Below are positions 1 to 64,000 of a stretch of DNA of 64,000 nucleotides, piece after piece (positions within the stretch are counted from its first letter, which is position 1; each line of letters opens with the position of its first letter). The stretch is from a virus, in the IMG/VR virus record IMGVR_UViG_3300045051_000987, positions 32,001 through 96,000 of that record; one strand, written 5' to 3'. The notes beneath the pieces were generated by a model, which was not told the DNA's origin, made no database searches, and worked only from the letters and a program-made list of their open reading frames with translations. Both the position numbers and the translations under genes were made by a program.

Positions 1-458
1 AAGCGTCTCGTCTTGTCCTTCGTCGTGCGGAGGGCCATCGGGAGCCCGCAGAGCGTGCAGCCGGGCACGCCGCGCGCCTCGTCGTACGCGAGCCTGATCA
101 TCCGTCGGAGCCGCTCGAGGAACGTCCCGATGCGATCCCCGTCGCCATGCGGCGCTGTGCGGAGCACCTTCCTCGACTCGTCGAGCGGTTGGAAGCGATC
201 GGGCGTCACTGTCCCGACGACGATCCGCACGGCGTCGTCACCGCAGTCCCGGACCTCCTTCGCGCCGAGCGCGAGGGACGTGTAGACCCGCACCACCGCC
301 TTCGAGCCACGGGGCCCGACGTCGAAGAGGATCTCGCGACCCTGACGACCCTCGACGAACGTCCCGCCGGCTTCCACCACGCGGGCCCCGATGTCTCGGA
401 GCTCGGCGAGGAGGCGATCGGCGGGGACCGCCACGAAGCGCGATCCCCAGCCCTTCAC
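1..458 (-). CDS. Hypothetical protein with C-terminal topoisomerase-type Zn ribbon (runs off window)
   Basis: Manual translation from a GTG overlapping the upstream stop: MKGWGSRFVAVPAD...VRVYTSL...CTLCGLPMALRTTKDK; not in the ORF track because it has no stop in the window. Confidence 0.6.
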   Translation of the reverse strand, partial: MKGWGSRFVAVPADRLLAELRDIGARVVEAGGTFVEGRQGREILFDVGPRGSKAVVRVYTSLALGAKEVRDCGDDAVRIVVGTVTPDRFQPLDESRKVLRTAPHGDGDRIGTFLERLRRMIRLAYDEARGVPGCTLCGLPMALRTTKDKTRR

Positions 459-625
459 TCGCCACCCATCCGGCGCTCGTACCAGCGGCGCGCGCCGCCC
501 TCGGTCTTGAAGCGCTTCGACTTCGTGAACGTCATCGCGAGCCACTCGCCGTTCTCCTGGGGGAACACGCCAGCGCTCACCGTCTCGTGGTTCCCGAGGT
601 CGATCTTCATGTTCGGCGTCGTCAT
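455..625 (-). CDS. DUF1391 family protein (YdfA/YdaF-like)
   Basis: KIDLGNHETVSAGVFPQENGEWLAMTFTKSKRFKTEGGARRW resembles prophage DUF1391 proteins; AAGGAG SD upstream. Confidence 0.75.
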   Translation of the reverse strand: MTTPNMKIDLGNHETVSAGVFPQENGEWLAMTFTKSKRFKTEGGARRWYERRMGGE

Positions 626-631
626 CTTCTG

Positions 632-700
632 CTCCTTGGGGCAAGCCCCGTTCGATTGATTTAGGTATACAGCCGACCGCCCAAAGGCGCCAGAAGAAAA
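632..700 (-). promoter_or_regulatory. Early promoter cassette A (T-tract, TGGCGC-N17-TATACCTAAATC, GGGG-CTTG-CCCC hairpin, AAGGAG)
   Basis: One of 8 conserved copies with an exact 17-bp spacer. Confidence 0.85.
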
Positions 701-723
701 ACGACGACTGTTGAAAAAAGATT

Positions 724-921
724 CTAGGGCTCGATCCACCCGATCGCGCGGAGCACCGCGACGACGAAGACGATCTTGATCCCGATGACGAGGCCGGCGA
801 TCACGAGCAGCCCGACGACCCTCGCAGCGTTCCCGGCCATCTTCCACCCATCGTCACGGTGGGCGTTCTCGGCTTCGGCCTCGCGCTCGATGCGCTGCAA
901 CTCCCTCTCGAATCGATCCAT
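724..921 (-). CDS. Small membrane protein
   Basis: Hydrophobic C-terminal segment VVGLLVIAGLVIGIKIVFVVAVL. Confidence 0.6.
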   Translation of the reverse strand: MDRFERELQRIEREAEAENAHRDDGWKMAGNAARVVGLLVIAGLVIGIKIVFVVAVLRAIGWIEP

Positions 922-942
922 CGGTCACCTCGGTGTTGAACA

Positions 943-1416
943 TCACGAACGAACGGCGATCGCGCCGGTGCGCTTCTCGATGCGATCGAAGACCTGATCA
1001 CGCTGCTCGCCCACCACGTTCGGCGAGACGAGGAACGCGCACCGCGCGCAGAGGCGGAAGCGCCGGCCGGGGAACGTGCTCGGCGTCGACAGACGCACGC
1101 GCGGGGCCTTGAGCGTGCTGCACGCGTCGCACGGGAGGATCATGGCGCGCGCGGCGCGGCACTCCTCCGCGGTGAGCACGATCACGATCGGGAGCTGACG
1201 GTAGCGGGGCGTCCCCTCGGGCGCCGAGCTCACGCCGTAGGCGATGGCGCGCGAGCTCGCGATCGAGGGGCGCGGGTGCGCCGGCACGATGTCGAGGATC
1301 TCACCGGGCTCGAGGAGCGTCAGGGCGAATGGGCGAGCCTCCTCGACGTAGAAGGCCGTGGGCGCCGTGTTCATCGCGTTGTGCCAGACGCCGTTCACGA
1401 GGGTGGGGTTGAACAT
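943..1416 (-). CDS. Hypothetical protein with two CxxC pairs
   Basis: Start reassigned to MFNPTL after AAAGGA SD. Confidence 0.55.
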   Translation of the reverse strand: MFNPTLVNGVWHNAMNTAPTAFYVEEARPFALTLLEPGEILDIVPAHPRPSIASSRAIAYGVSSAPEGTPRYRQLPIVIVLTAEECRAARAMILPCDACSTLKAPRVRLSTPSTFPGRRFRLCARCAFLVSPNVVGEQRDQVFDRIEKRTGAIAVRS

Positions 1417-1418
1417 GA

Positions 1419-1889
1419 TCAGGTGTCCTTTCGATTCCAGAGGGAGAGACGCGCCGAGCAGCACTGCGAGACGATCGATTCGACGCGCTTCTCGCGATGC
1501 ATGGAGGCCTCGCCATAGAGGCGCGTGACCGCTGCGCCGAGCGCCGTGACGATCGCGCGAGAGAGCACCTCCTCGGGAGCCTCGCGGGCGCCGTCGGAGT
1601 AGTCGGGCGAGCCGTACGCGCACCCGGCGACCCCGTTCTCGAACGATTCGTAGCCGCGCGCGCGGATGCGCACGTTCGCGAACCAGTAGGTCTCGCCTTC
1701 CTCGACGCAGGCCCACACGTCTTCGGTGAGGTGGACCCACGAGCAGCCCTCTTGGGCCATGTCCGAGACCGAGAAGGGGAGGAGCCCGCCATGCGGGGAG
1801 AGGACCGGCGGGGTGTCTCCGTCGAGGCGTGAGGATGCGAGCGCGCGCGCTGCGGTCTCGGATGCGGGGGTGTTGCTCGGATGGATCAT
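1419..1889 (-). CDS. Hypothetical protein
   Basis: Start MIHPSN after GAGGAG SD; packed in operon. Confidence 0.55.
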   Translation of the reverse strand: MIHPSNTPASETAARALASSRLDGDTPPVLSPHGGLLPFSVSDMAQEGCSWVHLTEDVWACVEEGETYWFANVRIRARGYESFENGVAGCAYGSPDYSDGAREAPEEVLSRAIVTALGAAVTRLYGEASMHREKRVESIVSQCCSARLSLWNRKDT

Positions 1890-1899
1890 GATGGTCTCC

Positions 1900-2109
1900 T
1901 CAGAAGCCTGCGCCGCCGTGCCATGCACCGGGGCCGTTGTCGGTGTCGATGAGCACGTCGTCGACGCGCACCGCACGCGTCCAGAGGTGCTCGCCACGCT
2001 TCACGCGGGGGTGGGTCTGTCCGGTCCAGAAGCGCTCGAGCTCTTCGGCCGTCGCCGCGCGGAGGTGAGCGCCGGTGGTGGGGTGCACGGCGACGTAGGT
2101 GGTGGGCAT
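1900..2109 (-). CDS. Hypothetical protein
   Basis: 69-aa ORF with GAGGAG SD. Confidence 0.6.
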   Translation of the reverse strand: MPTTYVAVHPTTGAHLRAATAEELERFWTGQTHPRVKRGEHLWTRAVRVDDVLIDTDNGPGAWHGGAGF

Positions 2110-2140
2110 CGTCTTGATCTCCTCGAAGGGTGCGCCGAGC

Positions 2141-2353
2141 TCAGCCGACCATCGTCATCACGACGTCGCGGATGCGCTGCATCTCGCTCGCGGTGAGGTC
2201 CGGCTCGTTGACCGAGAGCACGCGATCGGCCTGGTGGGCGATCTCGCGATCCGAGCACCACGACTCGATCTCGTGCTCGGGCACCTCGTGGTGGCGAGCG
2301 ATGCTCACCAGGAAGGAGGCCATCTCGCGGGTGGTGGTCGTGCGCTTCGTCAT
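2141..2353 (-). CDS. Hypothetical early protein
   Basis: Directly follows promoter cassette B. Confidence 0.7.
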   Translation of the reverse strand: MTKRTTTTREMASFLVSIARHHEVPEHEIESWCSDREIAHQADRVLSVNEPDLTASEMQRIRDVVMTMVG

Positions 2354-2359
2354 CGTCAG

Positions 2360-2430
2360 CTCCTTGGGGTGAACCCCGTTCGATTGATTTAGGTATACAG
2401 CACCCCTCCGAATCGCGCCAGAGAAAAAAG
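2360..2430 (-). promoter_or_regulatory. Early promoter cassette B (hairpin loop TTCA)
   Basis: TGGCGC-N17-TATACCTAAATCAATCG followed by GGGGTTCACCCC-AAGGAG. Confidence 0.85.
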
Positions 2431-2449
2431 CACGCGGTCGATTCTTTTT

Positions 2450-3274
2450 TCATTCCTCGATCGGACGGTACCCCGTGCGTGCGACCTGACCGAGCATCTC
2501 CCGACGCCAATCGAGCGCCGTGGGAAGGTCGTTCTGCATCCCCGTCTTCTCACGTCGCTCGTGGAAGCTCCACGCGAGAGAGTCTGCCGATCGGAAGCTC
2601 GATCCCGCGAGCGCGATCAGCCCGGTCTTCTTGAGGCCGAAGCCGTGGAGGTTCCGCAGCTCGAGATCGTCGAGGCGCATCGTCACGCGGAGGAGCAGAT
2701 CGGTCGACTGACGACGGCACACCGATCCGACGCCGACGACGGGCTCCTTCGAGAGATCGACGCCCGCGCGCGCGTAGAGCTCGGCGCAATCGAGGTAGGA
2801 CGCCGAGAGCCACCCTTGAAGCACCGGCGCGATCGGGAGGTCGGGCGCGATGCTCCGCAGCTCGAGGAAGTTGTCGACCGTGCGCCGCTGGTGCTCCTCG
2901 ACGCTCAGGCCCGTCTTCGCCGTCACGACGGGCTCGCACATCCAGTCCATGGGCGCCGCCCATTCGAGCTGTCCGACCTCGTCTCGAAGGCGCCGCACGT
3001 CGTCGCAGTACTCGCGCGGCGTGCGCGTCCACCGGCCGTGCTTGTTGAGCTCGGTGAAGCCCCCGGAGTCGAGCGCCCACGGGCCCCGAGCGCGCGGGAG
3101 ACGCGCCATCGCACCGAAGGCCTGACGCGCCACGAAGAGCCGGCACGGGGCCTCCGCGAGCCACCCCGGGCGGTGCACGCCGAGATAGAAGCGGAGGGGC
3201 ATGTCGGAACCCGCGTAGACCGGCGCGGGGGCCTTCACGCGGCCCGGGATCAGGCTGAGGTCGAGCTGACGCAT
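2450..3274 (-). CDS. TGT-fold DNA transglycosylase, DpdA-like (7-deazaguanine insertion)
   Basis: FYLG, LDSGGF, PMDWMCEP, PVLQGW, GVGSVCRR, LHGFG and SADSLAW motifs typical of phage DpdA/tgt-like proteins. Confidence 0.75.
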   Translation of the reverse strand: MRQLDLSLIPGRVKAPAPVYAGSDMPLRFYLGVHRPGWLAEAPCRLFVARQAFGAMARLPRARGPWALDSGGFTELNKHGRWTRTPREYCDDVRRLRDEVGQLEWAAPMDWMCEPVVTAKTGLSVEEHQRRTVDNFLELRSIAPDLPIAPVLQGWLSASYLDCAELYARAGVDLSKEPVVGVGSVCRRQSTDLLLRVTMRLDDLELRNLHGFGLKKTGLIALAGSSFRSADSLAWSFHERREKTGMQNDLPTALDWRREMLGQVARTGYRPIEE

Positions 3275-3278
3275 GGGA

Positions 3279-3488
3279 TCACCGCGGGAGGTTGAGACCG
3301 GCGCGGCGGAGCGCGGCGCGCGTGTTCTCGATCGCGCGGTTGCCGCCGCCGGGCGTCGAAGGGGTGAAGACCACCGCGCCCGTCGGCGACTTGAAGCGGA
3401 GGTGCCCGCCGCCGGTCTTCTCGACCGACCATCCCTGATCGATCGCCGCCTTCACGAACGGGCGGAGCTCGCGATGCACGGCGATCAC
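3279..3488 (-). CDS. HicA-like mRNA interferase-fold protein
   Basis: GWSVEKTGGGHLRFKSPTG...STP...LRRAG; GTGA overlap with upstream gene. Confidence 0.65.
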   Translation of the reverse strand: MIAVHRELRPFVKAAIDQGWSVEKTGGGHLRFKSPTGAVVFTPSTPGGGNRAIENTRAALRRAGLNLPR

Positions 3489-3844
3489 GAGAGCACCTCG
3501 AGCTGGGCTCGCGCGTCGAGCCACGAGGCGTTCAGCCAGTAGCGGCGGAAGAGCTTGATCGTCGCCTTCACCTGCGCGTCGATCATCTCGAGCGCGGTGG
3601 GGCAGAGCTCCCACTCGATCACCTCGTGCGGGAGGTCCCACACGACGGCCGTGAGGTTCCACGCGCCGTCGACGATGACGCGCTCGCCGAAGACGGCCTC
3701 ACGCACCTCGACGCCGAGCGAGCGATCGATGCGCACGATCACGCGTTGACCGTACTCGCGGATCCCGAGCTGTCCGCTCGGAACGCGCATCTCGATCGAG
3801 ATCACGTCGTCGGTGAGGAGGGTGTGGGCGGGTATGTGTCGCAT
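3485..3844 (-). CDS. Hypothetical protein
   Basis: Start MRHIPA preceded by a stand-alone GGGGCTTGCCCC-AAGGAG element (3853-3870). Confidence 0.65.
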   Translation of the reverse strand: MRHIPAHTLLTDDVISIEMRVPSGQLGIREYGQRVIVRIDRSLGVEVREAVFGERVIVDGAWNLTAVVWDLPHEVIEWELCPTALEMIDAQVKATIKLFRRYWLNASWLDARAQLEVLS

Positions 3845-3886
3845 GTCGGGATCTCCTTGGGGCAAGCCCCGTCGAGGGTGGAAGGA

Positions 3887-4168
3887 TCAGCCCTTGCGGG
3901 CGAGGAAGCTGAGGGCCGCCTTGAGCGTCGAGAAGGTCTCCACGAGGACGAACTCGCCATCGTTCATGTCCGGGCCGTCGAGCTCGCGCGTGGGGAAGCG
4001 GACGACCTCGACAGTCGTGAGGAGCGCCGAGGTGAGGTTGATCGCGTGACCGCCCTTCACGAACGACGAGAGGCGGTAGGCCGGGTTCGTCGTGAACGAG
4101 ACGCCGTTCGCCGCGCACCACGACTCCTGGGCCTGCGTGAGCTTCGTGATGTAGCCGTTCGTCGTCAT
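3887..4168 (-). CDS. Hypothetical early protein
   Basis: Follows promoter cassette C. Confidence 0.7.
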   Translation of the reverse strand: MTTNGYITKLTQAQESWCAANGVSFTTNPAYRLSSFVKGGHAINLTSALLTTVEVVRFPTRELDGPDMNDGEFVLVETFSTLKAALSFLARKG

Positions 4169-4177
4169 GGTCTCGTT

Positions 4178-4255
4178 CTCCTTGGGGCAAGCCCCGCGTC
4201 ACCGTCTCGATTGATTTAGGTATACACCCACCATCCCGAACGCGCCAGAAAAAAG
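4178..4255 (-). promoter_or_regulatory. Early promoter cassette C
   Basis: Same consensus, 17-bp spacer, hairpin plus SD. Confidence 0.85.
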
Positions 4256-4280
4256 ATTCGCCCCGATGTCGATTTCTTCC

Positions 4281-4778
4281 TCAGCCCTTCGGCGCCGGGC
4301 ATTCGCACGGCTTGCCGCGGTCGTTCAGCTCGCAGCACCCCGCGCGTTCCTCGACCACGAGCTCGTCGAGCCCGTACCCGACCGTGCGACCCGCGAGCCG
4401 GGCGAACATCCGCGCGCAGTACTTCGGGAAGCGGCCCGATGACCCGATGATCTCTTCGGCGTCGACCCACGCGCACCGGCGCGATCGAAGCGTGTCGTCG
4501 TGGGTCGCGATCGGACGCTCGCGCCGATCCTCCCATCGCGTCGCGAGGAAGGCCTCGCACGTGTGCGGGCCGGCGCTGTAGACGAGGATCGACGCGGCGC
4601 CGAGAAGCACGATCCCGGTCTCCTCGAAGAGCTCGCGCGACGCACACGCGAGGCTCGAGGCATCGGAGGCCTCACGCCGGCCACCGGGGAGCCCGAGCCC
4701 GTCGGGATGAAGCTCGACGAGCACGAGGTGCTTCGTGGGGTGGAAGAGGAGCACGCACGCTGCATTCGGCTCGGTCAT
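4281..4778 (-). CDS. Nudix hydrolase
   Basis: Nudix box LPGGRREASDASSLACASRELFEETGI. Confidence 0.85.
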   Translation of the reverse strand: MTEPNAACVLLFHPTKHLVLVELHPDGLGLPGGRREASDASSLACASRELFEETGIVLLGAASILVYSAGPHTCEAFLATRWEDRRERPIATHDDTLRSRRCAWVDAEEIIGSSGRFPKYCARMFARLAGRTVGYGLDELVVEERAGCCELNDRGKPCECPAPKG

Positions 4779-5326
4779 GACGTTCCTTCTCGCACGCGAC
4801 GCGCGCGCACCACAACGAGGGCGAACACGCGCCCGGCTTGATCGCCGGGCATGCGGATCGCGACGACGAGCTCAGGCGCGCGCTCGAGCACGACGAGCTC
4901 GGCGCCGGTGAGCGTGGCCTGGTGTCGCGCGCACGCGAGCGCGTCAGACGCGCCGTGCTCGTCGATCGTCCACTCCCATCCGGGCGTCGTCGCGAAGAGC
5001 ACCTCGCGCGCAGCGCCGTCGACGCCGAGCGACTCGACACGCTCGAGCGGGAGCGTGAGCACCATCGCCGTCGGGAGCTGCGCGCGCTCAGCGAGCGGGG
5101 CTCGCACGCGGCCTCTGATCTTCGACGTGTTCACCCGGGTGAACACGGGGCGCGGCGGACGTCCCTCGAGCGCGCGCAGGCGTCGAATGCACGTCGTCTC
5201 GTGCGGGTGGAAGGCTTGATCCGTCGCTTCCCCGATCGCGCGCGCCGCATCGGCGAAGCGCACGCCTTCAACGCGGATCTTCTTCACGAGGAGCGCGTCG
5301 AGCTCCGCCGTCCATGTCGAGGCCAT
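4775..5326 (-). CDS. Protein with GcrA-like N-terminal HTH
   Basis: Start MASTWTAELDALLVKKIRVEG...AARAIG, 7 nt after the CATGAT box; palindrome copy lies in the linker. Confidence 0.5.
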   Translation of the reverse strand: MASTWTAELDALLVKKIRVEGVRFADAARAIGEATDQAFHPHETTCIRRLRALEGRPPRPVFTRVNTSKIRGRVRAPLAERAQLPTAMVLTLPLERVESLGVDGAAREVLFATTPGWEWTIDEHGASDALACARHQATLTGAELVVLERAPELVVAIRMPGDQAGRVFALVVVRARRVREGTS

Positions 5327-5651
5327 CGGCCCGATCATGCCGCGACGCGTGCTCACGCATCCGGCGCTTCACCTCGGCCCGACCTCGCTCGACGATGCCC
5401 CGCACGACGTCGGAGATCCCGACGCGCATTGCCGGCGACACGGCCTGGGTGAGGAGCCGGGTCGAGACGCGCTCGAAGATCGCAGCCTCGCGATCGGCGT
5501 CGCACGCGTCGAGGCCCGAGCGCACCTTGATCTGAGCGATCCGCTCGAGCTTGCGCCCGCGCGCGATGAGCAGGTCGACGATCGCATCGTCGATCACGTT
5601 GATCTCGTGCCGCACGAGCTCGAGGTCGGCCGGGATGGGCGTGTCGCTCAC
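5268..5651 (-). CDS. Chorismate mutase, AroQ/type II
   Basis: LELVRHEINVIDDAIVDLLIARGRKLERIAQIK...DADREAAIFERV keeps the AroQ catalytic pattern (R, R, K, DxxRE); GTGA overlap with the cmoA-like stop. Confidence 0.8.
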   Translation of the reverse strand: MSDTPIPADLELVRHEINVIDDAIVDLLIARGRKLERIAQIKVRSGLDACDADREAAIFERVSTRLLTQAVSPAMRVGISDVVRGIVERGRAEVKRRMREHASRHDRADGLDMDGGARRAPREEDPR

Positions 5652-6379
5652 GACGACCTCACCGCGAGCCACGCGCCGAAGCTCAGGCACCGCCACACGC
5701 ACTCGACGGTCGTGAAGCCGGCGCCGCGGAGGAGATCCTCGTTCCACCGCGCCGTGCACGGCACGAGCACGCCCTCGAGCGATGCGGCCTTGCGGTCGAT
5801 CTCGTCGCGCGAGTAGCCCGCGGCCTCCTTTTCCGCGTGGTAGAGCGCGGTGAGCGCCTCGTCGGCCTCCGCGTCGCTCCCGAGCACCTTCTCGACGACG
5901 ATCAGCGCCCCGCCGGGCATCGTCGCCTTGAACACGTCGCGGAGGATGCGCTGGCGATGGTTGATCGGGAGGAACTGCATCGTGAGCACCGCGAGGGTCA
6001 CGCTCGCGCGCATGCTGAGCGACGGGTAGCCGGCGCGGAGGTCGGTCCCATGCACGAAGACGCGCCGCGTCGCGATCTCGCCTGCGAAGCGCGTGCGGCA
6101 GACCTCGAGCATCGGCTTCGACGTCTCGACGAGCTCGAAGACGTTCCGCAGCTCCGCGCGCGCGATCAGAGGAGCGATCGCGTCACCGCGCGAGGCGCCG
6201 AGGTCGACGATCGAGGAGCCCGGGCGCGCGTAGCGGTCCGCGAGGTTCGTCACGACGTCGCGCATCGCGTCGAGCTGCGGGATCGAGCGTCGGAGCATGT
6301 CCTCGAAGACACTCGCGACGCTCTCATCGAACTCCCATCGCTCGCGCGCGGGAAGGTGCCCAAGGCTCGACTCGCTCAT
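5648..6379 (-). CDS. cmoA: CmoA-like carboxy-S-adenosylmethionine synthase
   Basis: WEFDESVASVFEDMLRRSIP, DLGASRG, LTMQFLP...PGGALIVVEK, GYSRDEIDRK...LEGVL, AGF...WRCLSFG align along the full length with CmoA. Confidence 0.82.
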   Translation of the reverse strand: MSESSLGHLPARERWEFDESVASVFEDMLRRSIPQLDAMRDVVTNLADRYARPGSSIVDLGASRGDAIAPLIARAELRNVFELVETSKPMLEVCRTRFAGEIATRRVFVHGTDLRAGYPSLSMRASVTLAVLTMQFLPINHRQRILRDVFKATMPGGALIVVEKVLGSDAEADEALTALYHAEKEAAGYSRDEIDRKAASLEGVLVPCTARWNEDLLRGAGFTTVECVWRCLSFGAWLAVRSS

Positions 6380-7581
6380 GGGGCCGAGGATGCCTCGATC
6401 CAGCCCTCACGCACGAGCCCGAGCGGTGCGAAGACGCGATCGCGCAGCTCGCGCCCGATCGCGAACATCATCGGGGGCGGGACGCTGCGCGCGAGCCGCT
6501 CCCATTGCTGAGCGAACGTCCCCGTGAGCTCGAAGTCGTCGGGGAAGCCGCAGATCCGACGCAGCTCGCGGATCGTGAACTTCCGGCGCTCGAGCGGGTG
6601 CGTGACGCTCGCCGCGGGCTCGCCGCCCTTCACCGTGATGCACGGGCTCGGCTTGTTCACCGGCGCCTTGATCAGGTTGAAGTACTTCTCGGACCACACG
6701 CCGGGCCGGAGCTTGTTCCACTCCGCATCGAGGCTCGGAACCATCGCGCGGCGCGCGGCCTCGAGCTCCTCGATCGTCGGCTCGATCCCGCTCGGCTCAC
6801 CGATGATGTGCGGGATCGCTTCGGCGAGCGTGAACGCGCGCGCGAAGGGCTTGGGGTAGGGCACGTCGCTCGACGTCGCGATCCCGAGCTCGCTCGCGAG
6901 ATCACGGCGCACGCCGACGAGGATCACGCGCCCGCGCTGCTGAGGGACACCGAGCCACTGAGCATCGAGCTCGCGAGCGGCCGCGACGTAGCCAGCCGCC
7001 TCGAGCCGCTTCATCACCGTGTGGAAGTAGCCGAAGGCCTTGCCGCGCACGAAGCCCGACACGTTTTCTGCGATGAACGTCTTCGGCTTCACGCCCTCGA
7101 GCAGGCGGAGCCACTCGAAGAAGAGATCGTCGGTGCGCTGCTTCACGCCCGAGTAGGCCTTCACCTGGCCCCATCCCTTCTCGCGCGCGCCCACCATCGA
7201 GAAGCTCGAGCACGGGGGAGAGCCCTCGAAGACGTCGAGCTCTCCGGCCTTCACGCCCGCGCGCTCGAGCACCTCCTCGGGATGCACCGATCGGATGTCA
7301 CGCGGATCGAGGAAGACGCTCGCCGCGTGGTTCTTCACGTACGTCGCGCGCGCCTCCTCGATGAACTCGTTCGCGAAGACGACGTCGAAGCCGGCCATCT
7401 CGAGGCCGAGGCACGAGCCACCGCACCCTGAGAACGTCGACGCGACTCGCAGCCCCGTGGTGCCCCGTGCGCGCGCGATCGCGGCCATGTCGGGGACGCG
7501 GTAGCTCGTCGGCTCAGCTCTTCGTGACGGGGTTCCCGTGCCCGCAGCGCGAGCAGTAGACGATCGCCTTCGAGTTTGCAT
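6376..7581 (-). CDS. DNA (cytosine-5)-methyltransferase-family enzyme, predicted carboxymethyltransferase
   Basis: Motifs I FSGCGG, IV GSPPCSSFS, VI ENV, VIII QQRGR, IX RELRRICGFP; motif X reads LARSV instead of GNSV. Start 7581 (AAGGAG SD) or 7488. Confidence 0.9.
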   Translation of the reverse strand: MQTRRRSSTARAAGTGTPSRRAEPTSYRVPDMAAIARARGTTGLRVASTFSGCGGSCLGLEMAGFDVVFANEFIEEARATYVKNHAASVFLDPRDIRSVHPEEVLERAGVKAGELDVFEGSPPCSSFSMVGAREKGWGQVKAYSGVKQRTDDLFFEWLRLLEGVKPKTFIAENVSGFVRGKAFGYFHTVMKRLEAAGYVAAARELDAQWLGVPQQRGRVILVGVRRDLASELGIATSSDVPYPKPFARAFTLAEAIPHIIGEPSGIEPTIEELEAARRAMVPSLDAEWNKLRPGVWSEKYFNLIKAPVNKPSPCITVKGGEPAASVTHPLERRKFTIRELRRICGFPDDFELTGTFAQQWERLARSVPPPMMFAIGRELRDRVFAPLGLVREGWIEASSAP

Positions 7582-8179
7582 CGTGCTCCTTGAAATCCCC
7601 CGGGCTCTCGCGCCCGCTCGCACCCGGCCGATCGTCGCGCCCCGTCCCGATGTCCTTGAGCGTCGCGAGCATCGTCGTGACCTGCTCGTCGCTCCATCCG
7701 AGGCCTGCGACGCCGGGCTCGTACTCGCGGTGATCGGCGAGCATCTTCGTGAGGAGCTCCTCGTCGTAGCCCGCCGCGCGCCCGTGCTGGTTGTCCGCGA
7801 GCAGGTAGGCCTCGGCCTCCTCGGGGCCCGACCACGAGAGCCCGCGGATCACCGGCACGAGCCAGTCACCGTCGGGAGCGACGTCGATGCGCGCGGGACG
7901 CACCTTGCCGGTCGATCGGAGTGCGAGGAGCACCTCGATGCGTCCGTGACCCGCCACGACGGTCTGCGTCGTCTCGTCGAGCATCACCGGGAGCGTGTAG
8001 CCGAAGCGGTTCATCGACGCGGTCACGCCGTCGACGTCGTGGCGCTTGGGGTTCCGCGGCGCCTGGTGCTCGACGAGCCACGAGAGGCGCTCGTAGCTGA
8101 TCCGCATGCGCGCGGGCTCGGGGATCGGGGTCTGCGGAGGAGTCGGTGAAGGGGTCTTCTTCGTGCGTGCGTTCGCCAT
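7514..8179 (-). CDS. ParB/Srx N-terminal domain protein with C-terminal CxxC
   Basis: RNPKRH...SMNRFGYTLPVMLD...VVAGHGR...AYLLADN. Confidence 0.85.
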   Translation of the reverse strand: MANARTKKTPSPTPPQTPIPEPARMRISYERLSWLVEHQAPRNPKRHDVDGVTASMNRFGYTLPVMLDETTQTVVAGHGRIEVLLALRSTGKVRPARIDVAPDGDWLVPVIRGLSWSGPEEAEAYLLADNQHGRAAGYDEELLTKMLADHREYEPGVAGLGWSDEQVTTMLATLKDIGTGRDDRPGASGRESPGDFKEHDANSKAIVYCSRCGHGNPVTKS

Positions 8180-8224
8180 GTGCTCCCTGCTCGGCGCGAC
8201 CGTAGCAGGGCCAGGGGAGCGACG

Positions 8225-8500
8225 TCAGCCGCTCTCGACGCTCTCGCTCACGACCATCGGGGGCTTCACCTCCGACGTCGGCCACGGTGGACGCACGCGC
8301 CCGCCGTCCTCGAGCATCATCACGCTCTTCACGAGGGTGTTCGGGTCGACGCCGAAGCGCGCGGCCGCGACCTCGAGCAGCGCCTTCGCGATCGACTCCT
8401 CGGAGGAGTCGGCGGGCGTCGCGCAGTACGCGTAGACGATGTGCGCGAGATACTCCTCGGCCGTCACTTCTCGACCACGCTCCTTCTCAGCTTCCGGCAT
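8225..8500 (-). CDS. Hypothetical protein
   Basis: Start MPEAEK after AAGGAGG. Confidence 0.5.
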   Translation of the reverse strand: MPEAEKERGREVTAEEYLAHIVYAYCATPADSSEESIAKALLEVAAARFGVDPNTLVKSVMMLEDGGRVRPPWPTSEVKPPMVVSESVESG

Positions 8501-9011
8501 CTCCGGCCTCCTTCTCGAGGTTCGCGAACTTGAAGCCGCACGAGCACGGCGTCGGTGCGACGAGCGACCTCTCGGCGAGAGCACCGCACCGAGGGCACGT
8601 CGTGTGGACCTTCATCCCTTCGATCGCGCCATCGCCATCGAGCACACCGACCACGCCGGCACGTCGCGCGAACGCGACCGCGCGCCGCGTGACGCCGACG
8701 TGACCCTCGATCCATCCCACGCGAAGCCAGTGCAGACGCGAGCGGATCGAACGGTCGCGCGTGCTCTGCGCGATCATCGCGAAGAGCTTCGGCGCGATGT
8801 CGAGGAGCGCGTCGTCGACGGCGACCTTGCGAGCTGCGAGGCGCGTCGCCATCACCGCGACGTTCGCGCCGATGAGAGCGACGGGGAAGCTCTTCGGCGT
8901 GAAGAGCTGAGGGTGCGCGCGAAGGATGCGAAGCGCCTCCTCGAGAAGCGCGGTCACGCTCTTGAGCTCCTCGGCCGTGAGGGCTCGATCGTCGTGCTCG
9001 TTGTTCGTCAT
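8487..9011 (-). CDS. Hypothetical protein with C-terminal Zn ribbon
   Basis: CPRCG...CSCG. Confidence 0.55.
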   Translation of the reverse strand: MTNNEHDDRALTAEELKSVTALLEEALRILRAHPQLFTPKSFPVALIGANVAVMATRLAARKVAVDDALLDIAPKLFAMIAQSTRDRSIRSRLHWLRVGWIEGHVGVTRRAVAFARRAGVVGVLDGDGAIEGMKVHTTCPRCGALAERSLVAPTPCSCGFKFANLEKEAGDAGS

Positions 9012-9317
9012 GTGGCGTTCATCGGATCAGCGCGAGCCGGGGTGTGGCCGCGATGGTAGCAGGGGTGGGGGCTCGAACGATCGCACCGGCCTTCGACGCA
9101 TCTTCGAGACCATCGACGAAGGCTTCGCGCGCGGCGTGCTCGCCGGCACGCCGATCGGGATCGAAGAGCGCCGTCGCCATGCGGGTCATGATCCGCGAGC
9201 TCCACACCGACGCGTCGAGCGGCGTGCGCCACGTCCATCCGTTCTCGGCGAGCCGCAGATCGAGCTCGGCGCGGGTCTCGTCGCTCATCGTGAACACGGG
9301 GCCGGAGCGTACAGGGA

Positions 9318-10196
9318 TCAGCCCGCGTCGCGCGGGGGTGAGTCGTCCTCGCCATCGTCGCGCGGCATGAGGCGCTGAGCTCGCTCGACGAGGCGCGTGA
9401 GCCGCGTGACCTGCACGCCGCCGTTCGGATCGGCGCCCATGCGGATCGCGTAGGCCGTGAGGCCGGAGACGAGCACGCGCTTCTCGCTCTCGATGGTGTG
9501 GTCGAGCGTGACGCTGCATCCGAGCATGCCGAGCGTCGATTCCGTGTCGGCGGTCGCCGACATCACGAGCTCGGCGACGAAGTCCTCGAAGCTCTGCTCG
9601 CGATCCTTCCACACGTAGTCGGTGAGCCACGAATCGTCGCTCGTGAGCACGTCGATCAGCGTCGCAGCGACGCGCATGAGGCGAGGGAGCGGCTTCGCGA
9701 CGACCTTCTCGATCGCGACAACCTCCTCGAGCCGCGTCTTCGCATCGACGCCGAGCGCCGCGCACGCACGCTCGAAGGCATCCTCGATCGCCGAGGGCAC
9801 GATGCCGGGGAGCGAGGTGAGCAGGCGCATCTTCACGATGGCGCCCGCGAGGCGATCGAGAAACTCGTGCTCGGTGTCGACGAGGGCGCGAGACTGAGGC
9901 GCCATCATGAAGCGGATGTCGAAGACGAGATGGTTCTTCGTCTTGGCGACGTGCACGACCTCGAAGTTGCGCGTGTCGTCCGTCTTGAAGACCTCGTTCG
10001 ACTTGAGGAAGTCGCTGACCACATCGCGCATGGCGCGCCGCGAGGCCTCGGTGTTCGTGTCGCCCGCGAAGAGTGAGGCGAGCGTGTTGCGGAGCCGCGT
10101 CTCGACGTTCTTCGTGACGATGATGGGCTCGGCGATCGAATGGTCCGGCTCCTTGAGCACGACCACGGTTTCGGGATCGAACAGCAAATCAGACAC
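9318..10196 (-). CDS. Hypothetical protein; N-terminal part weakly resembles a tail-sheath C-terminal domain
   Basis: GAGGAGG SD; LFAGDTNTEASRRAMRDVVSDFL...FEVVHV...LVFDIRF. Confidence 0.55.
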   Translation of the reverse strand: MSDLLFDPETVVVLKEPDHSIAEPIIVTKNVETRLRNTLASLFAGDTNTEASRRAMRDVVSDFLKSNEVFKTDDTRNFEVVHVAKTKNHLVFDIRFMMAPQSRALVDTEHEFLDRLAGAIVKMRLLTSLPGIVPSAIEDAFERACAALGVDAKTRLEEVVAIEKVVAKPLPRLMRVAATLIDVLTSDDSWLTDYVWKDREQSFEDFVAELVMSATADTESTLGMLGCSVTLDHTIESEKRVLVSGLTAYAIRMGADPNGGVQVTRLTRLVERAQRLMPRDDGEDDSPPRDAG

Positions 10197-10214
10197 AGGG
10201 ACCTCCTCGAGATC

Positions 10215-11084
10215 TCAGAAGGGGATGTCTTCGGCCTGCTCGTGACCGCACGCCGAGCACTTCACGTGGCGCGTGCGATGCACAGCGCCGTCGACGCCGA
10301 CATCGACGATGGGCTTGAGATCCGTCGAGCCGCACGTGTCGCACTTCGGGTTCATCCACCGCGGCTCGGATGACTCGACGAGGGGTGGGATCGTGATCTG
10401 AACCTGCTCGGCTCGGAGGTCGGTGCCGCACTCCGAACACGAGAGGTGACCGTCTTCGACGCGCGCGCCGCATGCCCAGCACGTGCGCGGGAGAGGCGCG
10501 GGCTCGCCGACCACGACCTTCGAGTGAGCCGCGAGCGAGTTGGCCTCGGCGATCAGCTCCGCGCGCACCTCGGGCGTGAGGTCGGCGAGCCCGAGCTTCT
10601 TCGCCTCGCGCACGAAGCCCGCTTCGATGTCGCCGATGTGCTTGTCGAACTCGGCATAGAGGAAGTGAGCGTTGAACGACGAGACGCCCTCGCTCTTCTC
10701 GAACTTCGCAGCCTCCTCGTCGGTGAAGTCGTACTCGGGACGAGCACACGCGGGCTGCATCGCCTTCTTCGCGTTCTCGTACGCAAGCGCCGCGTCCGTG
10801 AGCGACTTCTCGGCCTCGCGGGCGTTCGTCCATGCGCGCGAGACCGCGTCGTTCGCAGCATCGAGCGCGGTTATCGCCTCCTTCTGCTTCGCCTTCGCAT
10901 GAGCATGGGTCGCCTGAGCGCGCGCGAGCTTGCCCGACGCCTCGAAGAGCTCGTAGCGCGCCTCGGCGACGTCGTCGTACGACGGAGGTGCCTTCTCGGT
11001 CGTGACGGGCGCGACGTCTTCGGCGTCTTCGGCGTCGACGTCCTTCGCTTCGTTCCGCGAGAGCACGTGGCGATGTTCGGTCAT
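10215..11084 (-). CDS. Coiled-coil protein with two Zn ribbons and an SSB-like EDIPF tail
   Basis: CWACG..CSECG, CDTCG..CSACG, ends AEDIPF; leaderless start. Confidence 0.7.
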   Translation of the reverse strand: MTEHRHVLSRNEAKDVDAEDAEDVAPVTTEKAPPSYDDVAEARYELFEASGKLARAQATHAHAKAKQKEAITALDAANDAVSRAWTNAREAEKSLTDAALAYENAKKAMQPACARPEYDFTDEEAAKFEKSEGVSSFNAHFLYAEFDKHIGDIEAGFVREAKKLGLADLTPEVRAELIAEANSLAAHSKVVVGEPAPLPRTCWACGARVEDGHLSCSECGTDLRAEQVQITIPPLVESSEPRWMNPKCDTCGSTDLKPIVDVGVDGAVHRTRHVKCSACGHEQAEDIPF

Positions 11085-11105
11085 GGCCCCATCATGCCGC
11101 GACGA

Positions 11106-13076
11106 TCAGCGGCCCGCGGTGAGCCTTCGGATCCGGTCGCTGATCGTCGCTGCGTCCGCACGACGCGGGAGCGACGACGGAAGGCCCTCGTGACCGCCGA
11201 TGATGCGCGCGCGCACCTCGCCCTTGCGCGTCTGCATCCCTCGAAGCCGACGGAGCGCCCACGTGCGAGCGAACCAGAGCCCCATGAGCCGATCGCCGGG
11301 GTGCGCACCGGGCACGTACGCGCGCATCTCGCCGAGGAGACGACGCACCTCGTCGGGCACGTCCTTGCCGTTGCGGCCGCTCGGGAGGCGCCATCGGTTC
11401 GCCTCGAACTCCGCCGCCATCGCGTCGATGCCGAGCACCTCGTCGTACTTGTTCCGGCCCGTGTAGAAGGGGAGCACCGGAACGCTGATAGACGAACCCT
11501 CCTCGTTCGCGAGGTCGACGATGTGCTTCTGGATGCCGTTGTCCTCGACCACGATGAAGCCGCCGAAGCGGTCCGCGACGTCGGAGAGGTTCCGCATCAC
11601 ATCGCCACCGCTCCATCGACCTGCGCGCGCGGCCACGAGCTGACGCATACCCGAGGGGTGCACCGCGATCGTGAACATCGTCGTCGCGCCGCCGGTCATC
11701 TTCCGCGACGCACCGAGATCGCAGCCCGTCACGATGAGCGTGCCCGACGGAGGCTCGCCGATGTTGTCGACGAAGCGGTAGCCCATGCCGAGACGGAGCG
11801 CGGCGCGGAGCCATTCGGGACGGAACGACATCGCACCGGGGTCACGCGGCTCGCACATGTACATGCGCGCGAACTCGAGCTCGTTGGCCTGCGTCTTCCG
11901 AACCTGTCGGATGCGGTGAAGGGGCCATCGCTCCGGCCACGTCGGGTTCCCCGCTTCGTCGAGCACGGGGTAGCGAAGCGTCACCCATCCGCCCTCACCG
12001 AGCTCGTGCGCGAGGTCTTCCTCGTGCCACGCGTTCGTCAAGAAGACCATCTTCGCCCCGGACGTGAGACGAGTCATGAACGTCCGACGGAACCAAGACG
12101 ACGTGTCCGCGCGCGCGGGAGCGCTCCGCGTGTTCTCGTAGTCGAGGAGGTCGTCGACGACGGCTCGATCGATGCGGGCGCCGAGGATGTTGCCGTGGAA
12201 GCCGAGACAGTAGATCGACGGGTCGCGCGCGAGAGACGCACGCTCGATGGTGATGGCGTCCTCGCGCCATAGACCGCCCGGACGGAGGTGAGGGAACACC
12301 GCCCGCAGCTCCGTCGAGCGCTCGAGGTATTTCTTCGTCGCCGAGAGGTTCTTCTTCGCGCCGTCCTGACCGTTGTTCAGGAACACCGTGCGGAGGTCGG
12401 GGTTGTTCCCGAGCTCGAAGAGCGTGCGCCCGACCGCGAACTGCTGTGTCTTCCCCGACTCCGGGTGTGCGAGGACGATCATGAAGTCCTCGCGGTCGTA
12501 GGTCGCCTGCATCTCGAGGTGGATGCGCGCTTGCTCGATGTCGGCGCCCGTCTCTTCGTCCTTGAGGACGAACTCGTTGAAGGTGTTCACGTCACGCCGC
12601 GCGAGCGCGAGGAGGCTCTCGTAGGCGTACCTCCCGGCCTCGATGCCGTCGGTCGGGAGCATGTCGTCGTCTTCGTCGCCGCCGGGGCTCTGAGAGGCGC
12701 CTGAGAGCGGCACCGAGGCATCCGACTCGATGGGGGGCTCGCCCGAGGCCCATACCGGACCGGTCTCCGACTCGGAACCGACGGGCACGGGGCCCCCGAG
12801 CGTGTCGGATTGATTTAGGATGCGGTCAGTTGCCGATTTTTGTAGCGAATCGGTGGAGGGGGGGACTACGGCCCTGAGCGCGCCGCGCGCGACGGAACTC
12901 GACCCCTCCCCCCCTCCCCCCGATCGTGAACCGCCGGCCACACTGCTCGCCTGCTTCCTGGGCTTGGGGCCTCGTGGTGCGTAGGGATCGACGACCTTCT
13001 TCGTTGCGTGTTCACCCGGGTGAACACGTGAGGGTGAGGGCTGCTCGAGCTGTCCCTTGTACATGCTCCGCTTCAC
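11106..13076 (-). CDS. terL: Terminase large subunit
   Basis: Walker A HPESGKT, Walker B GARIDRAVVDD, nuclease GCDLG and GDRLMGLWFA; the first ~138 aa are low-complexity (alternative start 12662). Confidence 0.88.
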   Translation of the reverse strand: MKRSMYKGQLEQPSPSRVHPGEHATKKVVDPYAPRGPKPRKQASSVAGGSRSGGGGEGSSSVARGALRAVVPPSTDSLQKSATDRILNQSDTLGGPVPVGSESETGPVWASGEPPIESDASVPLSGASQSPGGDEDDDMLPTDGIEAGRYAYESLLALARRDVNTFNEFVLKDEETGADIEQARIHLEMQATYDREDFMIVLAHPESGKTQQFAVGRTLFELGNNPDLRTVFLNNGQDGAKKNLSATKKYLERSTELRAVFPHLRPGGLWREDAITIERASLARDPSIYCLGFHGNILGARIDRAVVDDLLDYENTRSAPARADTSSWFRRTFMTRLTSGAKMVFLTNAWHEEDLAHELGEGGWVTLRYPVLDEAGNPTWPERWPLHRIRQVRKTQANELEFARMYMCEPRDPGAMSFRPEWLRAALRLGMGYRFVDNIGEPPSGTLIVTGCDLGASRKMTGGATTMFTIAVHPSGMRQLVAARAGRWSGGDVMRNLSDVADRFGGFIVVEDNGIQKHIVDLANEEGSSISVPVLPFYTGRNKYDEVLGIDAMAAEFEANRWRLPSGRNGKDVPDEVRRLLGEMRAYVPGAHPGDRLMGLWFARTWALRRLRGMQTRKGEVRARIIGGHEGLPSSLPRRADAATISDRIRRLTAGR

Positions 13077-13906
13077 AGCTCGAGCCCTTCCACGAGCTCA
13101 GCAACGTCTTCGTCTTCCACGTCCACCACCGACACGACCTTCGCTTCAAGCACCCTCTGCCGAGCCCGCTTCTTCTCGAACGCCTTGTTCGCTAGAGCGA
13201 GCCACTGTGCAGCCTCATCCTCAGTCATCTCCCCCACAGGGGACGGGTCTGCCCTGCCGAGGATGGTGGTGGGCTCTCCCATGAGCAGCCTGTTCATGTT
13301 CACCGTCCCCGCAGAGGCCTGCGTGGTGCGGTGCACAATCCCTCCGATGGTGCGTAGGACCGACATCCTGTCCCTCACCCCCATGGTCCGGATCTTCTCC
13401 GCATCGGAGAGGAGGGAATCGGCGATCTGCACACTGAGCTCGAGGAGCCTCGCGTTCACGTTCGTCAGCACGAGGGCGCTGATCCGGTTAGCCCTCACGA
13501 GCTTGACCTCCTCCTCCCTAGAAGCGACTGCGTCTCCGAGAACGAGGGTTTCCTGCTTCCGAGCCTTCTTCGTGGCTTCGAGGCGTGCTCGGAGGGCTTG
13601 GGCGTGTTCCTTGGCTTGCTCAATCGCGTCGGCCTTCTCAGCGGCCTTCGCCCGCTTGTCGAGCTCGACGCCCTTGGCGCGCGCGCAGTCGCGAAGGCTC
13701 GGAAGCTTGAGCCTCGGCTCTCCCGAATCGATCAGGCGCGTGGCGACCTCTCGGGAGACGCCTGCGGCCTGCGAGACGGCCGTGACCGTGCCGAACGCAA
13801 GCCAGGCCTCGCGAGCCTTCTCGTGCACCTCGGGCGGTACGACCGCGCTCGCCGCGGATGCGTGTTCACCCGGGTGAACACCGGGGCGCTTCGTGCGCTT
13901 CTTCAT
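13073..13906 (-). CDS. Putative terminase small subunit
   Basis: N-terminal HTH (VTAVSQAAGVSREVATRLI), helical body, RLLMGEPT motif; stop overlaps terL start. Confidence 0.6.
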   Translation of the reverse strand: MKKRTKRPGVHPGEHASAASAVVPPEVHEKAREAWLAFGTVTAVSQAAGVSREVATRLIDSGEPRLKLPSLRDCARAKGVELDKRAKAAEKADAIEQAKEHAQALRARLEATKKARKQETLVLGDAVASREEEVKLVRANRISALVLTNVNARLLELSVQIADSLLSDAEKIRTMGVRDRMSVLRTIGGIVHRTTQASAGTVNMNRLLMGEPTTILGRADPSPVGEMTEDEAAQWLALANKAFEKKRARQRVLEAKVVSVVDVEDEDVAELVEGLEL

Positions 13907-14299
13907 CGATCCGGAGCCTAGCCGATCGCGGGTCCCTTGGGCCGGGGTCGGCCCGATTGGGGGCGCAAGGGGCCGCCCTCTCTGTATTGAGTCTGTCCGA
14001 ATTGGGCGACCGGGGCGCGTGTGAGTCTGTCCGGTCCGTTCAGTCGCCTGCGTGTTCACCCGGGTGAACACCGACCCGTTCCGGGGGCCACGCGCGCTCC
14101 CATCTCGGGTCCGTCGGCTTCGGTAGCGCCTGCATCCGGGCGTGCTCGAGCGCTCTCGTGAGCGAGGCTGCTAGGTCCCTCAGCCCCTTCGACCTGCATC
14201 TCAGGCACCACGCGACTCCCGGCGCTCCGCACGCGTGACACGAGCCATGTCGGTACGGGTGAGCGTCTGACCTCGGGGGTGTCGTCGGCCATGCTCGGA

Positions 14300-14785
14300 T
14301 CACGTCGAGGCCTTCCCCTGCATCGCCACCATGTGGCTCGTCGCTCTCCCGTGCCCTGTGATGCGTACGAGCGAACCGCACACCTCGCACTTCGTCATCG
14401 GTCGCTCGAAGGCCTCCATGCGCTCTCTCGGGGTAGCCATCGCGGGGATGTCTCGCGTCTTGGCCTTCCTCAGTGAGCCCGTGCACCTCGCCCGCATGTC
14501 GAAGAGGTCGAGGAAGTGCTTCGGGAACGTCTCGCATGCTGCGGAGGTCCGTCCTGACCTCGAGCCTCTCGTGCCCGGTGCTGAGCCCGTGTAGCGCCAT
14601 GTGACCGCGTCGAGGACGGTGCCCGTGATGCGCACGCCGAGGATCACGCCCGGCCTACGCGTCCGCTTGTGCTCGATGAGCATGCCCACGGCGAGGGGCT
14701 GAGGTTCCTCGATGACGACCTCGACCTCTTGCGGGAGGGCCGGGCCTAGCTCCTTGGGTGCCTGCTTCTTCGTGCGCGCCTTCAC
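14300..14785 (-). CDS. Hypothetical protein
   Basis: GTG start MKARTKK; CEVCG motif. Confidence 0.5.
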   Translation of the reverse strand: MKARTKKQAPKELGPALPQEVEVVIEEPQPLAVGMLIEHKRTRRPGVILGVRITGTVLDAVTWRYTGSAPGTRGSRSGRTSAACETFPKHFLDLFDMRARCTGSLRKAKTRDIPAMATPRERMEAFERPMTKCEVCGSLVRITGHGRATSHMVAMQGKAST

Positions 14786-14786
14786 G

Positions 14787-15027
14787 TCAGACGCCGACGA
14801 ACTCTGCGAGCACCACACCACGCTCGACGCCACGTGCAGCCGTGCCGATGTGCTCGACGATGATCTTGTCGGGACCGACCCACGAAGAGTCGCCGACGAC
14901 GTTGTTCTCACCGCCTCGTGGATGGATGGATGGTGAGGGCGTCCTTCTCCGACTTCGCTGCGACTACGCACCCGCTGTAGTAGTCGAGGTGCTTGGGGGC
15001 CGAGCGCGAGAGCTTGTAGAGCTTCAT
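14787..15027 (-). pseudogene. Small phage gene frameshifted at a (TGGA)3 repeat
   Basis: MKLYKLS...CVVAAKSEKDALTIHP then shifts frame; removing one 4-bp unit at 14919-14933 gives a 78-aa protein ending SWVGPDKIIVEHIGTAARGVERGVVLAEFVGV. Confidence 0.7.
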
Positions 15028-15051
15028 GGCTCGATCATGCCGCGCTCGCCC

Positions 15052-15435
15052 TCAGCGGCCGCCTGCGCGGATCTCACGTGCTCGGGAGCTGTGCCAGCGC
15101 ATGACGCTCCACAGCGTCGCCGAGGCCTTCTCGTCGCCGTGGATGGCCTCCGAGGCGATGCGGCATCGCTCGGCGCTCAAGTCGTGCTCTCGTGCGCGGA
15201 TCTCGAGCGCCCATTCCTCTGCGGTGGCCTCGGGATGCCTCAGCACGACGTCGAGGCGCTCGGTGGCCTTCATGAGCCGCACGAGAGGCGCCGAGGAGCG
15301 TGACGGGCTCGGAAAGGCTGCCTGAGCGTCGCACGCCTCCCGCGCGGCTCGATGGGCTTCGCAGGCCTCGCGCAAGGCCGCGAGCTGCTTCTTCGTCTCC
15401 TCGAGCTCGGTGGTGAGCTGCTCTACGGTCTTCAC
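15052..15435 (-). CDS. Hypothetical coiled-coil protein
   Basis: GTGA overlap; start MKTVEQL. Confidence 0.5.
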   Translation of the reverse strand: MKTVEQLTTELEETKKQLAALREACEAHRAAREACDAQAAFPSPSRSSAPLVRLMKATERLDVVLRHPEATAEEWALEIRAREHDLSAERCRIASEAIHGDEKASATLWSVMRWHSSRAREIRAGGR

Positions 15436-15755
15436 TCGGATCCTCGCTTCATGAGGTGCGCGGCGAGCTTCTGTCCGGCCTTCTTCACGCGGTGCACGTC
15501 CGTGGGGTGCTCGATCCCGCCTCGGAGCCATCCCGCGGGGTCGCCGAGGTCGGCGTCGATGGAGGAGGCCACCACGCGTGCCGCGTAGCGGTCTGCCGAG
15601 GCCTGATCGGGGAACTGAGGCCTCGTGCCCTTCTTCGGGCGTGGTGGGCGCTTGGGGAGCGCGCGCGGTGGTGTCGCATCGGTCGCGATCCCGATGATGC
15701 CGGAGCCGAACCCGGCACCGACCGCGAGGTGTTCACCCGGGTGAACACGCTTCAC
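15432..15755 (-). CDS. Hypothetical protein
   Basis: GTGA overlaps at both ends; begins with palindrome-encoded VHPGEH. Confidence 0.5.
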   Translation of the reverse strand: MKRVHPGEHLAVGAGFGSGIIGIATDATPPRALPKRPPRPKKGTRPQFPDQASADRYAARVVASSIDADLGDPAGWLRGGIEHPTDVHRVKKAGQKLAAHLMKRGSE

Positions 15756-15877
15756 GGCGTCACCGTGACGTGCACGTGCTCGGCGATGAGCACGATCAGC
15801 CGAAGGAGCGCGGCGAGGCCTTGGATGGCTCCGGCGATGACGAGGAGCGTGATGAGCCGTTCTTCGTGCTTCCTCAT
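15752..15877 (-). CDS. 41-aa single-pass membrane peptide
   Basis: MRKHEERLITLLVIAGAIQGLAALLRLIVLIAEHVHVTVTP; 4-bp overlaps with both neighbours. Confidence 0.6.
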   Translation of the reverse strand: MRKHEERLITLLVIAGAIQGLAALLRLIVLIAEHVHVTVTP

Positions 15878-16572
15878 CGGGCCGTCCATCGAGGCACGCC
15901 GGTGTCGCTTCCCTTGCCGCGATCGGCGAGACCGAGGCTCGCGAGCTTGCCGAGGATGTCGAGCACGCGTCCGGGGCTGATCGCCGTCGCGAGCGATGCC
16001 CCCTTGTTCAGCCGTGAGGCGAGGTCATGAGCTCCCGAGACCTCTCCCGCGGCCTTGAGCGCATCGAAGACGCGTTGCTCGCTCTTCGAGAGCTTCTTCG
16101 CGAGCGGCTTGGGCTCGGCCTTCGGTTCTTCCTCCTCGTCAGGCGTCGACGGCTTGGGTTGTCGGAGGAGCTTGTTGAGCCGCCCACGTCCGATCTCGAG
16201 CACGTCGGCCGCGTCCTGACGGCTCATGCTCTGCTCGACCACAAGCTCGTGCGCGACGCGTCGCATACGGCTCTCTTCGGCCTCGATCGCGAAGCGGAGA
16301 TCCATCGTGGCTCTGTGAGCCTCCGACACGAGCTTCCCGACCGGCCCGCCCGACATGACCTGCACGAAGAACGTGAAGGGCTCCTTCTCGTCGAGACGGA
16401 TGGCGTCACGAAGAGCATCGAGCACTTCGGCGAGCGTGCGGCCGCGCGCGCCCGGTCGGAGGAGCTTCGGATCCATGTCTCGAGGCGAGCCGCGCCACGG
16501 GTAGTGAAGATCGACGTCCGGCTCGTAGTAGACGCCGATCCTGTACTCCTTGAGCTTCTTCTTCGGCTTCAT
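15874..16572 (-). CDS. HicB-like domain protein with HTH and winged-helix domains
   Basis: ARGRTLAEVLDALRDAI; SRQDAADVLEIGRGRLNKLL. Confidence 0.6.
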   Translation of the reverse strand: MKPKKKLKEYRIGVYYEPDVDLHYPWRGSPRDMDPKLLRPGARGRTLAEVLDALRDAIRLDEKEPFTFFVQVMSGGPVGKLVSEAHRATMDLRFAIEAEESRMRRVAHELVVEQSMSRQDAADVLEIGRGRLNKLLRQPKPSTPDEEEEPKAEPKPLAKKLSKSEQRVFDALKAAGEVSGAHDLASRLNKGASLATAISPGRVLDILGKLASLGLADRGKGSDTGVPRWTAR

Positions 16573-16575
16573 CGA

Positions 16576-16923
16576 TCACCATCCCGGCGGGACGATGCCC
16601 CGCAGACCGCACGTGAGACAGTCGTTGAGGTTGCTGTTCTCGCTGTTCGGGACCGTGCTGCGGTGCTCGCAGCACTTCTGGCATGGCCGGTCCGTGTTCA
16701 CCTTCGAGGCGACTGAGACGCCCTTCGCGACACGTCGAGCGAGATCGAGGCGCGAGACGAATGCAGCGAGGTCGACGGCCGCGTGCGCTACCTGCTGAGC
16801 TGCGTACGGGCCGGGAGGCGACCGATCGGCGAGCGTGAGCTCGAGGCCTCGCACGAGAGCCTTGAGGTGGCTCAGGCGCTCAGCGACGCGCTTCTCTTCG
16901 GTCTCGAGCATGACGGTGCTCAT
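16576..16923 (-). CDS. Hypothetical protein with Zn-binding C-terminus
   Basis: ATGA overlap; CQKC...CLTCG. Confidence 0.5.
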   Translation of the reverse strand: MSTVMLETEEKRVAERLSHLKALVRGLELTLADRSPPGPYAAQQVAHAAVDLAAFVSRLDLARRVAKGVSVASKVNTDRPCQKCCEHRSTVPNSENSNLNDCLTCGLRGIVPPGW

Positions 16924-17564
16924 GACCGCGGTTCGTCCTTCCAAGGATCGAGACCCACGCGGAGCGTGATCCTCTCCGCGGGCGTGATCATGTCGAGCAC
17001 GTCGGGGATCAGGAACCTCGGGAGCGATTCGCCGCTCACGACTTCGATCATGCGTCGGCGCGTGAAGACGCACGCACGACGGACGATCTCACGCACGAGC
17101 GCAGCTCGCTCCTTCTCGACCGGCGAGGGATCGACGACGAGCGGGCGCCCGTTGTCGGTCATCTTGAGGTCGGGGAACTGCTCGGCGATGTCGCCCGCAG
17201 CGATGCCGGCGACGTGCCTGCACAGTCCCATCGCGCTGAGCTCTTCGGGGAAGGGGCCGAAGACCTTGAACGCCGCCATCCCACCCGCGAGACCGAGCTC
17301 GGGAGGTCCGACGCTCGCCGAGCCGCGCACCATGACCGTGACCTCGTAGTAGCCACCATGCGCGAGCTCCTCGAGATCGACGGGCTGCTCGGGCTCGAAG
17401 TCGACCTTCGCCGTGCGCGCGCTGTCCCTCGCCGACATGAGCGACGTGCGTGCGTTCGCGAGGTGCGCGTGGAGGGCCTGTCGAGCGCTCAGCGGTTCCG
17501 CTCCGCTGAGAAGATCGATCATCTCGTTGAGCTGCTCGATCATGCCTTCGATGTGCTTGCTCAT
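16920..17564 (-). CDS. Hypothetical protein
   Basis: 214-aa ORF, ATGA overlaps. Confidence 0.6.
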   Translation of the reverse strand: MSKHIEGMIEQLNEMIDLLSGAEPLSARQALHAHLANARTSLMSARDSARTAKVDFEPEQPVDLEELAHGGYYEVTVMVRGSASVGPPELGLAGGMAAFKVFGPFPEELSAMGLCRHVAGIAAGDIAEQFPDLKMTDNGRPLVVDPSPVEKERAALVREIVRRACVFTRRRMIEVVSGESLPRFLIPDVLDMITPAERITLRVGLDPWKDEPRS

Positions 17565-19111
17565 CGCGTGATCCCCGAGATGCGACGCTGAGCTTCGTTG
17601 ATCCGCTCACGAGCATCCTCGAGCAGACGGTGTCGCATGACGTCGGCCTCGGTGAGGAAGTTGAGCCAGTTGCGCTGTCCGGCGTCCGTCGAGAGCACGA
17701 CGCACGGGGGCTCGCTGCGATGGATCTGCGAGAAGAACGCGCCGGTCACGCGGAGCCGTTCCTTCACAGCTCGCGGGTCGAGCTCCGCGCGTGCACGCCA
17801 TTCCTCACGAAGGGCGATCTGTTCCTCGACCACGATGCGATCGGCCACGCACAGATCGGTGAACGCCGCCGCCGCGCTGTCGATCACCGTCATCGGGAGC
17901 TTGTACGTCATCGGGTCCCCACCACGTCGGCCATGTCGGGGAGCCGATCGAGGCTTCCCATGCCGATCCACCACGTCGCGCACGATGCGCTCGATCACGC
18001 TTCCCTGCGTGGCGAACGGCGGTGCGAACTTCCACGTGTCGTGCGTGGGGGAGATGGAGCCCGCGATGTCACCGGGGCGGAGTGCATCGGCCTGCTCGCG
18101 CGGGTGTGCACGCATCCGAGCAAGAGTCTCCTCCTCGACGGGTGCTCGCGCTGCATCACGCGCACCGCGGAAGTCGTTCTCGAGCTGATCGGCGAGCACC
18201 TTGAGTCGACGATCGATGAATGCCTTGAAGTCCTCATCGCTCGGAAGGCCCGCCGCTGCGCGCTCCTTGTCCTTCGCCACGATCGCGCGCGCCTGACGGA
18301 CGATGCTCTCGGCATGGTCGGGCCCGTTGCCCTTCGCGCGGAGGTTCGGGAAAAGCTCGACGAGGAAGCGACCGAAGATCTCGCCCACGGCCTGACGCTC
18401 GTCGAGGCCTCGACGCATGCCGCGGAGATGAGCGATCACGTTCGAGATCGGTGCGGGGTGATCGGCGAAGCCCTCACACTTGATCACGAGCCCGAGCTCG
18501 GTGCACACGGCCTCGTAGTCCGCGCACTCGTCGCGCAGCGGGCTCGCCTTCGTCGTGCCCTCGGCCCTGAGCTTCTCGATGCGCTTGCACACACGCAACA
18601 CCGCCTGCTCGGCCGCGACCTCCCTGAACGTGACGAACTGCACGAGCGCGTGCGTCTCGTCTTCGTCGAGCACGTAGGAGCCTTCGAGGCACGACGTGCG
18701 AACGAGGTCTTCGAGATCGCTGATCGCAGCGGACACGTCCGGGTGCTTCCCGGCGTGCATGTTGAGCTGATAGAGCGCATCGCGAATGCGCTTCTCCGCG
18801 TTCGTCGCGATCGGCGTCGGGATGCTCGACTCGGACACGCCGTCGACGACCTTCACGAAGGTCACGGTCGGATCGCCGAGGTCGTTCTCCTTCATGTCGG
18901 CGTTGGGCCCGTAGAACGTCGTCAGCGTCCCTCGCTGATGGCACTTCGGACAGTGGTCGTTGTCGTCGGGGTCGTACGCGCGCTGCTCCTCAGCGGTGAA
19001 GGTCTCGTCGCATTCGATGCAGCCTTCGACGTGCGCGAGCGCGACGAGGATCCGGTTTCCGAGCGCAGCGCGCTGCTCGGCGGTGAGCGTGATCTCGAGG
19101 GGCTTCGTCAT
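17561..19111 (-). CDS. Hypothetical multidomain protein with N-terminal Zn ribbon
   Basis: 516 aa; CIEC...CPKC; leaderless start. Confidence 0.65.
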   Translation of the reverse strand: MTKPLEITLTAEQRAALGNRILVALAHVEGCIECDETFTAEEQRAYDPDDNDHCPKCHQRGTLTTFYGPNADMKENDLGDPTVTFVKVVDGVSESSIPTPIATNAEKRIRDALYQLNMHAGKHPDVSAAISDLEDLVRTSCLEGSYVLDEDETHALVQFVTFREVAAEQAVLRVCKRIEKLRAEGTTKASPLRDECADYEAVCTELGLVIKCEGFADHPAPISNVIAHLRGMRRGLDERQAVGEIFGRFLVELFPNLRAKGNGPDHAESIVRQARAIVAKDKERAAAGLPSDEDFKAFIDRRLKVLADQLENDFRGARDAARAPVEEETLARMRAHPREQADALRPGDIAGSISPTHDTWKFAPPFATQGSVIERIVRDVVDRHGKPRSAPRHGRRGGDPMTYKLPMTVIDSAAAAFTDLCVADRIVVEEQIALREEWRARAELDPRAVKERLRVTGAFFSQIHRSEPPCVVLSTDAGQRNWLNFLTEADVMRHRLLEDARERINEAQRRISGITR

Positions 19112-19303
19112 GCCGGCATCATGCCGCCGGTGATCATCGACTCTTCGGGTAGCGCTTCCCTGTCGGGTTCGGCTGCTTCGAGAGCTTCGCGATCTCCTTG
19201 CGCACCTTCGCGACGCGCTGCGCGCTCGCGGGCGTCCTCGGCGCTTCCTCGAGCTTCTCGAGCTCGGAGCGGAGCTCAGCCATCGTCATGAACTTCGGGT
19301 TCG

Positions 19304-19654
19304 TCATGTGCCTCGGATGAGGTGCTCGATGTCGGTGCTCACCGCGTGGTGTCGACGGGCGCCCACGCGCGCGACGAGTAGCTTCGAGGCCTCGACGGGA
19401 TCGGGATGCGCGAGGCACCACGCCACCGCACGGCGCGCGAGAGCTGTCCCACCGTCCTCATGAAGCGCCGTCGTCTGAAAGACGGCCGTGAGCACCGCGC
19501 ACACGTGATCGGGCGCGGGATGCTCGTGCACGAGGAGCGTGGCGCCGGGATGCATGATGTCGGCGACCTCTCGAGGAGGAACGGCCGGCGTGCGGTGCTC
19601 CTTCACGAGGATCCGCCGGAGCTCGCGCCGCTCCATGCGCGACCACACCTTCAC
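19304..19654 (-). CDS. Hypothetical protein
   Basis: Packed ORF with GTGA overlap. Confidence 0.5.
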   Translation of the reverse strand: MKVWSRMERRELRRILVKEHRTPAVPPREVADIMHPGATLLVHEHPAPDHVCAVLTAVFQTTALHEDGGTALARRAVAWCLAHPDPVEASKLLVARVGARRHHAVSTDIEHLIRGT

Positions 19655-19848
19655 GTGTCCTCGGGATCACGACGTTCCTTCCACACGATCGTGAGCTCGA
19701 GGACATGCCCGGAATCGATGCGCTCGTCGATCTGCAAGCCACTCGTCGGGATCTGCTTCTCCGGATACCGCGCGCGGATCGCGTCGAGGATGTCTGACCG
19801 CGTGAGGATGACGCGGTTCGTCACTTCGACCTGCTTCTCGTGCTTCAT
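19651..19848 (-). CDS. Hypothetical protein
   Basis: AAGGAG SD, ATGA overlap. Confidence 0.55.
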   Translation of the reverse strand: MKHEKQVEVTNRVILTRSDILDAIRARYPEKQIPTSGLQIDERIDSGHVLELTIVWKERRDPEDT

Positions 19849-20171
19849 CGCTCCTTGGGCTTTCCGATCAAGTTGCCGTCGACGTCGACGAACTCGATCC
19901 GTTTGTAGAGGGTCTCGCAGACCTCGTGCCCACGTTCGTCGAGGTGCACGGGGCCGTACTCGCAGAGCAGCCAGACGGCTTCATCCGGCATCATGTGCGG
20001 ATGGTGGATGCCGTCGTGACGGAGCCATCGCTTGCCGGGCCTGACGTCCGACGGATGGCTCGCCGAGTACTCGCGGAGCTCCGCCTTGAGCTTGAAGAAC
20101 TCCGCATGCGTCATGCGCACCGGGATGTTCCGCAGCGTGTCGAAGCCTCGCATGGTGATCGTCTGCGTCAT
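19845..20171 (-). CDS. Hypothetical protein
   Basis: Start MTQTIT; LREYSASHPSDVRPGKRW. Confidence 0.55.
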   Translation of the reverse strand: MTQTITMRGFDTLRNIPVRMTHAEFFKLKAELREYSASHPSDVRPGKRWLRHDGIHHPHMMPDEAVWLLCEYGPVHLDERGHEVCETLYKRIEFVDVDGNLIGKPKER

Positions 20172-20523
20172 CCGTGTGCGTCTCCCGCGAGGTCGAGAAG
20201 TCGATCGAGCTCTTGCAGCGCACCGAAGGGACCTTCGGCATCGCCCCGCGAGCATCCGAGCTTGTCGAGGATCTCGTTGAGGAGCCGTCGATCCTCGCTC
20301 TCGACGGTCTCCTTCAAGTCGGCGCCTTCGCGGATCCGCTTCTGACACGAGGAGCAGATCACGACGCTCAGCATGCCCGCCCGATAGAGGTTCGCGTGAC
20401 CGACCATCGTGTTCTTCACCTCGAGCTGATCGACCTGCTCGTTCGTCAGGAAGAAGCCCGCTTCGGAAGTCGGCTCGCCGGTCGTGCTCACCACACCCCG
20501 ACATCGGATGCAGACCGCGCGGC

Positions 20524-20934
20524 TCACTTCGGCAGCTCCGACGGCCACCTCACGACCTCGATCTGTTCGAGGTTCGCGTCGACGAGGAGCAAGCGCTCCA
20601 TGAGCAAGCCGTCGGTCAACGCGTTCACGCTCAACGGGAGGTAGCGCCGGATCGACGTGAGCTTGAAGTGAAAGAGAAGCGCTCGATCACCGCGGCTCTC
20701 ACGCACGACGACCTCTAGATACCGCTCGAAGGCGAACTTCTCCGAGAGCCACGTCTCGAGGCCCCCCTTCTCGTCGAGACAGTACGCGCGCGAGATCACG
20801 AGACCTTGCGGCGTCGATTCGACCGAGGCTACCGAGAACCATTCGGCGTCGTCGCGTTCGGGGAAGGGACAGCGGAGAGCGAAGGCGAACGTGCCGAAAG
20901 TCGTGCTGTGCTGGAGCGGGGCTGCGGGGATCAT
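20524..20934 (-). CDS. Hypothetical protein, weak similarity to T4 gp19-like tail tube fold
   Basis: AAGGAGG SD; LVISRAY...TWL...LSVNALTDGLLMERLLL pattern. Confidence 0.5.
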   Translation of the reverse strand: MIPAAPLQHSTTFGTFAFALRCPFPERDDAEWFSVASVESTPQGLVISRAYCLDEKGGLETWLSEKFAFERYLEVVVRESRGDRALLFHFKLTSIRRYLPLSVNALTDGLLMERLLLVDANLEQIEVVRWPSELPK

Positions 20935-21004
20935 GGGTGGCCTCCTTGGGGCGTGTTCACCCGGGTGAACACCGGGCGTCGTCGTCAGCTCCCATCATGC
21001 CGCC

Positions 21005-21418
21005 TCACCTGATCCGGATCCGCTCGCCGGTCGGGAGCACCTCGAAGATCATCGCGGCCGCGTACTTCGATCGCTTCTTCCGCGTGGTGGTGCTCTGCGC
21101 CGAACGCACACGGGCCGTCCACTTCGCACGGCGGAGCTTGCCGCTCGGTCGATCGGGCCCGCGAGCGATCCACGTCTGACCCGCTTCGCTCTTGAGCCAC
21201 GCGAGGAAGACCTCGAGAGGGAGGTCCGACTTCGTGTTGTTGCAGGGGTGGCACGCGATCACGACCTTGCTCCCGCCGCGCGACTTCGGCTCGACGTGAT
21301 CGAGCGTGGCCTCCTCGCGGAGGAGCGGATCACCGCAGTACGTGCACGGCACCGTTGGTTCGGGTGCGTCAGCGTGCCTTCGACGCTCACGCGTGAAGAT
21401 GGCGTCTCGTCGGGTCAT
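21005..21418 (-). CDS. HNH endonuclease
   Basis: CTYCG...TLDHVEPKSRGG...ACHPCNNTKSD. Confidence 0.9.
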   Translation of the reverse strand: MTRRDAIFTRERRRHADAPEPTVPCTYCGDPLLREEATLDHVEPKSRGGSKVVIACHPCNNTKSDLPLEVFLAWLKSEAGQTWIARGPDRPSGKLRRAKWTARVRSAQSTTTRKKRSKYAAAMIFEVLPTGERIRIR

Positions 21419-21429
21419 GTCTCACAGGC

Positions 21430-21792
21430 TCACAGTGTGGTGTCCTTCCGGAGCTTGATCAGCCGATGGGTGCGCGCGAACGCGCCGAGCGTGAGGTTCC
21501 GATCGACGCCCTGCGCGTGGCGGAGGTGCACGAGGAGCTCGGAGGCCTTCCACTCCTCGGCGCCATCGAGCTTCACGAAGGTCACGGCGCCGAGCGTCGC
21601 GCGCGGTGAGCGCGGATCGCGCACCGTCCACACCGAGCCTTCGAGGAAGGCCGAGAGGTCGTCCATCGTCACCGCGAAGGCGTCTCCCCACTCCCACGAG
21701 CCCGGGATCTCGTCACCGAGCTCAGCGGGGACGGCGAACGGATCCGCGGATGCGAGGAGGGCCTCGACCTGTTCCTCGAGCGTAGGCATCAC
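21430..21792 (-). CDS. Hypothetical protein
   Basis: Packed ORF. Confidence 0.5.
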   Translation of the reverse strand: MMPTLEEQVEALLASADPFAVPAELGDEIPGSWEWGDAFAVTMDDLSAFLEGSVWTVRDPRSPRATLGAVTFVKLDGAEEWKASELLVHLRHAQGVDRNLTLGAFARTHRLIKLRKDTTL

Positions 21793-23336
21793 CCGGTGAA
21801 CCGCTTGAAGAACGCGACCACGCGATCACGCGTGCGTCCGCGCTGGTAGGTCTGCGGCTCGAAGTCGGCGAGCGTCCTCGCGTCGAGCTCACGCGCGCGC
21901 CGGGTGTTCTCGTGGTTGAGGATGTCCATCACCTCGCCCGCTTCCCCGCGCACGTCCGGGCGGCTCTCTCGGAGCTGCGCGGTCGCCATGCCGAGCACGT
22001 GCTCGAACCGCTTGTGCGCGAGCATCTTCGGATCGAGGACACGCCACGTCTCGAGCACGCCATCGCTCACGAAGCGCGAGTCGAGGTCATCGAAGCCGTC
22101 GGGCTTCACGCGGACGCAGCGCCACCCCACGAGGTCTGACTGCGTCTGCTTCTCGATGAGCTTCACAGTCGTGCCCGAGATCGACTGACGCACCTGACCG
22201 CGCTCGAGCGGCTCGCGGTTCCGAGGATCGATGCTCTGATCGATCGCGTTCCACAGCTCGTCTCGAGCAGGGTCGCCCCATCGCTCGGCGATGTTCGCGC
22301 GGATGCGCGTGAGCTGCTTCTCGAGCTCTTCGAGCGCTTCGTCGAACGTGCGGTGCGGCTGAGGGCCGAACGCTTCGACCATGATCGAGAGGAGCCGCTT
22401 CCGAAGCGTGTCGAGCCGTTCGCCGAGGTCGAAGTGCTCGTGCGTGAAGATGCGCTCGATCACGTGCTGCATGGTGTCGCCGCTCGCACCCGCGGCGCGG
22501 AGGTGGTGCACCGCTGCGAAGTAGAGCCGCGTGCGGAGGTTCTCGATTGTCGGCTTCTCGACGATGGTCCCCTTCGGGAGCTTGATCTTGATCGTCGCGA
22601 AGATCCCGTCGCGCGTCGATCGCTCGATCTGCACGTCCTCGACGAGCTCGGCGTTCGGCGCCATCACGTAGCCGAAGACGTCGACCGTCGACGTGTGGAG
22701 CACCTCACCGACGCGCGCGCCGGCCTCGCCGACGGGCGTGACGTGGATCTTTCGCTCGACCGTGCGGAGCTGCTCGTCGAGCGCCGGTGCTGGCTCGGTG
22801 TTCCCGAGCACGAACGCATCGCGCACCTTCGATGCGACCGCGGCCGCGCCGATGAGTGCTTCGCTGAGCACGACGACGGGCCTACCGGGGGTCGCGTGTC
22901 CGCTCTCGTAGAAGAGGCGCATCTCGTTCGCCCACGTCGAGAGCGTGCGCATCTCCTCGCGCGTGATGGTGAAGGTCTCTTCGTCCCTGCTCAGCATGAT
23001 CTCTGCTCCTCTCACGAACTGCTCGAGCAGCTCGGGCCATCCTTCGACGTCGGCGTGCCCCGTCTCGATCGCGCTCACGTCCGCGATGCTCAGATCGAGG
23101 ATGTAGGCCACCTCGCTCAGCTTGAGCTCGCGCTCGCGACGAAGGCGCCGGAAGCGTTCACCACGCTCGCGGAGCACCTCGCTCGGCTCCTCGAACGTCA
23201 TGACCTCGCCGATGCCGCACGGGAGCTCCTCGGCCGCCGCTTGGCACGGGCCGGAGCCATCGGGACCGCAGCACGTGCGCGTCACGAAGCTGCGCGTCGA
23301 TCCGGTGGGCTTGGCCCTCTTGATCTTGAACGCCAT
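21789..23336 (-). CDS. XRE-type HTH domain protein
   Basis: GERFRRLRRERELKLSEVAYILDLSIADVSAIETG. Confidence 0.7.
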   Translation of the reverse strand: MAFKIKRAKPTGSTRSFVTRTCCGPDGSGPCQAAAEELPCGIGEVMTFEEPSEVLRERGERFRRLRRERELKLSEVAYILDLSIADVSAIETGHADVEGWPELLEQFVRGAEIMLSRDEETFTITREEMRTLSTWANEMRLFYESGHATPGRPVVVLSEALIGAAAVASKVRDAFVLGNTEPAPALDEQLRTVERKIHVTPVGEAGARVGEVLHTSTVDVFGYVMAPNAELVEDVQIERSTRDGIFATIKIKLPKGTIVEKPTIENLRTRLYFAAVHHLRAAGASGDTMQHVIERIFTHEHFDLGERLDTLRKRLLSIMVEAFGPQPHRTFDEALEELEKQLTRIRANIAERWGDPARDELWNAIDQSIDPRNREPLERGQVRQSISGTTVKLIEKQTQSDLVGWRCVRVKPDGFDDLDSRFVSDGVLETWRVLDPKMLAHKRFEHVLGMATAQLRESRPDVRGEAGEVMDILNHENTRRARELDARTLADFEPQTYQRGRTRDRVVAFFKRFTG

Positions 23337-23338
23337 CG

Positions 23339-23854
23339 TCAGCTCGCCATCGCTGCGAGAATGCGACCAAGGCTCTCGCGCGCTGCTTCGAGACGCGTGC
23401 GGAGCATCGCGAGGGCTTCACGTCGCGCCGCCTGTTCGGTCTTCGCCACAAGGCTCTCGCAGCGCGGCTTGCCGTTCTCGAAGACCACGAACCAGTCACC
23501 GTCGTCGTGACCGATCGTCATGTGGTCGACGTCGCCCACCGCGAAGCGACTGTGCAGCGCACCGAACTGCACGCGCTCCCACTTCGCGACAAGAGGCTCG
23601 ACGATGCCCCAGCCGTCCGCGTTGAAGTCGACCACGCCACGACGGCGGAGCTCCTCGAGCACGCTCAGCGTGAGACGCGGCGAAAGCGTGCCCGACGTCG
23701 TCTTCGCAGGCGTCCACTTGGCGACCTCGCGAGCGGTCTTCACACGAGGGAATCGCGTGATGTTCGGCGCGCTGCACATCGCATGACGTCGAAGGGCATC
23801 GATCACCCGCTCTTCGATCGCGGTGAACGGCTTCTTGGGGTTGGGCTTCGCCAC
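23339..23854 (-). CDS. Winged-helix-like protein
   Basis: Leaderless GTG start MAKPNP; TAREVA...VLEELRRRGVV. Confidence 0.55.
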   Translation of the reverse strand: MAKPNPKKPFTAIEERVIDALRRHAMCSAPNITRFPRVKTAREVAKWTPAKTTSGTLSPRLTLSVLEELRRRGVVDFNADGWGIVEPLVAKWERVQFGALHSRFAVGDVDHMTIGHDDGDWFVVFENGKPRCESLVAKTEQAARREALAMLRTRLEAARESLGRILAAMAS

Positions 23855-23874
23855 GGACCCATCATGCCGCCTGC

Positions 23875-24132
23875 TCATTGCAGGCCTGGCCGCGTGACAG
23901 CCGACGTGAGGATGAAGCGCTCGCGGATCGTCGACTCACGCACGCGCGTCTCGCGCCCGGTCTCGAGGTTCTTCACGCGCCACACGCGGAGCGGGCCCTT
24001 CACGCGCGCGTCGACGGGCTCGAAGAGGATGATCTTCCGCGTCTCGCGCTCGTCGCGCGGTCGCAGGATGTCGCCCGCGGTGAAGTCACGCATGAGCGTC
24101 TCGCGATGGATGTTCGGCTTCGGCCTCTTCAT
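23875..24132 (-). CDS. Hypothetical SH3-like protein
   Basis: Start MKRPKP with ATGA overlap. Confidence 0.5.
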   Translation of the reverse strand: MKRPKPNIHRETLMRDFTAGDILRPRDERETRKIILFEPVDARVKGPLRVWRVKNLETGRETRVRESTIRERFILTSAVTRPGLQ

Positions 24133-24962
24133 CGTCGGAATGCCTTCCTCGCGTCGGCGATCGCGTTGTTGAGCTCGACCATCGCCTCGTGCGATCCGCC
24201 CGGCCGATCGGGATGACGCTCGAGCGTGAGCTTCTTGTAGACGGCCTCGGCCGCTGCGATGTCGACGGGGTTGTTGAGGATCTCGCGCCACTTCTCCGAG
24301 ATGGGGCGCGTCGGGCGAGGAGGGATCCCGCTCTGACCGAAGCCACGTCGGAACGCGTTGAAGAAGTCCTCGAAGCCCTCGAACACCTCAGCCGTGGCCT
24401 TGCGTGCCTGCTCGCGCTCCCACGCCTGACGCTGTCGGCGCTGGTTCTCTTCGGCGCGACGGTCCGCGGCTTCCGCTTCCTGACGCTCTCGTCGCTCGCG
24501 CACCTCGCGATCGTTCGGATCGGGTGCGTCGACGTGACCGAAGCCTTCCTCGACGTGCTGCGATCGAGGCTGCTGTCGCACGCGCTGCCCCACGGTCTTC
24601 TTCCAACCACCGAAGGGCTGTCCTTCGACCTCGACCGTGAAGTTGATCGGGGTCTCTTCGTAGCGCGCGGCCTCCCGAACGCGCGCCTCTTCGGATCGCT
24701 GAGCGCTTCCCTTTTCGTCGACGAAGTCGCAATCGTCGTACTCGAAACGCAGCTCCATGCGCCCGGCGTAGATGCCCTGATCAGCTGTCGGGATCCGGTG
24801 CTGCTTCGCGTCGGCCTTCGAGATCCAGCATCCGCGGTAGATGCGCGACCGACCCTGATCGTCGATCACCTCGATGTCCATCTTCTCGATGTCGTGTGGT
24901 CCACGAGGGAGCCGGAACACGACGCGCGGCGTCGGCCGCTGTGCGGGGCGCTTGGCTGTCAC
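24129..24962 (-). CDS. J-domain (DnaJ-like) protein
   Basis: C-terminal YKKLTLERHPDRPGGSHEAMVELNNA with HPD motif. Confidence 0.8.
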   Translation of the reverse strand: MTAKRPAQRPTPRVVFRLPRGPHDIEKMDIEVIDDQGRSRIYRGCWISKADAKQHRIPTADQGIYAGRMELRFEYDDCDFVDEKGSAQRSEEARVREAARYEETPINFTVEVEGQPFGGWKKTVGQRVRQQPRSQHVEEGFGHVDAPDPNDREVRERRERQEAEAADRRAEENQRRQRQAWEREQARKATAEVFEGFEDFFNAFRRGFGQSGIPPRPTRPISEKWREILNNPVDIAAAEAVYKKLTLERHPDRPGGSHEAMVELNNAIADARKAFRR

Positions 24963-24983
24963 GTCGGCATCATGCCGCGACGC

Positions 24984-25982
24984 TCACGGCGTGAAGTCGG
25001 CCTTCGGCGTGCTCGTCTCCGAGATCTCGACCTGCAAGCCTCGCAAGCGCTTCGTGACGCGCGCGGGCGTGCGCGGGTCGAGATCGATGCCCACCCCACG
25101 ACGGCCGAGCACGCACGCCGCCTCGAGCACCGTGCCGGTCCCGACGAACGGATCGAGCACCACGTCGTTCGGCCGCGAGCTCGCGAGGATGCACCGGCGC
25201 GGGAGCTCCACCGGGAACGTCGAGTAGTGGTCGCCCTTGTACCGCCCGCCTCCGAACGACCACACGTCTCGGAGGTTCGCGCCCATCGGCTCGCCGTTCT
25301 CGTCGAGCTTCGCCGCGCGCTTCTTGCCCCACCGCCCGAGCCCGTACGACGCAGCTCGAGGATCGGGAACCGTCGCCGATCGCGCGGGGCCCTGCGCCTG
25401 TAGGCGGAGCGTGTTCGGCCTGAGCGGCTGTCGCACGGCGTTCGCGTCGTAGAAGTAGTGCGCGCGCCGCGAGAAGAGGAACACGTGCTCGTGAGACGAC
25501 GTCGGCCGATCCTGCATCGAGCCCGGCACGGGCGAGGGCTTCGACCAGATCACCTCGCTGCGAAGGATCCACCCGTCGGCTTGGAGCGCGAGCGCGACGC
25601 GCCACGGGATCCCGATCAGGCTCTTGCGCGGCAGACCGCACAGCGTGCTCTTGCTCTCGATGTTCGGAACGAGGTCATGTCGCTCGGGCGTCGAGAGCTT
25701 CGAGCTCTTGCCCGTGCTCCCTCGACGCGAGCCCGAGTAGCTGTCGCCGAGGTTCAACCACATCGTGCCGTCCTTCCGCAGCCCGCGGCGCGCCTCACGG
25801 AACGTGAGCACCATCGCCTCGACGAACGCATCGGGCGTCGGCTCCATCCCGATCTGCCCGTCGAGCCGGTAGTCGCGGAGGTGCCAATAGGGCGGGCTCG
25901 TCACGATCGTCTGCACGTTCTCGACGGTGCCGGCTAGCTCGCGCGCGTCGCCGACGAGGATCCGAAACCGCTCCTCGGTCAT
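24984..25982 (-). CDS. DNA amino-methyltransferase, beta class (N4-C/N6-A)
   Basis: TSPPYW catalytic motif, VLDPFVGTGT SAM-binding motif, IWSKP and RDVW. Confidence 0.92.
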   Translation of the reverse strand: MTEERFRILVGDARELAGTVENVQTIVTSPPYWHLRDYRLDGQIGMEPTPDAFVEAMVLTFREARRGLRKDGTMWLNLGDSYSGSRRGSTGKSSKLSTPERHDLVPNIESKSTLCGLPRKSLIGIPWRVALALQADGWILRSEVIWSKPSPVPGSMQDRPTSSHEHVFLFSRRAHYFYDANAVRQPLRPNTLRLQAQGPARSATVPDPRAASYGLGRWGKKRAAKLDENGEPMGANLRDVWSFGGGRYKGDHYSTFPVELPRRCILASSRPNDVVLDPFVGTGTVLEAACVLGRRGVGIDLDPRTPARVTKRLRGLQVEISETSTPKADFTP

Positions 25983-26194
25983 CGGTGTTCACCCGGGTGA
26001 ACAGGCTTCGAGAGCTCGGCGCGCGCCGCGATCATCGCGTGCTTCAACGGCGAGCCGGTCGGGAGCTCCTCGGTGCTCATGTCGTGAAGGCTGAGGTAGT
26101 CCTCGATCGACGTCGTGAGCAGCTCGAGCACCTCGTGCGAGACGCGCGCGCGCTCGGCGTGCTGCTCCGCTGTGACCTGTGGGCGTGTCGCCAT
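25979..26194 (-). CDS. Hypothetical protein
   Basis: Leaderless start; ends in palindrome-encoded VHPGEHR. Confidence 0.55.
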   Translation of the reverse strand: MATRPQVTAEQHAERARVSHEVLELLTTSIEDYLSLHDMSTEELPTGSPLKHAMIAARAELSKPVHPGEHR

Positions 26195-26524
26195 GCGCCC
26201 ATCATGTCGCGCGTCGACGGCCGGGGATCCGTGCGTACCGGGCGCGCGCAGCGCGTGCCTCTCGGATGATGTGCACGCCGAACTCGTTCACGCGGATCAG
26301 CACGTCCCACCCGATGATCTGGTGCTCGTTGTGGGGCGCCTCGAAGGGAACCATCCGCCACTCGCTCCGCTCACCGACCTTGCCGGCGACGATGAACATG
26401 AGGCGCGAGCACGCCGCCACCGGGTCGGTCTCCTCGGTGTCGACCCACACGAGGCCGGGCCGGTAGCCGCGCGCCGGTGCCCACCACACGCGCACGCACA
26501 CGGTGCCGCGCTCGGGGTGACGCG

Positions 26525-26938
26525 TTACGAGCTGCATCGACGGATCGTGTACGAGAGCCCGCGCGTGCCCACCGGATCGGATCCGATGAGGTAGCTCACC
26601 GCGGGCGTCAGGAACGCGAGCTTCGGGCTGTCCGCCTTGAAGTCCCACCCGGCATGCACTTCGGCGATCGAGAACACGCCGCGCGAGGGGGCGTAGCGCC
26701 AGAGCTGCTTGAGCGATCGCGTGAACGCGTAGCGCGCGCGGTAGTCGGCGCCGTTGTCCTCGGCTCGCACGATGGCATCGATCGGTCCCGTGATCAGCTC
26801 TTCGAGGAACGTGCGACACGCCTCGATGCGCTCAGGTCGACCGCCCACGAGATGAAGCCCGACGTTCAGCTCGATCACCGAGGGCTGGTGGACGATCACG
26901 TGATCGGGCTCGCCCCTGATCAGCTCGCCGCGCCTCAT
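26525..26938 (-). CDS. Hypothetical protein
   Basis: ATGA overlap. Confidence 0.5.
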   Translation of the reverse strand: MRRGELIRGEPDHVIVHQPSVIELNVGLHLVGGRPERIEACRTFLEELITGPIDAIVRAEDNGADYRARYAFTRSLKQLWRYAPSRGVFSIAEVHAGWDFKADSPKLAFLTPAVSYLIGSDPVGTRGLSYTIRRCSS

Positions 26939-27300
26939 CGGTCGCCGGCCTTCTTGATCTCGGTCGACGTGAGGATCGGCGGAGCCTGCGGGACCTTCGA
27001 GATGATCTCAGCACCGCACTGACCTGCGACGTCGGCGGAGGGGTCGTGCCAGTGATCGCCGGCGTGTCCGCGTCGAAGCGTGCACACGAAGACGCCCTCG
27101 CTCACGAGCGTCACCGCGGTCTTGAGCGGGCTCGTCGCCGGCATCGCGGCCGCCGCCTCGGCCATCGCGACGTCATGCCGCCGAAGTACTTCGCGCAGCG
27201 CGCGAGCGAACGTCGGCCCGTCGATCCCCGCTGCGAACGCGAAGGCCTCGAGCCCACGCACGAGGCGCTTCACCTCTTCGTCGTCGCTCACCTTGATCAC
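26935..27300 (-). CDS. Hypothetical protein
   Basis: GTG start after GGAGGTG; CTLRRGHAGDH motif. Confidence 0.5.
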   Translation of the reverse strand: MIKVSDDEEVKRLVRGLEAFAFAAGIDGPTFARALREVLRRHDVAMAEAAAAMPATSPLKTAVTLVSEGVFVCTLRRGHAGDHWHDPSADVAGQCGAEIISKVPQAPPILTSTEIKKAGDR

Positions 27301-29069
27301 GTGGGCACCTCCGCGAGCATCATGCCGCCCATCGGGATCCCGTTCGGCTGAACCCACACCGATCCCGAGTCGAGCGAGAAGCCGCCGAGCTCGGACGCTG
27401 CGAGCGTCACGAGCATCTTCTCCGCGATCGCGCGCGCCGCACCGACGGGCACCGCGTTGCCGATGCGCTCCCGCCAGTCGCTCTGACTCTTGCCGGCGAG
27501 CACGAGCGGCGCGCCCTTCCACATCGTCGGGATCCCTTGGAGCGACGCAAGCTCGAGCGTCGTGAGCGGGCGGTGCCATGTCCCGTCCTTCGCGATGATC
27601 ACGGGGAGGAACGACGGCGCCTTCTTCGGCGTCGCGGCCGCGAGCCTGAGCGCCTCCTCGATGTCGGCGTTGAACGATGGGCCCGTGCGCGGCTCCGCCA
27701 CCGCGTACGCGCCGCACCCAACATGCGCGGTGCCTGCGATCGTGCGCGCGGCCTGCTCCCACCCGAGCACGGCATAGCCGGCGTCATAGGCGTACTTCAC
27801 GCGGACATCGGCCACACGCGGATCACCGACAGCGGGCCCGCCCGATCCGGGCTGCGTCGCCTTGATCACCGTGCGCGCGGGCTCGCTCCACTTCCCGACG
27901 GCGTACTTGTTCCAGTGCCGGCCCTCGCTCGGCGGGAGCTCGAGCGCGCGCGGGTCGGCCACCGCGAAGCGACCGTTCGAGGGGAGGCTCTCGCCGCACA
28001 CCGCGCCGGTCGGTTCCTCCCACGGCGAGACGCCGTAGGCGCCCGCGTGCGGCCCTCGGGGGTCGGCGACAGCGAACGCCCCGGTCGAGACGCCTGCTCG
28101 CCCTGTGACGGTCGGCGCGGGGCCCTCCCATGCCTTCACGCCGAGCACGCCCCCGAACCATTCGATCCGCGGTTCCTGCACGACGCCGATCGCGTTCGCA
28201 CCGGCGCCCGTGATCGTGCCGGTCGGCTCATCCCACGGCGCGACCTCGTGCCGCTTGAAGACCTCGCGCCTCGCCTGACCCTCGGCGAGCACGCCTTCGA
28301 GGTCACGCCAATCGCCGCCGGCCGGGATCATCGCGATGCGGACCCAGTTGAGGAACGAGATCTTCGGGAGCTCGTGGATCTTCCCGAACGCGCGCGCGTC
28401 CTCTGTCGCCGGCACGGGGAGCGACTCGAGCACCTCGCCGCACGCGCGCACCCGCTTCTTCGGGGGCTGGTAGAGCAGGCTCGAGCACCGCGCCTCGAGC
28501 CTCGCGACGAGCAGGTAGCGCCGTCGACGCTGAGCGAGCCCGCCGATCTCACCGCAGTCGTGGAAGCCCTCGTGCAGCCGGTAGCCGACGCCGCGGAGGA
28601 GCTTCTTCACCTGCTCGAGCATCGCCTTCGCGCGCGTCTTGAGGCGCGGCACGTTCTCGAGGAGCACGAGCCTCGGGAGCGAGCCCTTCCACGCCTCGAT
28701 CATCTTGCGCGTCCACGTCAGCGCGAGCGTGTTCATGCGCTGATACTTCTCGGTCTCGGCGAGCTCCTTCGGGAGGAGCCCGCTCGCCCCCTTGCACGGC
28801 GGGCTCATGAAGACGCAGTCGGGACCGATCGCGCCGTACCGCTCGAGGAGCTCGGCGACGGTGATCTCCTCGACGTCGCGGTGCCACGCCGTGCGCGTGT
28901 CGGTGAGGTAGTCGAAGTCGCGACACGCGTCCGGATCGAAGTCGATCCCGCCGATGCACTCGAAGCGGAGCGCGTGCCCGAAGAGGTGCGCGTGCGCATC
29001 GAGGAAGCCGCGAGCTCCCGCGCCGAGACCACCGAAGGGGAAGAGCGCGCGGAAGACGATCTCGCTCAC
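27297..29069 (-). CDS. DNA (cytosine-5)-methyltransferase with repetitive target-recognition region
   Basis: FGGLGAG, SPPCKG, ENVP, QRRRR, canonical motif X IGNAVP; repeated W-x-x-P...AVADPR units. Confidence 0.9.
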   Translation of the reverse strand: MSEIVFRALFPFGGLGAGARGFLDAHAHLFGHALRFECIGGIDFDPDACRDFDYLTDTRTAWHRDVEEITVAELLERYGAIGPDCVFMSPPCKGASGLLPKELAETEKYQRMNTLALTWTRKMIEAWKGSLPRLVLLENVPRLKTRAKAMLEQVKKLLRGVGYRLHEGFHDCGEIGGLAQRRRRYLLVARLEARCSSLLYQPPKKRVRACGEVLESLPVPATEDARAFGKIHELPKISFLNWVRIAMIPAGGDWRDLEGVLAEGQARREVFKRHEVAPWDEPTGTITGAGANAIGVVQEPRIEWFGGVLGVKAWEGPAPTVTGRAGVSTGAFAVADPRGPHAGAYGVSPWEEPTGAVCGESLPSNGRFAVADPRALELPPSEGRHWNKYAVGKWSEPARTVIKATQPGSGGPAVGDPRVADVRVKYAYDAGYAVLGWEQAARTIAGTAHVGCGAYAVAEPRTGPSFNADIEEALRLAAATPKKAPSFLPVIIAKDGTWHRPLTTLELASLQGIPTMWKGAPLVLAGKSQSDWRERIGNAVPVGAARAIAEKMLVTLAASELGGFSLDSGSVWVQPNGIPMGGMMLAEVPT

Positions 29070-29743
29070 GAGAGATCCTCGAGCGCGTGCGCGAGATCGT
29101 GCACCGACATCCGAGGCATGCGCCGATCGTAGTGCGTCGCGTTGTTCGGCGCGCCCTCGTACGCGCGCCCATCACACTCGGCCTTCACGCTCGCCGCCGC
29201 GCGTCGACGCACCTCGAGCGCGACCTCGTTCGGCACCGACCAGATCCCGAGCATCCCGCGACAGAGGATCGGCTCGATCGGGATCGCGTCGACGAGGAGC
29301 CACCCCACGGGGCCGAGCCACCACCGCGCGCGCTCGAGGTCGACGAGCTCACGCCATCGCGGATCGACAGCGGCGAGGTGCCGCCCATCGACACCGAGGA
29401 CGCGGAGATACGGCCCGCGCTTGTCGAGCGCGCCCTTCACGCGCGCGATGCCGATGATCCGCCCGTACGGGAGCGCGTCCTTCTCGGGTACGCGCGTGCC
29501 CGACGGGAACGCCATGTGTGATCCGGCGTGCTCGATGCTGTCGGTCCCCTCTGCGATGCGCTTCGGCGATGCGTCGTAGACGAGGCCGGCGTGCACCGCG
29601 ACGAACGGCCGGCGCCCGGTCTCCGGATCGAGCTTGAGGATCTCGGCGCTCGGCGTGAGGCGCCCACGGTTCTCGACGTTCTTCGGATCGCGCGGGTCGA
29701 AAATCTGAGAGGCCCACGGCTGGTGCAGCGTGATCGCTCGCAC
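29066..29743 (-). CDS. ASCH/PUA-like domain protein
   Basis: RAITLHQPWA...KNVENR...AVHAG...PYGRIIG...RGMLGIW. Confidence 0.85.
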   Translation of the reverse strand: MRAITLHQPWASQIFDPRDPKNVENRGRLTPSAEILKLDPETGRRPFVAVHAGLVYDASPKRIAEGTDSIEHAGSHMAFPSGTRVPEKDALPYGRIIGIARVKGALDKRGPYLRVLGVDGRHLAAVDPRWRELVDLERARWWLGPVGWLLVDAIPIEPILCRGMLGIWSVPNEVALEVRRRAAASVKAECDGRAYEGAPNNATHYDRRMPRMSVHDLAHALEDLS

Positions 29744-29745
29744 CC

Positions 29746-30012
29746 TCAGCCCCCGTTGCCCGGCGTGCGGTAGTCCGCGCGCTCGTCGAGCTCCACGTGG
29801 AAGGACGACCCGAGCATGATGCGCGCGGGATCGCTGAGCGCCTTGGCGAGACGATCGAGCCGCTCCTTCGTCGGAGGGAAGACGACGACCGTGCTCTCGC
29901 GCGGCCGCACGATGACCTTGAGCACGAAGCCGAACGGTTCGACCCCCACGACGTCGAGCCCGTGCAGCTCAGCCTCGGCTTCGACGTCGGTGCGCGTGAT
30001 GATGTAGCTCAT
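29746..30012 (-). CDS. Small protein resembling an isolated baseplate J-like domain
   Basis: ITRTDVEAEA...VLKVIVRP...PPTKERLDRLAKAL...IMLGSSFHV; ATGA overlap. Confidence 0.45.
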   Translation of the reverse strand: MSYIITRTDVEAEAELHGLDVVGVEPFGFVLKVIVRPRESTVVVFPPTKERLDRLAKALSDPARIMLGSSFHVELDERADYRTPGNGG

Positions 30013-30338
30013 CGCTCGCGCTCCACCGGGGGCTTCGCGTGATGCGCGTGCGCGGGGCAGAAGCACACGGGGAGCTCGCGCACCTCGGGACCAGGACCGT
30101 TCGGCATGACGATCAGCGGCGAGACCTTGAACGTCACGAGCCCGATGATCCACTCCGCGGGGAGGCTCGAGAGCAGCTCTTCGGAGTCGAGCACGAACAC
30201 GCCGCTCCGATCGGGCACGAGGAGCGGGAGCGCGTCGACCTCGTGCGACGCGAGGCATCCGGGCGCCGAGCATCGCGCCGTCGTCTTGACCGAGATCGCG
30301 AGCCGGATCGGTTCGGGGAACTTCTGCGGGGTAGGCAT
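30009..30338 (-). CDS. Hypothetical Zn-binding protein
   Basis: Leaderless start MPTPQK; CSAPGC...FCPAH. Confidence 0.55.
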   Translation of the reverse strand: MPTPQKFPEPIRLAISVKTTARCSAPGCLASHEVDALPLLVPDRSGVFVLDSEELLSSLPAEWIIGLVTFKVSPLIVMPNGPGPEVRELPVCFCPAHAHHAKPPVERER

Positions 30339-30358
30339 GGCCCCATCATGCCGCCCGA

Positions 30359-31156
30359 TCACTGCGCGTCGGCGATCACGTCGTCTTCGTCGTCGCGGAG
30401 CGTCTCGCCCTCGCCGGGCATCTGTTCACCCGGGTGAACACGCGTCGCCTTCCGCTCTTCGAGGTAGCTCAGCACGCGCGAGAGGCGCGGTTCAGCGAAC
30501 CCGAGCGGGCGCAACGATCCATCGCCGAGCACGGTGTCTCGCCCCTCGAAAAGAGCGGCCACGCCCGCCGTCGCAGCGCCGCACACCGGATCGCAGACGA
30601 CGTCGCCGGGGCGCGAGTAGTCCTCGACGATCTGCCGCATCGCCCAGAGCGGCTTACCGCCCGTCATGAGGAGCTTCTCGCGCGGGCCCATGTACGCGCC
30701 GCGTCCGATGGTCCCCCAGCTCGAGAGCTCGGCGGGGCGCGCGACGAGGATGAAGTAGCTCCACGGGCTCGGGCCGTCGCCTCGAAGGCGCACGCGCGAG
30801 CCGGTCACCACGAGAGGGATCGGAGGGAAGCCGGCGTAGTACCCTGCGCGCTCGGCCGCGCGTTGCCATGCGGGCCAGAGCACGTGATCGGTGATCGAGA
30901 CGAGCCACCCTCGATGCACCTCACGCCACGTGTCGACGAAGACGTGCACGTCTTCCGGCGTCCAGAACGCGTAGGGGATCGACGAGCGCCCGCCGGGCCG
31001 CGTGCTGTCGTGCCCGGTGTGCGTGCGCTCGGAGTAGGGCGTGTCGGCCGTGATGAGGTTCACCACCTCACGGCGCGCGCGCAGCTCGCGAGCGAGGTCG
31101 GTGGCGTCAGCGTGGAAGAGCGAAACGCGCCGGTGCTCGAGGAGGGAGATCGTCAC
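30359..31156 (-). CDS. Divergent DNA amino-methyltransferase
   Basis: ADTPYS (DPPY-like), GGKPLWAM, VVCDPVCGAATAG. Confidence 0.75.
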   Translation of the reverse strand: MTISLLEHRRVSLFHADATDLARELRARREVVNLITADTPYSERTHTGHDSTRPGGRSSIPYAFWTPEDVHVFVDTWREVHRGWLVSITDHVLWPAWQRAAERAGYYAGFPPIPLVVTGSRVRLRGDGPSPWSYFILVARPAELSSWGTIGRGAYMGPREKLLMTGGKPLWAMRQIVEDYSRPGDVVCDPVCGAATAGVAALFEGRDTVLGDGSLRPLGFAEPRLSRVLSYLEERKATRVHPGEQMPGEGETLRDDEDDVIADAQ

Positions 31157-31417
31157 CGCGGCATCATGCCGCCGGACGCTTCCGCCGTCCCGGGATCCGA
31201 TCGAAGCGTCGAAGGCCGAGCACCACGATCGGCGAGCCATCCGGCCACGTCGTCGGCTCCTCGCCCTTCGCGTGCGCGACGCCGATCGGGCACCTCTTGC
31301 ACGTCGGATCCTCGCCGGCCTTGTGGCGTTTGCCGCACGAGCTCCGAGGGAGCCGCGTGTGGATCCGCTCGCACTTGAAGACCGGGAGCCGCGCGGACGA
31401 CGAGAGCGGGAGCGTCT

Positions 31418-31699
31418 TCATGGGGATCCCTCCGAGCTGCGGGGTGCCTCGAGCCGGGCGCCCTCGATGCGCGCCCACTCCTTGAGCCACGCACAGAAGT
31501 CGCGGTGATCCTGCTCCTCGAGCACGTGCGAGTCGCGGTAGCTCTTGAGCTCGCGCCACTGACCCCACCGTCTCGACATCCACGTGATGAAGCCGGCCAT
31601 CTTCCCGCCCGGCCACGTCTCGCGATCGGCGTCGAGCATCGCCTCGGTATCGACCCCGTGCCCGTGCGCGCGCGTGTAGGCGACGAAGTACGGGTTCAC
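31418..31699 (-). CDS. Hypothetical phage protein
   Basis: NPYFVAYTRAHG...WPGGKMAGFITW; GTGA overlap. Confidence 0.55.
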   Translation of the reverse strand: MNPYFVAYTRAHGHGVDTEAMLDADRETWPGGKMAGFITWMSRRWGQWRELKSYRDSHVLEEQDHRDFCAWLKEWARIEGARLEAPRSSEGSP

Positions 31700-31894
31700 G
31701 CCGCACCCACGCACGCCGCGCAGACGGTCGCCCCACGCGCGCGCACGAAGTAGCGGTGATGCGGGGTCGTGCACCGCACGTGCGCGTCGTACCAAGCGCG
31801 GCGCGCGTCGTGGTCGGTGGGCTCGGCCGGGATCAGGCCCTCAGCGATCCGCGCTGCGATGTCTGCCTCGATCGCACGCGCGAGCTCGACGACC

Positions 31895-32389
31895 TCAGAG
31901 GTCGAGATCGGGGAGGTCTTCGACGTCTCCGATGACGTCGTCCGGTGCGAGCTCGGCGTTGGGATCACCGTCGAGAACGTCGTCTGTGTCGTCGGCTTCT
32001 TCGTCCGGGTCTTCATCGGGGGGCGCTTCTCCAGCGCCATCATGCCGCGCGCCCTCGTCGTCCTCGTCGCCGTCGTCGAAGTCGGGCAGCGGTTGGCCCC
32101 TGAGCTTCGCGAACGCGATCGTCTCGATCTGCCGCACGCGCTCACGCGATACGCCGATCGCCTGAGCGATCATGTCGAGCGTCGCCCCGTCGGGGAACGT
32201 CGCGACGAAGAGCTGACACGCGATGTCGTCCTCGTACCGAGTGACCTTGTCCACGATCGGGAGCTGCGCGCGGAGGTCGCGTCGAAGGAAGCGATGCCGC
32301 TCGCACGTGGTGACGAGCGACCGCGCGGCTCGCACGATCGGAACACCGCACACGCGGCACTTCGGCTCGGTGCGTGCCGTCTCGGTCAT
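31895..32389 (-). CDS. Sigma-70 region 4 domain protein with acidic tail
   Basis: ATLDMIAQAIGVSRERVRQIETIAFAKLR. Confidence 0.8.
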   Translation of the reverse strand: MTETARTEPKCRVCGVPIVRAARSLVTTCERHRFLRRDLRAQLPIVDKVTRYEDDIACQLFVATFPDGATLDMIAQAIGVSRERVRQIETIAFAKLRGQPLPDFDDGDEDDEGARHDGAGEAPPDEDPDEEADDTDDVLDGDPNAELAPDDVIGDVEDLPDLDL

Positions 32390-32687
32390 GCCTTCACGCC
32401 GCGGAGCACGACCGCGATCCTACCGCGGGCGTCACGCCGTGCACGCTGTACGTCGACGGCGCTGAGCGACTCCTCGATCGCCGCGAAGTAGGCCGCCTGC
32501 TCCGCGGGCGGGACGGTCGACCAGTGCTCCGCGCAGCACGGGGCGCGTGCTGAGGGCTCCGCCGAGCACCCGAACGCCGCGCACGTCTCGAGCTCGGTGA
32601 TGGGCACCACGGCGCCCGAGCGCTCCGCGATCGGCATCGGCCGCAACGGCGCGAGCTCGCAGCGCGGGCGGAATGGAACGATGCGCC

Positions 32688-33137
32688 TCACGCGAACACA
32701 CCGGGGGGCGGGAGGGTCTCGCGCGCGCGGATCGCATCGCTCGAGCGCTTCGACGCTGCGACGATCCACTCGAAGACGTCCTCGTCTCGCTCGATCTCGA
32801 GGAGCAGCGACCCGAAGTGAAAGACGCCCATGTGCGGGCCCGAGCACACGATCGGGCGCCCCGTCGCGTAGGCGATCCCGACCTCGAAGCCTCCGCCGGT
32901 CGAGCCCTTCTTCGGCGTGAGGAACCAGATCAGGTCGGCCGAGAGCACCGCGGCGATCTCGGCCTGCGCGATCGCGGGGCTGCGATGGTCGGCCGCGTCG
33001 GTGGGCGAGCACCCCGCGGAAAGCACGGCGGGCGTCCAGTCGTAGGTGACGAGGACGCCCGCGGCGCGGAGCGCCTCGATCCATCGAGACGCGCGATCAG
33101 CTTCGGTTGATCCCGAGGCGACGTAGACCTTGAGCAC
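32688..33137 (-). CDS. Nucleoside 2-deoxyribosyltransferase-like protein
   Basis: KVYVAS...TYDW...AVLSADLIWFL...STGGGFEVGIAYATGRPI. Confidence 0.75.
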   Translation of the reverse strand: MLKVYVASGSTEADRASRWIEALRAAGVLVTYDWTPAVLSAGCSPTDAADHRSPAIAQAEIAAVLSADLIWFLTPKKGSTGGGFEVGIAYATGRPIVCSGPHMGVFHFGSLLLEIERDEDVFEWIVAASKRSSDAIRARETLPPPGVFA

Positions 33138-33177
33138 GGCGGCATCATGCCGCGACGCCTCGGGCGGTGTCACTCGG

Positions 33178-33615
33178 TCAGAGCGCGGCCTCGAGCTCCG
33201 AGAGCGCGGCGAGCGCCCCGAGATCGGCACGACCGATCCGCTTCAACGTGACCTCGCGCATCCACGTCGCGACGGGGACCTTCTTGCAGTGCTTCGCGAT
33301 CGCGGCGCCCTGCTTCGTCGTGCTCTTCACCGAGAAGTTGCTCGCGCCCGCGAGCGTGATCGCGCGCTTGCCGGTGCCCTTCATGGCGTCGACGCCGAGG
33401 CCGAGCCCACCACCGATCGCCTCGAGCGAGGCTTCGCGCACGAGGGACGGGGGCGAGATCTTGTGCTTGCGGCAGTAGTCGCCGATCGCGATGCCCTGCT
33501 CGTCGTTCACTCGGATCGTCACCGAGTGATCGAGCGTCCCACCCTTGTAGAGCTGCGGGCGCCCCGCGCCCTCGCGCCGTCCGCCCTTCGTGCTCGCCTT
33601 CTTCTTCGTCGCCAT
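33178..33615 (-). CDS. Tandem ribbon-helix-helix DNA-binding protein
   Basis: GGRREGAGRP leader, SVTIRVN...SLVREA and FSVKST...TWMRE repeats. Confidence 0.65.
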   Translation of the reverse strand: MATKKKASTKGGRREGAGRPQLYKGGTLDHSVTIRVNDEQGIAIGDYCRKHKISPPSLVREASLEAIGGGLGLGVDAMKGTGKRAITLAGASNFSVKSTTKQGAAIAKHCKKVPVATWMREVTLKRIGRADLGALAALSELEAAL

Positions 33616-33631
33616 GGTCTCGGTTCCTTCC

Positions 33632-34165
33632 TCAGTCGGCGAGCGAGGAGCGACAGAGCTCCGCGGCCACCGCGTACATGGGGTGTGCGCCCTGCGCGAT
33701 CACGAGCTCCTCGACGCCGACGGTGCTCACCACCTCGACCGACCAGAACCCGCGCGCGCGCCTCGAGCGGAGCGATCGACCGTCAGAGCGGTCGACCATC
33801 GCGACGAGCCGATCGAGGCTGTCGGGCGTCACGAAGTGACCGGCGTGCGAGCGCTGCCAGATAGCTTGGAGCTCGATGAAGAGATCGTCGGAGGGACCGA
33901 AGGCCGGGAGCTTCTCCGCGGCCAGCACGCCCTTGCACTCGCCTCGCTCACGCGAGCGCGCCTCGTGCCGGTAGACGTGCAAGAGCGCCTTCCGAATGCG
34001 GTCACCGTCGGGGCTGTCTTCACCACCGGGGCCCTCGATGAAGATCGGGGCGAGCGCGTTGTTCACGAGATGCGACGCGAGGCAGACGCCGAAGAGGGGC
34101 ATCGCTGCGACGATCATGGCCTCGGTCGCGAGGTGCGCGCGTCGGCGCCAGAGGGGAGAGCTCAT
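33632..34165 (-). CDS. Hypothetical protein
   Basis: Start MSSPLW after hairpin variant GGGGCTTGCCCC-AGGAAGG. Confidence 0.5.
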   Translation of the reverse strand: MSSPLWRRRAHLATEAMIVAAMPLFGVCLASHLVNNALAPIFIEGPGGEDSPDGDRIRKALLHVYRHEARSRERGECKGVLAAEKLPAFGPSDDLFIELQAIWQRSHAGHFVTPDSLDRLVAMVDRSDGRSLRSRRARGFWSVEVVSTVGVEELVIAQGAHPMYAVAAELCRSSLAD

Positions 34166-34217
34166 CGATTCCAACCTTCCTGGGGCAAGCCCCGAGGCCC
34201 CCGCGGGGGCCGAGAGA

Positions 34218-34544
34218 TCACGCGGCGCGGGAGCCGTTGAGCGACTCGCACGCCGCAACCGTGAGCTCGAACGAGCTGACGTAGCAGCCGTCGAAGTGCT
34301 CGGGCATGCGGGTGATGTCGACCACCGGGCACGCGGCCTTCACCGAGACGAGGAACGCGACCGCCGTGAGGCGCTCGTCGCGCGTCGCGCCGTGGCGCAC
34401 GCGGACGTTGATCAGGCCGCGCGCGCAGCCCTTGCCGGCCACAATCGAGAGGTAGCCGAGGCCGAGGTTCTTCGCGAGCTGGCGGAGCTGCGCGACGTTC
34501 TCCGAGCGGGGCATCTCGAGGCCGGTCATCGTGTTCGTCATCAT
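34218..34544 (-). CDS. Hypothetical early protein (leaderless)
   Basis: ATG 7 nt after TATACC of promoter D. Confidence 0.65.
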   Translation of the reverse strand: MMTNTMTGLEMPRSENVAQLRQLAKNLGLGYLSIVAGKGCARGLINVRVRHGATRDERLTAVAFLVSVKAACPVVDITRMPEHFDGCYVSSFELTVAACESLNGSRAA

Positions 34545-34590
34545 GGATTTAGGTATACAGCCGACATCCGAAAGGCGCCAGAGAAAAAAG
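34545..34590 (-). promoter_or_regulatory. Early promoter D (no hairpin or SD; leaderless)
   Basis: TGGCGC-N17-TATACCTAAATCC-ATG. Confidence 0.85.
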
Positions 34591-34609
34591 ACAGTCGTCG
34601 AATCTTTTT

Positions 34610-35422
34610 TCAGGACGCGTCGATCCGGGCTGTCTCGACCGCCTTGCGCGTGTGCTTCGTGAGCCCGCGGGCCCAGACCGTCTTGCGCCCCGTCGGCGCC
34701 TTGTCCTCGCGCGGGCGAGCTGCGCGGTTCCAACTACCGCCCTTGCCACGGCGCACGCACACGAAGCCCGACGCGCGCAGGCTGACGCCGCTCTCTTCGT
34801 CGAGGATGGACGTGATCAGCTTGTCGTATCCGAGCTCGAGTGCGCGCGACCCGCACGCCGCGTAGAGCTTGCTCGACGCGTTGCGCCTGAGCGCGGGATG
34901 CCCCCACGTCGCGACGCGGAGCACCTCGAGCGTGCACGGCTCGGCCTTCTGCACGAGGCGCGACACAGGACGACCGACCATCGCCACGCCGACGCGCACG
35001 CCGCCGTTGTAGATGGCGATCGAGAACTTGTGACCTTGCGGCTTGCTGTGGTGCCGGTGATGGCGATCGACCTCCGCGCACACCTCGGAGAACCACCCAT
35101 CGTGCGACGCGCACTGCTGGTGCCCCGTCTTGCGCGTGGGGTCGTAGATCTCTAGGCGCGCGACGATCGTCCCGTCCCCGTCCTCGATGATCTCCATGAC
35201 CTCGAGACTCGGATCGATGAGCTGCACGACGTCGGCGAGCTCGATCCCGTACGCCGCCGCGAAGCCATCGAGCGCGACGGCCTCTCGCTGCTCCTCGCAG
35301 CACGGCGCCCACGTCAGGAAGCGCGAGCCCGTGCAGGTGAGCACATCGCACCCGTAGAGGCTCGCAGCGTCGCCGAAGAGCCACGAGGTGCCGCAGTGCA
35401 CGCACGAGGGATCGTCGTTCAC
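34610..35422 (-). CDS. XF1762-family GNAT/Mom-like protein
   Basis: HHRHH...GHKFSIA...GVAMVGRPVSR...TLEVLRVAT...NASSKLYAAC...GYDKLIT...ESGVSLRASGF. Confidence 0.75.
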   Translation of the reverse strand: MNDDPSCVHCGTSWLFGDAASLYGCDVLTCTGSRFLTWAPCCEEQREAVALDGFAAAYGIELADVVQLIDPSLEVMEIIEDGDGTIVARLEIYDPTRKTGHQQCASHDGWFSEVCAEVDRHHRHHSKPQGHKFSIAIYNGGVRVGVAMVGRPVSRLVQKAEPCTLEVLRVATWGHPALRRNASSKLYAACGSRALELGYDKLITSILDEESGVSLRASGFVCVRRGKGGSWNRAARPREDKAPTGRKTVWARGLTKHTRKAVETARIDAS

Positions 35423-35631
35423 GACGCGACCCCGATCGCCTCGCGACCCTTCGCCGTGATCGCGAACGTGCCCGCGGGCGTCCGCTCGAGGAGCCCGGTC
35501 GCAAGGCACCGGCGGAGGTGCTCGACGTCGACCGCCTCGACGCGCGCCGGGATCTCCTTCGTCCCGTTCTCCGTCTTCTGGCGGAGCACGAATAGGTTCG
35601 TGCTCGTGGGCGTGCCCTTCGGCTTCCTCAC
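35419..35631 (-). CDS. Small winged-helix-like protein
   Basis: LRRCLATGLLE...FAITAKGREA. Confidence 0.55.
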   Translation of the reverse strand: MRKPKGTPTSTNLFVLRQKTENGTKEIPARVEAVDVEHLRRCLATGLLERTPAGTFAITAKGREAIGVAS

Positions 35632-35816
35632 GACGCCACCTTCGCAAGCTCAGCCTCGACGATCGCGCGGAGCTCCGCGGTGCTGACGCGCGACGCGCGG
35701 ACGTCGAAGACCTCGCCCTTCTCGCTCTGCGCGGTGCCGCACGAGATGCCGTCCTCGTCATAGACCGCGTGGAAGAAGCTCTTGCGACCCGTCTTGCTCG
35801 TCTCGACCGTGAACAT
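35628..35816 (-). CDS. Hypothetical early protein
   Basis: Start MFTVET after promoter cassette E. Confidence 0.65.
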   Translation of the reverse strand: MFTVETSKTGRKSFFHAVYDEDGISCGTAQSEKGEVFDVRASRVSTAELRAIVEAELAKVAS

Positions 35817-35826
35817 CGTCTCTTCT

Positions 35827-35900
35827 CTCCTTGGGGCGAGCCCCGCGAACCGTCTGATTGATTTAGGTATACACGAGCCCTCCGAAACCCGCCAGGGGAA
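35827..35900 (-). promoter_or_regulatory. Early promoter cassette E (loop CTCG)
   Basis: TGGCGG-N17-TATACCTAAATCAATC, hairpin plus AAGGAG. Confidence 0.8.
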
Positions 35901-35943
35901 ATCGACGAGGCCCGGACGATTTCTCGCCGGGCCCTTCCTCACC

Positions 35944-36825
35944 TCACGCCGCTTCGGCTTCCTCCGCTTCCTCCTCGGTCGCGAGAAGGAGATCGACAGC
36001 CTTCTCAGCCTCACGCGCGACCGTGAAGATCGCGTGCTTGTCGGCCTTGAGCACCTTGATCCACGAGGCGAGGTATTCCGCGTGCTGGATGCGCCCGACC
36101 ACACCGAGGCGTGCGCACGCGAACGCCGCACCGAGCTCGGCGACGAGCTCCTCCGTCGCATAGGCGTCGTCGCCGAAGCGCTTCCCGAACGCGCGCGCGT
36201 TGCGGCTCTCGTGACCCGTCCAGTGCACGAGCTCGTGCAGAAGCGTCGACTCGTACTCCTCGCGCGTCGCGAACGCGTCGGCGACCGGCATCCCGATCGT
36301 GTCGCTCGATGGCGAGAAGAACGCACGGTCACCACCACGCACGACCTTGGCACCGACGCGCGCCGCCACACGATCAGCCTCGCCGTCGACGTGCGTGGGC
36401 GCGGGGGTGCGCGCGTCGAGCTCAAGCCCGTCGCACTGCTCGACGTTGAAGAGCGAGAACGTGCGCGCCATCGGGATCCGCTTCTCGTTCGGCGTGCCCT
36501 CGTCCTTCACGAGCCACTTCCAGAACACGATCGACGTCGCCTTCTCGCCCTTGCGGACCGAGCCGCCGAGATCGCGGGCTTGGTTGAACGTGACCCAGCG
36601 CGTGTCAGCGTAGCCCTTCGTCAGCGCAGAGGCCCACAGCATCACGACGTTGACACCGCGGTAGGTGCGACCCGTCGACGCGTTCGACGGTAGCTCGAGG
36701 CCCGTCGTCGGCCCGACGCCATCGCGCCACGGCTTCACCCAGGGAGCAGTGCCGGCCTCGAGCGCCTCCACGATCTTCGCCGTCACCTCAGCCGCCACGT
36801 CCCGCTTCGTCGTCTCGTTCTTCAT
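35944..36825 (-). CDS. ardC: ArdC-like antirestriction protein (ssDNA-binding plus zincin-like domain)
   Basis: PWVKPW, YRGVN, WVTFNQA...VRKGEK, FNVEQ, LHELVHWTG, YATEELVAE, YLASWIKVLK. Confidence 0.92.
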   Translation of the reverse strand: MKNETTKRDVAAEVTAKIVEALEAGTAPWVKPWRDGVGPTTGLELPSNASTGRTYRGVNVVMLWASALTKGYADTRWVTFNQARDLGGSVRKGEKATSIVFWKWLVKDEGTPNEKRIPMARTFSLFNVEQCDGLELDARTPAPTHVDGEADRVAARVGAKVVRGGDRAFFSPSSDTIGMPVADAFATREEYESTLLHELVHWTGHESRNARAFGKRFGDDAYATEELVAELGAAFACARLGVVGRIQHAEYLASWIKVLKADKHAIFTVAREAEKAVDLLLATEEEAEEAEAA

Positions 36826-36832
36826 CGCTCAG

Positions 36833-36902
36833 CTCCTTGGGGTGAACCCCGTTCGATTGATTTAGGTATACAGCCGAACGCCTGAACGTGCCAGGAGAAA
36901 AG
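36833..36902 (-). promoter_or_regulatory. Early promoter cassette F
   Basis: TGGCAC-N17-TATACCTAAATCAATCG; leader nearly identical to cassette B. Confidence 0.85.
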
Positions 36903-36932
36903 ACGAGCCCCGTCGATTCCTCGCGCGACTCG

Positions 36933-37529
36933 TCACTTCCCCATCGCAGCGAGATCCGCCTCAGCCTTCGCAAGCATCGCGCGGAGCTCGACGACACGGC
37001 GCTCCGCGAGCGGACGTTGACGCGCACGCGCCGCGCGCAGGTCGTCGTCGGCCTGAAAGGCCTTCGCCACCCACAAGCCCGCGGCCCACCCCTGCGCCTC
37101 CGCGACGGCACTCTCGAAGGCCACGCCGGTGCGCGCGGGCTTCGAGGTCTGGTAGGTCGCCGGACGGCCGAGGATGTAGCGCACGAGCGCCACGCCACCG
37201 AAGCGGAACACCACCGTCGTCGAGCGGTAGTCGGGGAACGCCGCGAGGCACTCCGCCGCGAGCTCGAGGCCGGCCTCGTTCATCGGGAGCACCACGAAGC
37301 GCGTCGACGTCGTCCCGCGGCACTCGGTGAACGAGCCGCGGAGCGCACGCACGCGGGCGCCGAAGCGGACCGGGAACGCGCGATCGTCGTCGCCGAACGA
37401 GACCGAGCTGAGCTGTAGCTCGACCACCGCCGTCGACGGTTGGAAGCGGATCGACTCGGACACCGCGCGCTCCGCGGCCGCGAGCCCACCGTCGGTGTTC
37501 AGCGAAGACATGGTCTCGAAGCTCAGCAT
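36933..37529 (-). CDS. Hypothetical protein
   Basis: Start MLSFET after stand-alone hairpin plus SD (37538-37555). Confidence 0.65.
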   Translation of the reverse strand: MLSFETMSSLNTDGGLAAAERAVSESIRFQPSTAVVELQLSSVSFGDDDRAFPVRFGARVRALRGSFTECRGTTSTRFVVLPMNEAGLELAAECLAAFPDYRSTTVVFRFGGVALVRYILGRPATYQTSKPARTGVAFESAVAEAQGWAAGLWVAKAFQADDDLRAARARQRPLAERRVVELRAMLAKAEADLAAMGK

Positions 37530-37569
37530 GGCGGGATCTCCTTGGGGCAAGCCCCGGGAACGGGTCGGA

Positions 37570-37884
37570 TCAGAGCGAGAGGTAGAGGCCGGTCGCCTGC
37601 TCGAGCGTCGCGCGGAGGCTGTCCGCGTAGACCATCTCGGAGCGCGAGAGCTCGGTGATCTCGTAGGTGCGGCGCGCGATCTTGAAGCAGACGACCGTGT
37701 ATGTGTCGTCGTCGGCGAGCTCGATGCGGACCTTCGTGACGCCCTTCGCGTTCTTCATCACGCCGAACTGGAGACCACCGTTGCCGTCGAGAGCGACGAG
37801 ATCCTTCGCGCCGATCATGTACATCGCCGAGCCACCGCCGAGCTGCGCCTTGATCGTCTCGGCCACCATCATGTTCGTCGTCAT
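37570..37884 (-). CDS. Conserved hypothetical phage early protein
   Basis: AETIKAQLGG...MIGAK...DTYTV...VYADSL...TGLYLSL. Confidence 0.7.
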   Translation of the reverse strand: MTTNMMVAETIKAQLGGGSAMYMIGAKDLVALDGNGGLQFGVMKNAKGVTKVRIELADDDTYTVVCFKIARRTYEITELSRSEMVYADSLRATLEQATGLYLSL

Positions 37885-37893
37885 TGTCTTCTG

Positions 37894-37980
37894 CTCCTTG
37901 GGGCAAGCCCCGCGTTCCGCCGTCACCGTCTCGATTGATTTAGGTATACACCCACCCTCCCGAACGCGCCAGAAAAAAGA
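37894..37980 (-). promoter_or_regulatory. Early promoter cassette G
   Basis: Near-identical to cassette C over about 60 bp. Confidence 0.85.
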
Positions 37981-38017
37981 TTCGGGGCCCTGACGATTTC
38001 TCGCGAGGGCCCCTCGA

Positions 38018-38311
38018 TCACGGCTTCTTCGAGATCTCATGCCCGAGCGCCTCCCACATGCCCTCCGGCTGATGCCCCTTGTACGCAGGCGCACCCGCCC
38101 GATACGCGGCCTCATTCCGGAATACCGCGCGCGCGTCCTCGATCGGAACCTCGGGGTGCTGCTCGACGTGCGCCGCTGCTCCGACGTCTGCCGCTTCGGG
38201 CGTCAGCTCGCGCGGGTACGTCATCGCATCGGCCCACGCTCCCGCGGCGCGCGCGAGCTCGGGATCGAGCCGTCGAAAGACGGCGTTGTCTCGACGCTTC
38301 CGGGCCCTCAC
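38018..38311 (-). CDS. Hypothetical protein
   Basis: GTGA overlap. Confidence 0.5.
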   Translation of the reverse strand: MRARKRRDNAVFRRLDPELARAAGAWADAMTYPRELTPEAADVGAAAHVEQHPEVPIEDARAVFRNEAAYRAGAPAYKGHQPEGMWEALGHEISKKP

Positions 38312-38595
38312 GCGCCCGCCTTGTCGAGGATGCCGGCGATCGACTTCGCGAGCGCTTCGAGATGACGGCCTTCGAGCTCGCCGTTCTCGATCGCCTTCTC
38401 GACGCCCGTGCGAATCGCACCGCCAAGCTCCACGAGCGATTCTTCGTAGCCTTCGCGGGCCTGCTCGCGCTCGAAGCCTCGATTCTCACCGATGCACTTC
38501 TTCGCATCGAGCGTGCGCTCGAGAGCATCGAAGATCACGACGCTCGGGGCCTTCCACGAGGTCGCGCGGTTGTTCTTCTTCTTGGGCGAGCTCAA
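38308..38595 (-). CDS. Hypothetical protein
   Basis: Packed ORF. Confidence 0.5.
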   Translation of the reverse strand: MSSPKKKNNRATSWKAPSVVIFDALERTLDAKKCIGENRGFEREQAREGYEESLVELGGAIRTGVEKAIENGELEGRHLEALAKSIAGILDKAGA

Positions 38596-38848
38596 GCGAG
38601 CACCTCACGCAACGGACGCCACGCCTTGTCCGTCAGACGTCGAGCGAGCCCGCCCCCGGTCTTCGTCGGCGCCATCTCGAGCACGACGATCCGCCCGGTG
38701 TCCTTCGGCGTGGTGCGCGCGAGCGGGGAGCGGTGCACGGGGCAGACGGCGCGCGAGAGCGGGAGCGAGCCCTTCCACGCGTAGACCGTGCACGGGTGCC
38801 CGCAGTCGTTGCACTTGCCGAGGCGATGTCCGAGGAGGCCGAAGCGGC

Positions 38849-39331
38849 TCACGACTCGCCTCGCTTCTTCACCGCGTCGATCACGGTGTCGACGAGCTCG
38901 GCGCCGCGCATCGTGATCGGGACAGGGCCCGCGATGCACTCGACTCGCACGATCTCGGGGAAGACGTCGCCCGGCTCCGCGTTGCGAAGCCATCGGCACA
39001 CGCTCACGTCGTCGACGTTGCTCGCGAGCATCGCGTGGAGCGAGTAGAGCTCGGGCTCGTCGTCGCAGCGGAAGTGCACGGCGCGCAGCACGAGCCCGCG
39101 CTTGGATCCCGGTGCATCCCACGCGACCTCGAGCGCGAGCGGTGCGAGAGCCGCTTCGATCTCCTCGGGCGCCTCCTTCGCGCGCACCGCGATCGCGCCC
39201 GTGAGCATCGTCGAGACGAAGGCGAGGAAGCAGGACCCGCCCTCAAGCGCTCGGTGCACGGCCGAGGCTTCCTCCGCGGTGAAGATCTTCCGCCTCGGGC
39301 GCGGGCCCGTCGTTGTCGTCGCTGCGTTCAT
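38849..39331 (-). CDS. Hypothetical early protein
   Basis: Start MNAATT after cassette H. Confidence 0.65.
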   Translation of the reverse strand: MNAATTTTGPRPRRKIFTAEEASAVHRALEGGSCFLAFVSTMLTGAIAVRAKEAPEEIEAALAPLALEVAWDAPGSKRGLVLRAVHFRCDDEPELYSLHAMLASNVDDVSVCRWLRNAEPGDVFPEIVRVECIAGPVPITMRGAELVDTVIDAVKKRGES

Positions 39332-39338
39332 CCTGTTC

Positions 39339-39405
39339 CTCCTTGGGGCGAGCCCCGATTGATTTAGGTATACACGCGACGTCCCAAGGGCGCCAGATCT
39401 TTTTT
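39339..39405 (-). promoter_or_regulatory. Early promoter cassette H
   Basis: TGGCGC-N17-TATACCTAAATCAATC-GGGGCTCGCCCC-AAGGAGG. Confidence 0.85.
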
Positions 39406-39907
39406 CAGGCCGAGATCGATGGGCGGAGCGCTTCCGACACCACGAGCGCGATCCGGCGCCCGTTCGTGACCGTGCCGGCGACGAGCGTCCAGTCACCGGC
39501 GAGGCCCGCGCGGTAGAGCCGCTCGGCTTCGAGGATCGGCCGCACCGCGGGAAGGTGCGCGAGCATGTCTTCGATCGCGTCGATCGCAGGGAGCTCGAGG
39601 CGACGCACGACCTCGTGCGCGCGCCGTCGCGTCTCCGGATCGCAGACATCGATCGTGACGAGCACGACGAACGCGTTGATCACGTCGCCCGCGCGGTGCA
39701 TCACGCGCTCACCGCGGCGCGGTCGCCGGCCGTACGTGAGCGATCGCGCGATCGGCGCGAGGAGCGTGAGCGGAGAGACGCGCTTGAGCGACACGCCGAG
39801 CGCGAGCGGCACCATCGATCGCGACAGCTCGCAGAGCTCGAAGGGGCGCGCGACGTCGCCGATCGCGTCGAGGCGAAGCGTGTCGGTGCTCTGTGCAGGC
39901 CACGTGC

Positions 39908-40474
39908 TCACGGCTCGACCTTCCCATGGAGCGCGTCGACGGCGAATCCGATGCGGCTCTCGAGGCGCTTCACGCGCTCGGTCCATCGACGATCCTCAGC
40001 CACCGAGTCGGCGAGGAGCATCCGCACCACCGCGCGCAGCGTCATCGACGTCTGGCCCATCCCGGCGATGTTCTCGATCGGCACCTTGTACGCGACGTGT
40101 TCGACGAAGCTGATCGTCGGCTCGCTCGCGCCTGCGCGCTTCATGACGCGGATGAAGGCCTCGCGATCGGTCTTCGTCACGTCGGGCGTCGGGCCGATGT
40201 TCTTCGCGAGCGCTTCGAGACCCTCACCGCGAGCTCGACGCTCGACGTACGGGCCGAAGACGCGATCGCGCGTGTGGCACTCACACGAGCACGGCGTCAC
40301 CGCGCAGAAGGCCGAGAAGCTCCCTCGACACGCATCGCACGGGATCGGGCACGCGGTGCACGGCACTTCGCGGTCTCGGGCTCCATCTCCCATCGGCCCG
40401 TGCAGCGTCATCCGGTGCGTGTCGTTGCACGTCGAGCAGAGAGGCTCGGGCTTCTTCGGCTGCTCGGGGTTCAT
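39908..40474 (-). CDS. Cys-rich hypothetical protein
   Basis: Multiple CxxC motifs; leaderless start. Confidence 0.6.
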   Translation of the reverse strand: MNPEQPKKPEPLCSTCNDTHRMTLHGPMGDGARDREVPCTACPIPCDACRGSFSAFCAVTPCSCECHTRDRVFGPYVERRARGEGLEALAKNIGPTPDVTKTDREAFIRVMKRAGASEPTISFVEHVAYKVPIENIAGMGQTSMTLRAVVRMLLADSVAEDRRWTERVKRLESRIGFAVDALHGKVEP

Positions 40475-40501
40475 GTATGCATCATGCCGCGATGCGCGCG
40501 C

Positions 40502-41179
40502 TCAGCCGGGCCGTGTGAGCCCGTGGCGCTCGAGGAGACGCATCGGGAGCTTCTTCCCCACGTCGTCGCAGCGAGAGCCGTAGAGGCCAATCAGCGCGGC
40601 CTCGGCACCGTCCGCCGTCGAGAGCTGCACGTGAGGCGCGAGCTCGGACACGCGGCGCGTGGCGTGCCGCTTCCAGTCGTCGGGCTCGTTGCGTCGGTTC
40701 TCGCCGGTGTCGACGTCGTACGTGACGACGGGGACATCCATCCACGACCGCCACCGCTGCGTGAGCGCGTACGAGCAGAGACGCGACGCGGGGCAGAGCA
40801 CACCCTCACCATCACCACCGCGCGCGCCCATGAGGTGAGCGGCACGCATCCAGTGCCCGCGCGCGGCGCCGAGGCCGAGCCACGAGTCGATCCCGAGCGG
40901 CCCGCCGGCTCCCCACTCCTCGAGCACGAGATGAAGCTCGAGCCCGCGGCCGCGACAGACCGAGACGGCCTCACGAAGCACGTGCTCGAGCTCGCGCGTC
41001 ATCGGATCGACGTCGCGCACGAACGCGAGCCACGGCTTCTCGAAGGCTTCGTCGGGGACTACGAGCGCGGCGCCCGAGACCTTCGAGCCCGGATCGATGC
41101 CGAGGATCCCGATCGGCCACGGCCGGCGCGCCCACCACGCTGCGCGCTCGGCCTGGGCCTTCTTCGTTCGAGTCGCCAC
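40502..41179 (-). CDS. RuvC-like Holliday junction resolvase
   Basis: ILGIDPGSKVSGAALV, LVLEE, ADGAEAALIG. Confidence 0.7.
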   Translation of the reverse strand: MATRTKKAQAERAAWWARRPWPIGILGIDPGSKVSGAALVVPDEAFEKPWLAFVRDVDPMTRELEHVLREAVSVCRGRGLELHLVLEEWGAGGPLGIDSWLGLGAARGHWMRAAHLMGARGGDGEGVLCPASRLCSYALTQRWRSWMDVPVVTYDVDTGENRRNEPDDWKRHATRRVSELAPHVQLSTADGAEAALIGLYGSRCDDVGKKLPMRLLERHGLTRPG

Positions 41180-41183
41180 GTGT

Positions 41184-41582
41184 TCACCCGGGTGAACACG
41201 CGTCCGCCGGAGGCACATCCTCCGACGGGATCACGGCGACGGGATCAGTGTCGACCGGCATCTTCGCGAGCTGCAAGACGATCGCGGCGTTCGGATCTCC
41301 CTCGCCGACGACGCGCAGCGTGAGCACGGGCGCCGCGCTGATCACCGTGAAGGGAACGACGACGGCGCCGTTCACGCGCTCGAGATCGGGCCGGTCACGC
41401 TGCTCGAGGACGACGATGCGCGCGGTGAGCGCAGCGATCACGCGCATGAGCGTCTCGCGGTGTCGCTCGCCCGTGAGCGCTGCGTGTGCGGCTTCGGCTC
41501 CGACCTTGCGGAGCTTCTCGATGCGCGCTTGCTCGTTGCGGAGCTTCTTCGCTGCTCGGTTCTTGTGGTGATGCCCCATCAC
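41184..41582 (-). CDS. Hypothetical protein
   Basis: Stop codon is supplied by the 18-bp palindrome (CSPG*). Confidence 0.55.
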   Translation of the reverse strand: MMGHHHKNRAAKKLRNEQARIEKLRKVGAEAAHAALTGERHRETLMRVIAALTARIVVLEQRDRPDLERVNGAVVVPFTVISAAPVLTLRVVGEGDPNAAIVLQLAKMPVDTDPVAVIPSEDVPPADACSPG

Positions 41583-42520
41583 TTCGCTCGCTTGCTGCGC
41601 GCGGGCTTCTTGCCCTTCTTCAAGCGAACGGCCGCGCGCGCGACCTGCTTCGCCACCTCGAGATCAGCCTCGAGCCTCTCGACGCGCGAATCCGCAGCGC
41701 GGAGGTTGTGCTTCGTGATGTCGAGCTCGCCGCGCACGTGCTTGAGGTCCGCGAAGGCGCCGTTGCGCTCGACCTCGAAGCGCGAGAGCTCGGCGTTCTT
41801 CTCCCGCAGCGCCACGACGTCGTGCATCGCTCGGCGCACGCGCGACGGGTGATCGCTCTCGATCTCCATCGCGACGAGCTCCATCGCCTTGCGGTAGTGG
41901 TTCCGACGCGAGCCGCCCGGCGACGATGCTCGGCCGAGCACGAAGTGCTCGAGCGCGCGACCGAGGTTGTACGAGAGGCGGAGCTCTTCGGCGATGTTCG
42001 CCATCGAGTAGGGATCGACAGCTACCTCGACGTCACCGATGCCCGGTCGACCGCGCGGCGAGACCGCCTCGTCTGCGTCGAAGAACGGCGAACGCAGAAG
42101 ACGATCGGGTGCACGAGGCGACTCCGGCGCCACGGCATCGACGATCTCATCGGCCTTCTTCGCAGCGGCTTCGAGCGTCGCGCCGTACGCCCCGGCGAGC
42201 CGATCGACTACGCGCGAGACGCCCTCCGCATCGCCCTCGACAGAGAGCACGCGAGCAGTCGCGCGGCTCGCCGGCTTCTTCGGATCGAAGCCGAGCCAGG
42301 TGCGGATGTGCACGCGTCCGTTCTGATCAGCGAAGTGCACGATCTTGTCGCGCACGAAGATGAAAGCGTGCTTGTGGATCGCCGCAGTCGTCTCTACGCC
42401 GAGCGCATCACGGATCGACCGCATGATCCGTCCTTCGAGCAACGAGTTGCTCTCGACGACCTGCGCGCGCCCCACACCCGTCTTCGTCTTGAGGACGATG
42501 TCACCCTTCTCGAACTTCAT
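41579..42520 (-). CDS. Hypothetical protein with DUF3310-like segment and coiled coil
   Basis: LSYNLGRALEHFVLGRA...YRKAMELVAMEI. Confidence 0.5.
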   Translation of the reverse strand: MKFEKGDIVLKTKTGVGRAQVVESNSLLEGRIMRSIRDALGVETTAAIHKHAFIFVRDKIVHFADQNGRVHIRTWLGFDPKKPASRATARVLSVEGDAEGVSRVVDRLAGAYGATLEAAAKKADEIVDAVAPESPRAPDRLLRSPFFDADEAVSPRGRPGIGDVEVAVDPYSMANIAEELRLSYNLGRALEHFVLGRASSPGGSRRNHYRKAMELVAMEIESDHPSRVRRAMHDVVALREKNAELSRFEVERNGAFADLKHVRGELDITKHNLRAADSRVERLEADLEVAKQVARAAVRLKKGKKPARSKRAK

Positions 42521-42539
42521 CTCAGCCTCCCTTACGCGA

Positions 42540-42803
42540 TCAGGTCGCGTCGTCCTCAGACTCGTTGAAAAAATCGATCGCGTGCCGAACCACACTCTTG
42601 AACTCGTCCTGAACGATCCCGATGAGCTCATCGGGATCGTTCACCTCGCCGACCAGCACGTCATCTGCGAAGCGCACCTCGCCCGTCACGATCGGATCAC
42701 CGCCGGTGTCGAACACCGCCTCGTACGTGAACACCGACCGGCTCACTCGCGTGATCGAGAGATCGATCCCGATCTTTCGCACAATCTTCTCGCCATCCTT
42801 CAT
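42540..42803 (-). CDS. Hypothetical protein
   Basis: GGAGG SD; acidic 87-aa ORF. Confidence 0.55.
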   Translation of the reverse strand: MKDGEKIVRKIGIDLSITRVSRSVFTYEAVFDTGGDPIVTGEVRFADDVLVGEVNDPDELIGIVQDEFKSVVRHAIDFFNESEDDAT

Positions 42804-42804
42804 C

Positions 42805-44787
42805 TCAGGCCTCCAAGTCCAGGCGGGAGGTGTTGCCCTCCCGAGTCACCACCACGCGCGCAGGAAGGCCCGCGAGGAGCTGTGCGTCGTGCGAGACGAC
42901 GAAGGCCTGCTCGAGGCCCACCGAACCGAGGAGGCCCGCGAACATGCGCGCGAGCGCGTCTCGGTTCTCGAGGTCGAGCTCACCGAAGGGTTCATCGATG
43001 AAGGCCACCTCGAGCGGTGAGCCGCGCCGCTCTCGGAGCATCATGCCGCCCGCGAGTCTGATCGCAGACGCGACGAGCACCTTCGCGCCGCCGCTCTTCG
43101 TGCGCACGTCCTCGATCTCTCCGCTCCCGTCGTCGACGAGCACATCGAGCTCGTCGCTCTTCTTCCTCGATCGCGGCACCCCGCACGAGGGGCACTCGCG
43201 CGCGCGCGTCCGCTTCTCGTAGACGTGCCCGCACTCCGCACACGCGGGAGCCGGATCGCCGAGCTCGCGCTCCCATGCGAGCGAGAACGAGAGGCCGAGG
43301 CCTTCGAGGATCGCGTTCGCGCGGTGCTCGAGGCCGGCGAGCGAGATCGCAGCGATGCGCGCGGGGATGCCCGACCCACCGAGCGCGCGCGCGACGAGCT
43401 GCGCGATGCGCGCCGAGTCTTCGGCCGACGCGATCCCGACGTCGCGCTCTCGCACGCGACGCGCGTAGGCCTCGCCCTGACGCTCCTCCTCGTCGAGCCG
43501 ACCGAGCGCCGCGCGGATCTCACCGATGCGTCCCTCGGCCTTCGTGCGCTCTGCGCGGGCCGTCGCCGCGTTCTCTGAGGCCACGCGATGCGCCTCGGGG
43601 TCGAAGCTCCTCTCGAGCTCCTCAAGCGAGGTGCGGGCCGCGCGCACGCGCTTCGTCGCCTCGTTCATCTGCCCGACGAGCCGGATCCGCTTCTCGGACG
43701 CGCCGCGCGCGCTGGTGATCTCCGCGCTCAGCTCGCCGACCTTCGTGCGTGCGCGCCCGAGCTCGATGTTCGCGAGCCGCGATCGCTCGACGAACGCGCC
43801 GCGCTTCTCGGAGACCGAGTCGGCGACCGGGCACGCCTCGCACGTCACCGGGCACTGACCATCGAAGCGTCCCGCGAGGAGCTGTCGCACGGCCTGCACT
43901 TCCTTCTCCGCGGCGTCAACGGCCGCGCGCTCCGCGATCCGCTCCTCGTCGAGAGCTGCGAAGCGCTCGGGGTCGACGACCTCGGGAAGCGCTGCGAGCT
44001 CCGCGCGCACCGAGGAGAGCGACGCCGACGCGGCCTGAACGTTCGCGCGCTGCGCGTTCAGGTTCGCGAGCACCGCCACCGCGGCCGCGTTGAACTCGAT
44101 CGCTTCGGCCATCTCGTCGCGCGTCCCCTCGACCTGCACGAGCTCGGCGCTGAGCGCACCCCGTTCGTCGCGGAGGATCATCGGGTCGCGGGGCTGCTGT
44201 CCGATCGTCGCCGCTCGCGCAACGTCGAGCGAGGTGCGCGCGTCGCGGGCTTGAAGCATCGCGCGCTTGCCCATGCGCTCCCATCGATCGAGCTCGAGCC
44301 ACCGAGCGAAGACCGCGCGCCGCTCGCCGCTCGTCTGCCCGCAGAGCGCGTGCACGTCGCCCTGGCCGAACCAGGACGTGTTGTCGAAGTCCGAGACGGT
44401 GAGGCGGAAGACGCGCGCGAGGTGCTCTTCCGCGGCCTCGCGCTCGAGGAGCAGGCCGGGCGCGTTCTTCGGATCGGTCACGCGGAGCACGGTCGGTCCA
44501 CCACGCGGGTGCACGCGCGAGATCGTGAGGCCAGTGCTCATCTCGACCTCGACCTCGAAGCCCGTCTCACCGTGCGTGATGAGCGCGTCGAGCGTGCGCT
44601 TGCGGTGCGCGCCGGTGAGCGCGAAGCGGATCGCCTCGAGCCACCCGCTTTTCCCCGACCAGTTGGAGCGACGCGGGTTCTCGGTGTAGCGGCCGACGAC
44701 TGCGATCGGACCGGGGGGCAGAGGTCCCACGCGTTGCTCGCCGCGGAAGGCCATCCAGTTGAGCGTGCGGACGTTCTTCGGGTACAT
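42805..44787 (-). CDS. sbcC: SbcC/Rad50-like SMC ATPase
   Basis: SNWSGKS Walker A, Q-loop FGQG, coiled coils with central Cys cluster, KSGG signature, FIDEPFGELD, VVSH. Confidence 0.9.
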   Translation of the reverse strand: MYPKNVRTLNWMAFRGEQRVGPLPPGPIAVVGRYTENPRRSNWSGKSGWLEAIRFALTGAHRKRTLDALITHGETGFEVEVEMSTGLTISRVHPRGGPTVLRVTDPKNAPGLLLEREAAEEHLARVFRLTVSDFDNTSWFGQGDVHALCGQTSGERRAVFARWLELDRWERMGKRAMLQARDARTSLDVARAATIGQQPRDPMILRDERGALSAELVQVEGTRDEMAEAIEFNAAAVAVLANLNAQRANVQAASASLSSVRAELAALPEVVDPERFAALDEERIAERAAVDAAEKEVQAVRQLLAGRFDGQCPVTCEACPVADSVSEKRGAFVERSRLANIELGRARTKVGELSAEITSARGASEKRIRLVGQMNEATKRVRAARTSLEELERSFDPEAHRVASENAATARAERTKAEGRIGEIRAALGRLDEEERQGEAYARRVRERDVGIASAEDSARIAQLVARALGGSGIPARIAAISLAGLEHRANAILEGLGLSFSLAWERELGDPAPACAECGHVYEKRTRARECPSCGVPRSRKKSDELDVLVDDGSGEIEDVRTKSGGAKVLVASAIRLAGGMMLRERRGSPLEVAFIDEPFGELDLENRDALARMFAGLLGSVGLEQAFVVSHDAQLLAGLPARVVVTREGNTSRLDLEA

Positions 44788-44790
44788 CGA

Positions 44791-45519
44791 TCAGCCTCCC
44801 TCGCTCGCGAGGATCTCGAGCGCCTTCGCCTTCGCCGCTTCGCGATCCTCTGCGGGGATCGGGAGCCCATCGAACCACGCGGTGATCGCGTCCTCGGGTC
44901 GCGGCGCCGTCGCGACTTCCTTCTTCGTCTCGGTGTCGGGCGCCTCGTGCAGCGCGCGCGTCACGACGACGACCTCGCGCGCACCGTGCGCACGGATCGC
45001 GCGCTTGATCTCGTGCGTGTTGAAGCCGTCGCGCTCGCTCGGTCGGAGCTCGGCCGTCACCTTCACGAGCGCGCCCTCGAGATCCTGATCTCGCGGGTTC
45101 ATGAGCGAGATGGTCTCGAGGTCCATGTCGTAGAGCGGCGTCGCAGCGAGCTCGTGGAAGATCACGCGCGCGCCCGTCGACGTGACCTTCGCGACCGGCA
45201 CGAACTTCCTCGATGCGCGCGGCTCGCGCGGCGTCACCACGATCGCCTCTGCGGCCTGCGTCGCCTCCTCGAGCACCGCGGCCTTCTTTGACTTCGACTT
45301 CTGCGACTCGTGTCCCTGCTCGCAGCGCAACACCTCGACGGTGACGCCGGGCTCGTCGAGATCCTCCATGCGTCGAAGCCGACCGCCGCACGCCTTGCAC
45401 TTCGATCGCGTGAGCGGGTAGCTGTCCCACGCGCGCGCCGGTGCTCGCACGGCCTCCTCGGGAAGCGCTCCCGCGTCCATCGCCTGCTCGATCTTCGTCC
45501 TCGGCTTCGCCACGGTCAC
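44791..45519 (-). CDS. Zn ribbon plus SbcD C-terminal-like domain protein
   Basis: CKACG...CEQGH; GALVKVTAEL...IKRAIRAHGA; lies between the nuclease gene and sbcC. Confidence 0.55.
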   Translation of the reverse strand: MTVAKPRTKIEQAMDAGALPEEAVRAPARAWDSYPLTRSKCKACGGRLRRMEDLDEPGVTVEVLRCEQGHESQKSKSKKAAVLEEATQAAEAIVVTPREPRASRKFVPVAKVTSTGARVIFHELAATPLYDMDLETISLMNPRDQDLEGALVKVTAELRPSERDGFNTHEIKRAIRAHGAREVVVVTRALHEAPDTETKKEVATAPRPEDAITAWFDGLPIPAEDREAAKAKALEILASEGG

Positions 45520-46289
45520 ACCTCCACGATCAGGAAGCCGTGCCCGCCGTCCTTCGCTTCACCGAACGTGAAGGTGATCGGCGCGCCGGGGATCTCGATG
45601 TCGAGCTCGCCACGTCGGATCGTCTGCCGCGCGTGGTAGTGCCCATTCACGACGAGCGCCGGCCGGAGCTCCTCGACGAGCTGCACGGGGAAGGGCACCT
45701 CGCGCCCGTGGGCCATGTCGGTCGACTCCGATCCGGGGTGCATCCCGTCGAAGGAGAGGTGCCCACCGACGACGATCTTGAACCCGCCGTTGCGTAGCTT
45801 GTGCGCGCGCTCGAAGGCCTCACCGAGAGCTCGCCGGTAGTCGTCGGTGCGCTCGTACGCGCGCGAGACGTACGGGAGCGCGAGGTAGGCGACCTGTCCG
45901 AGCTCGAGCACCGTCGGCGCCTCGAGCACACGCACGCATCGCGGATCGGTCACGCGGAGCGGGCTGAGCGTGCTCATCGGGCTCGAGGTGTCGATCACGT
46001 CGTGGTTGCCGGGGATCGCGACGAGCCCGCACGACATCGACGACGTGCGACCCACGCGCGTCGCGGCGCCGAGATGCAGGAAGCTCTCGTAGACGAACGT
46101 CGCCCAGCGCGCGTCTTGGATCGAGCCCGGATCCCACAGGTCGCCGAGGTTGAGCACCGTGTCGACCTCGTGCTCGTGGATCGCGGTCTCGAGCGCCGAC
46201 ACGTACTCCGCGAGCTCGGGGAGCCGCTCGACGCCCGCGGTGATCGCGTCCACGTGCCAGTCGGACGTGATGAGGAAGCGCGACGTCAT
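45516..46289 (-). CDS. sbcD: SbcD/Mre11-like metallophosphoesterase nuclease
   Basis: SDWH, LGDLWD, PGNHD, GH, NGHYH, TFGE. Confidence 0.88.
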   Translation of the reverse strand: MTSRFLITSDWHVDAITAGVERLPELAEYVSALETAIHEHEVDTVLNLGDLWDPGSIQDARWATFVYESFLHLGAATRVGRTSSMSCGLVAIPGNHDVIDTSSPMSTLSPLRVTDPRCVRVLEAPTVLELGQVAYLALPYVSRAYERTDDYRRALGEAFERAHKLRNGGFKIVVGGHLSFDGMHPGSESTDMAHGREVPFPVQLVEELRPALVVNGHYHARQTIRRGELDIEIPGAPITFTFGEAKDGGHGFLIVEV

Positions 46290-46666
46290 GACTTCGCCTC
46301 GGGCGCGCTCGTCTTCGCACCGCACGCCTTGCACGTGAGGATCGTCGTCCGACCGTCGAGGTAGTAGGGCTCGTGGTTCCCGTTCCGATCGGGATGCGTG
46401 CACGGTTCATCCCACGCGGGCCGACCATCCTCGGTCGCCTGTTCCTTCACGATGTCCGCGCGCCTCTCGCGCTGTCGCGCGATCGAGCTCTTCATCGCGG
46501 TGATCTTGCGGATGACGTTCTGCACGATCGGCGAGCGCATCATGAGCCGCGCATCGCCACCGCGAAGGAGCGTCGCGAAGAGCTCACCGAGGCCATCGAC
46601 CTCTTCGGCCGTGAACGACGTCGATGCAGCGAGGCGGACGTCAGCGAGAGGGGAACGACGCGACAT
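46286..46666 (-). CDS. Hypothetical protein
   Basis: Start MSRRSP; C-terminal CKACG; ATGA overlap. Confidence 0.5.
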   Translation of the reverse strand: MSRRSPLADVRLAASTSFTAEEVDGLGELFATLLRGGDARLMMRSPIVQNVIRKITAMKSSIARQRERRADIVKEQATEDGRPAWDEPCTHPDRNGNHEPYYLDGRTTILTCKACGAKTSAPEAKS

Positions 46667-46667
46667 G

Positions 46668-47888
46668 TCAGAGAGCTCCGATCTTCGTGTTGATCTCCGC
46701 GAGGAGCGCGGTGAGCGCCTCGCGATCCTTCGTGAGCGCAGCGACGGCGTTGTGGTCGCCGTTCCATCGCTTCTTCCGCCACGTGTACCAAGACCCTGCG
46801 AGGTCGATGATCCCGAGCTCCTTGCCCACGAGGATCGCATCGCGCGCGGTGTCGAAGCCCTCGGGCACGAGCTTGCCGTTGCTCATGTGGAACGTCGCAT
46901 CCGTGTGGTCGGTCTCCATCATCCCGACCTTCGACTTCCAGATCCTCATGCGGTGCGCGAAGCCGAAGACCTTCTTCGACGCGCCCTCACCCAACTCGAT
47001 CGCGCGACCCTTCATCACGCGGATGATCAGGCTCGCGTCGTACTGACTCGCGGCGCCTCCCTTGAGCGTCGGTTGCTCCCACGGCTTGAGGTCGTCGGCG
47101 TCACGTTCCTGCACGATGATCACGAACGCGGTCTCGGCCGCGCCGAGCATCGGCACGATGTGATCGAGCCACGCCTGGTTCATCGCCGCGCGGTAGCGGC
47201 CCCAGCCCTTGTCGATCGCATCACCGCCCTCGGCCTGTAGCTTCTTGAGCTCCCTCTCGGGCACGAGCTTGTTGAGCGAGTCGACGATCATGAGGCCCGC
47301 GAGATCGAGCTCGGGCGGAAGCGGGGGGAGCTTCGCGTCCTTCTTGAGCTTGAGGTGCTCGCGCCAGTACTCGAAGCGCGCCTTCCTCTCTGCGACCATC
47401 CACCCGAGGAAGGTGTCGACCTTGTCGATCGTCTCCTCGTACGTCTTCGGTCGCTCCGCGAAGAAGTTGGGGAACTCGGAGGCCGGCCGGCCGAGGAACT
47501 CGTCGACCCACTTGAGGTCCGTCGCGTGCTCTGCGTCGATGTACGACGCAGCGTGATCCTGCTCGATGAAGCTGCGGATGAAGCCGCCGATCGCAGCCGT
47601 CTTGCCGCCGTGCGTCGGGCCGTGAACCGTCGTGATGCGTCGAACGGGGAGACCGCCGACGCGTGTGGCCTTGTTGAAGTGCGGGAAGATCGTTGGGACC
47701 GCGCGCACGCGATCGAGCACGTCGCTCGCCTTACCCCATCCCTCCGGCATCTTGCCCGAGAGCGCGCGGAAGCCGGTCTTCACGAGCGGCGCGGGGGGCG
47801 GGATCGTTCCGGCCTCCACCGGGTTCGTGGGCGCTTCCTTCTTCGGGGCCTTCTTCGAGCTCGGTGTCGGCTTGCTGCGGCTCTTCAT
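46668..47888 (-). CDS. recA: RecA-like recombinase
   Basis: GGLPVRRITTVHGPTHGGKT, YIDAEH, IVDSL, KGGAASQYDASL, KSKVG, AGSWY. Confidence 0.88.
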   Translation of the reverse strand: MKSRSKPTPSSKKAPKKEAPTNPVEAGTIPPPAPLVKTGFRALSGKMPEGWGKASDVLDRVRAVPTIFPHFNKATRVGGLPVRRITTVHGPTHGGKTAAIGGFIRSFIEQDHAASYIDAEHATDLKWVDEFLGRPASEFPNFFAERPKTYEETIDKVDTFLGWMVAERKARFEYWREHLKLKKDAKLPPLPPELDLAGLMIVDSLNKLVPERELKKLQAEGGDAIDKGWGRYRAAMNQAWLDHIVPMLGAAETAFVIIVQERDADDLKPWEQPTLKGGAASQYDASLIIRVMKGRAIELGEGASKKVFGFAHRMRIWKSKVGMMETDHTDATFHMSNGKLVPEGFDTARDAILVGKELGIIDLAGSWYTWRKKRWNGDHNAVAALTKDREALTALLAEINTKIGAL

Positions 47889-47978
47889 CGTGGACCCATC
47901 ATACCGCCGAACGCACGAAGGCCCGGGGAGGTCACCCGCCCCGGGCCCACGCACGCGCGTGCATCGCAGTCGACGTGA

Positions 47979-49616
47979 TCAGAAGGGGATGTCGTCGCCC
48001 TGATCACACCCGCAGTTGTCACACTTCACGACGGGCTTGCCATCCTCTTCGACCTTGCGAAGCTTGCCCTTCGTCCCGCAGCCGATGCACTTCCGCTCGG
48101 TGATGTCGGCCACCTCCGCCTGCTCCTCGGCCGAGCGAGCCGAGGGACGCTGCGCGCCGCTCGAGGTCGGCTTCGCAGTCGTCGTCGGTGCCGGATCGGG
48201 CTCGACCACCTCGGGCCCGATCTCGTACTCCGTCCCGCACTTCGGGCACTTCGCGTCCGTGGGGAGGAGCATGTAGTCGCACGAGCCGCCGTCGGGCCCG
48301 TCGCACGGGATCCGCTCGGGCTCGGGCGGAGCCTTCGGCTTCGCCGGCTCCTCGGTCGCGACCTTCTTCCGACGCGGCTGAGGCCCGCTGCTCGTCGCAG
48401 GCGCCGCGCTCGACGTGCCGGGGCGCGTCGGTCCGCTCGTCGACGCTGCGGGGCGTGCAGCGCCACCGGGAGCCGCGCCGGGGCGCGTGACCTGCGTGCC
48501 CTCGGTGCGACCCTCGCCGCTCGGACGCGGCGAGCTGCTCGAGACGCGCGCACCACCCGCGAGGATCGCGCCCGTGAGAAGCGACTTTCGGATGTCGCTG
48601 TCGGGCGAGAAGATCGCGTCGAGAGGGAGCTCGATCTGCGCCGCGGTCTCGAAGACCTGACGGATCTTGTCCATGTCGCCGTCGTTGACCTTCGTCATCG
48701 ACGCGGTCTCGGGCGCCTCGACCTTCTCCCACGTGTCGCCCTCGGCCGGCTCGCCGCCGATCGCCTGCCAGATCTCGTCGGTGCACTGGTGCTTGTCCAT
48801 CCGGAAGGCGTCGTAGCTGTTCATCGGGCTCGTCGCGCCGTCGATGTACTTCCACCGGATGCAGTAGGGGTGCTGGAACGGATCACCCTGCTCGCCACGC
48901 GACTCGATCTCGCGCTTGATCACCGCGCGCATCTTGTCGCCGAGGAGCTTCGTCTCGCGCGCGATCTTCGGACCCTCGCCCGGCTTCGCGTTGTTCACGA
49001 CGACGAAGAGGTATTCGAGCTTCGTGTCGAGCGAGTGCCCTCGGTTCTTCTTGCCGCGCTTCACCTGACGCGAGGCCTCGCCGACCGTCCACGAGATCAG
49101 CTCGCCCTTGTTCTTGTGGTCGACCCACTCGAAGAGCACCTGATCGGGCTCGAGGATCTTCTTCTCGATCGCCCACCACAGATACTCGCGGAGGAGCAGG
49201 AACGGGTCGGTGATGATCAGCGGCTTGCCGAACTCGTCGCGCAGAGGCTTCGACGTCTTCGGATCCTTGTTCACGATCTCCGACATCACGCCGGCCATCG
49301 CGCCGCCCTTCTCCTTGAAGAACTGGTTCGCGTTGATGTTCGGCTGATCGGGCGAGACGAAGCGCGGCCATGTAAGCTTCGGCACCTTGCGGCCCGTCTT
49401 CTCGCCGTCCTGGTTCTTCTCGTCGTACTCGACCTCGAGCGGGATCTGATGACCGTTCACCGGGCGAATGCGCGACTCGGTGTGTAGCCAGATATCGATC
49501 TCGCCGACCTTCTTCCACTTGTCGAAGAACTGCCCACCACCACCGCGGAAGCTGTCCGGGTCGTGATCGAGAAAGTCCTGCAAGCCCAAGCCATCATCGT
49601 CGTCGTCGTACGCCAT
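47979..49616 (-). CDS. Putative phage ssDNA-binding protein with Zn ribbons and DDIPF tail
   Basis: Lies between recA and polymerase; ends GDDIPF like bacterial SSB; start MAYDDD after GGAGAG. Confidence 0.55.
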   Translation of the reverse strand: MAYDDDDDGLGLQDFLDHDPDSFRGGGGQFFDKWKKVGEIDIWLHTESRIRPVNGHQIPLEVEYDEKNQDGEKTGRKVPKLTWPRFVSPDQPNINANQFFKEKGGAMAGVMSEIVNKDPKTSKPLRDEFGKPLIITDPFLLLREYLWWAIEKKILEPDQVLFEWVDHKNKGELISWTVGEASRQVKRGKKNRGHSLDTKLEYLFVVVNNAKPGEGPKIARETKLLGDKMRAVIKREIESRGEQGDPFQHPYCIRWKYIDGATSPMNSYDAFRMDKHQCTDEIWQAIGGEPAEGDTWEKVEAPETASMTKVNDGDMDKIRQVFETAAQIELPLDAIFSPDSDIRKSLLTGAILAGGARVSSSSPRPSGEGRTEGTQVTRPGAAPGGAARPAASTSGPTRPGTSSAAPATSSGPQPRRKKVATEEPAKPKAPPEPERIPCDGPDGGSCDYMLLPTDAKCPKCGTEYEIGPEVVEPDPAPTTTAKPTSSGAQRPSARSAEEQAEVADITERKCIGCGTKGKLRKVEEDGKPVVKCDNCGCDQGDDIPF

Positions 49617-49732
49617 CGTCTTCTCTCCAACATCACCCCGCGCTCGGCGGAGCCATCGAGGGCCGTTCGGCCCGTGTACGTCGTAGACGGCCACAGGCAC
49701 CGTCGACTGACGTCCGCATCATGCCGCGCGCG

Positions 49733-50410
49733 CTACCTCCCGCGAAGACCTTCGGCGAGGGTCCTCAGCGAGCTCGCACGACTCCTCCACGCGGTCGCGA
49801 GCTCCTCGACCACCGCGCGCGCGGCGTGGAACTCCTCGCTCCGACGCTCGAGACTCCGCACCTCGTCGGGCCACGTCGCCATCACCGCGTCACGCACCTC
49901 CTCGAGCGTGGCCTTACCGAGCGACTTCGAGCCCGATGCCTGCGCGGCCGCGCGCTTCTCCGCTTCGATCTTCGATCGCGCCTCGGTGCGGAGCACCTCG
50001 AGCTTGAGCTGGATCTCTCGGTCGGCTTCCTGCTCCGCGAGCTTCGCCGCGCGCACGAGGATCGACGCCTCGAAGAACCGCCGATCGGCGACCTCGAGCG
50101 CTGACGCGATCTCCGCGTAGCTCGTGTGATCGCCGATCGCGAGCTGCGACTCGAGGCGCTCGAACGTCGTCTTCGGATCGACGTTGATCACGCGCTCGGT
50201 GATCGTGCTCCACGGGCCGAGGATCGGCGCCGAGAACGCGCTGCTCGGCGCGCCGTCGACGTCATCGGTCGGTTCGTGTTCACCCGGGTGAACAGGCTCA
50301 CGCGCCTTCGGTGGCGGGAGCTCCATCCCCCCGCCCGCGTTCGGGTCGGGGATCAGCTCCGCCGCTCGGGTCGCTGCTTCTGTCGTGCTCACCTTCTTGC
50401 GCCGTTCCAT
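49733..50410 (-). CDS. Helical protein, possible UvsY-like recombination mediator
   Basis: Coiled coil ending AWRSRASSLRTLA; genomic position. Confidence 0.45.
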   Translation of the reverse strand: MERRKKVSTTEAATRAAELIPDPNAGGGMELPPPKAREPVHPGEHEPTDDVDGAPSSAFSAPILGPWSTITERVINVDPKTTFERLESQLAIGDHTSYAEIASALEVADRRFFEASILVRAAKLAEQEADREIQLKLEVLRTEARSKIEAEKRAAAQASGSKSLGKATLEEVRDAVMATWPDEVRSLERRSEEFHAARAVVEELATAWRSRASSLRTLAEGLRGR

Positions 50411-53400
50411 CCTGCTCCTCCTTCGCGGGCTCTGCGTCCCGCAGCCGACCTACACCGACCACGCGCTCGATCGCGAAGCGCGCGCGCTCACTGCGGGCCA
50501 CGAGGCCCGCGTCTTCGTCGCGGATGTGGTTGTTGTTCACGCGATCGACGATGCGGATCGTGAGCGGCGAGCGACCGGGGTACGCGACCACCGCGGCCTT
50601 GAGCGCCTCGACCATGCGCGCGAGCTTCGCCTCAGCGAAGTCGATCGGGAGGTCAGGGAGGTACGCCGTCGCGACGAGCCCGAGCTCGAGCGGGGGAGGC
50701 TTGCGCGGCGCGCGCGGCTTCTTCGGCTTGGCGGGCTTCTGCGCCGGTGCCGGGCTCACGGTGGGCGTCGAGGCCTCGACGGGCGCTGAGGGCAACGTCG
50801 GCGCGGGGCGCGGGGTCTCGAGGTGCGGGCTCGACTGCGGCTCGAAGCCGAAGAGCGGGAGGCCCTCCATCGCCTTCGCAGGGTCGCGCTTGCGCTCGAC
50901 GCTCGCGATCTCCTTCTCGATCGCGGCCGCGAGCTTGCGACGGCTCGCCGCCGTCTCCTTCCACTTCTCGGTCGGGTAGACCGCATCGAGGAGGCGCGCA
51001 GTCGGTGGGAGGATCTTCTTGTCCCAGTAGTAGTCGCGATCGATGCGCTCGAGCGCGCCGGGGTCGTACGCCGGCACACCGATGAGCTTGCCGTCGTCAT
51101 CCTCGTCGTCTTCGGGTCGACCGGCGATCAAGTACTCGATGCGCGTGCCCTCGGTGACCTGCACGCCGCGCTCGACGAGGATCTTCGCCACGCGCACGTG
51201 CACGGGCTGCGATGCGATCTTCCGCTCGGCCCCGCACCGCGGACAGAGCTTCGACGTCTCCTCGTCGTAGTGCGTGCTCCCGAACTCGTAGCCGCACGAC
51301 TTCATCCCCTTCTTCGTCTTCGTGCCCGGCGTCTGGATCTTGTTCGTGCACCGCGGGGACGTGAAGCGCGTTGCGTACTCGCCGAGGTTCTTCACCGACT
51401 GCGAGAGCACGATCTCCTCGATCGTGAGCGGAGCTTCGAGGATGCGTGCACGCCACCGCGCCACGAGCTCGTGGAAGACGTCGGCGCTCGGGGGAGGACG
51501 ATCGATGTCGAGGAGCAGCTCGATCACCTCGTGCTGCATGTCGCGCGCGAGCTTGAGCGCGTCGCCGCGCTTGTACTCGAGCCCCTTCACCTCGGGCTTG
51601 AGGTCGGCCTTCGCGACCTTGCCCTTCTTCATCGCGAAGCGCGCCGCATAGCGCTTCTTCCCGACGAGCACGAGACGCCGGAAGCTCTTCTCGAAGTCGA
51701 GCTTCACCCGGCTCTCGAGGCACCCCATGCGCGCGAGCAGTGGAGGCCAGCTCTCGTTCAGCGAGGCGACGATGTTGCCGAAGAGCTTCATCTCCTCCGC
51801 GACGCGCTCAGGATCGCGCACGGCCGGCGAGCTCTTCGCCATCGCGAAGACCGAGTCGGTGTCGCCGTAGATCGCCTCGAGCTCTCCCGTCGCTTCGACG
51901 GTCGCCATCACGTGTCGAAGGAGCCACTGACCCGTGAGCGTCACGCCTCCCGCGACGGCTGGCTCGAAGAAGCGCGTGAACGACGATCCGACGATGCCGT
52001 AGAACGAATTCGCGATGATCTTGTACGCCGCCGAGAGGCGCTCGTACTTGCTCCGCTCGGTCGATCCGAGCTCCGCCGCCTCGGCCTTCTTCGTGTACTC
52101 CGCGCGGTTCGCTACGAGCGTGTCGAGCGCCTCCGCGAAGATGCCGCGCCGATCAGTGCGGAAAAACGTCTCGCGCTCCTTCATCGGGAGCTTCGCCATC
52201 GGCACACCCTCGGCCTGTAGGCGCTTCACGTGGAACGGGGGCACGTACGTCTCGAGGCTCATGTTCCACGAGCGCATGATCGACGGGTACATGCCCGCGA
52301 AGTCGCACACGTGAACGTCGTCGAGCGCGCCCGTGCGCTTCGGCTCGAGCACGAAGGCGCCGTCGTACTGCTCCGGCTCGGGGCCGTCGTCGTAGGTCTT
52401 CGTCGGCCATCGGTAGCCGCGCGCCGCGCCGAGCGCGAGGAGGTAGCCGTCGCCCTGCTGAGCTGCGCCGAGTGACCTCGAGTCGGGGAAGCAGCGCGTC
52501 ACCTGACACACCGCGATGTGCAGCGCGACGAAGCCCGTCTTCGCCTCGATCTTCGCCATGAGAAGCGTGTCGTCTTCGTTGTACGAGAGGAGCTTCGCGC
52601 GCTGCTCGCCTCCCGCGGCCCACGCCTCCCACGTGTGAGCGCTGTCGAAGTCGGTCTTCCCCTCGCCGACGACGAACTGACCGATCGCGTTCAGGCTGAA
52701 CGAGCTCCGCTCCTCGCCGCTCTCGTGGGCCTGGTTGTACTTCTTGAAGGCCTCCATGTGATCGAGCCAGCACCACCGATTCCAGATCGGGAGACGCCCG
52801 TTCTCGAGCTTCACGCGGAGCTTGTTCATCCGCATCTCGAGGCACGGGAAGTCGAAGGCGTCGCCGTTCCACGAGAGCACGAGGTCGAAGCCGTGGAGCT
52901 GCTCGAAGAGCTCACGGATCAGCTCGCGCTCGGACGCGTCGGTGTCCTCTGCGAGGATCGCGCTCGCGACCTTCTTCACCGAGCCGTCGACGAGCGTCGC
53001 GAGGCACCACGAGAGGATCCGAGCCTTGCCCGAGGTCATGTCGTCGAAGCGCTTGCGCGAGTCGACCTCGAGATCGAGGTAGACGCTGCGCGGCGTCCCG
53101 ATCGAGATCATCGGCATGTCGGAGAGGAAGCGACGCAGCGGCCCGACGTCGCCCTCGAAGATCCCGCCCTGGTAGAGCTTCGTGTCGTCCTCCTCGAAGA
53201 GGACATCCATCTTCCTCGCCTTGATCGCTTCGACGATGCGCTCGTTCACCGCCTTGCGCGCGAAGCGGTTCTTGAAGTCGACGCGCGTGTAGCCGTTCAC
53301 CGCATCGTGCTCGACGCGCACGACATCGCGAGAGCGCGAGAGCGCCTGTCGATCGCGCTCATCCATCCCGCGGAAGAACGACGTCCAACGAGCGGGGAAG

Positions 53401-53483
53401 CGGCGCGCAGACACGTGATCGCCATCGCGCTCGACGAGGAACACGTGCTCGTCGTCAGACCAGCCGGAAACGATCTCGGACAT
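50298..53483 (-). CDS. polB: DNA polymerase family B
   Basis: Exo DLEVD, WNGDAFD, YNEDD; Pol DFAGMYPSIM, KIIANSFYG, YGDTDS, KKRY, KGLE. Confidence 0.96.
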   Translation of the reverse strand: MSEIVSGWSDDEHVFLVERDGDHVSARRFPARWTSFFRGMDERDRQALSRSRDVVRVEHDAVNGYTRVDFKNRFARKAVNERIVEAIKARKMDVLFEEDDTKLYQGGIFEGDVGPLRRFLSDMPMISIGTPRSVYLDLEVDSRKRFDDMTSGKARILSWCLATLVDGSVKKVASAILAEDTDASERELIRELFEQLHGFDLVLSWNGDAFDFPCLEMRMNKLRVKLENGRLPIWNRWCWLDHMEAFKKYNQAHESGEERSSFSLNAIGQFVVGEGKTDFDSAHTWEAWAAGGEQRAKLLSYNEDDTLLMAKIEAKTGFVALHIAVCQVTRCFPDSRSLGAAQQGDGYLLALGAARGYRWPTKTYDDGPEPEQYDGAFVLEPKRTGALDDVHVCDFAGMYPSIMRSWNMSLETYVPPFHVKRLQAEGVPMAKLPMKERETFFRTDRRGIFAEALDTLVANRAEYTKKAEAAELGSTERSKYERLSAAYKIIANSFYGIVGSSFTRFFEPAVAGGVTLTGQWLLRHVMATVEATGELEAIYGDTDSVFAMAKSSPAVRDPERVAEEMKLFGNIVASLNESWPPLLARMGCLESRVKLDFEKSFRRLVLVGKKRYAARFAMKKGKVAKADLKPEVKGLEYKRGDALKLARDMQHEVIELLLDIDRPPPSADVFHELVARWRARILEAPLTIEEIVLSQSVKNLGEYATRFTSPRCTNKIQTPGTKTKKGMKSCGYEFGSTHYDEETSKLCPRCGAERKIASQPVHVRVAKILVERGVQVTEGTRIEYLIAGRPEDDEDDDGKLIGVPAYDPGALERIDRDYYWDKKILPPTARLLDAVYPTEKWKETAASRRKLAAAIEKEIASVERKRDPAKAMEGLPLFGFEPQSSPHLETPRPAPTLPSAPVEASTPTVSPAPAQKPAKPKKPRAPRKPPPLELGLVATAYLPDLPIDFAEAKLARMVEALKAAVVAYPGRSPLTIRIVDRVNNNHIRDEDAGLVARSERARFAIERVVGVGRLRDAEPAKEEQDGTAQEGEHDRSSDPSGGADPRPERGRGDGAPATEGA

Positions 53484-53510
53484 CGCGTCATCATGCCGCC
53501 GGAACGACAA

Positions 53511-53536
53511 CGGCCCCGAGCGCGAGCTCGAGGCCG
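53511..53536 (-). terminator. Probable stem-loop terminator
   Basis: CGGCCTCGAGC-TCGC-GCTCGGGGCCG followed by TTGTCGTT, after the gene ending at 53563. Confidence 0.45.
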
Positions 53537-53562
53537 AAGGCGTCAGGACGATCCTTGTGGGT

Positions 53563-54759
53563 TCACTCGACGCGGATGAACGACACCGCGACGCCGACGA
53601 TCGCGCCGTCCTTGTCGTGCTTGAGCGCGATGCGCTGCTTCACGTTCTCGCTGATGTGGAGCTCGGCATAGGCGTCGTCCTTGTGGGCCTGGATCGGACG
53701 ACCCGACGCCGCGCTGCGCCACGCGATCACCTGAGGCTTCGATCCGACCTTCGCAAGGAGCGTGATCTCGTTGCCGCTCTTCTTCGGCGCCGCGGTCTTG
53801 TCCTTCGCGCTCGAGCTCGGCGCCTTCGGCTTCGTTCGCCCGTTGCCCGACTCGTTCGCCTCCGCGCGGTGGCGCTCGATCTCCTTCGTCGACGCACCCG
53901 CGGCCGCCGCGTTCAGCGCGTCCGTGCGCGCCTCGGAGTCGGTGATGCCCGAGATCAGCGCGAGCTTCTTCGAGCCGATCTTCTCGAACGTCGCGCGATC
54001 GAACTGCTTCACGATGTCGATCAGCCGGTAGGCGAGCGTGCGGCCGATGTCGAGCTCCTTCTCGACGAAGGTCTTGAAGCTGTCGTGCCCGTTCGCCTTC
54101 CACCGACTGTCCTTGTAGATCTCGGTGAGCTCGAGGCCGAGGTCGAAGCTGTTCATCGCGAGGTTCGTCTTGAGCTCGTTGATCCGAGCGACCGACGCAT
54201 CGAGCTTCTTCTTCGCCGCCTCGATGCCACCCGTCGACGCCGTAATCTCGGTCACGGGCTCGGGCTTCTTCGCACCCTTCGCCGGCTTCTCGGCCTTCGC
54301 CTTCGGCTGAGGAGGGGTCTCCTCGGTCTCCTCGGTCTTCGCAGTCGTAGTCGCGGCCGCTTCCGCAGCCTCCGCCGCGCCCGTCTCGTCGGAGGGCGTG
54401 CCCTCGTCACCGCAGAAGGGGCAGAAGTCGGTGTCTTCGGTCGAGACCTCGCCGCAGACGTTCTCGCACTTGATCATCGAGTCTTCGCTCATGCCCTCGA
54501 GCCGCTTGCCGAGCTCCTTGCGCACGAGCTCGAGGAGCTTCGACGTCGGCGCCTTCGCGTCGAACTTCACCTCGTACTTCTCGAGAGCGCGCGCGAGCGA
54601 TTCGCGATTCGCGGGCGTCTTGCCGTCCGAGAGCATCACCACCTCGGCACCCTTGCCGCCCTCGATCACCGAGAGGTTGTTCGGGTTCGGCTTCTTCGCC
54701 GCTCCGCTCTTCTTCGCCACCACCGCCGGAGCCGCCGCCTGATTCTTCTTCGTCGCCAT
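53563..54759 (-). CDS. DNA-binding protein with Zn ribbon and ParB/plasmid-partition-like HTH
   Basis: LGLELTEIYKDSRWKANGHDSFKTFVEKELDIGRTLAYRLI...IGSKKLALI; CENVCG...CPFCG. Confidence 0.6.
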   Translation of the reverse strand: MATKKNQAAAPAVVAKKSGAAKKPNPNNLSVIEGGKGAEVVMLSDGKTPANRESLARALEKYEVKFDAKAPTSKLLELVRKELGKRLEGMSEDSMIKCENVCGEVSTEDTDFCPFCGDEGTPSDETGAAEAAEAAATTTAKTEETEETPPQPKAKAEKPAKGAKKPEPVTEITASTGGIEAAKKKLDASVARINELKTNLAMNSFDLGLELTEIYKDSRWKANGHDSFKTFVEKELDIGRTLAYRLIDIVKQFDRATFEKIGSKKLALISGITDSEARTDALNAAAAGASTKEIERHRAEANESGNGRTKPKAPSSSAKDKTAAPKKSGNEITLLAKVGSKPQVIAWRSAASGRPIQAHKDDAYAELHISENVKQRIALKHDKDGAIVGVAVSFIRVE

Positions 54760-54788
54760 CTCTTCCTCCGCTGCTTCGATCGTGTTCT

Positions 54789-55418
54789 TCAACGCGCCTC
54801 TGAGGCGCTCGTCACTCTGCGGACCGCGGCGCCGACCATCCGGCGCGCGTGTCCTTCGGAATCCATGCGATACGTGAGCCGCGCGTCGAAGTCCGCGTAG
54901 ATCGTCATCGCCGTCTCGTCGATGCTGCGCCCCTCGAGCACGAGCTCGACCGCGAGCCGCTCAAGGCCCTTGAGCTCGCTCACGAGGCGCGCAGCACGCT
55001 CGCGCATCTCAACGATCGTCTCGAGACTCACGCCCTCGGGCTCGATCGCTTCGAGCGCTTCCACGACGTCGACGGCGACCTGACGAGCAGGATCGCGACG
55101 GCGCGGGTCGGGGTAGCCGGCGACCTGACGAAGGCGCCGCTGACACGCACGACCGAGCTGCGCGTCGACGTAGGGCACGAGCGCCGCGCGCTCCGGATCC
55201 CACGAGTCGACAGCGCGCCACAGCGCGACGAGCATCTCCTGGATCAGATCCTCAGCGTCGAGGCTCGTCTGCCCGCTCCACATCCACACGCGGAGGAACC
55301 GCTTCGCGCGGAGCTCGAGCGCGGGGCGGATGTCGCGCGTGAGCTGATCGAAGGTGAGGGTGCCCACCCGAAGCGCCTCGAGCGCGCTTCGGTGGGATGC
55401 GAGATTGCTCGGACGCAT
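54789..55418 (-). CDS. Phage RNA polymerase sigma-70 family factor
   Basis: Region 2 DAEDLIQEMLVALWRAVDSWDPER...YV; degenerate region 4 LKGLERLAVELVLEGRSIDETA. Confidence 0.8.
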   Translation of the reverse strand: MRPSNLASHRSALEALRVGTLTFDQLTRDIRPALELRAKRFLRVWMWSGQTSLDAEDLIQEMLVALWRAVDSWDPERAALVPYVDAQLGRACQRRLRQVAGYPDPRRRDPARQVAVDVVEALEAIEPEGVSLETIVEMRERAARLVSELKGLERLAVELVLEGRSIDETAMTIYADFDARLTYRMDSEGHARRMVGAAVRRVTSASEAR

Positions 55419-55420
55419 GA

Positions 55421-57586
55421 TCAGGCCACCTCTTCCGCGTCGTCGAGATCGAGCTCTTCGTTCGCAGCGCCCGCCGGCACGAGCCCGGCCTCGATCACGA
55501 AGCGGGACACGTCGATCGGGACGACCTTCGCGCCGACCGAGGCCCTCGTGTAGTAGCTGACGTGGAGCACGTCGCGCGCGCGCGTCATCGCCACGTAGGC
55601 GAGGCGCCGCTCTTCGTCCATGTCCTCGGCGCGGCCGTGCGGGAGGAGCTTCTCGCCCGCGCCCGTGAGGAAGACCACCGGCCACTCGAGGCCCTTGCTG
55701 CGGTGGATGCTCATGAGCGTGATGCGATCGACGCCTTCCTCGCCCACCTTCGCGCGCTCCGCCGCTTCGAGCGTCTCGGCGATGTACTCGAGCAGGCCGT
55801 CGACGCTGTTGAAGCGCTCCGACGCGCGCACGAGCTCGCGGATGTTCGAGACGCGGTTGTTCTCCGGGCTCTCGGCTCCCTCGTCGCGCGTGAGCCACTT
55901 CACGTAGTCGGTGCGCATGAGCATCTCGTCGATGAGAGACGCCGGCGTCGGGCGGTTCGCGCGCGTCGCAGCCTGAACCGGATCCTTCTCCGCGAGCTCG
56001 CGATCGTCGCGGATGCGCGTCGCCATGCCTTCGATGAGCGTGCACCACGCGAGCGCGCTGTCGCGCTGACGGCCCTGGATGCGCGACTCCGACGAGCGCG
56101 CGAGGTCGTGCACGATCTCGGTCCATCCGATCGACTCGCGACCCGACTCGCGCTCCGCGCGCGCCTCGATCTTCGCGACGAACTCACGACCGAGGAAGCG
56201 GAAGGGCGCGTTGATCGAGCGACGCACGTCGTCGAAGGTGCCCTTGCCCGCGGCGAGGCGGAGGTACGCGAGAACGTCCTTCACCTCCTTGCGCTCGTAG
56301 AAGTTGGTCCCGCCGATCACGACGTACGGGATGCGCGAGCCGAGGCACTGCTCCTCGAGCGCGCGGCTCTGAGCGTTCGTGCGGTAGAGGCACACGATGT
56401 CCTTCCACGCGCGCCCGTCCGCGTTGAGCTCGCGGATCGCGGTGACGACGCCCTCGGCCTCGGTGTCGGCGTCCGAGAATCGACGCACCTCGACGCTTCC
56501 CTCGAAGGGAACGCCCGCCGCCGTGCGGTAGTCCGAGACGCCCATCGGCGCGCCGTTGATCGTGCGCTCCGCCGTGATCTTCGTGCCGAGCGTCGTGCCG
56601 GGGCCCATCGCCGAGAGCACGCCGTTCGCGGCGTCGATGATCTTCGAGCCCGAGCGGTAGTTGCGGTGGAGCGAGATCGACGGGGCCGACCACGTGCTCG
56701 CGAAGTTGAGGATGCCGCTCGGGTCCGCGCCGCGGAAGCCGTAGATCGACTGCGCGGGATCGCCGACGACCATGTAGTTGCGGTGCTCGCCCGCGAGCAT
56801 CTCGCAGATCGCGCGCTGCACGCCGTTCTCGTCCTGACACTCGTCCTGAAGGACGTAGTCCCAGCGCTTCGCCCATCGCGCGCGGAGCTCCTCGCTCTCG
56901 TTCATGCGCCACCACATTTCGAGGAGCATGTCGTCGAACGTGATGAGCAGGCGCGCGCGACGTTCCTGCTCCGAGCGATCGTAGGCCTCCGCGAGACGAC
57001 GAGGATCGCGCTGCGCGCTCGGCTTCTTCTCGTGGTACGCGACCGCCGCCTCGTAGGCCTCTTCGCTTCCGGGGAGCGCACAGTTGGCCTTGCACACGCC
57101 GATGAACTGCTCGACCGAAGTGAGGTCGGCACCGTCCCAATTCATCCCCTTGAAGCCGAGACAGTCCTTCACGACGGTGCGGAACCGATCGCGATCGTCG
57201 GTCTGCCATCGGCGGAAGTCGGACCACTCCTCGCGAAGAAACTGGTGCGCGAGGCTGTGGAACGTGCCCACGCGCGCCGAACTCGAGGCCTCGCCGGGGA
57301 GGAGCGACACGAGGCGCGACGTCATCTCGTCGGCCGCCTTCTTCGAGAACGTGAGGGCGAGCACGCGTGCGGGGTGCACGCCGTGCGCGAGGTGGAGCAT
57401 CGCGATGCGGCGCACGAGCGCGGTTGTCTTCCCCGAGCCGGCGATCGCTGCGACGAGCAGCGGCCCGTGGTTGTGCATCACGACCTGAGCCTGCTCGGGG
57501 TTGAGCCCTTCGAGGAGGCTCTCGCGAGTCGTCGGCGCGCGCGGAACGGGACGCTTGGCGCGAGCGCGAGGCTGATTCTCTTCCAT
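55421..57586 (-). CDS. uvrD: UvrD/PcrA-like SF1 helicase
   Basis: LNPEQ, AIAGSGKT, TFH, DECQD, VGDPAQSIYGFRGA, NYRS, LYRTN, HRSKGLEW, EERRLAYVAMTRA. Confidence 0.95.
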   Translation of the reverse strand: MEENQPRARAKRPVPRAPTTRESLLEGLNPEQAQVVMHNHGPLLVAAIAGSGKTTALVRRIAMLHLAHGVHPARVLALTFSKKAADEMTSRLVSLLPGEASSSARVGTFHSLAHQFLREEWSDFRRWQTDDRDRFRTVVKDCLGFKGMNWDGADLTSVEQFIGVCKANCALPGSEEAYEAAVAYHEKKPSAQRDPRRLAEAYDRSEQERRARLLITFDDMLLEMWWRMNESEELRARWAKRWDYVLQDECQDENGVQRAICEMLAGEHRNYMVVGDPAQSIYGFRGADPSGILNFASTWSAPSISLHRNYRSGSKIIDAANGVLSAMGPGTTLGTKITAERTINGAPMGVSDYRTAAGVPFEGSVEVRRFSDADTEAEGVVTAIRELNADGRAWKDIVCLYRTNAQSRALEEQCLGSRIPYVVIGGTNFYERKEVKDVLAYLRLAAGKGTFDDVRRSINAPFRFLGREFVAKIEARAERESGRESIGWTEIVHDLARSSESRIQGRQRDSALAWCTLIEGMATRIRDDRELAEKDPVQAATRANRPTPASLIDEMLMRTDYVKWLTRDEGAESPENNRVSNIRELVRASERFNSVDGLLEYIAETLEAAERAKVGEEGVDRITLMSIHRSKGLEWPVVFLTGAGEKLLPHGRAEDMDEERRLAYVAMTRARDVLHVSYYTRASVGAKVVPIDVSRFVIEAGLVPAGAANEELDLDDAEEVA

Positions 57587-57966
57587 CGTCGATTCTCCTT
57601 GGGGCGAGCCCCGAAGCTGTCTCCCTGCGAGACGAGATGGAACCTAGCCGGACGCCGCGCGCATGTCCAGATTGATTTAGGTGGCTCCTCTGGATTTCGC
57701 GGATCACCCTGTTCACCCGGGTGAACACGAGATCCGCGGGCCTTCTTGCGCTTCTCTCGACGAAGACGCCTCGCTTCTGCGAGATCGTCCTCAAGCGCGA
57801 GGCGAAAGATCCATCGATCGACGGTGTTCTCCTCGACGTTCAGGATCCGCGCGGCGCCGCAAATGTTGCCCTCGCTCTTCCGCAGCGCGTTCCTCACGCG
57901 ACGACGAGCGAGCTCGGTCTCGCCCGCGCGCATGATGCGTCCAATCTCGGTGCTTCGGTTCGGCAT
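57478..57966 (-). CDS. Fis-type HTH protein
   Basis: VRNALRKSEGNICGAARILNVEENTVDRWI; the C-terminal run-on overlaps uvrD. Confidence 0.6.
   Translation of the reverse strand: MPNRSTEIGRIMRAGETELARRRVRNALRKSEGNICGAARILNVEENTVDRWIFRLALEDDLAEARRLRREKRKKARGSRVHPGEQGDPRNPEEPPKSIWTCARRPARFHLVSQGDSFGARPKENRRWKRISLALAPSVPFRARRRLARASSKGSTPSRLRS
57595..57684 (-). promoter_or_regulatory. Degenerate cassette upstream of uvrD (CCTAAATCAATC plus hairpin plus AAGGAG)
   Basis: Keeps CCTAAATCAATC (57670-57681) and GGGGCTCGCCCCAAGGAG but lacks TATA. Confidence 0.55.
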
Positions 57967-57973
57967 GACGAGC

Positions 57974-58987
57974 TCATCGTGCACGACGAAGCGCACCGTG
58001 CACGTGCGTGATCGCCTCGCGCCACGCGGCGCCGTTCGCTTCGTCGCTCGCATCGTCGGGGGCGATGTCGAAGTGCACACGTCGGAGCGTTGTGTAGCGC
58101 GCGAGCAGCTCGTAGAGGCGCTCGAAGGCCGTGTCGCCGGCCTTGTCAGGATCGGTCGCGACGAGCACCGCGTCGAAGCGTGCGAGGGCTTCGATCTTCT
58201 CGGCGCCGAGGTTGTTCGCTCCGAGGATCGCGCACGGGTTCGGCGCTCCCGCGCGCTCCATCGCGAGAGCCTTGAACACGCCCTCTGTCACCGTCGCGAC
58301 GCGCACATCGCGATCGAAACCGGGCTCGCCGAAGAGGGCCGCATCGGGACGACACCCGCGCTCGCTCTTCGCGTCCGGCGTCAGGTAGCGCACGCGACCG
58401 TCGTCGAGGAACGCGCGCGCGACGTACGAAAGCAGGCGCCCGCCGGTGTACACGGGCACGACGACGCGCCACGCGCAGCGCCCGATCGTCGCGAAGCCGA
58501 TGTGCCACCGCGTGATCTGCCAGTCGGGGATCCCGCGCCCGTGATCGACGATCGGCTTCGTGAGGTAGCTGAGCGCGCGCGGATGCCACTCGCTCCCGTC
58601 GACGCTCGGGATCATCACACCGCGCGGGAGCTCGAGCTCGACGCGATCGCGGCGCGGCATCACGACGCGGAGCCGCGGAAGGTCGTCGTCCTCGAGCGCA
58701 CGCGAGTGACCGCGCACGACGTGCTCCCAGCACCAAGCGCCGGCTTCCTCGATCGTGAGCCCGCGAACGGCCGCGACGAGCTCCCACGGGCCGCCGCCGA
58801 ACCCGCAGCTCATGCACCAGTGCGAGCCGTGCCGCACGCCGCCGTCGTCGATGATCGACCACGATGGATCGCGATCATCGTGCGCCGGATCCGGGCACAC
58901 GCTCTTCCACAGCCGACCTTCACGCTTCGCGCGGATCCCAAGCTGCTCGAGGAGACGCGGGATCGGGACACGGACGCGAGAAGCCAC
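57974..58987 (-). CDS. DNA primase (CHC2 Zn finger plus TOPRIM)
   Basis: CPDPAHDDRDPS...HWCMSCG; VTEGVFKA; ATDPDKAG. Confidence 0.88.
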   Translation of the reverse strand: MASRVRVPIPRLLEQLGIRAKREGRLWKSVCPDPAHDDRDPSWSIIDDGGVRHGSHWCMSCGFGGGPWELVAAVRGLTIEEAGAWCWEHVVRGHSRALEDDDLPRLRVVMPRRDRVELELPRGVMIPSVDGSEWHPRALSYLTKPIVDHGRGIPDWQITRWHIGFATIGRCAWRVVVPVYTGGRLLSYVARAFLDDGRVRYLTPDAKSERGCRPDAALFGEPGFDRDVRVATVTEGVFKALAMERAGAPNPCAILGANNLGAEKIEALARFDAVLVATDPDKAGDTAFERLYELLARYTTLRRVHFDIAPDDASDEANGAAWREAITHVHGALRRAR

Positions 58988-58993
58988 GGCCCA

Positions 58994-59251
58994 TCATCCC
59001 GCGCCGTCGCTCTCGAGGAGCTCCATCCGAACGCACCACTCGCACGAGCCCTCGCCCGCGCAGCGGCACCGACCGTTCGGGTGCATGAGATCCGAGCTCT
59101 CGCGCACGCTCATCGCAGCGAGCGCCGTGTCGACGATCGCGCTCTCGGCGCGCACGTCTTCCTCGATCGGCGTGCCCTCCGCGCGACGGCGTAGGCGCTC
59201 CATCGCGTTGCGGATCGCGCGCTCAGGTTCATCTTCGGCGAGGGTGCTCAT
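58994..59251 (-). CDS. Hypothetical protein
   Basis: CRC...CEWC. Confidence 0.5.
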   Translation of the reverse strand: MSTLAEDEPERAIRNAMERLRRRAEGTPIEEDVRAESAIVDTALAAMSVRESSDLMHPNGRCRCAGEGSCEWCVRMELLESDGAG

Positions 59252-59254
59252 CGT

Positions 59255-60811
59255 TCAGTCCCTTCGCGACGGCTTGCGCTTCGAGGTCTGCTTCACGTTG
59301 ATCTCGCCGACGTCGCCGAACTCGCGCGACGCCTCGAGCCCCGGATCGTAGGGCACCTCTTCGCCGCCGGTGATCAGGCCGCACGAGCCCTGCCAGTCGA
59401 AGCGCACCGACCAGAACGCGCGGCCCTTGCGCTGCTTGAGGTTGATCACCTCGAGCGAGTCGTCGGGGATCCCTCGCTTGAAGTGAGCATCGCGGTGCAC
59501 GCCCCACAGAAGATCCGCGACTTCGACGAAGGCGCCGGAGCCCTTCACCGACTCGCGCGTGGGGCGCTTGTCGGGCCGCTGCTCGACCTCCTTGAGCTTG
59601 AGCTGGTGGACCATGATCCCGTGCACGTTGTAGCGCGCGTGCATGTCCTGCTGGCGGTAGAGGGCTTTCGTCACGCCGTCGTACGAAAGATCGATCAGGC
59701 ACCGCTCCCACAGGTCGGAGACCACGACGTCGCACCCGCTCTCCGCGATGTAGCCCTCCCACACGTCGAGCGAGCGATCGTTGCTCGGCCGGCCCTTGCC
59801 CGAGTCGATCGAGAAAAAGGCGTTGTCCATGAAGTGAATGCGCTCGGTGATCCAGTCGATCGCGTCGTGCGCGTCGGCGAGCTCGTCGGGCGTGAGGTTC
59901 CCTTGCACCACGCGATCGATGTCGATCCGGCATCGCTGCGCGACCATCACATCGAGGCCGAGGCTGTCGGTTCCCATCTCCCACGCGCCCACGAGCACGC
60001 GTCGATCGAGAGCTGCGAGACGCAGCGCGAAGTCGGCCGTGAACGTGCTCTTGCCCGAGCCCGAGAGACCGACGACGAGCGACGTGCGCTTCGGCATCAC
60101 GCCCTCGACGAGACGTGCATCGATCGCGTCGTAGCCCGACGGGTAGAAGTTGCCCGACGCGGCGCGCGCCGCGAGCTCGGCCTTCCACGATCGGTTCAGC
60201 TCATCGGGGCGTCGCATGAACTTCCGCCCGCCGACGCCGCCCTCGACCGCACGAAGGAGAGCGCGCGCGGAGCCGGCGAGAGCTTCGGCGCTCGTCTTCG
60301 GATCCTTGAGCAGGCGCACGAACTCCGGCATCGCACCGCGCACGATGCGCGCGCGCGTCGCGTCCCATCGAAGCGTCTCGACGTGATAGGCGAGGTTCTC
60401 GGGCACCTTCGCAGCATCCTCGATGCTCTCGAGGTAGCCGTCGTCGACGGGCACGCCCTCGTCAGCGATCAGGCGCCGGAACACGTCCGAGTCGAACTCG
60501 AGATCGTGCTCCTCCATCACGAGCAACGCGCGCTGCATCGCGGTGTGCTCGGGCACGAGGAACTCGTCGGGTGAGAGCGAGCGCACGAGCGTCTTGCGCG
60601 ACGCGCGCGATGCGATCGCAGCCGCGATCACGACCCGCTCGTTCGTCGCGTCATAGACGATCTCGTCACGCTTCTCGGCGGGCTTGCGCTGCGTGCGCTC
60701 GGTCGGGCGCGGCGCCGTCTTCGGCGCTTCCTCCACGCGCTGATCGAGCTGCTCCTTCACACGCTCGGCGATCTCCTCCGGCGGGAGGATCGGGGGTCGC
60801 TTCGCCGCCAC
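59255..60811 (-). CDS. dnaB: DnaB-like replicative helicase
   Basis: GLSGSGKS, WEM, VHQL, KRPT...KGSGAFVEVAD, KQRKG. Confidence 0.9.
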   Translation of the reverse strand: MAAKRPPILPPEEIAERVKEQLDQRVEEAPKTAPRPTERTQRKPAEKRDEIVYDATNERVVIAAAIASRASRKTLVRSLSPDEFLVPEHTAMQRALLVMEEHDLEFDSDVFRRLIADEGVPVDDGYLESIEDAAKVPENLAYHVETLRWDATRARIVRGAMPEFVRLLKDPKTSAEALAGSARALLRAVEGGVGGRKFMRRPDELNRSWKAELAARAASGNFYPSGYDAIDARLVEGVMPKRTSLVVGLSGSGKSTFTADFALRLAALDRRVLVGAWEMGTDSLGLDVMVAQRCRIDIDRVVQGNLTPDELADAHDAIDWITERIHFMDNAFFSIDSGKGRPSNDRSLDVWEGYIAESGCDVVVSDLWERCLIDLSYDGVTKALYRQQDMHARYNVHGIMVHQLKLKEVEQRPDKRPTRESVKGSGAFVEVADLLWGVHRDAHFKRGIPDDSLEVINLKQRKGRAFWSVRFDWQGSCGLITGGEEVPYDPGLEASREFGDVGEINVKQTSKRKPSRRD

Positions 60812-60814
60812 CGA

Positions 60815-61270
60815 TCAGGCTCCACGTCGCTGCGACGCCGCCACGCGGAAGTCGGTCACGAGCTTGTCGCCGAACTGCATGCGCCAACCCATGCGGTTCC
60901 GATCCTTCTTCTCGCGCTTGGCCCACTCCGAGCGCTCCTTCTCGCGCTTCCACGCCCATCGGATGAAGATCGCGCAGCGCGCGCCGTCGTCATCGAAGTG
61001 CGTGTGCAGCACGCGCAGCGCCGCGCGCGACGCAGCTCGGAACTCCGCCGCGTTCTCGAGCTCGACGGGCTCGACCGAATAGACCGAGCGATGACACCAC
61101 GCGTAGAGCCCGAGCATCGTGCGAGCGTCGGCGCCGTCCCACTCACCGCTCTTCGCTCGAGCGTCGGCCGATCGGATCGCAGCTTGTATGTCCGAGAGCG
61201 CCCGCCCGCGCGTGGCGCCTGCGACGCGATGAGCCTTCGTCGGATCGTCGAGGAAGTCGCTGAGGCCTTC
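60815..61270 (-). CDS. Hypothetical protein (start uncertain)
   Basis: Protein-like 3' part of ORF 60815..61564. Confidence 0.45.
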   Translation of the reverse strand, partial: EGLSDFLDDPTKAHRVAGATRGRALSDIQAAIRSADARAKSGEWDGADARTMLGLYAWCHRSVYSVEPVELENAAEFRAASRAALRVLHTHFDDDGARCAIFIRWAWKREKERSEWAKREKKDRNRMGWRMQFGDKLVTDFRVAASQRRGA

Positions 61271-61317
61271 GGAGACCGCGATCGGCTCGGGGGGCGTTGG
61301 TCGACGCACGCGGCTCC

Positions 61318-61845
61318 TCACTCGGTCGCTCCCTCTGCGGCCTTCGCTGCCTTCGCTGCGTCGTTCTTGATGAAGTCTGCGTAGATCCGCCTGTACTTCG
61401 CGGTCCCCGCGGCTTCGGCGTGCGCCGCGAGCCACGCCATGATCGTGCGGGCCTGCTCCTCGACGTCGTCTCCCTCGACGAGCTTGCGCGTGAAGATGAG
61501 CCCGCCGAACTTCACCATCGCGTACTGCTTCGGGAGCGGGAGCGTGACCTCGGGGTACGAGCACACGAGCACGTCGCCATCGCGCGCGATGAAGGTCCCG
61601 ATCGGCGAGGCCTTGCCGTCACGCTCGACGTGCGCGCGCGCCGCGCCCTTCGGCGGATCCTTGCGCAGCTCGTCGACCTTCGCGCGCGCCTCCTCGGCCT
61701 GAGCTCGAGCAGCGGCTTCCTCGCGTCGCGCTTCGGCTTGGATCGCAGCGGCCTCTTCGGCGTCGACGTCGTTCGGCGCGGGCGTCGCCGGCTTGCTGAG
61801 CTCGGGGCGCTTCACACGCCGCACTGGCTGGGTCTGATCGGTCAC
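61318..61845 (-). CDS. Hypothetical protein
   Basis: GTG start after GAGGAGG. Confidence 0.6.
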   Translation of the reverse strand: MTDQTQPVRRVKRPELSKPATPAPNDVDAEEAAAIQAEARREEAAARAQAEEARAKVDELRKDPPKGAARAHVERDGKASPIGTFIARDGDVLVCSYPEVTLPLPKQYAMVKFGGLIFTRKLVEGDDVEEQARTIMAWLAAHAEAAGTAKYRRIYADFIKNDAAKAAKAAEGATE

Positions 61846-61864
61846 GAGAGCCTCCTCGGGCGCA

Positions 61865-63322
61865 TCATGCCGCGCGGGTGAGGAGCTCTCCGATCTCGAC
61901 GATGCTCGTGCGTCCGCCGTTCCACCCACCGAAGGTCTTCGGCATCGAAGGGAACACGTGGCGATCCCACACGACGTAGAGCCGGCCGAGATCCTTCGCT
62001 TCGGCGGGACGACACACGCGCCCTCGCACCTGACCGAAGAACTGTCGGTTGTTCCCGATCGGAGTCGTCATCACGCCCGACCGCACCGCGGGCATATCGA
62101 TCCCCTGACCGACCGCCTTGAACGTGCCCACGCACACCGGCACCTCGCCCGTCTTGAGGCGAGCCTTGTCCTCGGAAAAGCGCACGCGGTTCTCGTCACC
62201 GCCGAGGAGTAGACCGCTCGAGACGCCGGCGTCGAAGAGCTCGGTGTCGGCGAGCGTGCGCGCGTGCTCGATGCGATGCGTGAACACGAGTGATGGCGCC
62301 TCGCGCGCGCTCAGCCACCGCACGAGCTCGACGATCAGCGCGTTGCGCGCGGGGTCGGTCGTGATCTCGTCGAGCAGTTGGTTGAAGTCGCGCTCGCCGC
62401 CGGCCGCGTCGCGATACCAGTCCGCGCGGAAGTCGGTCGGGACGAAGACGATCTCAACGGGCGTGATCGAGCCCTCTTGCTCGAGCACGTCGCGCTCGAT
62501 CTCGTACACGACGCGCCCGAACTGGTCGTAGATCAGGAACTCCTTCTTGTCGCGACGCGTCTCGTCGGCCGTCACACCCACGCGGTAGCGCGCGCCGAAG
62601 GAGCTGATCACGTTCTGGAACGTCGACGCCGCCACCATGTGAGCCTCGTCGACGCCCACGAGCCCGAAGCGCCCGGCGACCTGATCGAGCGGGAAGCTCT
62701 TGCTGTTCAACGTCTGCGCGAGCGCGAGCGTGAGGCGTGATCCCGTCGTGAGCTTCGAGGATCCGCGGAGCACTCCGATCTCGCGCTCGCTCAGCCCGAG
62801 CTTCTCCACCGCGACGTCGATCCACTGCGTGAGCAGGTTCGAGTCGTACATGATCCAGAGCGCCGGTTGCCCCGCGAACTTCGAGAGCGCGAGGCCCGCG
62901 AGCGTCTTTCCGCTCCCGGTCGGCGCGCGGATGATGCCCTGCTCGGCCTTGAGCACGGCCTCGATCGCTTCGTCCTGATACCACCGCGGCGTGAAGCGCA
63001 GCGGAGGCCAGTCCACGGGGTCGTGACGCGTCCGGCGATCGAGGAAACGGATCCCGTAGTCGTGGGCCTTCGCGATGTTCCTGAGCCGCTCGGTGGCGCC
63101 GCGCGGGAGCGAGAGGCTCTCGGCCGGTGTGCCCTTGTCGTGGAGCTCCCACGTCGGGATCTGGCTCGAGGTGCCCCACGTCGCGAAGCCCATCCCCTTC
63201 TTCTTGTGGAAGTCCGGATTCGCGTGCGTGGTGGCCTTCTTGAGCTCGGCGACGAACGATCGCGGCAGACCGGCCGGGAGCCGGATGCGCGAGTCGAGGA
63301 TCACCGTGAGGTCTTTCGCCAC
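61865..63322 (-). CDS. SF2 DEAD/DEAH-box helicase (UvsW/XPB-like)
   Basis: RWYQ, APTGSGKT, VDEAH, GVTA, GQGIDMP, QVRGRVCR. Confidence 0.92.
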   Translation of the reverse strand: MAKDLTVILDSRIRLPAGLPRSFVAELKKATTHANPDFHKKKGMGFATWGTSSQIPTWELHDKGTPAESLSLPRGATERLRNIAKAHDYGIRFLDRRTRHDPVDWPPLRFTPRWYQDEAIEAVLKAEQGIIRAPTGSGKTLAGLALSKFAGQPALWIMYDSNLLTQWIDVAVEKLGLSEREIGVLRGSSKLTTGSRLTLALAQTLNSKSFPLDQVAGRFGLVGVDEAHMVAASTFQNVISSFGARYRVGVTADETRRDKKEFLIYDQFGRVVYEIERDVLEQEGSITPVEIVFVPTDFRADWYRDAAGGERDFNQLLDEITTDPARNALIVELVRWLSAREAPSLVFTHRIEHARTLADTELFDAGVSSGLLLGGDENRVRFSEDKARLKTGEVPVCVGTFKAVGQGIDMPAVRSGVMTTPIGNNRQFFGQVRGRVCRPAEAKDLGRLYVVWDRHVFPSMPKTFGGWNGGRTSIVEIGELLTRAA

Positions 63323-63375
63323 GCCCCATCATGCCGCGCGTGTTCACCCGGGTGAACACGAGGGGTGGACGGGGC

Positions 63376-63783
63376 TCAGCGTGAGGACGTGTTCACCCGG
63401 GTGAACACGTTCGCCGCCTGCTTCGCGATCGCAGCGATCACGAGGATCGTCTCGTGACGTCGACGGCGCCGCTGCGCGACCTGCTCCTCGGTGAAGAGCT
63501 TCGGCTTGATCACGTCGTCCTCACGGATGAGCTTCTTCTCGAAGTCGATGAGGTCGTCGATCGTGATCCGATCGATGTGCGAGCCGCGCACGAGGTACGG
63601 GTCTCGGAGCGCCGGTGCTTCGAGGTCGACCTCGACACCCACGACGCGCCCGCTGTCGTCCACCGCGAGGAGCGCAGGCCATTCGTTGCCCGTGACGAGC
63701 TGCGCGAACAGGGGGAAGTCGGCCGCTGCGCGCGTCATGGCGAACGTCGGAGACACGAGGAGGATCACGGGGGTCTTCTTCAC
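63376..63783 (-). CDS. Hypothetical protein
   Basis: GTG start MKKTPV after GGAGG; ends with palindrome-encoded FTRVNT. Confidence 0.5.
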   Translation of the reverse strand: MKKTPVILLVSPTFAMTRAAADFPLFAQLVTGNEWPALLAVDDSGRVVGVEVDLEAPALRDPYLVRGSHIDRITIDDLIDFEKKLIREDDVIKPKLFTEEQVAQRRRRRHETILVIAAIAKQAANVFTRVNTSSR

Positions 63784-64000
63784 GCCGAGCCTCCCCACAC
63801 GTGTCGCTCGAACTTCTCGGGCTTGATGTCGCGCCGGCCAACGAGCTCGCTCACGAGCGGTGTCGCCTCGAGCGCGGCTTCGATCGCGCGGAGCTGCACG
63901 AGGCGCTGTTCGAGCGTCGGGTAGGTCTCGACGGTCACGAGCAGCGTGTCGCCGGCCACGAAGAGCCCAAGCGCCGTCCACCACGCTTCGGCGCGGCGGA

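Follow-up and report, generated by a model that had tools for sequence, protein, structure and literature searches.

A chorismate-mutase-like gene coupled to a predicted CmoA-CmoX DNA carboxymethylation module in an uncultured phage

Natural 5-carboxymethylcytosine was established in a study published in December 2025, in which CmoA and CmoX, often encoded beside ParB, make the modified base (Yang et al., Nat Commun 2025; PMC12783734). The system described there is CmoA-CmoX-CmoY of Synechococcus phage S-B43. Wild-type SpCmoX accepts only carboxy-SAM (Cx-SAM), an SPPC motif containing the catalytic Cys serves as a criterion for CmoX, and ParBc neighbours of CmoX are reported. The same study flags the availability and supply of prephenate as an open question. 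Chorismate mutase is mentioned neither in that paper nor in its supplements, and its link to carboxymethylation is likewise absent from the rest of the literature that we searched. An earlier, sequence-only reading of the locus analyzed here had referred to a recent report of phage CmoA with a carboxymethyltransferase, correctly as it turned out, and had judged the precursor-supply link to be undescribed, which still holds for the literature covered. The CmoA-CmoX core is already published; the mutase add-on is unpublished.

The locus lies in a window of 64,000 nucleotides (positions 32,001 to 96,000 of IMG/VR record IMGVR_UViG_3300045051_000987; coordinates below are those of the window) from an uncultured, high-GC phage genome of 113.5 kb, rated complete by CheckV. 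Its minus strand carries, head to tail, a ParB-like gene, a C5-cytosine transferase, a CmoA homologue and an AroQ chorismate-mutase-like gene, the last three being the open reading frames from which an operon had been proposed. The 4-bp couplings described for them are present as well: positions 6376-6379 read ATGA, with the TGA stop of the transferase overlapping the ATG of the CmoA gene, and positions 5648-5651 read GTGA, with the CmoA stop overlapping the GTG of the mutase-like gene. Because the stop and start codons overlap, the arrangement suggests that the enzymes are made together. Promoter and terminator scans over positions 2000-13500 found nothing. The first gene of the module (7514-8179, minus strand) matches the ParB-like family phrog_620 (E 3e-25), while a Pfam search returned nothing at E<=0.01, and a ParB-like gene occupies the same position at loci L002, L021, L030 and L243. 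As in the S-B43 system, CmoA adjoins a C5-methylase homologue that has both the SPPC motif and the Arg for the Cx-SAM carboxylate, a ParBc neighbour is present and CmoB is absent. Unlike in that system, the CmoY amide ligase is missing from the whole genome, and CmoA is followed by a coupled AroQ mutase gene.

The transferase (6376-7581, minus strand, 401 aa) is, judged by its sequence, a CmoX-type enzyme, predicted to act as a DNA cytosine C5-carboxymethyltransferase. Its proposed identity as a C5-methyltransferase was borne out by profile searches (PF00145 DNA_methylase, E 5e-49; TIGR00675, E 3e-44), and its best PDB match was SpCmoX (8YF3, E 1.5e-59), aligned over residues 13-353 of a shorter, 370-aa reading. 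Two starts are available, an ATG at 7581 (401 aa) and an ATG at 7488 (370 aa). The former, which is the upper coordinate originally given, is the better choice because AGGAG lies 4 nt upstream of it and because a start at 7488 would leave out the N-terminal YRVPxM motif that relatives conserve. In the 401-aa numbering, the SPPC motif (GSPPCSSFS) places the Cys at residue 124 (codon 7210-7212), and ENV is found at residue 172. Arg365 (codon 6487-6489) aligns with Arg350 of SpCmoX and with the motif X Asn304 of HhaI, in an alignment of LARSVPP to VGRMVPP of 8YF3, and is the residue by which CmoX is defined. All five inspected viral CmoX sequences linked to a mutase also have Arg at the R350 position.

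The CmoA homologue (5648-6379, minus strand, 243 aa) is of the phage type. The sequence-only reading had called it full length, and in coverage this stood, with a TIGR00740 match (E 5e-42) spanning residues 13-240; its score of 144.1 bits, however, is below the equivalog cut-off of 193.3 bits. It matched E. coli CmoA (4GEK) at E 5.5e-32 and the phage family phrog_4752 at E 5e-63, and it has 1948 relatives at E<=1e-20, with identities of up to 73%. Homology to the CmoA of the E. coli CmoA/CmoB tRNA cmo5U pathway extends over the full length, and the SAM-binding residues are kept. Arg199 of E. coli CmoA, which forms a salt bridge to the cofactor carboxylate (PMC3663124), is replaced by Ala. The CmoA of Synechococcus cyanophage S-B05 also lacks this residue and has Glu instead; Lys198 is invariant, and most phage CmoA sequences have an Arg two positions earlier. 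A further difference from the E. coli pathway is the partner, here a DNA transferase: CmoB (PF08003), already reported missing from the window, is absent from the complete 113.5-kb genome, and the genome has no tRNA genes.

The loss of Arg199 and the score below the equivalog cut-off would also fit a different assignment, in which the transferase would be a plain 5-methylcytosine methylase and CmoA would serve another purpose such as host tRNA modification or SAM depletion, the latter raised as a possible side effect in PMC12783734. We regard this as highly improbable, since Arg stands at the motif X Asn position and SpCmoX takes only Cx-SAM in its wild-type form, since a canonical methylase is encoded separately in the genome (27297-29069, with the Asn kept in GNAVP), and since both CmoB and tRNA genes are absent.

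The mutase-like gene (5268-5651, minus strand) encodes 127 aa. It had been read as an AroQ chorismate mutase, in agreement with a PF01817 (CM_2) score of 38.8 bits, which exceeds the cut-off of 27, although only profile positions 1-59 of 80 were matched. The AlphaFold2 model (pLDDT 90.7) has three helices, and almost all of its top Foldseek matches were AroQ mutases or PchB, a related lyase; they also included the regulatory domain of B. subtilis DAHP synthase, which resembles a mutase. Compared with EcCM, the AroQ-alpha mutase at the N-terminus of PheA (1ECM), the predicted three-helix fold is alike (target TM 0.88, rmsd 1.5 A), and R14, R31, K42, D51, R54 and E55 correspond to R11, R28, K39, D48, R51 and E52 of EcCM. 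These six catalytic-residue equivalents are invariant in the 10 phage mutases that we found linked to CmoA, and the fold is conserved along with them. The phage protein differs from EcCM in being free-standing, without a dehydratase or regulatory domain, and in carrying beyond its core (residues 1 to ~100) a low-confidence tail of ~27 residues that overlaps the next gene. It also differs in the active site, where G90 and V94 stand for Ser84 and Gln88, a difference that the sequence-only reading had missed. Position 88 is V, I, L, M or P in the 8 linked sequences that can be aligned at this site; many of the nearest relatives have Q or E. Because Gln88 is replaced, and the Q88A variant of EcCM loses activity 2e4-fold (PMC4281200), catalysis by the phage protein may be weak or partner-dependent.

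AroQ-delta mutases such as M. tuberculosis Rv0948c offer a second comparison. They are activated by DAHP synthase, are ~100-fold less active without it (PMC4281200) and have a C-terminal loop. Like them, the phage protein lacks equivalents of Ser84 and Gln88 and carries a small residue at position 84, with Arg next to it at 85. Unlike them, it lacks Gly86 of the invariant Arg-Gly dyad (Gly-Arg-Ala here, with Gly86 missing in all 10 linked sequences), keeps Lys39 rather than Arg, and has a helix 3 predicted to be long, up to residue 108. The Arg after position 84 was considered as a phage-specific mark and dropped, as it occurs in 120 of the 149 nearest free-standing AroQ representatives. Searches with the mutase-like protein returned no match by tblastn in 50,697 cultured phage records and only the protein itself by word index, and IMG/VR scans with CmoA or the mutase singly gave no close relative.

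To determine whether the linkage recurs, a lack of co-occurrence of the genes in related phages having been named as a result that would refute the proposal, we surveyed 240 CmoA loci, of which ~205 were distinct and had enough flanking sequence, and detected mutases in the flanks by PF01817 or by our own HMM. Next to CmoA, a mutase was found in 10 more contigs, all distinct, which makes ~5% of CmoA loci; this outcome speaks for the proposal. All 10 were on the same strand as CmoA and within ~2 kb of it; in seven, the start of the mutase adjoins the stop of CmoA or overlaps it, and in two the order is ParB-mutase-CmoX. With 72% and 68% identity, the two CmoA homologues nearest to this one are both accompanied by the mutase. 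On the 217-row CmoA tree the mutase contigs are scattered, with at least 7 changes of state in its presence, and GC content drew no clear line between loci that have it and loci that lack it. No mutase was found in 80 CmoA loci of bacterial genomes or in the 5 cultured phages with CmoA. The mutase is a minority feature, and the CmoA-CmoX system therefore works without it. Two linked contigs extend the theme to DAHP synthase: in L021 such a gene (PF00793, E 1e-66) directly follows the mutase, and in L191 a mutase-DAHP synthase fusion directly follows CmoA. Looking for longer CmoA proteins revealed no fusion of CmoA with the mutase, and open frames of 331-343 aa that had been candidates were rejected as upstream read-through in high-GC DNA.

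The absence of the mutase from most CmoA loci, together with the many auxiliary metabolic genes known in phages, would suit a general metabolic or host-takeover gene, draining chorismate or supplying aromatic amino acids and unrelated to DNA modification. This seems improbable, given that all 10 other occurrences in our sample are same-strand neighbours of CmoA within ~2 kb, seven of them sharing a stop/start junction, that several CmoA lineages and two gene orders are involved, and that DAHP synthase, the sole other aromatic-pathway gene searched for, was not found in the genome.

These observations are best accounted for, with a probability that we put at roughly 0.65, by an extension of the published phage CmoA-CmoX system with a precursor-supply gene. 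The AroQ protein would turn host chorismate into prephenate, CmoA would make carboxy-SAM from prephenate and SAM, and the CmoX-type transferase, its motif X Arg binding the carboxylate of the cofactor, would place the carboxymethyl group on cytosines of the phage DNA, at C5. The mutase-like gene most likely supplies the prephenate that carboxymethylation would consume; as a free-standing enzyme that lacks regulatory domains, it would provide a prephenate pool outside host feedback and without direct channelling into the synthesis of Phe and Tyr. The route from chorismate through prephenate and Cx-SAM to the modified base is the one first suggested from the sequence, and it fits both the transferase Arg and the recurrence of the mutase; the operon is not self-contained as had been stated, since host chorismate and SAM would still be needed. 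Because a CmoY-type amide ligase is absent from the genome, the modification probably stops at 5-carboxymethylcytosine. The sequence analysis itself establishes the identities of the genes, their motifs, the fold and the recurrence of the linkage; from these we infer each of the activities, the target motif and the protective, anti-restriction role of the module. Several findings count against this explanation, namely the Gly and Val in place of Ser84 and Gln88 of EcCM, the CmoA without Arg199 and below its cut-off, the partial CM_2 match, the presence of the mutase in a minority of CmoA loci, and the spontaneous rearrangement of chorismate, which sufficed for CmoA in vitro (PMC7496830).

The active site leaves room for another role of the AroQ-like protein, as an inefficient mutase that binds chorismate or prephenate through its conserved Arg/Lys/Glu pocket and has a ligand-binding, partner-dependent or regulatory function. 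It might be activated by CmoA or DAHP synthase, hand prephenate over to CmoA, or act like the regulatory domain of the Bacillus DAHP synthase that appeared among the fold matches. The hydrophobic residues at position 88 across the linked set, the Gly at position 84 here, the low activity of unpartnered AroQ-delta enzymes, which lack both residues, and the DAHP synthases of two linked contigs, one of them fused, are in its favor. We nevertheless consider it unlikely: the genome encodes no DAHP synthase, the AroQ-delta Arg85-Gly86 dyad is incomplete (Arg-Ala) while Lys39 is kept and helix 3 is predicted to be long, and six strictly conserved catalytic residues are explained by catalysis no less readily than by binding. 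The phage DAHP synthases belong, unlike those of AroQ-delta systems, to PF00793 (DAHP_synth_1). A bolder and still less likely proposal is that the linked AroQ proteins form a specialized subfamily that has lost Gln88 and whose activity depends on a partner, be it CmoA or a DAHP synthase of phage or host. Together with the DAHP synthases of related contigs, they would make up a phage-encoded shikimate branch dedicated to DNA modification and might pass prephenate straight to CmoA.

Each modified target would cost one prephenate, and the genome holds 28,326 target cytosines per copy if the transferase targets GpC like SpCmoX. That a phage encodes a predicted prephenate-forming enzyme, and relatives a DAHP synthase, suggests that precursor supply limits carboxymethylation in some hosts. 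The mutase addition offers a testable answer to the question of the phage prephenate source left by PMC12783734. If the explanation is true, the mutase would be an auxiliary metabolic gene recruited from aromatic amino acid synthesis for DNA modification, to our knowledge a new kind, and would point to a way of raising Cx-SAM in engineered cells.

Downstream of the mutase, a gene for a 188-aa protein (4775-5339, minus strand) begins within the mutase tail, overlapping it by ~72 nt. This protein had no match in Pfam, NCBIfam or PHROG and gave only a weak GcrA/Myb-like lead (score 0.79); its N-terminus is conserved in L170. It is ATGA-coupled to a NUDIX hydrolase gene (4281-4778, minus strand; PF00293, E 2.3e-10), and in Alcaligenes phage Afa-NA1 a NUDIX gene likewise lies 3' of CmoA.

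The window spans bases 32001-96000 of one virus record (113,552 bp, 68% G+C, rated complete by CheckV) that has almost all of its genes on the minus strand. A minus-strand run from 8179 to 4281 comprises, in order, a ParB-like gene (7514-8179), a C5-cytosine transferase (6376-7581), a CmoA homologue (5648-6379), a 127-aa AroQ chorismate-mutase-like protein (5268-5651; hereafter the mutase), a 188-aa protein (4775-5339) and a NUDIX hydrolase (4281-4778), with the large terminase (11106-13076) 3 kb upstream of the operon. HMM searches upheld the gene identities proposed in the sequence-only reading, and the two junctions that it described are real, with ATGA at 6376-6379 between transferase and CmoA and GTGA at 5648-5651 between CmoA and mutase. 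These overlapping stop and start codons suggest that the operon genes are translated together. Its upper coordinate, 7581, is also preferred as the transferase start over the ATG at 7488, because AGGAG lies 4 nt upstream of the former and YRVPxM, conserved in the N-termini of relatives, is located 5' of the latter. The start of the 188-aa protein overlaps the mutase tail by approximately 72 nt, and its N-terminus (MIGxMA..WT.ELDALL) is also kept in the CmoA-carrying contig L170; a weak resemblance to GcrA/Myb-like proteins (score 0.79) is the sole lead to its function.

The transferase and the CmoA homologue are members of a published system whose core is already known (Yang et al., Nat Commun, December 2025; PMC12783734), the recently reported pair that the sequence-only reading had correctly mentioned. 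In that system, CmoA of Synechococcus phage S-B43 converts SAM and prephenate into carboxy-SAM (Cx-SAM), CmoX, a C5-methylase homologue, places 5-carboxymethylcytosine (5cxmC) at GC motifs, and CmoY joins glycine to the carboxymethylated product. The hallmarks of CmoX are the SPPC motif and Arg350, which replaces Asn304 of HhaI and contacts the cofactor carboxylate, and wild-type S-B43 CmoX (SpCmoX) takes only Cx-SAM as cofactor (PMC12783734). The same study listed 5,615 candidate CmoX contigs, in many of which CmoA, a ligase and ParBc were encoded as well, and its discussion named prephenate availability as needing investigation.

The best solved relative of the transferase was SpCmoX (8YF3; E 1.5e-59), followed by HaeIII (8e-21). 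It carries SPPC and ENV, and its LARSVPP lines up with VGRMVPP of SpCmoX, so that by sequence it fits the published CmoX type. The alternative that it is a plain 5mC methylase fits poorly with this Arg and with the presence of a separate canonical methylase in the same genome. This second C5-cytosine methylase (27297-29069, minus strand, 590 aa) has SPPC, ENV and a canonical GNAVP motif X, with a long insert separating motifs VIII and IX, and is a useful internal contrast to the CmoX-type transferase.

The CmoA homologue aligned over its full length with E. coli CmoA (4GEK; E 5.5e-32) but scored below the bacterial equivalog cut-off; its phage family is phrog_4752 (E 5e-63). Whereas Arg199 of E. 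coli CmoA binds the carboxylate, the phage protein has Ala at that position. Because CmoA of cyanophage S-B05, whose gene set (CmoA-ligase-CmoX) is that of S-B43, has Glu there, Arg199 does not appear to be required in phage-type CmoA. Neither CmoB, tRNA genes nor an asparagine-synthase-like ligase were found in the whole genome, in line with the sequence-only reading, which had recognised no CmoB-like enzyme in the window. A tRNA role of the CmoA homologue is unlikely given the lack of CmoB and tRNA genes, and, with the ligase absent, 5cxmC is probably the final product.

The mutase passed the Pfam CM_2 cut-off, with the match limited to the first two helices. An AlphaFold2 model, built from an alignment of ten CmoA-linked homologues, showed three helices with high confidence (pLDDT 90.7). 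AroQ chorismate mutases and the related PchB lyase made up almost all of its top Foldseek matches. The E-values were weak, as would be expected of a protein this short and helical; against the E. coli enzyme (EcCM; 1ECM), the target TM was 0.88 and the rmsd 1.5 A. The last ~27 residues were modeled with low confidence; their coding sequence runs into the start of the next gene, and the relative L171 lacks them. The EcCM active-site residues R11, R28, K39, D48, R51 and E52 were invariant in all ten CmoA-linked sequences, and we conclude that the predicted pocket binds chorismate or prephenate.

Ser84 and Gln88 of EcCM were not kept, being Gly90 and Val94 in the phage mutase; at position 88, the eight linked mutases that align there have V, I, L, M or P, and the usual S-R-x-L-Q/E motif was present in many of the nearest library relatives. 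In EcCM, Q88A lowers activity 2e4-fold, and AroQ-delta enzymes, which lack both Ser84 and Gln88, reach their full activity only with DAHP synthase (PMC4281200). The phage proteins depart from the AroQ-delta definition in that they lack Gly86, retain Lys39 and have a helix 3 predicted to be long. Mutase activity, efficiency aside, is likely. The replacement of Gln88 keeps alive the leading alternative, in which the AroQ protein is weak or needs a partner and binds prephenate rather than making it.

To survey linkage, 240 CmoA loci (80 each from IMG/VR, species genomes and metagenomes) were scanned with PF01817 and a custom HMM. The co-occurrence check proposed in the sequence-only reading returned a mutase beside CmoA in ten further distinct contigs (L002, L016, L021, L024, L030, L170, L171, L186, L191 and L243), in every case on the CmoA strand and within about 2 kb. 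In L002, L021, L024, L170, L171 and L243, the stop codon of CmoA and the start codon of the mutase overlap as GTGA or ATGA; in L191 the two abut. L030 (46% G+C) and L016 have another order, ParB-mutase-CmoX. The mutase also accompanies the two CmoA proteins most similar to that of the window (72% and 68% identity), and its C-terminal tail is shared with L170. A FastTree phylogeny built from 217 distinct CmoA sequences required at least seven state changes to account for the 11 rows with a mutase, indicating that the link recurs in several lineages. An unrelated metabolic role for the mutase fits poorly with its constant position next to CmoA. The mutase is uncommon, occurring in about 5% of some 205 distinct CmoA loci with enough flank; none was detected in 80 CmoA loci of bacterial genomes or MAGs or in five cultured CmoA phages (TurkishDelight, S-B05, Afa-NA1, PaBG and Y3).

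In the jumbo Pseudomonas phage PaBG (L251), the genes run ParB-CmoX-CmoA-hypothetical (150 aa)-asparagine synthase, and the hypothetical gene in the mutase's position (3756-4208) is not CM_2. A CmoX-like gene lay within the examined flanks of only 64 of the 240 loci, and for many phage CmoA genes the partner may be a different transferase; in L184, two ParB-like or ParB-fused ORFs take the place of the CmoX-like gene.

Some relatives reach further upstream in the aromatic pathway than the window operon. L021 has the order ParB-CmoX-UDG-ligase-CmoA-mutase followed by DAHP synthase (PF00793, E 1e-66), and L191 has a mutase-DAHP-synthase fusion immediately after CmoA. In L184, DAHP synthase lies just upstream of CmoA in a ParB module; none was found in the window's genome. 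A DAHP synthase also directly precedes a 384-aa CmoA-like protein in a Ktedonobacteria MAG contig (L148, 4726-7077), where the context, beside dnaK and dnaJ, is cellular and not that of a phage.

The best reading, with its enzymatic steps predicted, is that the AroQ protein is a supply enzyme that would convert host chorismate to prephenate, which would be used for Cx-SAM and then for 5cxmC in phage DNA. This supports the pathway logic of the sequence-only reading; its description of the operon as self-contained was not upheld. Were this transferase to act on GpC, like SpCmoX, each genome copy would require 28,326 transfers. The need for the enzyme should be viewed with caution, because a study that used a mutase-CmoA cascade in vitro found that chorismate rearranging spontaneously could supply CmoA sufficiently (PMC7496830). 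The unpublished variation on the known core consists of the mutase and, in relatives, DAHP synthase. The words chorismate and mutase are absent from the text and three supplementary files of PMC12783734, and a literature search on chorismate mutase or prephenate with Cx-SAM, CmoX and phage returned nothing further, in agreement with the earlier impression that the link is undescribed.

Other modification signals were also present. DpdA, which inserts 7-deazaguanine into DNA, is encoded at 2450-3274 on the minus strand (PF23859, E 1.6e-63; phrog_1279). Because QueC, QueD and FolE are absent from the genome, any modification of guanine would depend on precursors from the host, whereas the cytosine pathway brings its own precursor enzyme. 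The phage DNA may carry 5mC, 5cxmC and deazaguanine together. Relative to base composition, CTGCAG (0 observed, 38.6 expected) and GAATTC (1 observed, 8.3 expected) were depleted across the whole genome, and GATC, GAGCTC and CTCGAG were over-represented 4.6- to 7.7-fold. Among the relatives, a UDG-superfamily protein (PF03167, E 1.2e-7) is encoded at 6198-6644 of L021 and 2158-2568 of L243; in several contigs such a gene separates CmoX from the ligase or from CmoA, and one library protein (P0075) is a CmoA-UDG fusion.

Follow-up and report, generated by a model that had tools for sequence, protein, structure and literature searches.

A predicted DNA cytosine C5-carboxymethyltransferase of the CmoX family, linked to CmoA-like and chorismate mutase genes in an uncultured phage

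The locus described here raises the question of whether a phage homologue of the DNA cytosine C5-methyltransferases, which has an arginine where motif X normally has an asparagine, still uses SAM or has turned to carboxy-SAM (Cx-SAM) as its cofactor. The window, by which we mean the whole stretch of 64,000 nucleotides that was analysed, corresponds to bases 32001-96000 of an IMG/VR virus record of 113,552 bp, to which CheckV assigns a completeness of 100%. The genome is 68% GC, has nearly all its genes on one strand and belongs to an uncultured phage; a megablast search of positions 5000-13000 against isolate phages gave no match, and its PolB is at most 22.5% identical to that of any isolate phage. 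A preliminary description of this DNA had drawn attention to the motif-X arginine of one C5-methyltransferase gene, taken a second such gene as an internal control, and interpreted the difference as a natural switch of cofactor specificity. Both underlying observations are borne out by translation. Motif X of the gene at 6376-7581/7623 on the minus strand is QQWERLARSVPP; the reading frame 6376-7623 encodes 415 amino acids and contains FAQQWERLARSVPPPMMFAIG, its residue 379 is Arg, and FAQQWERLARSVPPPMM is the stretch of it that carries this residue. Arg379 is encoded by CGC on the minus strand, and the plus strand accordingly reads gcg at 6487-6489, exactly where this codon had been placed. 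The second C5-methyltransferase reads SDWRERIGNAVPVGAA and keeps the canonical motif X RERIGNAVP, as had been stated. A whole-genome search recovered only these two C5-methyltransferase genes in the complete 113.5-kb genome.

The proposed switch presupposes that the arginine aligns with the asparagine that contacts the cofactor, and this proved to be the case. HMMER alignments set Arg379 opposite the Asn of GNAVP both in M.HaeIII and in plant MET1, which is a DNMT1-family enzyme, and HMMER also pairs ERLARSVPP of the window protein with ERVGRMVPP of 8YF3, bringing Arg379 onto Arg350, a match that MAFFT reproduces. The entry 8YF3 is the structure, with Cx-SAM, of SpCmoX, a DNA cytosine C5-carboxymethyltransferase of Synechococcus phage S-B43 (Yang et al., Nat Commun 2025, PMC12783734), in which Arg350 replaces Asn304 of M.HhaI and contacts the carboxymethyl group of carboxy-SAM. 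The engineered precedent invoked in the preliminary description, M.MpeI N374K, was likewise cited correctly. This enzyme and M.MedI N377K, of DM-Seq and CMD-seq, are carboxymethyltransferases that owe their use of carboxy-SAM to a positively charged residue at this site of motif X, with SAM activity and CpG specificity kept. They differ from the window protein in that the new residue is Lys rather than Arg and the rest of the canonical SAM pocket is kept, whereas the natural family has changed at further positions. Since the M.MpeI structure was not among the sequence matches from our search of solved structures, the equivalence with N374 rests on the motif-X alignment with M.HaeIII, MET1 and SpCmoX, together with the statement in PMC12783734.

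The kinship with SpCmoX extends well beyond motif X. Among the sequences of solved structures 8YF3 is the best match of the window protein (E 1.8e-59), the next being M.HaeIII (E 1.4e-20). A structural comparison, which had also been suggested, was made with an AlphaFold2 model built from 29 homologues (mean pLDDT 75, about 83 around Arg379), and the top PDB match of this model in Foldseek is 8yf3 (E 2.2e-25, TM 0.67/0.74). A three-way MAFFT alignment with the proteins of S-B43 and of Streptomyces phage TurkishDelight gave 36.9% identity to SpCmoX and showed that its F25, E47, F48 and D69, which contact the adenine and ribose, its S95-C98 and its R350 are conserved as F64, E86, F87, D109, S135-C138 and R379, respectively. 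The SPPC motif with the catalytic Cys is thus S135-P-P-C138, and as the Cx-SAM contacts named in PMC12783734 are conserved throughout, along with SPPC and R350, the pocket itself argues for a CmoX enzyme. The C5-methyltransferase fold is also common to the two proteins, as is a Ser where motif IV canonically has Gln, and each is the product of a phage gene that is linked to a phage cmoA. Judged by its sequence, the gene has every feature by which CmoX is recognized, and we regard it as very probably encoding a CmoX-family DNA cytosine C5-carboxymethyltransferase. Two differences count against this reading: the identity of 37% to the characterized SpCmoX, from which the activity would be assigned by analogy, and the Ala before the Arg, where SpCmoX has Gly. 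The sampled relatives read LGR[A/S]VPP, and Ala in place of Gly before the Arg or Asn occurs in the window enzyme alone. The CmoX family is already known, having been published in December 2025 with 5,615 homologues that have SPPC and R350 (PMC12783734); the window gene is hence a further member rather than a discovery, and it extends this newly described family of 5-carboxymethylcytosine DNA-modification systems to a high-GC, uncultured phage.

The start of the gene is likely to be the ATG at 7581 (residue 15 of the 6376-7623 frame), with the GTG at 7623 as a possible alternative. Met46 was rejected as a start because a conserved N-terminal motif, YRVPxM, lies upstream of it, which places the start at 7581 or earlier. 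With the ATG at 7581 as start, the first 68 nt of the gene (7514-7581) are shared with the end of the ParB-like gene. Its N-terminal leader is Arg-rich, as is that of TurkishDelight gp123.

Table 1. Features of the window discussed in the text, with positions counted from its first nucleotide
Feature	Position	Strand	Evidence and remarks
DpdA homologue, 7-deazaguanine DNA transglycosylase	2450-3274	-	PF23859 E 1.6e-63
AroQ-type chorismate mutase	5268..5651	-	PF01817 CM_2 E 1.1e-9; start overlaps cmoA stop (GTGA)
CmoA-like carboxy-SAM synthase (predicted)	5648..6379	-	TIGR00740 E 5.3e-42; start overlaps CmoX stop (ATGA)
CmoX-type DNA cytosine C5-carboxymethyltransferase (predicted)	6376..7581	-	PF00145 E 7.6e-49; 8YF3 E 1.8e-59
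Motif X, QQWERLARSVPP	~6475-6510	-	Arg379 aligned to SpCmoX Arg350 and to the Asn of GNAVP
Motif IV, SPPCSSFS	7198..7221	-	catalytic Cys138, then Ser139 where canonical enzymes have Gln (PCQ)
ParB-like protein	7514..8179	-	phrog_620 E 3e-25; directly upstream of CmoX
Large terminase	11106-13076		upstream of the ParB-like gene in transcription order
N6/N4 methyltransferase	24984-25982		
Second, canonical C5-methyltransferase (internal control)	27297-29069	-	PF00145 match; motif X RERIGNAVP

The idea of a natural switch to carboxy-SAM agrees with the experiments on SpCmoX, which accepts Cx-SAM and not SAM; it produces 5cxmC in vitro, and its production of 5cxmC in E. coli depends on the presence of cmoA (PMC12783734). 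What does not stand is its description as a change of one residue. The R350N variant of SpCmoX is inactive with both cofactors (PMC12783734), and in a comparison of 20 Arg-type with 9 Asn/Asp-type relatives six further alignment columns, including positions 158, 159, 164 and 165, separate the two types completely. In motif IV the Arg-type proteins have PCA, PCS or PCC, whereas all nine Asn/Asp-type proteins have PCQ, as do M.HaeIII and MET1, whose PPCQSWS and PPCQGFS align with SPPCSSFS of the window enzyme; the latter and SpCmoX have PCS, and TurkishDelight has PCA. Asp165, which lies in DDLFF, is common to the window enzyme and SpCmoX. These column differences, taken with the published inactivity of R350N, indicate that the pocket was remodelled at several positions. 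As the Asn-type sequences form one clade, the separating columns could in part be clade markers, and the strongest case is that of the motif-IV Gln, a residue canonical across the whole superfamily. Given that R350N is inactive and that the Arg co-varies with the loss of this Gln, an R-to-N revertant is unlikely to restore the use of SAM. The coupling of the Arg with the loss of the PCQ Gln goes slightly beyond the published account and should be useful both for annotation and for the engineering of cofactor specificity.

A test of whether an Arg at this site goes together with an adjacent cmoA had further been suggested. This was examined in 47 viral or phage loci and 4 loci from bacterial assemblies, with relatives 38-57% identical to the window enzyme, and the residue at position 379 was readable in 49 of these 51. 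Arg is present in 32 of the 49, and a cmoA homologue lies in the examined flanks of 28 of these 32, in most cases on the same strand and 9-40 bp further downstream; none was found in the examined flanks of the 17 non-Arg loci (15 with Asn, one with Asp and one with Cys). The exceptions are the locus of Erwinia jumbo phages, in which cmoA is about 17 kb away, and a single sequence represented three times (L013-L015), with no cmoA in the flanks examined. The motif-X Arg is therefore not a chance oddity, as it recurs in 32 of 49 related loci and tracks an adjacent cmoA in the sample, and it offers a usable sequence marker for the 5-carboxymethylcytosine family. The correlation thus turned out as predicted, but it stems from about two independent changes: the Arg/non-Arg state changes only twice on the maximum-likelihood tree, and an independent-pairs test had 2 pairs only, which puts significance out of reach. 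Hence the association represents essentially one or two evolutionary events and not 49 independent observations, and this statistical dependence counts against the CmoX reading. We do not claim that the Asn-type clade is a reversion among Arg-type sequences, for the tree has no root and is explained equally well by one switch if the root is placed on the stem of the Asn clade. The sequence with Cys (L038:71-1186), in which Ala also replaces the invariant Glu of motif X and a stop codon interrupts the reading frame, is probably a decaying copy.

The genes around the transferase bear directly on the source of its presumptive cofactor. In operon order they encode the ParB-like protein, CmoX, a CmoA-like Cx-SAM synthase and an AroQ chorismate mutase, the last two starting with 4-bp overlaps with the preceding stop codon; a NUDIX hydrolase and the DpdA homologue are encoded further downstream of the mutase. 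Many of the related loci likewise have a homologue of the ParB-like gene upstream of that for the transferase, and the ParB-like protein of the window is a weak match to TurkishDelight gp122; Pfam ParB_N had no match anywhere in the genome, and the ParB-like call rests on PHROGs. The CmoA homologue scores 144.1 bits against TIGR00740, under the curated equivalog cut-off of 193.3, with this still its best-scoring family. It aligns with E. coli CmoA (4GEK) over residues 14-241 (E 5.5e-32), the solved structures closest to it in sequence are the CmoA entries 4GEK, 4IWN and 1IM8, and its reading frame is full length with a strong coding bias (GC3 0.93). Tyr39, Asn132 and Arg199, which contact the cofactor in E. 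coli CmoA, with Arg199 forming a salt bridge to its carboxylate (Byrne et al. 2013, PMC3663124), are replaced by Leu, Val and Ala. The nearest relatives of the window protein (those of L007, L036 and L044) keep Tyr39 and Arg199, and in the validated SpCmoA the three positions are occupied, by alignment, by Tyr, Leu and Glu. The sub-threshold score counts against the CmoX reading. As the active SpCmoA also dispenses with N132 and R199, activity in the phage clade does not hinge on these residues, and the altered contacts amount to only a weak objection to that reading. The chorismate mutase, a protein of 127 aa confirmed by a whole-genome search, scores 38.8 bits against a PF01817 gathering cut-off of 27, with profile positions 1-59 of 80 matched, and is presumed to supply CmoA with prephenate. 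A second CM_2 gene was found on the L044 contig (G003:C1:13175-13402), 3 kb upstream of a cluster of CmoX, Asn-synthetase and CmoA genes. No close relatives were recovered when viral contigs were scanned with the CmoA homologue and the chorismate mutase of the window, and our literature search found no work combining chorismate mutase, CmoA and phage. PMC12783734 makes no mention of chorismate mutase and lists the supply of prephenate as an open question, to which a mutase encoded in the operon itself speaks directly.

These data can be set against other accounts of the locus. One would be an ordinary SAM-dependent m5C methyltransferase, in which the motif-X Arg is merely tolerated and the neighbouring CmoA serves something else. 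The catalytic motifs of the C5-methyltransferases are indeed all intact in the window enzyme, and M.MpeI N374K and M.MedI N377K still methylate with SAM. Nevertheless, we consider this very unlikely: wild-type SpCmoX, with the same Arg and pocket, rejects SAM (PMC12783734), the Arg tracks cmoA, the canonical motif-IV Gln has been lost along with the Asn, and the phage already has a canonical C5-methyltransferase.

The remaining alternatives concern the CmoA-like protein. Its classical role being tRNA modification, it could chiefly feed the synthesis of cmo5U in host tRNA or drain host SAM, its linkage to the transferase being incidental; SAM depletion was indeed raised as a possible side effect in PMC12783734. 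Neither CmoB nor a tRNA gene was found in the complete genome, so that the tRNA route for Cx-SAM is not encoded there; moreover, cmoX and cmoA are coupled in translation and are found together in 28 of the 32 Arg-type loci, and the phage-encoded chorismate mutase argues for a high flux to Cx-SAM as the product, leaving this account scarcely credible. It might instead be supposed that the CmoA-like protein is inactive or makes another SAM derivative, so that the transferase installs a different anionic group or depends on host CmoA. In E. coli the cofactor of SpCmoX can come from the CmoA of the host (PMC12783734), and the score under the NCBIfam cut-off and the substitutions of Y39, N132 and R199, of which the nearest relatives keep the first and last, could be read in this way. 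Set against them are the highly active SpCmoA, itself devoid of N132 and R199, the intact and strongly biased reading frame, the CmoA structures as best relatives, and an adjacent chorismate mutase that fits the use of prephenate; we accordingly give this possibility very little weight.

A CmoX-type system can also be compared with its known counterparts. CmoA of E. coli converts SAM and prephenate to Cx-SAM, and this chemistry is proposed also for the window homologue, which aligns end to end with 4GEK; the acceptor here, however, would be a DNA cytosine reached through a C5-methyltransferase homologue and not tRNA ho5U through CmoB, for which the window genome has no gene, and CmoA Arg199 is not conserved. 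In S-B43 the order is CmoA, CmoY and CmoX; the cofactor comes from the phage CmoA, and the carboxymethyl group is afterwards joined to glycine by the ligase CmoY (PMC12783734). The window, in contrast, has ParB-like, CmoX, CmoA and chorismate mutase genes without CmoY, and a search of the complete 113.5-kb genome for a CmoY-type ligase (PF00733, Asn-synthetase) gave no match at E <= 0.01. The closest homologue from an isolate phage is the uncharacterized gp121-gp125 region of TurkishDelight, in which gp123 is 42.8% identical to the window enzyme and shares the motif-X Arg (WERIGRAVPP) and the N-terminal YRVPxM, with ParB-like genes upstream and a CmoA-like gene downstream. Unlike the window genome, that of TurkishDelight encodes, between CmoX and CmoA, a protein of the glutamine-amidotransferase/Asn-synthetase type, from which an amide would be predicted; tblastn detected no chorismate mutase in the 8.4 kb examined of this phage.

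Based on these comparisons the pathway would run as follows. The AroQ mutase would convert chorismate to prephenate, and the CmoA homologue would combine this with SAM to form Cx-SAM. The transferase would flip out its target cytosine, attack C6 through Cys138 and alkylate C5, as in an ordinary C5-methyltransferase, using a pocket built for carboxy-SAM in which Arg379 in place of the conserved Asn would pair with the carboxylate of the cofactor and the bulky motif-IV Gln would have given way to Ser139. The predicted product is 5-carboxymethylcytosine in the phage DNA, which may protect it from host restriction. As the complete genome encodes no CmoY of the Asn-synthetase type, 5cxmC may be left as the free base or be acted upon by an unrecognized enzyme. 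This raises the possibility, which we advance tentatively and hold to be less than probable, of a ligase-less, self-feeding variant of the CmoX systems, in which chorismate mutase, CmoA and CmoX lead from chorismate and SAM to free 5-carboxymethylcytosine, with which the modification of the DNA base would end; besides this system the phage has DpdA, an N6/N4 methyltransferase and a canonical C5-methyltransferase. Under this proposal the choice of cofactor would be set by a signature (Arg in motif X, the loss of Gln from motif IV, and positions 158, 164 and 165) rather than by the Arg alone, and the loss from CmoA of Y39 and R199, which clamp the product, might favour a fast release of Cx-SAM.

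The preliminary description had also suggested a use of the enzyme in 5mC sequencing. Those who develop enzymatic 5mC sequencing could take an interest in a natural carboxymethyltransferase that may be efficient, provided that it has a suitable target sequence. Current methods need CpG specificity, the target of SpCmoX is GpC (PMC12783734), and the target-recognition region of the window enzyme is dissimilar to that of SpCmoX and was modelled poorly by AlphaFold2; the GpC specificity is thus not transferable to it, and the suggestion is speculative.

With the DpdA homologue, the N6/N4 methyltransferase, the canonical C5-methyltransferase and the CmoX system, the phage may have four ways of modifying DNA; QueC was not found in the complete genome. 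The window additionally encodes an ArdC-like antirestriction protein (35944-36825, minus strand) with an ArdcN and a zincin peptidase domain. Among the related loci, Erwinia phage pEa_SNUABM_16 (L003:3947-6076) and its relatives have a CmoX homologue of 709 aa that is matched in two pieces around a large insertion, and seven further loci, of both the Arg and the Asn type (L036, L039-L042, L044 and L046), show a similar two-piece match, with an insertion of 100-220 residues between the N- and C-terminal halves.
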